From an uncultured Gammaproteobacteria bacterium (GTDB lineage Bacteria > Pseudomonadota > Gammaproteobacteria > Thiohalorhabdales > CAYUWI01): 45,506 nt of DNA. The stretch spans positions 1-45,506 of the forward strand of contig CAYUWI010000003.1 in the NCBI GenBank assembly GCA_964448275.1, in the 5' to 3' direction. Every line of letters starts with the position of its first letter. The stretch's first letter is position 1. The notes below the pieces were generated by a model. That model did not search any database, was not told where the DNA came from, and worked only from the letters and a program-made list of their open reading frames with translations. Shown one piece after another: positions 1-45,506 of the stretch. A program made the translations under genes and the position numbers.

Positions 1-236
1 AAATGGTCGGCCCAGCTGATCACTTCCTGTGCCTGCCGAATCGGCTCAGGCGGCACGCCCTCTTCGAAATCTTCCTTGCTTCGCAACAGTGGGAAGTCTA
101 GCTTGGCGATCTCGACACACTCGACCTCGTGCCCTGCCCCCTGCGCCCCTTCCCTGTAGGCGTGCGCAAGCTTGTGCCCGAAGTGGGCACCCTTAGGATC
201 AGGATGACCTTGGATGATGGCGATCCGTTTGCCCAC
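1..236 (-). CDS. NAD(P)H-dependent oxidoreductase, flavodoxin-like fold (5' part; truncated by window edge; absent from ORF track)
   Basis: Manual translation from GTG at 236: MGKRIAIIQGHPDPKGAHFGHKLAHAYREGAQGAGHEVECVEIAKLDFPLLRSKEDFEEG...IRQAQEVISWADH. GHP motif and WADH are typical of the Flavodoxin_2 family. GAGGT RBS upstream. Confidence 0.85.
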   Translation of the reverse strand, partial: MGKRIAIIQGHPDPKGAHFGHKLAHAYREGAQGAGHEVECVEIAKLDFPLLRSKEDFEEGVPPEPIRQAQEVISWADH

Positions 237-239
237 AGG

Positions 240-458
240 CTAATACCTCAAAGAGAGCACGTGTGCTCGACAACCTTTGTAGTCGAGATCCGTCTCGATA
301 TCACCATCTAGCCAACATTGAGGTCCCGGACCCACCTGTTGTTTATAATCGTCTACGGTGGCATCAAGAGCTAGGAGAGAGCAAAGCCCAAATGAGAGGC
401 AGGAGCTGCTCGGCGTTTTGATCTCGATCAGGTCACCTTCACACCTAGGGCACCGCAT
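240..458 (-). CDS. Small Cys-rich protein, possibly a degenerate TFIIB-type zinc ribbon
   Basis: Starts MRCPRCEGDL, with later PQCWLD resembling the CxxC..WLD half of zf-TFIIB. Co-oriented with neighbours, stop 3 bp from the next start. Second Cys pair incomplete. Confidence 0.4.
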   Translation of the reverse strand: MRCPRCEGDLIEIKTPSSSCLSFGLCSLLALDATVDDYKQQVGPGPQCWLDGDIETDLDYKGCRAHVLSLRY

Positions 459-500
459 CCGGGTTCTTCCATCACCATTACTTTGATTTGGCTCGGAGTC

Positions 501-920
501 TTAAGGCTCTCCAGTGCGCCTTCCGAGCCACTCGAGGAGCGCTTGGGAGAGGACCGCTACGGTAATACCCACAAACAAGCCTCCCACAAGATCCTGGAGC
601 AGAGGGTAGCGGTACTGACCCGGGTGCTCGAAGATTTCCAGGACCCCAAGGATCCATCTCAAGACACCCAAAAGGCTACCGGCGATCACCCCCCCTATAA
701 TGACTACAACCCTCTTTCCTGCTAGATCCTCACCAAGTTGCTTCGGATTGCCCAGGCGCCGATATACGGCCTCACCCATCCAATAAAGCCCTTGCCATAG
801 ATCGCCGACTATCCCACCCGCTTTTACCTTCTGCCCACAGTAAGGGCACTTTTCCTTGGCAGGGGCAACCTCCTTACCACAGGATCGGCATAGGCTCCTC
901 CGACTTCCCCCCTCAACCAT
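501..920 (-). CDS. Zinc-ribbon membrane protein (hypothetical)
   Basis: CRSCG...CPYCG at the N-terminus, two hydrophobic C-terminal segments, AGGAG RBS. Confidence 0.7.
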   Translation of the reverse strand: MVEGGSRRSLCRSCGKEVAPAKEKCPYCGQKVKAGGIVGDLWQGLYWMGEAVYRRLGNPKQLGEDLAGKRVVVIIGGVIAGSLLGVLRWILGVLEIFEHPGQYRYPLLQDLVGGLFVGITVAVLSQALLEWLGRRTGEP

Positions 921-1017
921 AACTTCTCCTTCATACTGTTACTGTTAGCCATCCAAGCACAACGAAAGCGACAGAATGCAGTCTGATGCCCTTCTCAAGA
1001 CCGCCGCCCAACCTTCA

Positions 1018-1656
1018 TTACTTGTCTTGCGACCCAGACCGCCTCAAGGCCGAATAGCTCACTGGGGAGCTCTCAAAGAGGGCACGCAGCATGAGGTGGG
1101 TGGGGAGGTAGACCAGCATGAAGATCGAACCCATAAGAAAGACCAGGTAAAGAAAGGGGTGGAGCTGGGTCTGGGGGTCCTCAAGGCCAAAAGCCCAATT
1201 GATATTGGTGGCAGGATCTGTCGCAATGTAGCAGACGAGAAGGACAACCCACATCAGTAGGCTCTGTGCAAGCAGCGCCCGACGATCATAACCGAGCCGC
1301 CTCAGCAAGAAGAGGTGGAGGAACGGCAGTACCAGGTGGTACAGCGAGAGTTGGCGTATATAGAACGGGATGCTCGAATCGAACATATAATCCACCATAC
1401 CGAAGACATGGCCGCCAGTGAGGAAGTCAAGGTTCCAGCCCAGCAGAAACAGTAGCATGCCCACGGCCATCATGCTGTTCAGCAACCGGCTCTCAAGCCA
1501 GAGGGCAGGTAGGAGAACGAGGAGATCGATATCACAGAACCACAGGAAATTGGTCAGTCCGTAGCCACGCCAATAGATGGGCACCAAGAGACACAGAAAC
1601 AGTGTATAAATGAGCTTGATTGGCAGGGGTATAGCGGTAGCGAGTTGGCTTTCCAT
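1018..1656 (-). CDS. Conserved-looking multi-pass membrane protein (hypothetical)
   Basis: About 6 hydrophobic segments, YG.TNFLWFCDI and NINWAFG motifs, purine-rich RBS. Confidence 0.75.
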   Translation of the reverse strand: MESQLATAIPLPIKLIYTLFLCLLVPIYWRGYGLTNFLWFCDIDLLVLLPALWLESRLLNSMMAVGMLLFLLGWNLDFLTGGHVFGMVDYMFDSSIPFYIRQLSLYHLVLPFLHLFLLRRLGYDRRALLAQSLLMWVVLLVCYIATDPATNINWAFGLEDPQTQLHPFLYLVFLMGSIFMLVYLPTHLMLRALFESSPVSYSALRRSGSQDK

Positions 1657-1771
1657 CCCTTCCCCTTTGGGGTCCCACTCAGGAAGCTATCTCGGGAAGA
1701 CAATTGGACGCCTGTTTGATCAAGGTACTGGAGGGCGAACTCCGGAGACAACCCATACCAGCTTATGCCGC

Positions 1772-2950
1772 TTAAGAGGTAGAATCCCCCACTCGGATCA
1801 AGTACTCTAGCTCGTTGCTCCACGCCTCGAGTGCGCAGCGCTTCTCCTCATGGTAACCGTAGCGGTTATACACCGCTGCTACACCACTGATCATCCCGCT
1901 GGCATGGTTGAGGACCTTTTCTGTAATGTGTGGCTCAATCCCAAGCTCAGCCATGCCCGTCGCTGCCGTACGCCGCAGATCGTGGATACGCCAGTCGGCC
2001 ACGTGGGAGAGTGCATCCACTTTCCGTTTGGCACGGAGATACCCAGAGCGTGCTACTGGTCGTTCTCCTCCGGAGCTCGTGAAGACGTAGGGGCCCGGAA
2101 ACCGCGGGAGAGCCTCTAAGATCCCCACAGCCAAGGAGGGAAGGGGTACCTCATGGCCTCGACCTGACTTGGTATCGGGGATCGTCCAGGTCCAATCTGC
2201 GAGATCGTTCCAGCGCATCTGCCCGGCCTCACCCAAACGTTGGCCCGTGATGAGAAGGAACTGGAAGAGTGGACCAAAGGGATAGCCAACCTCTTCACAT
2301 GCCCGCCAGACCGCTCGAATCTCAGAGCCGCTCAGGACCCGTTCACGCCTTGTCTCTCGCCCTGGAGCCCTAACCCCGGCGGCTGGAGAGGCCTCCACGA
2401 TCCCTCGTTCAAGGCACCAGTTGAAAAACCTTCGGATCATGGCCAGCAGCCGATTAGCGGCATAGGGGGTGCCACGGTCCATCACTTGGTCCAATCGCTC
2501 CAAAACATGGCGTCGGGAAATCTCTGTCACCCGCCAGGCTCCCCAAACTGGGACTAGTTCACGCTGGATAGTCCGCTCGACGCTTCGCCAGGTCTTGAGT
2601 TGGTGTTTGGCATACCTCTGGAGGAACTGCTCCGCGACAGCCTCGAAGGTATCAGAGGGTCGCTCCCGGGCAGCCCGCTTCTCGTCTGCGGGATCGATAC
2701 CCTGTTCCACCTTCTTTAGGGCCTCACGGGCCATCACTCGGGCCTCGGCCAACCCGAGGGTTGGATAGCTGCCCAGGGTTAGCCGCCGTTGGTGGCCCCG
2801 GTACCGATAGAACACAACCCACGACCTGCTCCCTCGCGCAGTGATCCGCAGTGCGAAGGCGGGGAAGTTCTGATCAAAATACTCGACCCGGCCCTCGGCA
2901 GGTGTCCCGAGTCGCTCCACGACGGCGGTAGTCAACTTCATCTTGGGCAT
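1772..2950 (-). CDS. Tyrosine recombinase/integrase, P4-like with N-terminal arm-binding domain
   Basis: Arm-domain signature (LRIT..GSRSWVVFYR...RRLTLGSYP.LGLAEAR). Catalytic R (TGQR), K (DTKSG), HDLRR, H (VLNH) and Y (VYNRY) all present. Confidence 0.93.
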   Translation of the reverse strand: MPKMKLTTAVVERLGTPAEGRVEYFDQNFPAFALRITARGSRSWVVFYRYRGHQRRLTLGSYPTLGLAEARVMAREALKKVEQGIDPADEKRAARERPSDTFEAVAEQFLQRYAKHQLKTWRSVERTIQRELVPVWGAWRVTEISRRHVLERLDQVMDRGTPYAANRLLAMIRRFFNWCLERGIVEASPAAGVRAPGRETRRERVLSGSEIRAVWRACEEVGYPFGPLFQFLLITGQRLGEAGQMRWNDLADWTWTIPDTKSGRGHEVPLPSLAVGILEALPRFPGPYVFTSSGGERPVARSGYLRAKRKVDALSHVADWRIHDLRRTAATGMAELGIEPHITEKVLNHASGMISGVAAVYNRYGYHEEKRCALEAWSNELEYLIRVGDSTS

Positions 2951-3055
2951 CGCTTAGGGACCCTTGACAGGCGACCGTGGTACAGGTTGATTATGCACGG
3001 GTGTCCATGTATATGGTCGGATATGAGCCCTTCTCTAAATAAAGGTGGTCCCATT

Positions 3056-4120
3056 ATGTTCGAAGCCACCTCCAATGCAGTACTCGGGCCCCGAATCGTC
3101 GATCCAAGGTATATCCTCGAGCCCTTTGAGCCAGCCTATATGGCGCTCTACCGTTCGGGGGAGCTCGAAGCGCGCGCCGCCTCTGCCCTTAATGAACTCG
3201 AAGACTGCTGCGCATGTCCGCGGAATTGCCACGTCAATCGCCTTGAGATGGTGGACACCGAGCAGTCGAGTGGCAACCACACGGGACGAAAGCCAGTCTG
3301 CCACACCGGTCGCTACGCCCGAGTGGCAAGTGTTTTCCCCCACTTTGGCGAGGAGGACTGCCTGCGCGGGTGGCAGGGTTCCGGGACGATCTTCTTCAGT
3401 CTCTGCAACCTCCGCTGTGTGTTTTGTCAGAATTGGGACATCAGCCAAGCGCCCGAAGGGCGCGAGTCCACCGCCGACGAGCTCGCCGAGATAATGTTGG
3501 AGCTCCAGGAGCGTGGGTGTCACAATATCAACTTCGTGACCCCCGAGCATGTCGCTCCCCAGGTCATTGAGGCCGTAGCAGCAGCTGTCCCGCGAGGGCT
3601 CAGGCTCCCCATCGTCTACAACACCAGCGCCTACGACGCAATCGACTCGCTTAGGCTGCTCGACGGCATCGTCGACATCTATATGCCCGACTTTAAGTTC
3701 TGGAACCGTGAGAGTGCCCGCCGCCTCGCCAAGGCCAAGGACTACCCTGAGAGGGCCCGAGAAGTGATCGCAGAGATGCATCGGCAGGTCGGCGTACTCC
3801 GCTTTGGCCCCGACGGGCTTGCCCGCCGGGGGCTTCTGGTCCGCCACCTCGTGATGCCTGGCCAGACAGAGGAGGCCACTGCAGTCTGCCGGTGGCTGGC
3901 CGAAGAGCTCTCTCCGGACACCTACATTGACCTGATGGAACAGTACTTCCCGACCTATCAGGTTGGTGAACGCGATAAGGGCGGTGCGTCTCGGTATACC
4001 GACCTCACTCGCCAACCGGACTTCACCGAGCTCCTGGAAGTCCATACGGCGGCCCGGAATGCGGGGCTGTGGCGATTCGACCGGCGCTGGAGTGAGGCCG
4101 CTCGCCACCTTGTCGCCTAA
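3056..4120 (+). CDS. Radical SAM protein, PflX-like (putative PFL-activating enzyme family)
   Basis: CNLRCVFC motif, N-terminal CCACPRNC, HFGEEDCLRG..GSGTIFF, HNINFVTP, DIYMPDFK. Start moved to ATG 3056 (AAAGGTGG RBS) because the longer ORF overlaps the integrase. Confidence 0.9.
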   Translation: MFEATSNAVLGPRIVDPRYILEPFEPAYMALYRSGELEARAASALNELEDCCACPRNCHVNRLEMVDTEQSSGNHTGRKPVCHTGRYARVASVFPHFGEEDCLRGWQGSGTIFFSLCNLRCVFCQNWDISQAPEGRESTADELAEIMLELQERGCHNINFVTPEHVAPQVIEAVAAAVPRGLRLPIVYNTSAYDAIDSLRLLDGIVDIYMPDFKFWNRESARRLAKAKDYPERAREVIAEMHRQVGVLRFGPDGLARRGLLVRHLVMPGQTEEATAVCRWLAEELSPDTYIDLMEQYFPTYQVGERDKGGASRYTDLTRQPDFTELLEVHTAARNAGLWRFDRRWSEAARHLVA

Positions 4121-4196
4121 TCACCCGGACCTCACCAATAAAGAGTTCCGAAGGGGACGGGCGCGCACCTTAATCCCTTCCTGTAGGTAGAGGCCG

Positions 4197-5687
4197 ATGC
4201 CATACATCCTTGCCCTCGATCAGGGAACGACCAGCTCCCGGGCCATCGTCTTCGACCACGCCGGTACCGTTCAGGCCTTGGCCCAACAAGAGCTCCAGGC
4301 GCTCTTCCCCCACCCTGGCTGGATAGAACAAGATCCGCACGCAATCTGGTCTTCTCAGCTCGAAGTCACCAATGCAGCCCTTGCAAAGGCAGGGCTATCC
4401 TCCAATGATATTGCCGCGATCGGCATAACCAACCAGCGCGAAACCACCCTCATCTGGGAACGGCAGAGCGGCCGTCCGATCTATAATGCCATTGTTTGGC
4501 AAGATCGCCGTGCAGCCGGGATCTGCCATCAGCTCCAACAGGAAGGTCTCGGACCCTATTTCCGCGAGAGGACCGGTCTTGTACTCGATCCCTATTTCTC
4601 GGGAACGAAGGTACGCTGGCTCCTCGACAACGTCACCGGGGCTCGGACCCAAGCAGAAGATGGGGCACTTGCCTTCGGCACAGTGGACTCTTGGCTCCTG
4701 TGGCACCTCACCCAGGGTGAGTACCATCTGACCGATGCCACCAATGCCTCCCGGACGCTACTCTACAATATCCATACAGGCGATTGGGATGAAGACCTCC
4801 TCGAGCGACTCCAAATCCCCCGGAGCCTCCTCCCAGAGGTGAAGGGCTCCAGCGAACTCTATGCCACCACTACGCTCGGTTCTATGCCCGACCCGATCCC
4901 AATCGCAGGGGTCGCCGGTGATCAGCACGCCGCCCTCTTCGGGCAGGCCTGCACTGCGCGTGGTATGGGCAAGAATACCTACGGCACGGGCTGTTTCCTG
5001 TTGATGTATACGGGGGCCGAACCGATGATTGGCTCCCGCCACAACCTCTTAACGACCTTGGCATGGCAGATGGATGGCAAGAACGAGTATGCACTCGAGG
5101 GGAGCGTCTTCACCGCTGGGGCAGTGGTGCAGTGGCTACGCGATGGCCTCGGGTTGATCCGCTCAGCTACCGAGGTCGAAAGGCTCGCAGCGCAGGTACC
5201 AGATAACGGTGGCGTGTATCTGGTACCGGCATTCACCGGGCTTGGGGCCCCCCATTGGGATCCCCATGCCCGTGGCACGATCATCGGATTGACTCAAGGG
5301 AGCACTGCTAGCCACCTCGCCCGAGCTGCCCTTGAGGCGATCGCCTATCAGACAACCGATGTCCTGCGCGCCATGGAGGCCGATGCGGATATTCGGATAG
5401 CCGAGTTAAGGGTTGACGGCGGTGCAACGGCCAACGAGTTGCTCATGCAGTTCCAAGCCGATCTTTTGGGGGTCCCCGTGATCCGTCCCCGAGTCCTCGA
5501 GACCACTGCCCTGGGCGCCGCCTTCCTCGCCGGGCTAGCAGTGGGTTATTGGCGAGATCGTTCAGAGCTTGCAGTACTCTGGGAAGCGGAACGGGTGTTC
5601 GAGCCACAGCTTTCCCCAGAGCGAGTTACCCCCCTACTCTCTGGCTGGCAACGTGCCCTCGAGCGGGCCAAAGGGTGGACGAGCTAA
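4197..5687 (+). CDS. glpK: Glycerol kinase
   Basis: [64 protein letters not shown]. Confidence 0.96.
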
Positions 5688-6772
5688 GCCGGGTGGCGGC
5701 GGCGAAAGTCTTCCATAAACTCGGTTAACCTGACGACCCCCTCAACCGGCATTGCGTGGTAGAGGCTCGCTCGACACCCCCCAACACTCCTGTGGCCCTT
5801 CAAGCTGACCAAGCCAGCCTCCTCAGCCTCTTCCAAGAACTTGGCCTCAAGCTCCTCACTCGGTAGCCGAAACACGACGTTCATCCGCGAACGGTCCCTC
5901 TCCACGACTGGAGTGCTATAGTAGCCGCCACTGCTCTCGATGAGCTTGTAGAGGAGCCCAGCCTTGTGCTCGGCCTCCTGTTCGACGGCCCGTAGTCCCC
6001 CCTTCCGTTTGATCCATTTCAAGACCTTGCCAAGCACATAGATCTGGAACATCGGGGGGGTATTGCGCAGTGAGCGCTTCTCGGCGTGTACTGGATAGCG
6101 TAAGTAGGTGGGAAGCTCCTCGTTCATCCCAGCCAGGCTGGATTGCCGAACAAAGACGACCGCTACACCTGCCGGCCCCAAGTTCTTCTGGGCACCCCCG
6201 TAGATAAGATCGAAGTGCTCCCAGGGAATGGGACGCGCCATATACTCTGAGGAGACATCCGCGACGAGTGGTATGTCGACATCAGGCCACTCAGAGTAAC
6301 GGATCCCCTCGATGGTCTCGTTTGAGGTAATGTGGAGATAGCGCGTCCCGGGACGGAGTTCGATCTCCTCGGTCGTCGGCATCCGGGTATAACCCTCCTC
6401 TCCTCCATCCCAAGCGATATAGGTGAGACCACACGACTTGGCATCATTGATCGCTTGCTTGGCCCAGGCGCCAGAGCAGATATAGGCCGCTTGCTGACCT
6501 TCCGTTAGGAGATTCATCGGAACCATGCCAAATTGCAGGGTGGCCCCACCTTGCAGGAAAAGCACCTCAAATTCCGGCGGCGCCTCGAACACCTCGGTGG
6601 CGAGTGCCATCGCTTCATTGTGGACCGCCTCATAGGCCTCTCCACGATGGCTCATCTCGATCAAGGACATGCCGCTTCCTTTGTAGTCCACAAACTCCTG
6701 CTGAACCTCCTCGAGTACCTCGAGCGGTAGGGTGCAGGGTCCCGCACAAAAGTTATATATACGCTTGGCCAT
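5684..6772 (-). CDS. serC: Phosphoserine aminotransferase
   Basis: [36 protein letters not shown] (PLP Lys), [12 protein letters not shown]. Start set at MAKRIYNF. Confidence 0.96.
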
Positions 6773-7041
6773 AAGGGTCCTTCTCCGTTGCTCTCCCTGG
6801 CTTCCGGGGCATCGGACCATGCCCCAGTAGCTGGGGTTGTTTCCTTAATATCCCGTATATTTTGATCGGGGTAAGCCCTCGGTTCGGGTTATCCACCACC
6901 TACCTCCGATCTCCCTCAATCTCCATGACAGAATTGCTCGGAATATCCTGAAGGCGGTGCATCGCGAAGTCGACCTAACCGACTGGGAAGGCTAAACCTT
7001 GTCAGCTTGCAGCAGGGAAGCTCAGCTCCGATAATAGGGTC

Positions 7042-7584
7042 ATGGTTGAGTCCGAACTCGGCAATTGCGGACCTCGCCGACGGATCATCCCTGAAGGGGA
7101 TGACCGGGTTCGTCTAACCTGTCCAGAGTGTGGCTACATTGCCTACGAAAACCCGAAACTGGTCGTGGGATCGGTGGGGGTTTGGGACTCGCAGATCTTG
7201 CTGTGTCGGCGCGCCATCCCGCCCCGCAAGGGCTATTGGACCCTGCCCGCAGGCTACCTCGAGCTCAATGAGACGACTGAACACGGGGCCAAACGCGAAG
7301 CTTGGGAGGAAGCACGTGCTCAGATCGAGCTTGAGTCCCTGTTGGCAATCTATAATGTGCAGAAGATCAGCCAGGTTCAGATCATCTACCGTGCCCACTT
7401 ACTCAACCCGGAGATCGCCTCGGGTCCCGAGTCGAGCGAGGTAGCCCTCTTCCAGTGGTCCGAGATCCCCTGGGATATTATCGCCTTTCCCACAGTCCGG
7501 TGGGCATTGCAGCAGTACCATTCAGTGCGCGATCGGTCCCTCTTCCCGGTAGGGTCCAACCTGGAGGAGGAGCCCTGGATCTAG
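7042..7584 (+). CDS. Nudix hydrolase with N-terminal zinc-ribbon segment (ADP-ribose/FAD pyrophosphatase-like)
   Basis: CPECGYIAYENPK and Nudix box GYLELNETTEHGAKREAWEEA. Confidence 0.9.
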   Translation: MVESELGNCGPRRRIIPEGDDRVRLTCPECGYIAYENPKLVVGSVGVWDSQILLCRRAIPPRKGYWTLPAGYLELNETTEHGAKREAWEEARAQIELESLLAIYNVQKISQVQIIYRAHLLNPEIASGPESSEVALFQWSEIPWDIIAFPTVRWALQQYHSVRDRSLFPVGSNLEEEPWI

Positions 7585-7617
7585 TCCTTCCCTGAAGCCC
7601 TTGTCAAGGCCTCACTG

Positions 7618-10600
7618 TCAAGCAGTTTCCAGATCCGCTTCCACATGCTCGGATAGATAGGACAACCAAAGGTCTGCGAGCTGGTCTGCGAGCCGGTTTT
7701 GGGTCTGGCGGTCCCAAAGATTCTCGAGATCGACTGAGAACAGGGGCTGGTCCTGTTCGGCGCAGGAGAACACCGCTCGGGTCCGCTGACCGGTGTACGG
7801 ATTGATCTGCCACTGCAGGCATTGGGCGCAGACCCCTTGGAGCATACACTGCATGGGGCTACCGACAGTGCCCATCACCTCTAGATCCCGTTTGAAGTAG
7901 TCCTGCAGCTCCCCTTGAAGGGCCCCTTGAAGGGCGCGTAGCAGCCCTGTCGAGCCCATCACCAACGCCTCATCGACCTCATCGAGGGAGATCTGGGGCC
8001 GACCAGATGACCCTAGCTCCTCCTCACCATAGCTCCGGAGCAACTCGACCACATTACCGCTGATAACGCTTACATCTTGGGGGCGGTTCGTGGAGACCGG
8101 CTCCCCACTTGCAGTGGCCCAAACGATCTGGTCAGTCGCGATCTCGAGCTGCTGCTGGCAGTACACCTCTCGGGCATTGCGGAAGGCCCCTATATAGAGG
8201 ACCCGATTACCAGCGGCCCGCAGGGCCGGTCCCAAAGCGAGCATAACGGCTGCCCCCCAGCGACCGGCGACCACCATGATGGTCTTACCATGTCCCATCT
8301 CAGTAGGTGCACCGGATGGCCCCATGAGTACCACCGGGTCACCAGGACGCAGCCGCGCTGCCAGGCGAGCGTATGCGCCGTTCTTTAGGATGAAGAGGCG
8401 GATCATATCCCCTTCCACGCCTGCTCCGCTGACCGTCTGCAGAGGGAGCTGCAAACGGGTTCCCCCGACGACCGGACTCAATTTCTCAAAGCTCTGGAGC
8501 CGGAAGAACTGCCCTGGGCGGAAGTTGCGTGCAGCGAGCGGTGCCCGCACTCGGAGCTCTACCACCGCCGGATGATCCGTCCGAACATCCTCAACCTGGG
8601 GTCGCAGCATATACTCCATGTGCTCCCTAAAGCGGGCATAATCTGCCTCATCTGCCTTGGCCGGCCCCTGATCATCAAGGGCCTCCATGATCTGGGGATA
8701 GCTCCGTGCGGCCGAGGCGATCGCCTTGACCACACTGCCCTGGAAGGCGGGGTGGGTATCCCCGATAAAGGTCATAAACCGCCCATTCTGGGCATAGGAA
8801 GTAAAGGGACCGAAGGTAGAGTCCTTACAATGCTGCGCTGGCTGCACGGCCTGAAGGTCGTAGTGGTGGTAGACGTGCGCCCGGAACTGGTTGCCATCCA
8901 AGGCAGCGGAACCGGGATGCTCGCGCTCGTAGATGATATTTGGAACGGTCCCGGCAGCCACCAAGATGCTGCGCGCCGGAAGACTCACATCTTCTGGAGT
9001 GAAGAGGGGATTGCCCTGGGCATCTTTTCGGCGGCGGCATTCGAGTCGCTTGACGTGACCATAATCATCCAGGATTGCATGCAGCGGCTCCAACCCCTGG
9101 ACGTAGAATATCCCCTCTTGTAGGGCCTTGATCACCTCTTCGTGGTTGCGTTGGTAGGCAGGGGATTCGTTCATACGCCGCCGATAGGCGATGGTGACCC
9201 CACCCCAGCTACGCAGCAGGGGGATAAAGTTCGGGGTCGCTCCGGCTGCATCTGCCCGTCGGCGCTCCTCACGGACAGCACGACCATGAGAAAGGAACTC
9301 CTCCAGGATACCGTGGTGCTCCTCATCGAGGCGCTGCGAGATCTCTTCCTCACCATAGACCTGCACAAGCCTCTCATAGCGCGTGAGGGCCTTTTCAACC
9401 TGGACGATATAGTAGGCCTGGAGCTCGGTTGCCGTATCGATCGCCGTCAGCCCACCCCCGATCACGACCGCCGGTAGGCGTACCTGGAGGTTGGCTAAGC
9501 TATCCGATTTGGCCGCCCCGGTGAGCTGTAGGGCCATTAGGAAATCATTGGCCTGACGCATCCCACGGGCCAGGCTGTTCCCCATCGGGATCACCTTGGG
9601 TAGGCCTGCCCCACTGGCGTTACATACATGGTGAAAGCCAAGCGACCAAGCGGCCTCTAAGGTAATTGTCCCGCCGAAGCGGACCCCCCCAAACACCTGG
9701 AAGGTCGGCCGCCGAAGTAGACTGAGGTAGATCAGCTTGAGAAAGTTCTTATCCCATCGAACCGTAATACCGTACTCAGCCACCCCCCCGAAGCCGTAAT
9801 TGGTGCGCTCATCTAAAGATTCCACCAGATCTTGATAGTGGCGCACTGGATGGGTCGACAGCCACTCAGGCAGAGGCTCAATCTTGAGCCCATCAATCCC
9901 CACCACCGCACATCCCTCCATCGTCAGATGGTGCGCCATGGTAAAACCGGCTGGTCCCATACCGGCGATCAAGACCTTGCGCCCATTATAGGGCTTCGGT
10001 AGGTATTGGCGGTGGCGGAGTGGATTCCACCGGGTGAGAAGATCATAGATCTCGACACCCCAAGGCAGATCCAGCACATCGGTGAGCACCCGGGTCTCGA
10101 TCTGTGGGATATTGACCGGGGTCTGCTTCTGATAGATGCATGACTTCATGCAGTCATTACAGATACGGTGTCCCGTTGAAGGCACCATGGGGTTGTCCAC
10201 CATCACCATGGCCAGGGCCGCCAAGGTATAGCCGTCCCGCTTGAGGACGTGCATCTCGGAGACCTTCTCATCTAAGGGGCAGCCATGGAGGATATTATTG
10301 TTCGGGCTGACCTTGAAGCCAAGTTCCGGTTTGCCCTTCTTCTCCGGGAAACCCCGCGAGCAGAAATCACCCTCGTGGTAGTGGCAGTAGACACAATAAT
10401 GGATTTCGTTTTGCACCTCGCGCGCCGACATGCGTGGATCAGTTAATCGGAAACCGTCCCGGCGCCGGAATTGACCTGGCTCCGCCTCCATTGGCTGCAT
10501 CGGATGCCCAGTATAGGTATAGACCGGGACGAGGTGGGATGGATCGACCCGTTCAGGGAGAGCGAAACTCATCCATCCGGCAGTCCGGCGTTGCCCTTCC

Positions 10601-11142
10601 GGATCGACCCGGGCAAGGGCACACCAACGTGTGAGCTGGGCAATGGCATCGGGATGGGCTTGGGGGTCAGCCAGCAAGGCTACAGCGAACTGGCTGACTG
10701 CCAATTCGCGGTCATTTGTATCCAGCCCCCATTCATCGAGCTTGTGCTCCAACCAGGTATCCAGCTCGGCGAATGAGGCCTCAATGGATCCACGCAAATG
10801 ACGGGCACGTTTCTGGACGAACTCCTTTTTGAACTGAAAGACAGGGTTGTGGTGCACAGTCGCCTGCGCAGCGGCCGCATTCTCCGCTTCGATGCCAAAG
10901 AGGCTTGAGATAAACCCTTCGAGATAAGGGGCAAGCTCAAGTAACAGGGCACCATGCTTCTGTGCAGGTGGCAGGGTCGGTGCGCGGCGGAACTCCAGAA
11001 GGCGACGGTGCAAGTCTGGATCCTGTTCCCGGAGATGGAGCAGAAAGGCCTCATCGAGGCGGTGCAATCCGGCCACCTGGAACAAGTCCCTGAAACTCAG
11101 ACCCTCAAACTGGATCGGATCGTGACCCATTCGTTCCGCCAT
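7618..11142 (-). CDS. 1174-aa FAD/Fe-S oxidoreductase: GltD/NfnB-like module fused to a C-terminal FNR/PyrK(NfnA)-like module
   Basis: CVYC..C..GCP and CNDCMKSC Fe-S motifs, GMGPAG FAD motif, GGGLTAID and YRRR NADP motifs, then RPGQFFRLQ, MGPSG and SPMQCMLQGVCAQC..C [2Fe-2S] motif. Confidence 0.85.
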   Translation of the reverse strand: MAERMGHDPIQFEGLSFRDLFQVAGLHRLDEAFLLHLREQDPDLHRRLLEFRRAPTLPPAQKHGALLLELAPYLEGFISSLFGIEAENAAAAQATVHHNPVFQFKKEFVQKRARHLRGSIEASFAELDTWLEHKLDEWGLDTNDRELAVSQFAVALLADPQAHPDAIAQLTRWCALARVDPEGQRRTAGWMSFALPERVDPSHLVPVYTYTGHPMQPMEAEPGQFRRRDGFRLTDPRMSAREVQNEIHYCVYCHYHEGDFCSRGFPEKKGKPELGFKVSPNNNILHGCPLDEKVSEMHVLKRDGYTLAALAMVMVDNPMVPSTGHRICNDCMKSCIYQKQTPVNIPQIETRVLTDVLDLPWGVEIYDLLTRWNPLRHRQYLPKPYNGRKVLIAGMGPAGFTMAHHLTMEGCAVVGIDGLKIEPLPEWLSTHPVRHYQDLVESLDERTNYGFGGVAEYGITVRWDKNFLKLIYLSLLRRPTFQVFGGVRFGGTITLEAAWSLGFHHVCNASGAGLPKVIPMGNSLARGMRQANDFLMALQLTGAAKSDSLANLQVRLPAVVIGGGLTAIDTATELQAYYIVQVEKALTRYERLVQVYGEEEISQRLDEEHHGILEEFLSHGRAVREERRRADAAGATPNFIPLLRSWGGVTIAYRRRMNESPAYQRNHEEVIKALQEGIFYVQGLEPLHAILDDYGHVKRLECRRRKDAQGNPLFTPEDVSLPARSILVAAGTVPNIIYEREHPGSAALDGNQFRAHVYHHYDLQAVQPAQHCKDSTFGPFTSYAQNGRFMTFIGDTHPAFQGSVVKAIASAARSYPQIMEALDDQGPAKADEADYARFREHMEYMLRPQVEDVRTDHPAVVELRVRAPLAARNFRPGQFFRLQSFEKLSPVVGGTRLQLPLQTVSGAGVEGDMIRLFILKNGAYARLAARLRPGDPVVLMGPSGAPTEMGHGKTIMVVAGRWGAAVMLALGPALRAAGNRVLYIGAFRNAREVYCQQQLEIATDQIVWATASGEPVSTNRPQDVSVISGNVVELLRSYGEEELGSSGRPQISLDEVDEALVMGSTGLLRALQGALQGELQDYFKRDLEVMGTVGSPMQCMLQGVCAQCLQWQINPYTGQRTRAVFSCAEQDQPLFSVDLENLWDRQTQNRLADQLADLWLSYLSEHVEADLETA

Positions 11143-11150
11143 ACTCCCCG

Positions 11151-11972
11151 CTACTGTTGCTGCTCAAAGGTAGAAGCAATCGCACTAACAAATGGCTTCA
11201 GGGCGTAGGTCCCCTCTTTCAACGTCACATCACTGTGGAACCCGAGCTTCTCGAGCTGTTCATCCACCACAGGACCCAGTGCTGCGACCAGCCCGCGCTC
11301 AAGACCCTGCCGCAGTTCCTCCTCCCGACCTGCCTGCTGCGTGACCTTCCAGAGCCGACGGATCTGGGGCCCACTGGTAAAGGCGATACCGTCAACCTCA
11401 CCTGTTGCCAGTTGCCGAACGACTTCGAGTACCTGGCGATCCTCCGCCTCTGAGGCGTAGACATAGGGTAGGACAGGATCGGGGCTTGCACCGGCCTCTC
11501 GGAGGAAATCGAACAAGCGCTCATTAGGGTTATCCGGGTAGAGCTGAACTGCGACAGTCCGACCTGCTAACGAATAATGAGAAAGGGTCGAGATGATCCC
11601 TTCTGTGGTAGGCTCCTCTGCCTGAATTGTCGGTTTTACCTCGATCTCGCGCAAGGCCTGAACCGGTTTCGGCCCCCGCGTCACAATACGGATTCGGTTG
11701 AGGGCAGTCACAAAGGAATCGTGCAGACCCGCACGCTTAGCGACCCCTAACAGGCGGCGCAGCCCTTCACCAGTAAATAAGATCAAATCGTCACAATGGC
11801 CTGTGCTGACCCGTTCGAGCCAAGCGACCACCGGTTCCGAATCGGGGGCATCCCGGATCGCCACCATTGGGCAACGAACCGACCTTATCCCGCGCCGTTC
11901 AAGCATATCTGCAAGGAGGTCAAGTTTGCGGGTTTCGGGCAGTATAAGGGTACAAAGCGCTCGATCAACCAT
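11151..11972 (-). CDS. hemD: Uroporphyrinogen-III synthase family protein
   Basis: ILFTGEG, VTRGPKP, VLPYVY, IAFTSGPQ, AALGPV (HEM4 fold). GGAGGGGG RBS before ATG 11972. Confidence 0.82.
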   Translation of the reverse strand: MVDRALCTLILPETRKLDLLADMLERRGIRSVRCPMVAIRDAPDSEPVVAWLERVSTGHCDDLILFTGEGLRRLLGVAKRAGLHDSFVTALNRIRIVTRGPKPVQALREIEVKPTIQAEEPTTEGIISTLSHYSLAGRTVAVQLYPDNPNERLFDFLREAGASPDPVLPYVYASEAEDRQVLEVVRQLATGEVDGIAFTSGPQIRRLWKVTQQAGREEELRQGLERGLVAALGPVVDEQLEKLGFHSDVTLKEGTYALKPFVSAIASTFEQQQ

Positions 11973-12325
11973 ACTTCCCCCCTCCAAGATCTGGAGTGTA
12001 CCGGGGGTCTGCGCTATCCGCAGGGAGAATCGGCCACAGGATGCACTAATAGGGGGCCGAATCGGGTTTTGTCTACTATTCTATCTATTGGAAAGCTGTC
12101 GCCATAGCAGGTTCCGGGATGGCCCACCGACGAAGATCAGCTCGCGGTCTGTTGCTTTAAATGGAGACCACATTCCTTGTACTCTGGGGCTTCCTACCAC
12201 CAACGGCCGCCTCCTTCGTCTTCGTGTGGAGCGCTTGGCCGAGTATAGGGAGCGCAACCGATACTCCATGCCCTTGGTCATGGAAGACATTGTAAATGTT
12301 GGGCTCAATCCTTGGGGCAGCATAC

Positions 12326-12341
12326 TAGCAAGCGCTTACTA
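12326..12341. promoter_or_regulatory. Near-perfect 16-bp palindrome, LacI-type operator-like
   Basis: TAGCAAGCGCTTACTA has one mismatched pair and a central CG. It precedes an AT-rich stretch in the divergent hemD/acuC intergenic region. Confidence 0.35.
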
Positions 12342-12400
12342 TTTATAAAAATGATTTGTTAAGATTTATCCATAACCTTTTTATATAAGGGGGTGATCGC

Positions 12401-13372
12401 TTGGACCCGCAAACCTCCACGACTCAGGAGACCTCTTGTGTCGGGATCTATATCGGCGAGGAATTGGCCAAGTACGGCTTTGGTCAGGGGCATCCTTTTG
12501 GCCCTGACCGCATGGATGCCTTTTGGTATGAGGCCCAAAGGCGGGGACTCGACCAGAAGGCATCTCTCTATCAGCCGGTCGCGGCGACAGAGGAGGATAT
12601 CACTCGGTTCCATGCCCCGGAATACGTCGACTTCGTCCGAAGGCGCTCCCTCCAGGGGGGAGGATTCCTCGATTTCGGTGATACTCCCGCCTTCCCTGGG
12701 ATCTTCGAAGCAGCGGCCTACGTCGTGGGCTCAGCCCTCGATGCAGTGGCCCGGATCATGCGTAACGAGTGCCGTTGCATCTTTATTCCGATCGCCGGTC
12801 TCCACCACGCACGACCTAACTCTGCTGCCGGCTTCTGCGTATTCAACGATTGCGGTGTCGCGATTGAGTCTCTAAAAAGGGACTATGGGCTTGAACGGAT
12901 CGCCTATATCGATATCGATGCCCACCACGGGGACGGGGTCTTCTACAGCTTCGAGGCAGACCCCTCCGTTTGGATCGCTGACATCCATGAGGATGGGCGG
13001 AGCCTCTACCCAGGGACCGGTCGGGCTGATGAGACAGGTCGTGGTGACGCACGGGGAACCAAGCTCAACATCCCTTTACGTCCTCATGCGAACGATAACG
13101 ACTTCCTGCGCGCTTGGGAACAGGTAGAGACCTTCTTGGAACAGGCCCAGCCGCAGTTCTTCTACCTCCAATGCGGCGCAGATAGCCTCGGGGGTGATCC
13201 ACTAACGCACCTTGAGTTCTCCGCCGAAGCCCACCGCCATGCAGCCGCGCGGCTGCGCGTGCTGGCCGAGCGATACGCCCACGGGCGCCTCCTCGCCTGC
13301 GGTGGCGGGGGATATAACCGGTCGAACCTGGCTACCGCATGGTGTGCGGTGCTGGAAGGCCTCCTGGCATAG
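12401..13372 (+). CDS. acuC: AcuC/histone-deacetylase family Zn-dependent deacetylase
   Basis: GHPFGPDR, AGLHHA, GFCVFND, YIDIDAHHGDG, YPGTG, QCGADSLGGDPL, GGGGY. Confidence 0.9.
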   Translation: MDPQTSTTQETSCVGIYIGEELAKYGFGQGHPFGPDRMDAFWYEAQRRGLDQKASLYQPVAATEEDITRFHAPEYVDFVRRRSLQGGGFLDFGDTPAFPGIFEAAAYVVGSALDAVARIMRNECRCIFIPIAGLHHARPNSAAGFCVFNDCGVAIESLKRDYGLERIAYIDIDAHHGDGVFYSFEADPSVWIADIHEDGRSLYPGTGRADETGRGDARGTKLNIPLRPHANDNDFLRAWEQVETFLEQAQPQFFYLQCGADSLGGDPLTHLEFSAEAHRHAAARLRVLAERYAHGRLLACGGGGYNRSNLATAWCAVLEGLLA

Positions 13373-13414
13373 GCAGAAGACACGGCGCTACTCTCTCAAC
13401 TCAAAGAGCACATC

Positions 13415-13981
13415 ATGCAAAGGGAACACCTACGTCAGCTCCTCGAGGAGCAATGTCTTATCACCGACTCCCCCTTTATCCTCAGCACCGGTAGGGCTTC
13501 CTCTTTCTACTTTGACTGTAAAAGGGCCACCCTCCGAGGAGACCTGCTGAATCTCATTTCGGAGGCCTTCCTCGAAGAGATCGATCAGCTGCCCGAGCAG
13601 CCCGAGGCCCTTGGCGGACTCACTATGGGGGCAGATTTTATCACGGCGGCTGTCGTCCTATTGGCCCATCGCAAAGGGCGAGCGATACCCCGAGAGGGAG
13701 CGATTGTTCGGAAAGAGCCTAAACAGCACGGTACGCAAGGCTACATCGAAAACCCTTTGTCCGCCAGTACCCCAGTAGTCGTCATCGACGATGTCATTAC
13801 CACAGGCAAATCCACCGAAGAGGCATGTCGTCGGTTCCTCGACCACGACTACAAAGTTGTCGGAATCATCGCCTTGATCGACCGCGAAGAGAGGGAAGTT
13901 GGAAGGCTTGAACGCACATACCACTGCCCGGTACGGGCAATCTTCCGTAAGAGGGACTTCCCCAGCCTGGTAATCAGCTAA
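13415..13981 (+). CDS. pyrE: Orotate phosphoribosyltransferase
   Basis: LSTGRASSFYFDCK, VRKEPKQHG, PRPP motif VVIDDVITTGKS. Confidence 0.93.
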   Translation: MQREHLRQLLEEQCLITDSPFILSTGRASSFYFDCKRATLRGDLLNLISEAFLEEIDQLPEQPEALGGLTMGADFITAAVVLLAHRKGRAIPREGAIVRKEPKQHGTQGYIENPLSASTPVVVIDDVITTGKSTEEACRRFLDHDYKVVGIIALIDREEREVGRLERTYHCPVRAIFRKRDFPSLVIS

Positions 13982-14703
13982 CCCGAACAAGCAGGGAGGA
14001 AGGGGGCGATCTCTTGAGCGATTTGCTCAACGACAGAAGTGGGATCTGGGGCCTGTGTGATCGGGCGTCCTACCACTAGATAGTCGGCCCCATCCCGGAC
14101 AGCTTGTGCCGGGGTGCCAGGACGGAGTTGGTCCCCTGCTGAGGCACCGGATGGCCGGACCCCAGGGGTCACAATCACGAGATCTTCACCGAACTCTTGC
14201 CGCACAAGGGCTACCTCCTGCGGACTAGCCACGATACCATCGAAACCACACGTGTGGGCAAGCCGCGCCAGCCGGAGGGTATGAGCAGAAGGGTGCTCCG
14301 CTATACCCACAGCGGTTAGCTCGTGGGCATCCATGCTCGTAAGGACTGTGACCGCGAGTAAAAGGGGGCGTGGATATCTCTCCCGTACAGCCTCGCTGGC
14401 AGCCTCCAGGGCACTCGGGCCCGCACTCGCGTGAATAGTTACCATCCTGACCCCGAGCCCGGCAGCCGCAGCACAGCTTCCAGCAACAGTTGCAGGGATA
14501 TCATGGAATTTCAGGTCGAGAAAGACCTCTCTCTCCCTGCCTTGAAGCCCGCGGACTATATCCGGACCAACAGCTGTAAAGAGCTGTTGACCTATCTTGA
14601 CACGCCGCTGAGTGGGCGGTAAGTGCCCTAGAAGGGCCTCAACACCTGCCCAATCCGAGGTATCCAGTGCAGTGATGATATGATCGAATGCGGAGGCTAC
14701 CAC
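13978..14703 (-). CDS. pyrF: Orotidine-5'-phosphate decarboxylase
   Basis: FLDLKFHDIPATV, AVTVLTS, VTPGVRP, VVGRPIT. Confidence 0.97.
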   Translation of the reverse strand: MVASAFDHIITALDTSDWAGVEALLGHLPPTQRRVKIGQQLFTAVGPDIVRGLQGREREVFLDLKFHDIPATVAGSCAAAAGLGVRMVTIHASAGPSALEAASEAVRERYPRPLLLAVTVLTSMDAHELTAVGIAEHPSAHTLRLARLAHTCGFDGIVASPQEVALVRQEFGEDLVIVTPGVRPSGASAGDQLRPGTPAQAVRDGADYLVVGRPITQAPDPTSVVEQIAQEIAPFLPACSG

Positions 14704-14754
14704 AAAGGACCAAGGTTCGCGGGGCTACCTGTGGCAAAGGACCCCAATCCTACT

Positions 14755-15072
14755 TCACCTTATTGCAGAGGGAGGGCTTTGTTGTGAAGAAGAGGGGTTA
14801 CGAAGGCTAGCAAGCTCTTGCTCCAGCACCTCTGTGCGATGGCGCATACGCCGCAACTGCCAACGGCGGGAGAAAAACGGGATACCGACCACTAAGCCGC
14901 CCAATAGGATCCCGAGTGCGAAGACAGCAATCATAAGTAAGCTGAGGGGCACCGGCCCCAGATGCAATCCAAAGTAATAATCAAGTTCCACCGTCTGCAT
15001 ATTTTTAAGGGCGAAGCTAAACCCGATCACGAAAACGAGCAGAAAAAGCAAACCAATCAGGATACGCTTCAC
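14755..15072 (-). CDS. lapA: Lipopolysaccharide assembly protein A
   Basis: Two TM segments, FALKNMQTVELDYYFG, basic coiled C-terminus, canonical position after ihfB. Confidence 0.85.
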   Translation of the reverse strand: MKRILIGLLFLLVFVIGFSFALKNMQTVELDYYFGLHLGPVPLSLLMIAVFALGILLGGLVVGIPFFSRRWQLRRMRHRTEVLEQELASLRNPSSSQQSPPSAIR

Positions 15073-15134
15073 GGGTTCCCCTTTCTCAGTTACAGATAGA
15101 TTAGGCTAACAGGAAGATCGTCCTCTAGATTGAT

Positions 15135-15416
15135 TTAACCCTGATCGACCAATTCTCGAAGGCTCTTGCCCGCTCGAAAGTAGGGGACTTGTTTGGTAGG
15201 CACTTCTACGGGCTCACCAGTTTTCGGATTGCGCCCAGTGCGAGCTGCACGCGTTTTAGTGGTAAAGCTGCCAAAACCGCGTAACTCGATTCGCTCACCC
15301 GCTTCGATCTGCTCGGTGAGGAATTCGAGTAATGTGTTAATCGCCACTTCCGCATCCTTACGGTTCAAGTGCCCCAGCCGGAAGCAAATGCGGTCGATCA
15401 GCTCCGATTTGGTCAT
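15135..15416 (-). CDS. ihfB: Integration host factor beta subunit
   Basis: MTKSELI, ERIELRGFGSF, GRNPKTGE, VPYFRAGKSLRE. Confidence 0.96.
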   Translation of the reverse strand: MTKSELIDRICFRLGHLNRKDAEVAINTLLEFLTEQIEAGERIELRGFGSFTTKTRAARTGRNPKTGEPVEVPTKQVPYFRAGKSLRELVDQG

Positions 15417-15468
15417 ACAGCCTGGTACCTCTTCCAGCCAATGGTGAGACTCTCCGGCTTGCCCCTTG

Positions 15469-16362
15469 TTATCCGGAGTACAGGTAGAAATACTGTGGCC
15501 TTGGCCTCACCGTACTTATGAACCAACGGATCCAACTCATGGAGAACCACCTCCTTAACCATTGGTCCGCTGGGAACAACTCCTGTAATGGGACTTCCTT
15601 CCCCACTCCAGCTTCCTTGCGAAGCCAGTGCTCACTCGTGTGGAGATTACCAAGGGCATCTACTAAACCTTCCTTATACGCCTGCCGCCCAGAATATACC
15701 CGGCCATCAGCGAGCTTCCGTACCGCCTCACGATCCAAGGGGCGCTCCTTGGCCACAACCTTCACGAAATTTTGGTATAACTCATCGACCACTGACTGCA
15801 GATAGGCGCGGTCTTTTTTACTCATCTCGCGGAAAGGGGTACCGGCATCCTTATATGGCCCGGATTTGATGATCCGCGGTTCGATCCCAATCTTATCCAG
15901 TAGGGGCTCCAAGTTACTGCTAATCATAATCACCCCAATCGAACCGGTCAGCGTGGAGTCTAAGGCAAACAGGCGATCACCCCCTAGAGCCACCAGATAG
16001 CCACCGGAAGCAGCAACAGAACCCATCGACACAGCCACCGGTTTGCTCTCGGCCAAACGGCGTACGGCCCCGTAGATCTCTTCCGACGCCCCTACACCTC
16101 CTCCCGGGCTCTCGATTCGGAGCAAGGCCCCTTTGATCGCCTCATTCTCTTGGACCCTCTCCAAGAGATCCACCGTAGGTTTAGCAGATAGGATGGGCCC
16201 TTCGATATCGATGCGTGCTAAACGGGCCTCTGCAAAACCCCCTTTCCCAGTCCATACCCCAACCAGCCCGCTCGCGACAAGAAACAGAAGACCGCCAATA
16301 ACCCAAGCGGTCTTCCGATTCCGAGTCCCGTCGGCTAAGGTTCCCCTACTCCTGCTCTTCAT
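15469..16362 (-). CDS. sppA: Signal peptide peptidase SppA (S49, short form)
   Basis: N-terminal [42 protein letters not shown]. Confidence 0.93.
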
Positions 16363-18097
16363 TCCCTTCTTTTTTTACCATCTGCTCTTTGAGAATCTCA
16401 CCCAGGCTGGTGGTGCCTGTGGCGATACTCCTGTCCTGCTGAGTCTGGGGGGTTCGCTCACGTTGCTCTCTCTTCTCGTGCTCCCTTTCCTCTTTCTCCT
16501 TAATCGAAAGAGAAATCTGCCGATTCCGGCGATCGATACCTACAATCTCAGCCTCCACCGATTGGCCTGGAGACACCCGCTCACGCGCATCTTCTATTTG
16601 ATCGGGGGAGAGATCTGCCGTCCGGATATAGCCCTCTACTTCTGGTTCAAGTTGGACCCGCACCCCTGTGGGTTCAACCTCCATCACCTCGCCTTCAACG
16701 ACGCTTCCCTTGTCATGCTCCTCGACATATTTGGTGAACGGATCTTCAGCGAGCTGCTTGACCCCTAGACTAATGCGCTCCCGCTCTGGATCCATTGAGA
16801 GGACAATTGCCTCGATCTCTTCGCCTTTTTGGTACTGTCGAACGGCCTCCTCACCTGGGATAGTCCAAGAGAGATCCGAGAGATGCACCAAGCCATCGAT
16901 CCCCCCTTCCAATCCAACAAAGAGGCCAAAATCGGTGATGCTCTTGATTACCCCCTTAACCCGATCCCCTTTGGTATGGGTCTCGGCGAACCTATCCCAA
17001 GGATTAGGCTGACACTGCTTCATGCCGAGGCTAATACGGCGACGCTCCTCATCAATATCGAGGATCATCACCTCAACCTCATCCCCTGAATTGACAATTC
17101 GGCTTGGGTGGACATTCTTATTGGTCCAATCCATCTCAGAGACGTGGACTAGTCCCTCCACCCCCTCTTCGAGTTCCACGAAGGCACCGTAATCGGTAAT
17201 GTTGGTCACTCGGCCACTGACACGGCTTCCGATGGGGTACCGCTGGGGCAACCCTTCCCAGGGGTCTTCTGTAAGCTGTTTGAGTCCAAGGGAAATCCGT
17301 TCCCGCTCTTTGTCGAATTTAAGGATCTTGACCTCGATCTCGTCCCCAACTTGCAGCAATTCCGCCGGATCATTCACTCGTTTCCAAGCCATGTCCGTAA
17401 TGTGCAGTAAGCCATCAAGGCCACCGAGATCGACAAAGGCACCGTAATCAGTCAGGTTCTTGACAACCCCTTTGACCGTTTGCCCCTCTTCGAGACGCTC
17501 CATAAGGGCTTGGCGTTCCTGCTGACGCTCTTCCTCGACGACAGCCCGTCGAGACACCACTGCGTTGTTGCGCGCCCGATCAAGCTTGATTACCTTGAAG
17601 TCGAGCTCTTTCCCCTCCAAATAGCTGGCATCTCGGACCGGACGAACATCCACGAGCGAACCTGGGAGGAAGGTGCGTATGCCGTTGATATCGACGGTAT
17701 ATCCCCCCTTGACCTTCCCCTGAAGTACACCCCGAACCGTCTCCTCTTGATTGTAGGCTTCCTCCAGGTCGTTCCAAGCACGTGCTCGCAAGGCCTTCTC
17801 ACGTGACAAGCGGGTCTCACCAAAACCGTCATCCACGGTCTCCACACAGATCTCCACCCGATCACCCACGGAGATGGTGAGCTCACCGTTTTCATCCAAG
17901 AACTGCTCCATTGGGACCAACCCCTCCGACTTAAGGCCCGCATGGATGATCACTTCCTTCTCATCTATCCCGACGACCTCTCCAACCACGATCTCACCGG
18001 GGCTAACTCTGTCCTCCCGGAAGCTTTCCTCCAACAGTGAAGCAAAACTGGAATCGCCAGAAGGATGGTTGGTCGTCTCGGAATTGGTTTCAAGCAT
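16346..18097 (-). CDS. rpsA: 30S ribosomal protein S1
   Basis: Six S1 repeats ([35 protein letters not shown]). Confidence 0.98.
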
Positions 18098-18141
18098 CGG
18101 TGTTCTATACTCCTCAAGAAAGGTTCAACCCCCGGACCCAA

Positions 18142-18852
18142 CTACTTCGCCTCCTGAAGACGCTCATGCACCCAGTGCAGGACCTCAGCAAGGACAGTAC
18201 CGAGGGGCATTTCCGTGGTATCGAGCACATAGGCCCTTGGGGAGGGTTTCAGCGGCGCCATAAACCGTTGTGTATCTCGCTCGTCCCGTTGATGTAACTC
18301 CTCCCGGATCTGCTCAAATGTAACATCAACCCCCTCCCCCCTCAACTGTTGATACCGTCTCCGAGCTCGTTCTTCCAAATCAGCCGATAAGAAGATCTGT
18401 ATTGGGGCGTCCGGAAATACGACAGTGGCCATGTCACGACCATCGGCCACCAATCCAGGGGGCTGGCGAAAGCTCCGCTGCAGTTCGAGTAGGCCATCTC
18501 GGACAGGTTGCATAGCTGCTACCTTCGATGCAGCGTCGCTGATCTCTTGGCTCCGGAGGGCAGGGCCCACTGCCTCTCCGTTCACTCGGATCCGGGCCAC
18601 CCCATTCGGACCATCAGGCTCGTAGTGGAGCTCGAGTCTACGGGCAAGCCTCCCTAAGGTCTCAGCCTCACGCGGCTCGATCTCGATCCCCTTTCGGAAT
18701 GCGGCCCAAGCCACTGCCCGATAAAGTGCGCCGCTGTCGAGATAGTGCCAGCCCAACTCTCGGGCCAACAAGACCGCGAGGGTTCCCTTGCCACTGCCAC
18801 TCGGACCGTCGATCGTGGCAACGGGAACACCTTCGACTGGCCTATTCAACAT
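18142..18852 (-). CDS. cmk: Cytidylate kinase
   Basis: IDGPSGSGKGT, LDSGALYRA, ADGRDM.TVVFPDA. Confidence 0.97.
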   Translation of the reverse strand: MLNRPVEGVPVATIDGPSGSGKGTLAVLLARELGWHYLDSGALYRAVAWAAFRKGIEIEPREAETLGRLARRLELHYEPDGPNGVARIRVNGEAVGPALRSQEISDAASKVAAMQPVRDGLLELQRSFRQPPGLVADGRDMATVVFPDAPIQIFLSADLEERARRRYQQLRGEGVDVTFEQIREELHQRDERDTQRFMAPLKPSPRAYVLDTTEMPLGTVLAEVLHWVHERLQEAK

Positions 18853-20182
18853 CCCCCCTCTCCCCGACCCCCTTCACTGCTACTCCGGCTTGTGAAGCTA
18901 CTTCGAAAAAACCGGGGAATGAAGTGCTTATACCTGTGGCTCCCTCGATCCATATCGGCGCTTCGGCAGCGAGAGCTGCGATGGCGAATGCCATCGCCAC
19001 TCGATGATCCCCGTATGCTTGCACTCGCCCGCCTTGCAGATATCCTCCTTCGATATCTAGGCCATCTTCACGAGGCTCGATCCGGATGCCCAGCCGGGCC
19101 AACCCCTCTGCCATCGCCTGGATGCGATCGCTCTCTTTCACCCGGAGTTCAGCTGCCCCCCGTAGCACGGTCCGGCCCTCGGCGACAGCCGCAGCTACAA
19201 AGAGGACCGGAAATTCATCGATGGCAAGAGGAACAAGCTCCTGGGGGATCTCGATTCCAATAAGAGGGCGGGAGACAACCCAGAGGTCGGCCACCGGTTC
19301 CCCACCCCACATACGCTCGTTCGTAACCCGAATCTCAGCCCCCATACGGCGCAGGATCTCGATGCACCCAGAACGAGTCGGATTGATACCCACATCCTTG
19401 ATCGTCAGCTCCGCCCCCTCCACGATACAAGCCCCGACCATGAAGAAGACGGCTGAGGAAAGATCGCCGGGGATCCTCAAACGAGTCCCGATAAGCCGCC
19501 TCCCTCCAGGGACACAGATCGCGCTATCCAGACGCCGTACAGGATAAGCAAATGCCTCTAGCATCCGTTCTGTATGATCACGGGTGGGGACAGCTTCGGT
19601 GATGCACGTCTCCCCTTCAGCATAGAGTCCAGCCAATAGAAGGGCCGACTTGACCTGGGCAGACGGGACCGGCAGACGGTAATAGATTGCACGCAGCTGA
19701 GAGACTGGAAGCAAGGCGAATGGCGGTCGTCTTTCCCTCTCTTCACGGATCTCAACATGGGCACCCATTAAGGAGAGTGGCTCGGCAACTCGCCCCATGG
19801 GGCGCCTCCGTAGGCTCTCATCCCCGGTCAATTCAGTAGTGAAACGCTGGCCAGCCAACAATCCCGCCAACAAACGCATGGAGGTCCCGGAGTTACCGAG
19901 ATCCAGCGGTCCATCCGGGGGGGAGAGACCGTGGAGACCGACCCCATGCACTACGACCTCACCCTCTTGAGGCCCCTCGATTTTGACGCTCATTCGCCGC
20001 AAGGCAGTGAGAGTCGCCAGGCAGTCTTCGCCAGCCAAGAAGCCACTTATACGAGTGACACCCTCGGCCAAAGCACCCAGTATGGCCGCCCGATGAGAAA
20101 TTGATTTGTCGCCGGGGACCCTGAGCACGCCACTGGGAGGACTAGCGCGGCTTACTCGAAGTTCAGGACTTGAAGGGACCAT
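18842..20182 (-). CDS. aroA: 3-phosphoshikimate 1-carboxyvinyltransferase (EPSP synthase)
   Basis: PGDKSISHRA, LGNSGTSMRL, SAQVKSA, RDHTERML, ELRVKESDRI, GDHRVAM. Start moved to ATG 20182. Confidence 0.97.
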   Translation of the reverse strand: MVPSSPELRVSRASPPSGVLRVPGDKSISHRAAILGALAEGVTRISGFLAGEDCLATLTALRRMSVKIEGPQEGEVVVHGVGLHGLSPPDGPLDLGNSGTSMRLLAGLLAGQRFTTELTGDESLRRRPMGRVAEPLSLMGAHVEIREERERRPPFALLPVSQLRAIYYRLPVPSAQVKSALLLAGLYAEGETCITEAVPTRDHTERMLEAFAYPVRRLDSAICVPGGRRLIGTRLRIPGDLSSAVFFMVGACIVEGAELTIKDVGINPTRSGCIEILRRMGAEIRVTNERMWGGEPVADLWVVSRPLIGIEIPQELVPLAIDEFPVLFVAAAVAEGRTVLRGAAELRVKESDRIQAMAEGLARLGIRIEPREDGLDIEGGYLQGGRVQAYGDHRVAMAFAIAALAAEAPIWIEGATGISTSFPGFFEVASQAGVAVKGVGERGDVE

Positions 20183-21092
20183 TCGCTGAAACGCCTTCCT
20201 GCGGGCCAGGATCGGATGGAAGGGCTCGCCGCAGGTCACGTCCCCGCTGGAGGAAGGCCTCCACCGCCTGGGCATCTCGATTTTCAAGGGCGGTTCGCAG
20301 GTTGTGCAGCTGCACCTCGTAACATGCGAGGATATCTAGCAGAAAAGGAGCATTGTTTAGTGCAATATCCCGCCACATCACGGTATCACTCGCAGCGATT
20401 CGGGTCAGGTCGCGGAATCCTCCTGCCGCGAAAGGGCTTAGACGATCCTGCTCAGGAAGGGTACCAAAGGTATTTACCAAACTGTAAGCGAGCATATGGG
20501 GTAAATGACTCGTGACGGCCAAGATACGATCATGCTCCTCTGGCTGCATAAAGGCCACATAGCCCGCAATCTTTTTCCACATCCATTGGACGCGCTCTAC
20601 CGCATACCTTGGGGTAGACTCGGTGGGGGTCAAGACACACAGGGCCCCTTCGAACAATTCAGGGAATGCAGCTTCAACACCGGAGTCTTCCGTCCCGGCT
20701 ATAGGATGGCCCCCGACGAAGGGACTCTCTGCCCCCAAAATCCGACGCGCCTGCCCCTCAATACAGGCCTTTACACTACCTACATCGGTCACCACCGCAG
20801 TGGGATCGAGGCTTTCCCGAACCTCTTCCAAGACCGAGGCCGTCGATCCCACTGGGACAGCAATGACGACCAAGCCTGCCCCTTCGACGCCGCGGCTCAC
20901 ATCGTTCGTTCCCCAGTCAATCAGCCCCCGCTCCTGGGCGAGGGAAAGCCTTTCCGCTACCGTATCGATCCCCACCACCTCTTCGACTAGCCCACCTCGC
21001 CGCAACGCCCCTGCAAGTGAACCGCCAATGAGCCCGACGCCGATCACGGTCAGCCGCTGAATCGATCCCCCCTCCCTCACCTTGTCTAACAC
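20163..21092 (-). CDS. tyrA: Prephenate/arogenate dehydrogenase
   Basis: IGVGLIGGS, TDVGSVK, GGHPIAGTE, HDRILAVTSHLPH, GGFRDLTRIAAS. Start is GTG 21092 or 21080 (uncertain). Confidence 0.95.
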   Translation of the reverse strand: MLDKVREGGSIQRLTVIGVGLIGGSLAGALRRGGLVEEVVGIDTVAERLSLAQERGLIDWGTNDVSRGVEGAGLVVIAVPVGSTASVLEEVRESLDPTAVVTDVGSVKACIEGQARRILGAESPFVGGHPIAGTEDSGVEAAFPELFEGALCVLTPTESTPRYAVERVQWMWKKIAGYVAFMQPEEHDRILAVTSHLPHMLAYSLVNTFGTLPEQDRLSPFAAGGFRDLTRIAASDTVMWRDIALNNAPFLLDILACYEVQLHNLRTALENRDAQAVEAFLQRGRDLRRALPSDPGPQEGVSANGPFKS

Positions 21093-22198
21093 CCCCTTGC
21101 ACGCGGATAAGAACCGAGCATTCGCACTCCGATCCCTTGTTGCTGGATCTCTGTCAGGGCCCGACTTACCGTGGGTTCTTCGCAGTGCCCTTCCATATCC
21201 AAAAAGAAGACATAATCCCAAAGGGCTCCGTACGTTGGCCGAGAAACGATTTTGGTCAGATTGACCCCAGCGTCAGCAAACGGCTTCAACATGTGGAGGA
21301 GGCTACCCGGGTGATTCGGTCCCGAGACCAGAACCGAAGTCTTATCACGGCCAGAAGCTTGGGCTATTTCAGTACCGATGACCACGAAACGAGTCGTGTT
21401 ATCCGGGTCATCCTCCACTCCACGCACCAGGATCGGCAGTCGATACCGCCGTGCAGCCACCTCACCCGCAATGGCCCCTCCCCGAGGATCATCGGCGGAT
21501 AGGCGAGCAGCCTCCCCGTTGCTTGTGACTTCGACCAGCTCTAAATCCGGTAGATGCTCGGCCAACCACTCCCTACATTGGGCGCGAGTCTGCGGATGGA
21601 TATAAAGGCGTTCGATATCCAAGAGATTCGGGGCCAAACTCATCAGATGGTGCTCTATACGGAGAGCGACCTCACCACAGATCTGCAGATCTGAGTGCAT
21701 CAATTGATCAAGGGTCGAGTTGATCGACCCTTGGTTCGAGTTCTCCATTGGAACAACCCCATAATCAGCTCGGTCCGCTTGCACTTCCCGAAAGACCTCC
21801 CGAATAGTCCGCACCGGACAACCTTCTACGGAATGGCCAAACTGTAGCAAAACTGCGGAGTGGCTAAACGAGGCTTCAGGGCCCAAATAGGCGATGCATA
21901 AGCGCTGTTCCAAGGCCAAGCAGCTTGAGATGAGCTCCCGGAATAACCGGATCATGGCCTCATCCGACAAGGGTCCGGTATTACGCTCAACAACCTGGTC
22001 TAAGATCCAAGTCTCACGAGCAGGTTGATAAAAGCTCTCACCCGTGGCCTCTTTGAGACGGCCTACCTCCAAAACAAGCGAAGCACGCCGATTGATAAGA
22101 CGCTGGAGCTCACTATCGACTGCGTCGATCTCGTAGCGCAATTCCTCCTGGCGCGTGTAAACCTGCTTGTTTCCCTGATCCACTTGAAGCCTACCCAC
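21086..22198 (-). CDS. pheA: Chorismate mutase/prephenate dehydratase (P-protein)
   Basis: LRYEIDAVD (chorismate mutase), AYLGPEASFSH, VPMENS, NTTRFVVI, C-terminal ACT domain. Confidence 0.96.
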   Translation of the reverse strand: MGRLQVDQGNKQVYTRQEELRYEIDAVDSELQRLINRRASLVLEVGRLKEATGESFYQPARETWILDQVVERNTGPLSDEAMIRLFRELISSCLALEQRLCIAYLGPEASFSHSAVLLQFGHSVEGCPVRTIREVFREVQADRADYGVVPMENSNQGSINSTLDQLMHSDLQICGEVALRIEHHLMSLAPNLLDIERLYIHPQTRAQCREWLAEHLPDLELVEVTSNGEAARLSADDPRGGAIAGEVAARRYRLPILVRGVEDDPDNTTRFVVIGTEIAQASGRDKTSVLVSGPNHPGSLLHMLKPFADAGVNLTKIVSRPTYGALWDYVFFLDMEGHCEEPTVSRALTEIQQQGIGVRMLGSYPRARGC

Positions 22199-22289
22199 CC
22201 TGTACGTAGTGGCTCTTGTTAAGAATACCGCCAGAGGGCCCTTCTCTCACCAGCGGCATTAAGCCCCAGTTAAGCTGAACGCGCCGAGT

Positions 22290-22316
22290 TGACCCCATTA
22301 TACCGGTACTGGGTCA
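22290..22316 (-). promoter_or_regulatory. Candidate internal promoter for pheA (-10 TATAAT) inside a short inverted repeat
   Basis: Minus-strand TATAAT at 22297-22302 flanked by TGACCC (22290-22295) and GGGTCA (22311-22316). No clear -35. Confidence 0.35.
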
Positions 22317-22335
22317 CACTACACGAGTCTCCAGC

Positions 22336-24888
22336 TTACCCCGAAGGCGCCGAATCCCCCCCATTATCGCCGCCGGACTCCTCGACCCGAGCAGCCCCAA
22401 CCACCCCCTCGCCTTTGGCAAGATCGATCAGCCGTACCCCTTGGGTATTGCGTCCAAGCCGAGGGATCCCAGCGACGGGGATCCGGATCAAGTTCCCTTG
22501 GGAGGTCACTAGCATGACTTCATCCTGCTCCTGAACCAATCGCAGACTCACCACACGGCCATTACGGGCAGAAGGCTTAATGGTCAAGATACCGTGACCG
22601 CCGCGTTTCTGAGAGCGATACTCGGTCAACTCAGTCCGCTTACCATACCCGTTTTGGGTCACAGTCAATACCTCCCAGCCAGTCTGGACCACTTGCAGGG
22701 CGATGACCTGGCTACCCTTTTCCACCTCCATGGCACGTACCCCGCTGGCAGAGCGTCCCATAGGTCGCACCTCGTCCTCCTTGAAGCGGATCGCCTTACC
22801 ACAGTCGGTGGCCAGTAATACCTCGTCCTTCCCTAAGGTGATCCGAGCTCCTACCAGGCTCTCTCCCGGGCTGAGCTTCATGGCGATGATCCCTGTCTTG
22901 CGGGATCGAGAGAAATTCATCAAGTCGGTCCGCTTGATGATGCCTCTCGAAGTCACCATCACTACATAACGACCTTCCTCGAAGGTGTCTACTGGTAAAA
23001 CCGTCGAGATTCGCTCTCCGGTATCAAGGGGAAGGAGATTGACGATCGCCTTCCCTCGAGCGGATCGTCCAGCTTCTGGGAGTTCATAGACCTTGAGCCA
23101 GTACACCTTACCGAAGGTGGAGAAACACAGGATGTGCTGATGGGTTGAAGCGACGAATAGCCGCTCAACGAAGTCCTCCGCATCCCGCATGACGGTCGCG
23201 GTCTTGCCTTTACCCCCACGGCGCTGGGCACGATAGCTCGACAGCGGTTGGCGCTTGATATATCCTGATTGGGTTAGCGTAACGACCATCTCCTCTTCAG
23301 GGACCAGGTCCTCCAGTTTTAACTCCACAGCCGCGTCGCGAATCTCTGTGCGGCGGGCATCAGCAAATTGATCACGGACCTCATAGAGCTCATCCCGGAT
23401 GACCTGGACCAAACGTGGTTCAGAGTGCAAGATATCCAGTAGGTCGTCGAGCCGATCCAGCACTTCTTCGAAGTGGTGGACCACCTTATCCCGCTCCAAC
23501 CCGGTCAACCGGTGCAACCGCATATCCAGGATCGATTGCGCCTGCTCTGGCGAGAGCCTATAGCCTTCCTCGATTAAACCGAATCCTGGCTCCGTATACC
23601 CAGCTACTGTAGTGGCTCGGCGGACCAATGCTTCTACCCCCCCAGGCTCCCAGATCCTCTCTGTCAAATCCTGCTTGGCAGTAGTGGGATCCTTGGCCTG
23701 GCGAATGAGAGTAATGATCGGATCGAGGTTGGCTAGGGCAACCGCGAGCCCCTCTAGGGCATGGGCCCGCTTTCGGGCCTGTTGCAGTTCGTAGAGGGTA
23801 CGGCGTGTGACAACCCCCCGGCGGTGGAGGAGAAAGGCCTCCAAGAGCTCTCTTAGATTGAGGGTACGAGGTTGACCCTGATCGAGGGCGAGAAGCATAA
23901 CCCCAAAGGTGGTCTCCAACTGGGTATGCTTGTATAGGTTATTCAGGACAATATCGGGTTCCTCGCCACGCTTGAGCTCAATCACCACGCGAATGCCATC
24001 CTTGTCAGATTCATCACGCAGATCGCTAATCCCTTCGAGCTGTCGCTCTTTGACCAGATCGGCGATCTTCTCTATCAAGCGGGCCTTGTTAACGAGGTAT
24101 GGGAGCTCATGGATTACTAGCCACTGCCGCCCTTTGTGTTCCTCAGTCCGGACTCGCCCACGCACCCAGATGGAGCCGCGCCCAGTCTGGTATGCCGAAT
24201 GAATCCCCGCACGGCCGTTGATTACCCCGGCAGTTGGGAAATCGGGCCCTGGAATATAGGCCATTAAGTCATTGACAGTGGACTCGGGCCGATCAAGCAA
24301 CGCGAGGCAGGCATCGATCACCTCACCGAGGTTGTGGGGTGGAATATTGGTGGCCATGCCGACGGCGATCCCAGCTGCACCGTTGACGAGCAGATTGGGG
24401 ACCCGTGATGGAAGGATCATCGGTTCGGTCTCGGCGCCGTCATAGTTGGGCATGAAGTCGACCGTCTCCCGGTCGATATCCGTTAGTAGCTCATGGGCCA
24501 GCCGCGTCATCCGCACTTCGGTATAACGCATGGCGGCGGCATTATCCCCATCGATGGAGCCAAAGTTCCCTTGCCCGTCTACAAGGGGGTAACGCATTGA
24601 GAAGTCCTGGGCCAAGCGCACGATCGTATCGTAGACCGCTGCATCCCCGTGGGGGTGGTATTTACCAATTACATCCCCAACGATTCGGGCGGACTTTTTA
24701 TACGGCTTATTCCAATCATTGCTGAGGGTATGCATCGCATAGAGGACCCGCCGATGGACTGGTTTGAGCCCGTCTCGAACATCTGGAAGCGCCCTTCCGA
24801 CGATGACACTCATCGCGTAATCGAGGTAAGATTGGCGCATCTCCTCTTCGAGGTTCACGGGCAGCATCTCTTTGGCAAATTCGTCCAT
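22336..24888 (-). CDS. gyrA: DNA gyrase subunit A
   Basis: [30 protein letters not shown] (catalytic Tyr), GyrA-box QRRGGKG, C-terminal pinwheel repeats. Confidence 0.98.
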
Positions 24889-24925
24889 CTTGACCTCTTC
24901 TTCCCTCTTTAGCTTAATTAATCCA

Positions 24926-24963
24926 TATGGCGCCTAAGCCACTTTATGGCGCCTAAGTCGCTT
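24926..24963. repeat. 19-bp tandem direct repeat (2 copies)
   Basis: TATGGCGCCTAAGCCACTT / TATGGCGCCTAAGTCGCTT upstream of gyrA. Confidence 0.8.
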
Positions 24964-25035
24964 TGTCATAAGAGGCAATCGCAATTGGAAGTAAATGCCG
25001 AGAAATAACTTAATAATTTTTTATAATTTTTGATT

Positions 25036-25071
25036 TTAATATAATTCTGAAGAAAAATTCAATTATATTAA
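25036..25071. repeat. AT-only perfect 11-bp inverted repeat in the gyrA/ubiG divergent promoter
   Basis: TTAATATAATT-N14-AATTATATTAA within a strongly AT-rich ~70-bp block. Confidence 0.75.
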
Positions 25072-25106
25072 GTTTTGTCTTTCCGACAGGCCTTCGAAGG
25101 TTTGAT

Positions 25107-25814
25107 ATGGCCCTACTCGACAGGGATGAGCTAGAGAAATTCGAACAGCTAGCGGATCGGTGGTGGGATCCAGAAGGGGAGTTCAAACCTCTCCACCAGA
25201 TTCAGCCGCTCCGCCTCGACTATATTCAAGGTATTGTGAGACTTGAAGGGTGTCGAGTACTCGATGTCGGTTGTGGTGGAGGCATACTTGCAGAAGGTTT
25301 AGCGGAGGCCGGATCACAAGTGGTCGGCCTCGATCCTGGAGAACAGGCCATTCAAGCCGCTCGGGTCCATCTCCAAGTCAGCCAGCTCCCCATTGAATAC
25401 CGCCAGGGAACAGTAGCAGACCTCCTCGGGACGGAAGACGCTACCTTCGACGTAATCACCTGTCTGGAGGTTTTGGAGCACGTTCCCGAACCGGGAAAGT
25501 TGCTCAAAGAGTGCACACGCCTCCTCAAGCCGGGAGGAGTGCTCTTTGTGGCAACTCTTAACCGCACCGTCCGCTCCTACCTATTTGCCATTATTGGGGC
25601 TGAATATATACTCGGAATGCTCCCTCGGGGGACTCACCAATGGAGTCGGTTTATTCGCCCAGGTGAGATGGAGACCTATATGCGTCAAGCCTGCTTGATC
25701 CCCGAGGGGCTATGTGGGATCACCTATAATCCCCTGAACGATTCCTTTCACTTGAGTCGGGATCTCGCTGTGAACTACCTAGGCTACGCCCGCAGACCAA
25801 AAGATATATCATGA
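25107..25814 (+). CDS. ubiG: Ubiquinone biosynthesis O-methyltransferase
   Basis: WWDPEGEFKPLH, VLDVGCGGGIL, CLEVLEHVP, AEYILGMLPRGTH; divergent from gyrA. Confidence 0.96.
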   Translation: MALLDRDELEKFEQLADRWWDPEGEFKPLHQIQPLRLDYIQGIVRLEGCRVLDVGCGGGILAEGLAEAGSQVVGLDPGEQAIQAARVHLQVSQLPIEYRQGTVADLLGTEDATFDVITCLEVLEHVPEPGKLLKECTRLLKPGGVLFVATLNRTVRSYLFAIIGAEYILGMLPRGTHQWSRFIRPGEMETYMRQACLIPEGLCGITYNPLNDSFHLSRDLAVNYLGYARRPKDIS

Positions 25815-27007
25815 ACCCCAACTTGCAGAGACTCCAACCGTATCCTTTCGAGCGTCTTCATTCTCTCCTGCAAGGGCTTCATGCCCCCTCCGACCGAAGC
25901 CCCATCAATTTAGGCATTGGGCAGCCCCAACAACCCCCCCCTGAATTTGTCCTACAAACAGTCGAACGCCACCGAAACGAATTTGGCCGTTACCCAACCA
26001 CTGCGGGGACCCGCCAGCTCCAAGAGGCATGCTGTGCATGGGCCATTCGTCGCTTTCAACTTCCAGAGGCGAGCTTGGTACCAGGCCATAACCTCATCCC
26101 GGTTAATGGTACGCGAGAAGCCCTATTTGGGATTGCTCAGGCCTTGGTGGGGGAAAAGCCCGCTGGGCAGGTCGCAATGCCTAACCCCTTCTACCAGATC
26201 TATGAGGGCGCCACCCTGGCCGCAGGTGCCCGTCCCGTCTACGTCGCACGGGATCCAGAGACCAGTCTGCCAGACCTGACCACCCTACCAGAGACCACCC
26301 TAGCGCGCTTGGAGCTGGTCTACATCTGCTCCCCAGATAATCCCACCGGGGCTGTCATGCCCGTACATGAGTATCATCGGCTCTTGGAACTGGCCGACCG
26401 TTACGGCTTCGCTATCGCCGCCGATGAGTGCTATTCGGAGATCTACCCAGAAGAATCGGGCCCACCACCTGGGTTGCTGGAAGTAGCCGCTCAAAAAGGA
26501 CGAACAGACTATCATCGCTGTCTCGTTTTCCACAGCCTATCTAAGCGCTCCAATCTACCCGGATTGCGCTCCGGATTTGTCGCAGGGGATAGCTCACTGA
26601 TCCAGACCTTCCTACGACTCCGCACCTACATGGGCAACACCTTGCCTACCCCCCTCCAGGCGGCTGCTGCGGCCGCCTGGGGGGACGAGACCCATGTGGA
26701 GACCAACCGTAATGCCTATCGGGAGCGTTTTGATCGCGTCTTGGAGATCCTAAAACCGACTCTAGGGGTCAGCCGACCAGCGGGGGGCTTCTACCTCTGG
26801 CCCCAAGTACCGGGTGGCGGTGAATGGTTTGCCACCGCCCTCTATACTCGGGAGAATCTTGTTACGCTACCAGGTGCCTATTTGAGCCGTACAATAACCG
26901 GGAAGAATCCAGGGGAGCCCCACATCCGTATCGCCTTGGTTGATGAGCTGACCCGATGTGTTGAAGCAGCCCAGCGCATCCGCCGCGTGGTGGCTGACCC
27001 AGGCTAA
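25811..27007 (+). CDS. dapC: N-succinyldiaminopimelate aminotransferase
   Basis: [50 protein letters not shown]. Confidence 0.93.
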
Positions 27008-27080
27008 CCCGTGTCGTCACACCTCGAGAGACCCAGACGATTGGAGCCGATCTAACAGCATAGTGAGGAGCATTTTACCG

Positions 27081-27902
27081 ATGGAGAACACTCAGGCTGT
27101 AATTGAAGAGGCCTTTGAACGGCGTACCGAGATCCGTCCAGAGACTGTTGACCCGGATGTTGCCCGCGCCGTTGAGGAAGCGCTTGGCTTACTCGAGCGC
27201 GGCGAGGCACGAGTCGCAGAGGAACACAATGGCGAATGGGTTGTTAACGAGTGGTTGAAGAAGGCGGTCCTCGTCTCCTTTCGGGTCTATGGGAACCAGC
27301 TAGTCCGCGGTGGAGAGACCAATTATTACGATAAGGTTCCCCTCAGATATGCACAGTACGGCCATACCGATTTCGTACGTCAAGGCGCCCGTGTCGTGCC
27401 TCCAGCGACCGTGCGGCGGGGAGCCTACATCGCATCCGGCGTGGTCCTGATGCCCTCCTATTGCAATATTGGCGCCTACGTAGACGAAGGCACCATGGTG
27501 GATACGTGGGCCACCGTAGGTTCCTGCGCCCAAATCGGTAAGAATGTTCACCTCTCTGGAGGCGCTGGCCTCGGTGGGGTCCTCGAACCACTTCAGGCCC
27601 AACCAGTTATCATCGAGGATGAGGTCTTTATTGGGGCCCGATCTGAAGTGGCTGAGGGGGTTCGGGTGGAGCGGGGTGCAGTCCTAGCAATGGGGGTCTA
27701 CCTCGGCCAATCTACCCGGATCTATAACCGCCAGACAGGGGAGATCCTCCGAGGTCATGTACCAGCCAATTCAGTTGTGGTCCCGGGGACCCTACCCGCC
27801 TCAGATGGCAGCCATAGCCTCTACTGCGCTGTGATTGTCAAGCAGATCGATGCTGGAACGCGCGCCAAAACCTCAGTCAACACACTCCTTCGCGACGCTT
27901 GA
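27081..27902 (+). CDS. dapD: Tetrahydrodipicolinate N-succinyltransferase
   Basis: [51 protein letters not shown] before ATG 27081. Confidence 0.97.
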
Positions 27903-29045
27903 GTGAAGACTATGTCTAGCAAGGCCGTCGAACTCGCCCAAACCCTGCTCGCCATCCCCTCAGTGACCCCCGACCAAGGGGCGGGACTCCTCCCCATTCG
28001 GGAACGCCTAGAAACACTTGGCTTCGAGACCGAGGATATGACAAGTGCAGGTGTGGCCAATCTCTACGCACGGCTTGGAACCGGCAGACCTGCAATCGCC
28101 TTTTTGGGGCACACCGATGTGGTCCCAATCGGAGATGAAGCCGTCTGGAGCTATCCCCCTTTTGAGCCAAGCCTGGAGGATGGCTACCTCTACGCCCGCG
28201 GTGCCGCCGATATGAAGGGTGCCATAGCGGCCTTTCTAGTCGCAGTTGAAGCCCTACTTGAGGGCCATTCAGAACCGCAAGGGAGCCTTATCCTCCTGAT
28301 TACCGGAGATGAGGAAGGTCCAGCGATCCACGGGACTCGGATCATGATCGAACGCCTTCAGGCACGTAATGAGACGATCGATTATTGCCTGGTCGGTGAA
28401 CCCTCTTGTGAAGTGGTCTTGGGCGATACGATCAAGAACGGCCGTCGCGGCTCACTCACCGGAGAACTCTCTGTCTTGGGTACTCAAGGCCACGTTGCCT
28501 ATCCCCATCACGCAGATAACCCGATCCACAGGGCCCTTCCCGTACTCACCGAGCTTATCCGAACCCAGTTCGACACCGGGAACGCCTCTTTCCCTCCAAC
28601 CAGCTTCCAGATCGCCAATCTCCATGCCGGAACTGGTGCCCATAATGTCATTCCTGGGCGACTGGAGGCCCAATTCAACTTTCGCTTCGGGACTGCCAAT
28701 ACCGCGGATTCCCTCCAGGACATCGTGCGCAATACCCTAGATGCGGCTGGCCTCAAGTATGAGCTCCATTGGCATAGCCACGGTGACCCTTTTCTGACCG
28801 AACCAGGGCGGTTGACAGATGCCCTGCTCTCGGCTATTCGAGATGTCACCGGGTTCGAGGGCAAGCTCTCTACTGCTGGCGGGACCTCTGATGGTCGCTA
28901 TGTCGCCCCAACAGGGGCCCAGGTCGCCGAGTTCGGCTTCCTAAATCAGACAATCCATCAAGTGGACGAACGGGTCGCTGTCGCCGACCTTGAGCAATTG
29001 GTGCGAATTTATCGAATCACTCTAGAGCGATTACTATGCCATTGA
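27903..29045 (+). CDS. dapE: Succinyl-diaminopimelate desuccinylase
   Basis: GHTDVVP, RGAADMKG, GDEEG, KNGRRGS, QGHVAYP, GGTSDGR, TIHQVDE. Start 27903 or 27912. Confidence 0.96.
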   Translation: MKTMSSKAVELAQTLLAIPSVTPDQGAGLLPIRERLETLGFETEDMTSAGVANLYARLGTGRPAIAFLGHTDVVPIGDEAVWSYPPFEPSLEDGYLYARGAADMKGAIAAFLVAVEALLEGHSEPQGSLILLITGDEEGPAIHGTRIMIERLQARNETIDYCLVGEPSCEVVLGDTIKNGRRGSLTGELSVLGTQGHVAYPHHADNPIHRALPVLTELIRTQFDTGNASFPPTSFQIANLHAGTGAHNVIPGRLEAQFNFRFGTANTADSLQDIVRNTLDAAGLKYELHWHSHGDPFLTEPGRLTDALLSAIRDVTGFEGKLSTAGGTSDGRYVAPTGAQVAEFGFLNQTIHQVDERVAVADLEQLVRIYRITLERLLCH

Positions 29046-29143
29046 GATTTCCGCCTTCTGCCAAGGCAGCGCACGCTGTCATCCAGCAAAGTCCCTGTCT
29101 AACTTGGAAATCGCCAATAGAGCCCATCTTCTGACCGTATATC

Positions 29144-30916
29144 ATGAGTCCTCAGCGTGACTCTGGCCGCCCTCCCATCGGCGAGCAGATACCGATCCAG
29201 CTCAAGCGCCTTGCTCGCAACGAGCAACTCATCCTCTCTCTGTTGGCAGCGATCCTTGGTGCGATGGCCGGTCTCTCAGCAATCGCCTTCCGTATGGCGA
29301 TCACCGGGGTGCAATGGGTTGCCCTCGGCTTCACCAGCGAAACTGTAGCGAGCCAAGCAACGGGCCTTCCCTGGTGGCGCCTGCTGTTCGCGCCCACTAC
29401 CGGCGGTCTACTCCTCGGGCTCTTTGTCTACTTCCTTATGCCAGGACGCCGGCCGCAAGGGGTAGCCCAGGTCATTGAGGCCAACGCCTTGAGCGGTGGC
29501 CACATGTCACTGGTGACTGGCCTCAAATCAGCGCTGGTCAACGCTGCCTCGATCGGTGTCGGAGCCTCGGTGGGCCGGGAAGGACCTGTAGTCCACCTTG
29601 GAGCGAGCCTTGGCTCTTGGCTATCTCAGCGTCTGCGGTTAACGCGCATAGCCTCCCGGACCCTGCTCGGGTGTGGCATAGCAGCAACGGTCGCTACCTC
29701 TTTCAATGCCCCGATCGCTGGTGCGTTCTTCGCCCTCGAAGTAGTTCTCGGCCATTATAGGCTCTCCGCCTTTGCCCCCATCGTTATCGCCTCAGTCACA
29801 GGGACCATCGTCAGCCGCACTTACTACGGAGACCATCCCGCCTTCGTGCTCCCGGAACTCTATGGGATTACCTCCTTCTTAGAATTTCCGGCCTTTGCAC
29901 TTCTCGGAATTATCAGCGCCATCGCCGCAATTTTGTTTATGCACACAGTGATGTTTTGCGAGGACCTGTTCGATCGCCTCAAGCTACCTCCCTGGAGCCG
30001 ACCGGCGATTGCCGGACTCGCGGTCGGGGTTATTGCTCTCGCCGGCTTTCCCCATGTACTTGGGGTTGGCTATGAGGCAACTGACTCAGCTCTCTCTGAA
30101 CTCTACCCACTCTGGCTCCTGCTCGCCCTTATCGTCCTCAAGACAGCAGCGACTGCCCTCTGCCTTGGCAGTGGTTTCGGGGGCGGGGTCTTTTCACCAT
30201 CACTCTTCTTAGGGGCTATGGTCGGGGGCGCCTACGGGGTCATTGCCACCAGTGCCTTTCCTGACCTCTCTTCGGGTTATGGGACCTACACAATTATCGG
30301 TATGGGCGCGGTTGCCGGCGCCATTCTGGGAGCACCCATCTCCACGATCTTGATGATCTTTGAACTCACCGGGGATTATGCAGTCACCATCGCCGTGATG
30401 ATCGCTACAGTAATTGCCAGTGCAGTCACCCAGCTAGGACATGGCCGCTCGTTCTTTGCTTGGCAGCTCGAACGTCTCGGTGTCACTATCGAGAGTGGTC
30501 GAAATTTGGATTGGGAGAGATCGACCCTTCGAATCGACCAGTTGATAGACACCAACTATGAGACAATACACCCCAACACTCCGATTAACACGGCGCGTGA
30601 GCGCTTGGTCACAGCACCGGGAGGTGAACTTCTGGTGGTTACCGACACCGGGCATCTAACCGGAACCCTTACCCTGCAGGACCTCGCTGAGGCGTCCTCC
30701 GAGACCTGCCGTAATCCGCATCTGATGGTCGCCGAAGTTGCGCGTCGAGACCCCCCCCTACTCGAACTCAACGACGATCTAGGGCGTGCAGTGACCCTCT
30801 TCAGGAGGTCAGGCAAAGCCCACTTACCCGTTGTGACCGATCGGGAGACCCTCTATCCTGTCGGTTTCCTCTACGCACATGCCGTAATGACCGCCTCTTA
30901 CCCGGGTCACAACTAG
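29144..30916 (+). CDS. ClC-family chloride channel/antiporter with C-terminal CBS pair
   Basis: SVGREGP, FNAPIAGAFFALEV, GGVFSPSLF, MIFELTGDY; CBS-like C-terminus. Confidence 0.93.
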   Translation: MSPQRDSGRPPIGEQIPIQLKRLARNEQLILSLLAAILGAMAGLSAIAFRMAITGVQWVALGFTSETVASQATGLPWWRLLFAPTTGGLLLGLFVYFLMPGRRPQGVAQVIEANALSGGHMSLVTGLKSALVNAASIGVGASVGREGPVVHLGASLGSWLSQRLRLTRIASRTLLGCGIAATVATSFNAPIAGAFFALEVVLGHYRLSAFAPIVIASVTGTIVSRTYYGDHPAFVLPELYGITSFLEFPAFALLGIISAIAAILFMHTVMFCEDLFDRLKLPPWSRPAIAGLAVGVIALAGFPHVLGVGYEATDSALSELYPLWLLLALIVLKTAATALCLGSGFGGGVFSPSLFLGAMVGGAYGVIATSAFPDLSSGYGTYTIIGMGAVAGAILGAPISTILMIFELTGDYAVTIAVMIATVIASAVTQLGHGRSFFAWQLERLGVTIESGRNLDWERSTLRIDQLIDTNYETIHPNTPINTARERLVTAPGGELLVVTDTGHLTGTLTLQDLAEASSETCRNPHLMVAEVARRDPPLLELNDDLGRAVTLFRRSGKAHLPVVTDRETLYPVGFLYAHAVMTASYPGHN

Positions 30917-31109
30917 CCCTGAGAGTCCCCTCCTGAAACAAAGCGGTCATCTGATGATCCGCTGCATTGAGGTAACGGACAGTCTTGATGGCCCAACAAG
31001 GAAGGCTGGAGAAGAAGAGATCGAAGGAGAACAACCAAAGTGCTGAGCTGGTCACTACCAGCCGGTTGTGGGGCTTGGATCAACGTAGCAGGCAATAGAG
31101 GTAGGGACT

Positions 31110-31667
31110 TTAGCCTAAGAGGGCAGTCACCATTGCACCTAATGTAATCAAGGTGATGACACCGCCAACCAAGATCCAACCCACTAAGGAAATCGCGCGC
31201 AACGTCGGCCTGTCGAAGGCCGTCACTGGAGATAAGGTGACTTGGATAATGGGGACAATGACCGCTTGGGCTATCCGATCTCCACAGGCTATACAGAAGT
31301 CCGTGGGACCATGATTCACCAACCCCACCACCACTTCGTCACCGAAACCATCGCCTACCTTCTCAGGCGAATTGAGAACGGTCACCCCAGGTTGTGCCGC
31401 CAAACCCACATGGGGACGGATTTGGAGCTCATATCCTGATGGCACAGCGACGGCGATACCTGTCGGAATCGTCGCGCTCTCCCCCGGAGAGACTGTCACC
31501 CGCGGTACAGGGATTGCAGCGCGTAGATCGACCCCCTTAGACAGGGAGGTACGGTGGTCCGGTAATTCAAAGTGCTCAGGGTAGCTCGCCGCCACACCCA
31601 TACGTTGGACTGGGACTGGGATGAATTCACCTACACCGATTTGCTGCACCATGATCCGTTGGCTCAT
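31110..31667 (-). CDS. dUTPase-fold protein with degenerate active site and C-terminal hydrophobic helix
   Basis: GVDLRAAI, IPTGIAVAVPSGYELQIRP and GDRIAQAV are trimeric dUTPase hallmarks. Motifs II, III and V are altered. AGGAGG RBS before ATG 31667. Confidence 0.8.
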   Translation of the reverse strand: MSQRIMVQQIGVGEFIPVPVQRMGVAASYPEHFELPDHRTSLSKGVDLRAAIPVPRVTVSPGESATIPTGIAVAVPSGYELQIRPHVGLAAQPGVTVLNSPEKVGDGFGDEVVVGLVNHGPTDFCIACGDRIAQAVIVPIIQVTLSPVTAFDRPTLRAISLVGWILVGGVITLITLGAMVTALLG

Positions 31668-31780
31668 GGACACCTCCTGGTAGCGATCCGCAGACCGCCC
31701 CTCAAAAATCAACCTCTATCCAAAATCACCCACCTTTTTACATCCCTGTAATTAAGACCTGACGGACTGACGAGGGTTCA

Positions 31781-31836
31781 ATCCCAGTCCATCATTGCCC
31801 TTGACTTATCACTTCGGCTGGACCCAGGACTGGGAT
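31781..31836. repeat. 10-bp perfect inverted repeat just downstream of dnaB
   Basis: ATCCCAGTCC (31781-31790) and GGACTGGGAT (31827-31836), 36-nt spacer, no clear U-tract. Confidence 0.55.
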
Positions 31837-31846
31837 CCCACCTGTA

Positions 31847-33637
31847 TCAGTAGCCCGTTGCCCAATCCGGGCCCGCATAGTTTTCAAAGCGAGCACACTT
31901 ACTAAGAAAAGTCAAATGGACAACACCAGTCGGACCGTTCCTCTGTTTACCGATGATCAGGTCCGCCCGGCCCTGAACCTCTGGATTCTCCGGTTGGTAC
32001 ATTTCTTCCCGATGGATGAATATAACCACATCGGCATCTTGCTCAATCGCCCCCGAGTTATGGCTCACGATACCGTCGGCAAGCCACGAAGTGGGCCCTG
32101 GAACACTGAGGTCATAGACCTCCTCCTCTCCATCGGACTCGAGTCCGATAACTCGATCCCAGAGCAACTCACCCCCCTCTCCAGCCGGTTGACCCACTCT
32201 CGGCCACGGCGAGACCGCCACACTGTCTCCCAGACTAAGCCGATCAACCCGGCACCAGCCATTCTCCCCGAGCAATTGATGACCATGACTCGTACGGAGC
32301 CAACGGCCACTCGCAAGATGGAGGGCCAATACCGGCCTGGCCCCGACCCGCCAAACCTGATTGCTCGCAGCAGGCCTCAGTCGACCCTGGGAGGTTACGG
32401 CAATGACCTCCGGTGTGGTCCCGACTAGCTCGCGAACAGGTCGCCGCTGACCATCACTCAACACAACAGGGGTTTCTCCGGTAACGCACTCTCGCAGATC
32501 AGACATCTTAGGCCATTCCTGACGCTGTTCCGGTCTGCGGCTAAGCTGAGAGAGCGCGATCACCGGGACGTCTAACTCTCGGGCTAAGGCTTTCAACGAG
32601 CGCGAGATCTCGGAGATCTCCACGGTACGATTTTCCGTTGTCCCTGCCCCATGCATGAGTTGGAGGTAATCGACAATCACCAGACCGAGACCCTGTGCGC
32701 GTTTGAGCCGACGGCAGCGGGCCCGGAGCTCGATCGGCCCTAGCGCGGAGGTGTCGTCGATGAACATGGGTGCCTCGGAGAGCTCGCCTACTGCCTTGGT
32801 CAGCTTGGGCCAATCCTCATCATGCAGATTGCCATTCCGCATCCTTTGGGCGTCAATGCGGGCACGTGACGCCAACAGCCGCATCGTGAGCTGCTCGCAG
32901 GGCATCTCCAGGCTAAAGAGGGCCACTGGTGCGCGGCTGTTCACACAGACGTGTTCCGCCATATTCAGTACGAAGGCAGTTTTCCCCATGCTCGGGCGTC
33001 CAGCAACGATGATTAGATCCGCACTCTGGAGGCCTGAGGTCCGCTCATCGAGATCTTCAAACCCGGTTGGGAGGCCTGTTAGAGGGGTGTCAAGCTGGAA
33101 CAGCTCATCAAGGCGCTCGACACTTTCACGGAGCAGGTCACGCAGGGGAGTAAACTCGCTTCGACGCTGTTTAGTCTGGTCTGCGATACGAAAGATGCGT
33201 TGTTCGGCAAGATCGAGGATATCAGCGACGGAGCTCTCTCCCGGACGGAAGGCATCTTCCGAGATCTCTCCGGCCGCCTGGATAAGGGCACGTAATATAG
33301 ACCGCTCGCGAACTGCTCGGGCGTAATGGGTAATGTTGGCTGTTGTAGGAGTACTGTTCGCTAGAGAGGCCAAATAAGCGGCCCCGCCGACCGTGTCGAG
33401 ATCTCCCTGCCGTTCCAAAAGATCAGAAACTGTAACAATGTCTACAGGCTGCTGTTGCGCGGTAAGCTGGCCTGCAACCTCGAAAATCAGCCGGTGATCA
33501 TGGCGATAAAAGTCCTCCGCACCAATGAGGTCAGCCACACGATCCCAAGCCTGATCATCGATTAGTAGCCCCCCGAGTACCGATTGCTCAGCCTCAATGG
33601 AGTGAGGGGGGACCTTGAGATCCTCCGGCGTCTCCAA
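31847..33637 (-). CDS. dnaB: Replicative DNA helicase DnaB (intein-containing)
   Basis: PPHSIEAEQSVLGG, GRPSMGKT, FSLEM, VDYLQLM, ALSQLSR, SDLRE|...|SGAIEQDADV, KQRNGPTG. Confidence 0.98.
   Translation of the reverse strand: METPEDLKVPPHSIEAEQSVLGGLLIDDQAWDRVADLIGAEDFYRHDHRLIFEVAGQLTAQQQPVDIVTVSDLLERQGDLDTVGGAAYLASLANSTPTTANITHYARAVRERSILRALIQAAGEISEDAFRPGESSVADILDLAEQRIFRIADQTKQRRSEFTPLRDLLRESVERLDELFQLDTPLTGLPTGFEDLDERTSGLQSADLIIVAGRPSMGKTAFVLNMAEHVCVNSRAPVALFSLEMPCEQLTMRLLASRARIDAQRMRNGNLHDEDWPKLTKAVGELSEAPMFIDDTSALGPIELRARCRRLKRAQGLGLVIVDYLQLMHGAGTTENRTVEISEISRSLKALARELDVPVIALSQLSRRPEQRQEWPKMSDLRECVTGETPVVLSDGQRRPVRELVGTTPEVIAVTSQGRLRPAASNQVWRVGARPVLALHLASGRWLRTSHGHQLLGENGWCRVDRLSLGDSVAVSPWPRVGQPAGEGGELLWDRVIGLESDGEEEVYDLSVPGPTSWLADGIVSHNSGAIEQDADVVIFIHREEMYQPENPEVQGRADLIIGKQRNGPTGVVHLTFLSKCARFENYAGPDWATGY
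32057..32488 (-). mobile_element. Mini-intein (144 aa, no homing endonuclease) in DnaB
   Basis: Begins CVTGETPV, block-B-like LRTSHGH, block F/G VYDLSVPGPTSWLADGIVSHN followed by Ser+1. Removal restores SDLRE-SGAIEQDAD. Confidence 0.95.
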
Positions 33638-33669
33638 CGTTATTTTTCCCTCACATTTGCGGGGAACAC

Positions 33670-34116
33670 CTATATACCGGCTACTGAGACGGTAATCTCG
33701 ACCGTTACATCGGGATGGAGACGGACCTGTACGGTATGCTCACCGACCTCCTTGATCGAACCATGCGGTAAAAGCACTGCCCCGCGGTCGATCTCGAACC
33801 CCTGCTCCTTCAAGGCCTCTGCAATGTCGGCATGGGAGACCGAGCCGAATAAGCGGCCTGCCTCAGCCATGCGGCGTTCCATTTGGAGCGTGGTTCCAGC
33901 GATCTGCTCACCCACGGCTTGATAGTGGTTTAAGAGCTCCTGTTGACGTGCCTCATACGCCTTACGCCGGGCTTCAAACCGAGCTCGATTGGACTTGGTA
34001 GCAGGAAGGGCCTTCTCCTTCGGCAGCAAGTAGTTGCGTGCATACCCCGGAGCGACATCCACCACTTCTCCCAGACTGCCTAAGTTCTCCATCTTCTCGA
34101 GCAGGATGACTTCCAT
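33670..34116 (-). CDS. rplI: 50S ribosomal protein L9
   Basis: MEVILLEK.ENLG.LG, GYARNYLLP, GRLFGSV. Confidence 0.97.
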   Translation of the reverse strand: MEVILLEKMENLGSLGEVVDVAPGYARNYLLPKEKALPATKSNRARFEARRKAYEARQQELLNHYQAVGEQIAGTTLQMERRMAEAGRLFGSVSHADIAEALKEQGFEIDRGAVLLPHGSIKEVGEHTVQVRLHPDVTVEITVSVAGI

Positions 34117-34343
34117 CCCCTACCCCCTCTCTCAGCCTATCCAGAGGCATCTACATATCCGACCTGGCCGGAGTTTCAAAAGTTTGTGTGGAACACATTA
34201 CGAAATCGGGCGTGGCGGGCCTATCGACTTCCTATGCGGCTAACACAAAAATGTAAAGAGACAGAGATCCCCTAACGAAACGAGATCTAGAGGGAATCAA
34301 CGTTAGACTGCTCAGCCCTTTAGGCTACCTAATGCCCCCAATC

Positions 34344-34556
34344 CTATTGGGTTGTGAATGGTAGCAACGCCATATAGCGGGCCTGCTTGATAACCTTCGC
34401 CAAACGCCGCTGATGACTGCTACAGACCCCCGTTATACGGCTAGGCACGATCTTGCCCTGCTCAGAAACGTACCGTTCCAGGGTCTTTAAGTCCTTGTAA
34501 TCAATTTCGTCGATGCTTTGGGCCACCTTACGCTTACGATAGTTCGACTTTGCCAT
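34344..34556 (-). CDS. rpsR: 30S ribosomal protein S18
   Basis: [42 protein letters not shown] before ATG 34556. Confidence 0.96.
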
Positions 34557-34581
34557 GGACAACCTCCTAGGAGTGTTCACG

Positions 34582-34917
34582 TCATTCTGTAGCACCTGGG
34601 CATAGGATGGTCGCATGGAGCTCGATCCGTCCAAAGCTTGGATCCTCCTGGGCATGCCCTTTCCGAACCCGCTGGACAAGCACACCCTCCACTCGACAAC
34701 AGTCTCCGATGCGAAAGGTGCGGGCCTGCTCGACCAGATCCTCTCCCAAGGCAGCGACGGTGATTCGGCAGTGGACTACCCGATCGAGTCCAGCAATAGG
34801 CCTTTTAGAACGGTGTTCTAATCGGAACCGGGTAACCGGTAATCCCGCGGGTGTTGTTCTTTCCTCCATACCTGGGAGGATTATCCCCTCGAGTTGAACC
34901 TGATTGGCCGGTTCCAC
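34582..34917 (-). CDS. priB: Primosomal replication protein N
   Basis: [22 protein letters not shown], terminal IELHA; position between rpsF and rpsR. Confidence 0.9.
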
Positions 34918-34948
34918 TCTGTCAGCCCTTCAGATCCAATCTCGATCC

Positions 34949-35290
34949 CTATACTACCTCCTTTTCCCTCCTCTTCATCTTATAGATCGGGCTAGGCCCT
35001 TGAGGGGGACCCTTCGTGCGGAGGATCAAGTGCCGCAAGACCGAGTCATTGAAGCGAAAGGATTCAACGAGCTCATCGAGCTCCCCTGGATCACATTCCA
35101 CATTCAGGAGGACGTAGTGGCCTTTGTTGACCTTCTGAATCGGGTAGGCCAATTTACGCCGTCCCCAATCCTCCTCGCGGTGGATCTGCCCACCATTACG
35201 TGTCAATAACTCCTTATACTTTTCAACTAACGGCTCGACCTGATTACTCTGTTCCGGATGGACGATAAATAGGATCTCGTAATGGTTCAC
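34949..35290 (-). CDS. rpsF: 30S ribosomal protein S6
   Basis: HYEILFIVHPEQS, EDWGRRKLAYPI, FRFNDSVLRHL. GTG start at 35290 with AAGGAAAGG RBS. Confidence 0.97.
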   Translation of the reverse strand: MNHYEILFIVHPEQSNQVEPLVEKYKELLTRNGGQIHREEDWGRRKLAYPIQKVNKGHYVLLNVECDPGELDELVESFRFNDSVLRHLILRTKGPPQGPSPIYKMKRREKEVV

Positions 35291-35342
35291 GGTCACCTTT
35301 CCTTGCCATGGCTGCAATCTCACATGCCCTCCAGGTGGCCCA

Positions 35343-35372
35343 ATTGTAGGGCTGATCAATGGGACCCTGCAA
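35343..35372 (-). promoter_or_regulatory. Candidate sigma70 promoter for the rpsF operon
   Basis: Minus strand TTGCAG-N18-TACAAT about 50 bp upstream of rpsF. Confidence 0.5.
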
Positions 35373-35389
35373 TCCTAACTCACTTGGAG

Positions 35390-36172
35390 TCATTTGGCTG
35401 ATGGCCGACTCCTCCCGCCGCTGCCCTGGATAGCTCGTTGGCGAACAGTCTCAAACAAGACGACCCCGGAGGCGACTGAGACATTTAAATTCGCTATCCC
35501 TGCCCCCATCGGGATCCGAACTAGAAGGTCGCATTTCCGGGCAGTCAAGGCCCGGATCCCTGTCTCCTCTGACCCCAAGACCCAGATCACCGGCTGGCAA
35601 AGATCCGGGGTATACCAAAGCTGTGGGGCTTGGTCATCAGTACCGATAACGGAAATACCATAGCCCTGTAACGCTGTTAGGGCACGGGCCAAGTTGGTAA
35701 CCTGGACAATTGGAATCGCTTCGGCGGCTCCGCTAGCGACTTTACGAACTGTCGCATTAAGCGGGGCGCTACGATGGGCTGGAATCACAACCGCATCGAC
35801 CCCAGCCGCTGCAGCAGTGCGCAGGCAAGCGCCCAGATTCCGAGGATCTGTCACCTGGTCGAGAGCCAACAGGCAGGCCGCTGAGGGGAGGCAAGCAATC
35901 CGATCCCATAAGGCCCCCTCATCCCAAGTCTGGAGGGAGGCTATGCGAGCCACCACTCCTTGGTGGCGACCGCCCTGACTGCGGCGATCTAGATCCTCTC
36001 TTGGGACCCAACGGACCCGAATGCCCTTCTCTCGAGCACTACGAGCCAACCTAGCCAAGCGTCGACCATGCCACCCTTTGGCCAAACGCACCTCGACCAA
36101 AGGAGTAGCACTCTCGAGCGCAGCGGAAACAGCGTGGATTCCGTATACGTGGTGGTTTTCGTCTCCGCTCAC
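35390..36172 (-). CDS. rlmB: 23S rRNA Gm2251 2'-O-methyltransferase
   Basis: VYGIHAV, HQGVVA, DQVTDPRNLGACLR, LGSEETG, NLNVSVA (SpoU); follows rnr. Confidence 0.95.
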   Translation of the reverse strand: MSGDENHHVYGIHAVSAALESATPLVEVRLAKGWHGRRLARLARSAREKGIRVRWVPREDLDRRSQGGRHQGVVARIASLQTWDEGALWDRIACLPSAACLLALDQVTDPRNLGACLRTAAAAGVDAVVIPAHRSAPLNATVRKVASGAAEAIPIVQVTNLARALTALQGYGISVIGTDDQAPQLWYTPDLCQPVIWVLGSEETGIRALTARKCDLLVRIPMGAGIANLNVSVASGVVLFETVRQRAIQGSGGRSRPSAK

Positions 36173-36206
36173 TACACTTCTAAATTCGAAGATCTCAAGC
36201 AGTCAG

Positions 36207-38414
36207 TTAGGTTTTGGACTGACCTATCTCGTCTGGGGCCTTGATGAGGGCAAGATCGATCTTGAGCTCCTCGATATCCACCCGAGTCACCTGGACCTGC
36301 ACGGGATCAGCCAATTGGTACACACGATGGGTTCGTTCTCCTTGGAGCTTATGGTGGACAGGGTCGAAATGGTAGTAGTCATCTTCCAGATTGCTCACAT
36401 GGACCAGGCCTTCCGTGTAAACCCCTGCCAATTCAACAAAGATCCCGAAGCCCGTTACCCCAGAGATAATGCCCTCATAGCTCTCACCAAGATGGTCCTG
36501 CATATACTGGCACTTCATCCAGTCGATCACTTCCCGCTCGGCGTCTTCGGACTGACGTTCGGTTGTCGAGGTATGTTCTCCAATCTTGGCAAGATTGTTC
36601 CGAAACGCCGCCTTGGCCTCCTCCTTGACGCGGCGACCGGACAGTAGGTCCTTTATCCTGCGATGCACCACCAGGTCCGGATAACGCCGGATAGGTGAAG
36701 TAAAGTGCGTATAGGAGGGATAGCTTAAGCCGAAGTGACCCTTATTCTCCGGATTATAATGGGCCTGTTTCAGGGATCGCAGCATAATGAATTCCAGAAG
36801 ATGGGCATCGCGGCGCATACGTGCTTGCTCTAGGACCCGGCAAAATGCTTTAGGGGACGGCGGATCCTCATGGCCGAGGTCCAATCCCACAGCCTTCAAG
36901 AAATCGCGCAGCTTGTCCAGCTTCTCCTCAGACGGGGGCTCATGGACTCGATACAGGACCGGTTCCTTCAGTTTATCAAAGAGCTGGGCAGCACTCTCGT
37001 TAGCGGCTAGCATGCACTCTTCAATCAAACGGTGTGCCTCCCGTCGCTCATACGGTACGATCGTCTCGATCCGGTTGTCCTCGCCAAACACCACCTTGGT
37101 CTCTACCCCCTCGAATTCCAGGGCTCCGCGCTGGACCCGGGCATGGTGCAAATATCGGTAGAGTGCATAGAGGATCTCCAGGTGAGGTACGAGAGCGGCG
37201 AATTCGGATCGGACGGTCTCATCTCCGTCTTCCATCATCGCTGCCACCTGGTGATAGGTCAGGCGAGCATGAGAGTGCATCACGGCCTCAAAGAAGCGAT
37301 ATTGCTCTACCTCTCCCTGGTTATCGATATGCATTTCGCAAGCGAGTACGAATCGATCTACACCTGGATTCAGAGAGCAGATTCCATTGGACAGCGCTTC
37401 AGGGAGCATCGGGACGACGCGGTTTGGGAAGTAGGTCGAATTGCCCCGACGATAGGCCTCTTTATCCAAGTGGGAATCGCGAGCGACATAGTAAGAGACA
37501 TCGGCAATCGCCACGATGAGGCGGAACCCCTCACCGATCCGCTCTGCGAAGACGGCGTCGTCGAAGTCTCGGGCGTCAGAACCGTCGATTGTTATCAAGG
37601 GTAGAGTACGAAGATCCTCCCGGTTCTTGAGCCCTTCAGAGTCCAAAGTTTGGGGAACCTGCTCAGCTTCCTCTAAGACTTCTTTTGGCCATTCATGGGG
37701 AATACCGTGCTTGCGAAGGACAATCTCCACCTCGAGATCTGGAGTGATTGGCCCGCTCCCGATGATCTCAATGATCCGCCCAGTGGGCTCCCGGTGCAAA
37801 TCGGGTTGACGGGTAACCTCGACCATCACGATCTCGCCCGTGCGTGCGCCTCCTTCTTCCCCAGGAGGGATAAAAATGTTTTGATGAATCCGTTTCTCCT
37901 CAGGCGCCACAAATGAGATGCCATCCTCTAGGTGGAATCGCCCTACAATACGATGCTGCCCTCGCTCGACAATGCGGACAATCGCCCCCTCGGGGCGCCC
38001 CCGCTTATCAACCCCCGAAAGACGCCCCACCACTCGATCCATATGCATGACCTGGCGCATCTCCCGAGGTGAAAGGAGTAGATCTCTCCTCCCCGGTTCA
38101 TCAGGTTGAAGGAAACCGTACCCTTCAGGATGGGCGAGGACCCGACCCCGAACTAGATTCATCCGTTCGGGTAATCCAACCCGATTCTTGCGGGTCCGAA
38201 CCAATTGCCCATCCCGTTCCATGGCCCGGATGCGGCGATTCAACGCCTCCTGTTGATTCTCACTCAACTCCAAGCACGTAGCGATATACGCCTCAGTTAC
38301 TGGGGCCGAGGTCTCATTACGTAGAAACTCCAAGATATATTCCCGGCTCGGGATAGGATGCTCATAACGTTGGGCTTCACGTGCCCGATAGGGATCCTCC
38401 TTAAACTTCGGCAT
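36207..38414 (-). CDS. rnr: Ribonuclease R
   Basis: DPYRAREAQRYEHPIPSRE, TIDGSDARDFDDA, YTHFTSPIRRYPDL, C-terminal S1 domain. Confidence 0.97.
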   Translation of the reverse strand: MPKFKEDPYRAREAQRYEHPIPSREYILEFLRNETSAPVTEAYIATCLELSENQQEALNRRIRAMERDGQLVRTRKNRVGLPERMNLVRGRVLAHPEGYGFLQPDEPGRRDLLLSPREMRQVMHMDRVVGRLSGVDKRGRPEGAIVRIVERGQHRIVGRFHLEDGISFVAPEEKRIHQNIFIPPGEEGGARTGEIVMVEVTRQPDLHREPTGRIIEIIGSGPITPDLEVEIVLRKHGIPHEWPKEVLEEAEQVPQTLDSEGLKNREDLRTLPLITIDGSDARDFDDAVFAERIGEGFRLIVAIADVSYYVARDSHLDKEAYRRGNSTYFPNRVVPMLPEALSNGICSLNPGVDRFVLACEMHIDNQGEVEQYRFFEAVMHSHARLTYHQVAAMMEDGDETVRSEFAALVPHLEILYALYRYLHHARVQRGALEFEGVETKVVFGEDNRIETIVPYERREAHRLIEECMLAANESAAQLFDKLKEPVLYRVHEPPSEEKLDKLRDFLKAVGLDLGHEDPPSPKAFCRVLEQARMRRDAHLLEFIMLRSLKQAHYNPENKGHFGLSYPSYTHFTSPIRRYPDLVVHRRIKDLLSGRRVKEEAKAAFRNNLAKIGEHTSTTERQSEDAEREVIDWMKCQYMQDHLGESYEGIISGVTGFGIFVELAGVYTEGLVHVSNLEDDYYHFDPVHHKLQGERTHRVYQLADPVQVQVTRVDIEELKIDLALIKAPDEIGQSKT

Positions 38415-38451
38415 TGACTAACCCCAGTGGTTAGTGTAATTAATTAGGTGC

Positions 38452-38539
38452 GCCGAGGTGGCGGAACTGGTAGACGCGCTAGATTCAGGATCTAGTGGAG
38501 GTAAGCTCCGTGCCGGTTCGAATCCGGCCCTCGGCACCA
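38452..38539 (+). tRNA. tRNA-Leu(CAG)
   Basis: Acceptor GCCGAGG/CCTCGGC + ACCA, D-loop GGAACTGGTAGAC, anticodon arm CTAGA-TTCAGGA-TCTAG, long variable arm, GGTTCGAATCC. Confidence 0.97.
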
Positions 38540-38619
38540 TTTCGTTCTCGTTAGGCCACCTAGAAAATTGCTTCATAATCCCCAGGGCCTAGCACTAAAT
38601 AGCCCGTACTTGGGGCCGT

Positions 38620-41144
<2,525 letters not shown>

Positions 41145-41226
41145 CGGTACCTACTCTCCAAGAACCCTCCTAGAGCACTAAGATCCACCCCACCAACCAA
41201 CGCGCACGGCGCGAGCTAGACGGCAT

Positions 41227-41966
41227 CTACTGCTTGGAAATCAAAGGATTTTGGGGGAAATTACAGGTCCGCTGATCACCCGAACAGCGCAGCAATTCCT
41301 CCTTAAGGACCTCGAGCCACCGGGCCAATGCGAGATCCGCCTCAGAGCGGGACAACAGGCGTTCAATGGCGGCACTCAGGGTAGCAATATCTCGATTCAT
41401 CCGTCGGCTGAGTTCGGCCAGTGTCAATCGGGGGTGTTCACGCACAAGCCAAGCGACCGTGGCACGAGCTTGCGCTGGGCGCCGTTTCTTGCCATTGGCC
41501 CGTAGATCTTCCTCACGTAAGGCATAAGCCTCACACACCTTAGCGATCACAGTATCCAAGCTCAGCTCGGGAGAAGTCGATTTCTTCGCCTTCTCGAGGG
41601 CCTCGCGGATAAAGGTATCATCCCCTAATAAACGCTCCCCGCGTGTCCCATAGAGGTGGATATATCGGACGAGTTCCAGGAGGTATATGTCTGCCTCGAT
41701 CAGGAGTGCCTGATATCGGCCCTGGAACAGGTGGCCCTGGCGACCCAACCGATGGTTGACCCAACGCGTATAGCGAAAAGAGAGATTCTGTATGATCCGG
41801 GATAAAGAAACCTCTGCCACCTGGATAGCGAGGTGGACATGGTCTGCCATGCAGAGGTAGAAATGGTAGTAATCTTGGGGCTTAAAAAAAGACCTGTTGA
41901 CCCGCATTCCCTCGCAGTAACGTGATACCATGCCCCTGGAAAGGGTAGCCGCGGTTTACGTGCCAT
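41227..41966 (-). pseudogene. Decayed RAYT/IS200-like Y1 (HUH) transposase with C-terminal HTH
   Basis: MARKPRL..PGAWYHVTAR, then two frameshifts near 41910 and 41885 (reconstructed RGNAGQQVFFKPQDY). HUH motif DHVHL, GHLFQGRY and RYIHL present. Expected segments before the HUH motif and after YIHL (NPV..WSS) appear deleted. Confidence 0.85.
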
Positions 41967-42129
41967 GCAGCTATCCCCACCGGCTCAAGCGAACCCCTCC
42001 GGCACTTGGCCTTACCCCATAGGAGCGGGAAAGATTTGTTCAGCCTCCAAACTACTCTACACCTGCCCCCTACGCACGACCACCTTTCTTAGGGATTCAA
42101 ATTCTACCGCTGCTTCTCTACCTCGTCTA

Positions 42130-42321
42130 AGCCCACCTAATTCATGGGATGCACCAGAAGCAGCGTAATTTCCTGTTGGAAAAGGAAAATCGCCACCTAT
42201 CTTGAGCTCCCTTCTTCACCCATTTGGGTGAACGCCATATCAAGGAGTTGTATCCGCTCAACCCGGGAGAAGAGCCAAAATTTGCCAAGCTTGTGCTTTA
42301 CCCTCGTGAATTAGGTGGGCT
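42130..42321. repeat. ~190-bp concentric inverted-repeat element (REPIN/MITE-like)
   Basis: Perfect 15-bp arms AGCCCACCTAATTCA (42130-42144) / TGAATTAGGTGGGCT (42307-42321), with a central hairpin TTCACCCA-TT-TGGGTGAA (42215-42232). Confidence 0.7.
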
Positions 42322-42391
42322 AAGTTGGATGAAGGGAAGGGGCACAGAGTACACCTCTCCTAAAGAGATGACCCCCTCATAGCCACTGGAG

Positions 42392-43624
42392 TCATCCCGG
42401 CGCCTGAGAAAGGCTCCATAGGGGAAGCTGGAGGCAGAGGACAAGGAACAACACCATGATACTAACCAATACGACCAGAATTGGTACACTCAAGCGGGAC
42501 AGGTGATCGATTGTAAGCTCCACCTCCTGCTCATAAGACTCGGCGATCTCGTCCATTACCTCATCGACCGTCCCTGTCTCCTCCCCTATCTCGATCATTT
42601 GCAACACTGCCAAAGGGAAGAGCTCACTCCGCCGCGCAGCTGTATAAAGGCCGTCACCCCGCTCCACCCCCCACCGAATTGCTTCGAGCTGGCCACCAAT
42701 ATAGTGGTTCTCCACAGCTCGAGTCGCGACTCGCAGACCCTCGGACACAGGGATCCCACTGCTTGCGATGGTGGCAAGGATCCGACCAAAGCGGACCATC
42801 GCAAGATCGAAGAAAAGCTCTCCAATAAGGGGGAAGCGAAGCTTTAACCGATCCCAGTGCTGACGTCCCGCCGCTGTGCGTACATATTGCCTCCAACCCA
42901 GAACCCCCCCCCCGAAACCGATGAGCAGAAGTAGCCCGTAGCTACGGGTAAATTCCGATACGCCGAGCAAGGCCCGCATAGGGAAGGAGAGATTCCCTTC
43001 AAGAGTCGAGAGCGCAGCGGTGGACTTGGGGATGACCACCACATTCAAGGCTACAAAGACCAGGGCGAGGGCCCCGAGCATTGCAATAGGGTAGTGGAGG
43101 GCCTGTCGGAGGTGATTGCGGGAACACCTTTCGTATTCGAGGCTGTAACTCAATCGATAGAAGATCTCTTCCAGATTGCCTGTAACCTCCCCGATCCGCA
43201 CCATATGGATGAAGTATTCGGGGAAGACATTTGGGTACAGTGCCATCCCGTCAGCGAGCGAACGACCTGCCTCTGATGCTCCCCGCACCCCTTTGAGGGC
43301 CTCTCGCAGGTGTTCATTGGTACAAGATTCGATCTGGCTCACGAGCGCGCGCCGTAGCGGCACCCCCGTACTGAGTAGGGCAGCCATCTGCCGGGTAAAA
43401 GGGAGTAAGCCCCTCAGAGGGACCTTGACCCGGATAAGCCGTTTGTTTGAATGACGCTTGCTGCGTTCGGGTCCCAAAACCGGGGTACGGATCTCAGTGA
43501 TCTCTAGGGCGATCACTTGGGCATTGCTGAGCTGCTCAACCGCTGCCTGGGGGGAATCTGCCTCCAGCGTTCCAGTCACCGCCTCGCCCCGGAGATTACG
43601 ACCTTTATAACGAAAGGTAGGCAT
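42392..43624 (-). CDS. Type II secretion/type IV pilus inner-membrane platform protein (GspF/PilC/MshG family)
   Basis: MPTFRYKGRN..GE.V.G.LEADS, FTRQMAALLSTGVPL, two GE.TG repeats, three TM segments. Confidence 0.92.
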   Translation of the reverse strand: MPTFRYKGRNLRGEAVTGTLEADSPQAAVEQLSNAQVIALEITEIRTPVLGPERSKRHSNKRLIRVKVPLRGLLPFTRQMAALLSTGVPLRRALVSQIESCTNEHLREALKGVRGASEAGRSLADGMALYPNVFPEYFIHMVRIGEVTGNLEEIFYRLSYSLEYERCSRNHLRQALHYPIAMLGALALVFVALNVVVIPKSTAALSTLEGNLSFPMRALLGVSEFTRSYGLLLLIGFGGGVLGWRQYVRTAAGRQHWDRLKLRFPLIGELFFDLAMVRFGRILATIASSGIPVSEGLRVATRAVENHYIGGQLEAIRWGVERGDGLYTAARRSELFPLAVLQMIEIGEETGTVDEVMDEIAESYEQEVELTIDHLSRLSVPILVVLVSIMVLFLVLCLQLPLWSLSQAPG

Positions 43625-43869
43625 GGGCAACTCTCCCTCACCCAAATCCCTTCCCCGGGGAGGAAAGGAGTTCCTTAAGCAGCCCCCATAAACACCCCAG
43701 AGGGCAACCTTCTAGAACACCTCTCAACAATGATGAGCCACCTGTCCTCCATAGCCATCTATATATCTCCTCACCGAAGAGGAACTCACCGAAATACTCA
43801 CTGCCATCCTCTTGCAAAGTCTGACCCCGCTTGGGGAATGGTCCCTACTGTTGCGATTGGGGGACTGGC

Positions 43870-44064
43870 TCAGATCAAGCGCCGGACTAGAAACAACAGA
43901 CCGACGCCAACAACCATCAAGGTCAGACCCATTCCCCGCAATACATGGTCGGGTAGCATAAAAAGGTGTGCCAGCGCCCGCCGCATCGAGGCAGGGCTAA
44001 TAAAGTAGGGCAGTCCCTCTACCACGAAGACGAGGGAAATCGCCGACAAGAGATCCTCCCACAC
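43870..44064 (-). CDS. yjeT: DUF2065 family small membrane protein
   Basis: MWEDLLSAISLVFVVEGLPYFISP...LRGMGL; canonical position after hflC. Confidence 0.88.
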   Translation of the reverse strand: MWEDLLSAISLVFVVEGLPYFISPASMRRALAHLFMLPDHVLRGMGLTLMVVGVGLLFLVRRLI

Positions 44065-44201
44065 AAGTACGCACTTTTCTTTGGTTGGTCAAATATTCCT
44101 TCGTACCCGGAAGTCTCACTTTCAAGCTATCATATCACTTTGCCATTATTCCGGGTCCAACGTAGGTTCTCCCCGTCGGAAATTGAGCACCCATCTCCCC
44201 T

Positions 44202-45101
44202 TTATTCTTGTTTAGACGCTGCTTTTTGCGCCATCCCTTCACTCTGGTTGAAATAGTGGAAGAATTCGGAGTCTGGGCTTAGAACCATCATATTGCCTTC
44301 GCTCGCATGGAAGGCCTTATCATACGCCTGGAAACTACGATATAAGGAAAAAAACTCCTCATCTAAGCCATAGGCATTGGCGTATATTTGGGTGGCCTTG
44401 GCCTCAGCCTCACCTTTGATCACCTCCGCCTCCCGGCGGGCCTCAGCGAGGATCTCGGCTCGTTCACGCTCCGCCGTGGCCATGATCTCCTCGGCCTGTT
44501 CAGCCCCTTCTGCTCGATACTCCCGGGCCTCACGCTCCCGTTCGGAACTCATCCGCTGGTAAACGGCCTGCTCATTCTCCTTGGGCAGATCGGTCCGTTT
44601 GATCCGAACATCGAGCACGTGGATGCCGAGACCCTCGGCCCGCTCACTCACCTCTGCGCGCAACGTCTCCATGACCTCGCGCCTCTCCCCCGAAACCACC
44701 TGTTGCAGATCCCGCTTCCCGATCTGGTCGCGTAGGCCCGAGCGGATCATGTCGCCGAGGCGGCTCTTGGCGCCACGCTCGTTAGTGACCGTTACATAGT
44801 ACTGCAAGGGATCCTCAATCCGCCACTTGGAAAAGGAGTCCACAATCAGATTCTTCTTGTCGCTGGTGACATAGGTCCGGGACTCGGCATCGTAGTCTAG
44901 GACCCGATTATCGAAATAGAGCACCTCCTGGATAAAGGGGGTCTTGAAGTGCATACCAGGCTCAGTTACTGCGCCTCGGGGCTCTCCGAATTGGAGGACC
45001 AATACATATTCGGTCTCATCCACAGTATACACGCCGGCGGCTAAGGTGATCCCAGCGAGCACCAGCACGACGATAGCAGCGGACAATAGGGTGCGGTTCA
45101 T
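44202..45101 (-). CDS. hflC: FtsH protease modulator HflC
   Basis: LQFGEP, TSDKKNLIVDSF.KWRI, DVRIKRTDLP, VYQRM.SER, FFSLYRS, VLSPDSEFF. Confidence 0.96.
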   Translation of the reverse strand: MNRTLLSAAIVVLVLAGITLAAGVYTVDETEYVLVLQFGEPRGAVTEPGMHFKTPFIQEVLYFDNRVLDYDAESRTYVTSDKKNLIVDSFSKWRIEDPLQYYVTVTNERGAKSRLGDMIRSGLRDQIGKRDLQQVVSGERREVMETLRAEVSERAEGLGIHVLDVRIKRTDLPKENEQAVYQRMSSEREREAREYRAEGAEQAEEIMATAERERAEILAEARREAEVIKGEAEAKATQIYANAYGLDEEFFSLYRSFQAYDKAFHASEGNMMVLSPDSEFFHYFNQSEGMAQKAASKQE

Positions 45102-45104
45102 CGG

Positions 45105-45506
45105 TTACTTCCTCTCCTCATTGATCCTCTTACCCTGGCGGATCCGCTCAAGGCGCTTCTCGAACTCTTGTCGCATACTGGCGATGTCACGATCACCACT
45201 CGGCTGGGTCTGGGATTTGGCCTTGTCGGTCTCTTGTTTCTCCGCCCCTGCAGCCGCTTCTTTGGCTTGGGTCATAGCCCGTTGCAGGGGGAGATAGAGG
45301 AGATTCGCACTTTCCGGGATATCGACAAGCACCTTATTGCTCCGGGCCAGGATCTTCTCCATGGTCTGAAGGTAGAGCCGCTCTCGGGTCACCTTTGGGG
45401 CCTCCTTATACTCCTGGTAGACTGCCTTGAACCGATCTGCGGCACCTTGAGCCTCTTTTATGGTCTCCGCCTCGAACCCCTTCGCCTCCTGGATGATCCG
45501 CTGGGC
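45105..45506 (-). CDS. hflK: FtsH protease modulator HflK (3' part; truncated by window edge)
   Basis: AQRIIQEAKG..AQGAADRF...EYKEAPKVTRERLYLQTME, NLLYLPL; upstream of hflC. Confidence 0.94.
   Translation of the reverse strand, partial: AQRIIQEAKGFEAETIKEAQGAADRFKAVYQEYKEAPKVTRERLYLQTMEKILARSNKVLVDIPESANLLYLPLQRAMTQAKEAAAGAEKQETDKAKSQTQPSGDRDIASMRQEFEKRLERIRQGKRINEERK

Follow-up and report, generated by a model that had tools for sequence, protein, structure and literature searches.

A putative tail-anchored dUTPase-fold pseudoenzyme in a lineage of uncultured Gammaproteobacteria

In homotrimeric dUTPases (Dut, EC 3.6.1.23; PF00692, TIGR00576), the Arg and Ser residues of motif II together with motif V hold the triphosphate, the Asp residue of motif III activates water and the C-terminal arm closes the site. 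The fold also serves purposes besides catalysis, as the staphylococcal phage dUTPases act as a protein-binding signal via the Stl repressor. As described in an excerpt of PMC8961515, completing each dUTPase site takes the three subunits together with the flexible arm of motif V. Excerpts of the literature on animal viruses further describe members of this fold that are devoid of activity. Adenovirus E4-ORF1 is dUTPase-derived, keeps the fold, is inactive and homotrimeric, and is found at the plasma membrane via its extreme C-terminus (PMC4006922; PMC8961515), while the herpesvirus dUTPase-related proteins (UL72 and UL31 of HCMV, ORF11 of KSHV and LF1/LF2 of EBV) are duplicated or diverged forms, in which motifs and activity were lost and binding roles were gained (PMC8961515). 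Bacterial tail-anchored membrane proteins (TAMPs) are in turn defined, in the excerpted sources, by one hydrophobic segment, placed at the extreme C-terminal end, and the absence of an N-terminal signal (PMC6794478, PMC3087755). No dUTPase-fold member of the TAMPs and no bacterial or membrane-anchored inactive dUTPase are mentioned in the titles and abstract beginnings of the literature retrieved.

The locus described here lies within a 45,506-nucleotide stretch of DNA (the window) from an uncultured gammaproteobacterium and encodes the protein P0001. Pseudoenzymes with the dUTPase fold are well known in animal viruses; the one predicted here is bacterial and putatively tail-anchored. Considered as a package, we lean with some reserve towards a conserved, lineage-restricted, tail-anchored dUTPase-fold pseudoenzyme, which would act by binding and not by catalysis. 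P0001 resembles the homotrimeric dUTPases in having the same fold, motif IV, the motif I Asp and 41-56% identity to canonical enzymes, which is the level observed between canonical dUTPases of different phyla. It differs from them in the loss of the motif II Arg/Ser, the motif III Asp/Tyr and motif V, in the addition of a hydrophobic tail and in falling below the TIGR00576 cut-off. A kept fold with lost catalytic motifs, by which dUTPase-fold pseudoenzymes are recognised, is thus what P0001 presents. The staphylococcal phage dUTPases provide a precedent for a trimeric dUTPase serving as a protein-binding signal, but they are active and soluble and carry an extra motif VI insert. In the excerpts cited above, E4-ORF1 is unlike P0001 in being viral and eukaryote-directed, with an indirect membrane recruitment by a PDZ-binding motif and Dlg1 and no transmembrane helix, whereas the herpesvirus proteins are likewise non-bacterial, derive from the monomeric herpesvirus dUTPase with motif VI, greatly exceed P0001 in size and lack a membrane tail. 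No specific sequence relationship that would indicate shared descent with the viral pseudoenzymes was found, and the best sequence and fold matches are all bacterial dUTPases; hence, E4-ORF1 and the herpesvirus proteins are analogues of P0001, not relatives. With TAMPs, P0001 shares, in its translation, the single C-terminal hydrophobic segment and the lack of an N-terminal signal.

Fold and catalytic motifs of P0001

The initial annotation had described an uninterrupted ORF preceded by an AGGAGG ribosome-binding site, and both are present as listed in Table 1. P0001 matches the Pfam family PF00692 (E 3.5e-10, 40.2 bits with a cut-off of 22) and the NCBIfam model NF001862 (107.7 bits, just over the cut-off of 103), and obtains 90.1 bits against TIGR00576, under its cut-off of 102.55. 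Its closest solved structure by sequence is 3mbq (E 2e-25). No match of P0001 to the dCTP deaminase (Dcd) model PF22769 was obtained, while nearly all canonical relatives among the matches listed in a 5.8-billion-cluster search carry PF22769 as well; the real dcd gene of this genome is located on another contig. The base composition of the ORF is host-like (GC 0.56, GC3 0.60). Judged by its sequence, P0001 is a genuine dUTPase-fold protein.

Table 1. Positions in the window of the P0001 ORF, its motifs and its upstream neighbour
Feature	Position	Strand	Basis and remarks
Complete ORF of the putative dUTPase-fold pseudoenzyme P0001	31110..31667	-	ORF and translation; 185 codons and stop, uninterrupted
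Shine-Dalgarno sequence AGGAGG	31673..31678	-	Read from sequence; 5 nt upstream of the ATG at 31667
dUTPase-like jelly-roll domain, residues 32-153	31209..31574	-	Pfam envelope; same coordinates in whole-genome search
Degenerate motif II, PHVG for PRSG, residues 85-88	31404..31415	-	Alignments
Degenerate motif III, PEKVGDGFGDE for PGTIDxDYRGE, residues 101-111	31335..31367	-	Alignments
Intact motif IV, GDRIAQ, residues 129-134	31266..31283	-	5/5 conserved columns kept
Hydrophobic tail, predicted tail-anchor transmembrane helix replacing the motif V arm, residues 159-185	31113..31193	-	Hydropathy, AlphaFold2
dnaB with mini-intein, upstream same-strand neighbour	31847..33637	-	Pfam DnaB, DnaB_C, Intein_splicing; 179-nt gap to the ORF

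The state of each motif was assessed using an alignment of 95 rows (A2), comprising P0001, its variant P0268 and 93 canonical single-domain dUTPases, in which 57 columns with at least 80% agreement among the 93 canonical rows were treated as conserved. An earlier reading, according to which the dUTPase fold is kept and motifs II, III and V are erased with the loss of the catalytic Asp and the Tyr of motif III, is matched exactly by the residue-level alignments. Motif I reads SKGVDL where canonical enzymes have SAGxDL, with Asp47 kept. In motif II, the changes R86H and S87V affect an Arg and a Ser that all 93 canonical rows share. In motif III, the catalytic Asp is replaced by Gly105 and the Tyr by Phe108; D106, the residue following the lost Asp, has a glycine on either side and might in principle take over its role. 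Motif IV retains G129, R131, I132, A133 and Q134. Motif V (RGxGGFGSTG) is absent and ISLVGWILVGGVITLITLGAMVTALLG (residues 159-185) stands there, with no motif V remnant in any of the three reading frames of the ORF. A compensated frameshift behind the odd motif III or the tail was considered and rejected, since the other frames contain stops and no motif remnant.

Counted over the conserved columns, P0001 retains all 25 of the scaffold, all five of motif IV and three of the four in motif I, and has lost two of five in motif II, seven of eight in motif III and seven of ten in the motif V region, where the three columns scored as kept are glycines that the aligner forced onto the tail. Losses in motifs II, III and V taken together amount to 16/23 as compared to 1/34 elsewhere (Fisher p = 6e-8, a value which is indicative only, because the motif limits were set by the authors). 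Because three of the five motifs are gone, P0001 is very unlikely to hydrolyse dUTP, and its dUTPase activity has in all likelihood been lost.

An AlphaFold2 model of P0001 built on the 95-row alignment has a mean pLDDT of 82.4 and a pTM of 0.73, with the β-core mostly above 90, the motif III loop at about 60 and a single helix comprising residues 153-184 at 58-75. Using this model in a Foldseek search of the PDB, the top matches were all dUTPases (3mbq, 7n56 and 8y1q, E ~1e-11), with TM-scores normalised to the target of 0.78-0.82, and Stl complexes with a bacterial dUTPase (7pwx and 8p8o) are among the matches. As every fold-determining position is kept, P0001 is probably a trimer; a three-copy prediction with alignment A2 gave a score of 0.00, which bears on the trimer neither way.

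The C-terminal tail and its predicted topology

In the place of motif V, a hydrophobic stretch of about 27 residues had been noticed, and this is borne out by residues 159-185, which constitute 27 uncharged, mostly hydrophobic residues running to the last residue of P0001. The 19-residue Kyte-Doolittle mean reaches 2.29 at residues 165-183, which is the strongest window of the protein and clearly exceeds the value usually required of transmembrane segments. Neither a second long uncharged hydrophobic run nor an N-terminal signal is found in the P0001 translation, and positively charged residues, R154 and R158, are located just before the tail helix. In the variant P0268, the tail carries the substitutions L161F, V180A, T181S and L184F, by which its hydrophobicity is kept. 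Membrane insertion of the tail is suggested by its hydropathy. Since there is no N-terminal hydrophobic segment and two Arg residues precede the helix with nothing following it, an N-in topology is most likely, in which the positive-inside pattern of R154/R158 would put the dUTPase-like domain in the cytoplasm, next to the inner surface of the cytoplasmic membrane. No source segment for the tail was found in its own genome by tblastn (best E 0.16), and a search with the tail only (residues 143-185) singled out the query alone among 21 candidates.

Distribution and selection

Using the 5.8-billion-cluster search, the next match after the own cluster of P0001 is an ordinary dUTPase with 110 bits and 46-47% identity, among the best 120 clusters. 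A phmmer search of 1.84 billion representatives yielded 11,707 proteins passing E 0.001; among the best 150 of these, only three proteins besides the query exceed the 1e-30 level, and the best single-domain match has 107 bits and 48% identity. These three strongest non-self matches (P0121, P0122 and P0123 with 473, 434 and 282 aa, respectively) have three or two tandem dUTPase domains, i.e. they are single-chain pseudo-trimers or dimers. The view offered by these searches extends to the best 120 clusters and the best 150 of 11,707 proteins, and a very diverged relative scoring below the canonical enzymes could hide beneath. Among the 267 proteins collected, two fail all three motif patterns, namely the query and a 135-aa fragment without a hydrophobic end, and the query is the only one with its strongest hydropathy window at the C-terminus. 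No close relative of P0001 was found in seven genomes of the same order and 33 further genomes of the same class, the ESM Atlas contained ordinary dUTPase clusters only, and a scan of metagenome contigs with P0001 gave one locus, 34% identical over residues 67-130, and no relative of interest. In a class-wide survey, PF00692 matched 287 of 300 scored genomes (four unpublished ones included), with 256 further matches beyond those listed, which leaves it uninformative about second copies.

Homologues sharing the tail and the motif losses, the existence of which the initial annotation had left to be established, were thus found in part: one variant at 94% identity and part of a third variant were recovered, and nothing outside the same narrow lineage among the matches listed. 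Within these matches, the putative pseudoenzyme is lineage-restricted. The variant P0268, from another assembly and the same 90% cluster, has 185 aa, of which 173 are identical (94%), without any indel or stop, and it retains both the degenerate motifs and the tail. The core (residues 30-143, 114 residues) has three of the 12 differences, and the other nine fall within the 71 residues that flank it.

Four public sequencing runs, none of them listed as RNA, were compared over positions 29100-33700. This stretch is present in three sediment samples, all from one study, and the window itself may derive from one of them; a diverged form is contained in run X4, a hypersaline-lake metagenome of another study, whose contig covers 31198-31419. 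The X4 contig differs from the ORF in 6 of 222 bases (2.7%), five of the changes being synonymous and one non-synonymous (V113M). This corresponds to a dN/dS of 0.065 (Nei-Gojobori, 73 codons; p = 0.005 for at least 5/6 synonymous changes under neutrality), an estimate which rests on six changes in one contig at a depth of 2.6, with the tail outside the covered region. The sequences known amount to two of full length and one 222-bp fragment, and it is because so few exist that the estimate is confined to this one low-depth contig. Counting only differences listed away from contig ends, the three pieces of the ClC gene in X4 have a dN/dS of 0.10, and the intein part of dnaB, at about 0.33, is looser than the neighbouring genes. 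The ClC and dnaB pieces diverge by 2.9-3.7% when the listed differences are used or 4.4-4.7% by per-contig totals, which exceeds the 2.7% of the ORF. A dN/dS near 1, as expected for a decaying duplicate, is therefore not what is seen, the value being ~0.065 over 73 codons as compared to 0.10 for the ClC gene, and the ORF is, from this pattern of substitutions, a maintained gene under purifying selection and not a decaying copy. Because the scaffold is fully kept under purifying selection, its folded and probably trimeric body would be the functional part, working by binding, and we infer a binding function on this ground.

Genomic setting, possible origin and competing explanations

The source genome comprises 1.88 Mb in 254 contigs, is 85% complete and belongs to the uncultured Gammaproteobacteria in the broad sense; its PurA is at most 62% identical to that of any of 80 species representatives. 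The genes rpsF-rpsR-rplI-dnaB(intein)-ORF follow one another on the minus strand and are convergent with a ClC channel gene, past which lie dapD and dapE. The mini-intein of dnaB is recognised by Intein_splicing at residues 391-527 (E 8e-12) within DnaB_C, and the open frames of 455-485 aa at the place of dnaB in same-order genomes suggest that no intein is present there. Promoter-like and terminator-like sites number zero and zero in 30700-32000, so that co-transcription of the ORF with dnaB is possible. A tRNA-like string in the dnaB-ORF spacer (31668-31846) was dismissed, as ARAGORN and Rfam find none in 30800-32000. The locus had been ranked as the best novel-system candidate, a view that its surroundings do not sustain: the neighbours (rplI, dnaB and the ClC channel gene as well as dapE) are of a housekeeping type, PADLOC finds no defence family (0 matches), PHROGs returns the generic dUTPase family only, and there is no mobile, phage or defence context, no partner gene near the ORF and no system around it.

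A separate canonical dut elsewhere in the genome, whose presence was to be confirmed, was indeed found on contig C119 and has the full set of five motifs. Most genomes of the same class have a dut that is 45-56% identical to it, while its identity to the dUTPase-like ORF is only 28%. C119 is 4.7 kb long and comes from a metagenome bin of 85% completeness, and this dut is assigned to the genome by composition only, the tetranucleotide profile of C119 correlating with the rest of the genome at r = 0.941 (rank 55 of 63 contigs of similar size). In the same-order relatives (seven, from one genus), dut is located between dcd and coaBC and its product is 41-46% identical to that of the ORF. In the genome of the window, the stops of dcd and coaBC are 19 bases apart on contig C4 (L030:1476-1494) and the dut slot is empty. 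The dcd gene on C4 (L030:255-1475) is itself intein-bearing, with 406 aa, Pfam DCD in two stretches and Intein_splicing at E 4.5e-17, as compared to ~205 aa in the relatives, and two intein-bearing nucleotide or replication genes (dnaB and dcd) are present in this one small genome. In three of six same-order loci and in one same-class genome, where the order is dnaB-alr-coaBC-dut, dnaB is directly followed by alr, whose place is taken by the ORF here; a search with one query recovered no alr from the genome of the window, which is 85% complete. In quick trees, the ORF pair has a very long stem (2.14 changes per column versus a median end branch of 0.34) and is placed inside the other large dUTPase clade, apart from the class-type clade (100% support), and the same-order dut is also located in that other clade. 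Grouping of the ORF with the same-order dut is not rejected by the AU test (p = 0.349), by which such a grouping is not thereby shown. The ORF may represent the order's ancestral dut at a new location, released from its task by the class-type dut, and it may equally have been acquired independently.

A rival explanation is that P0001 is a functionless relic, i.e. a redundant second dut that lost its activity and drifts, with the open frame and the tail being accidents as yet undestroyed. This would fit the singleton lineage with nothing similar outside its own cluster among the matches listed in the 5.8-billion and 1.84-billion searches, the coverage of catalysis by another gene and the very long stem branch. 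However, intact conserved scaffold columns (25/25) with losses confined to the catalytic motifs, five synonymous changes versus one non-synonymous change at a total divergence below that of the neighbouring genes, the same 185-aa length without indels in the 94%-identical variant and a strong ribosome-binding site all speak against drift, and a relic is held to be unlikely. Purifying selection would be consistent as well with a protein that is still an enzyme, such as a membrane-bound hydrolase or another catalyst with a remodelled site (for example D106, D110, E102 and E111) and a substrate other than dUTP, for which the retained Asp47 of motif I, Arg131 and Gln134 of motif IV and Asn99 as well as the new motif III loop rich in acidic residues can be cited. 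An enzyme of this kind appears quite improbable, given that P0001 lacks the motif II Arg/Ser, which in dUTPases bind phosphates, as well as the whole motif V lid, that the DCD family PF22769 is not matched, unlike in canonical relatives, and that the literature, judged from titles and abstract beginnings, offers no precedent.

We attach similarly little probability to a soluble P0001, whose tail would not anchor it in a membrane but mediate oligomerisation as a buried helix, signal degradation or form an end prone to aggregation. The AlphaFold2 confidence of the helix is just 58-75, insertion is proposed from hydropathy and the glycine-rich small-xxx-small spacing could equally serve to pack helices. 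Against this stand the unbroken run of 27 uncharged residues, in which the Kyte-Doolittle mean reaches 2.29, the two Arg residues immediately upstream and the substitutions in P0268, which keep the hydrophobicity.

In the preferred reading of a tail-anchored pseudoenzyme, a dUTPase-fold domain without dUTP hydrolysis would be joined to a C-terminal tail-anchor helix that tethers it, on the inner side, to the cytoplasmic membrane. The hydrolysis of dUTP would be carried out by the separate class-typical dut, because of which P0001 would act by binding, not by catalysis, and its ligand would be a protein partner or a nucleotide-like molecule accommodated in the remodelled groove of the former active site. 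Beyond this, it is possible, and put forward tentatively, that a deep-branching lineage of hypersaline sediments turned a dUTPase, perhaps the coaBC-linked one ancestral to its order, the slot of which is vacant today, into a tail-anchored dead trimeric platform at the inner membrane face, which recruits a protein or senses a uracil nucleotide, while a second, class-type dut does the chemistry. If this platform reading is true, P0001 would be the first cellular (non-viral) dUTPase pseudoenzyme and a bacterial counterpart of E4-ORF1. Provided that P0001 is produced and enters the membrane, it would offer a clean natural experiment in the conversion of an enzyme to a scaffold, with all fold positions kept, only the catalytic residues replaced and the flexible catalytic arm swapped for a membrane helix. 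Its weight is limited because it concerns one uncultured lineage, with no partner genes hinting at a pathway and no assigned function, and as a conserved gene known from one narrow lineage it is a curiosity rather than a new system.

Elsewhere in the window, two further features were recorded. A 234-aa ORF at 41227-41931 (minus strand) carries both an IS200-like Y1 transposase domain (PF01797, E 3.8e-8) and the C-terminal helix-turn-helix of DnaA (PF08299, E 4.2e-10), and the sole tRNA gene of the window, tRNA-Leu(CAG) at 38452-38539 (plus strand), is flanked by the genes for RNase R and purA, which are both on the opposite strand.
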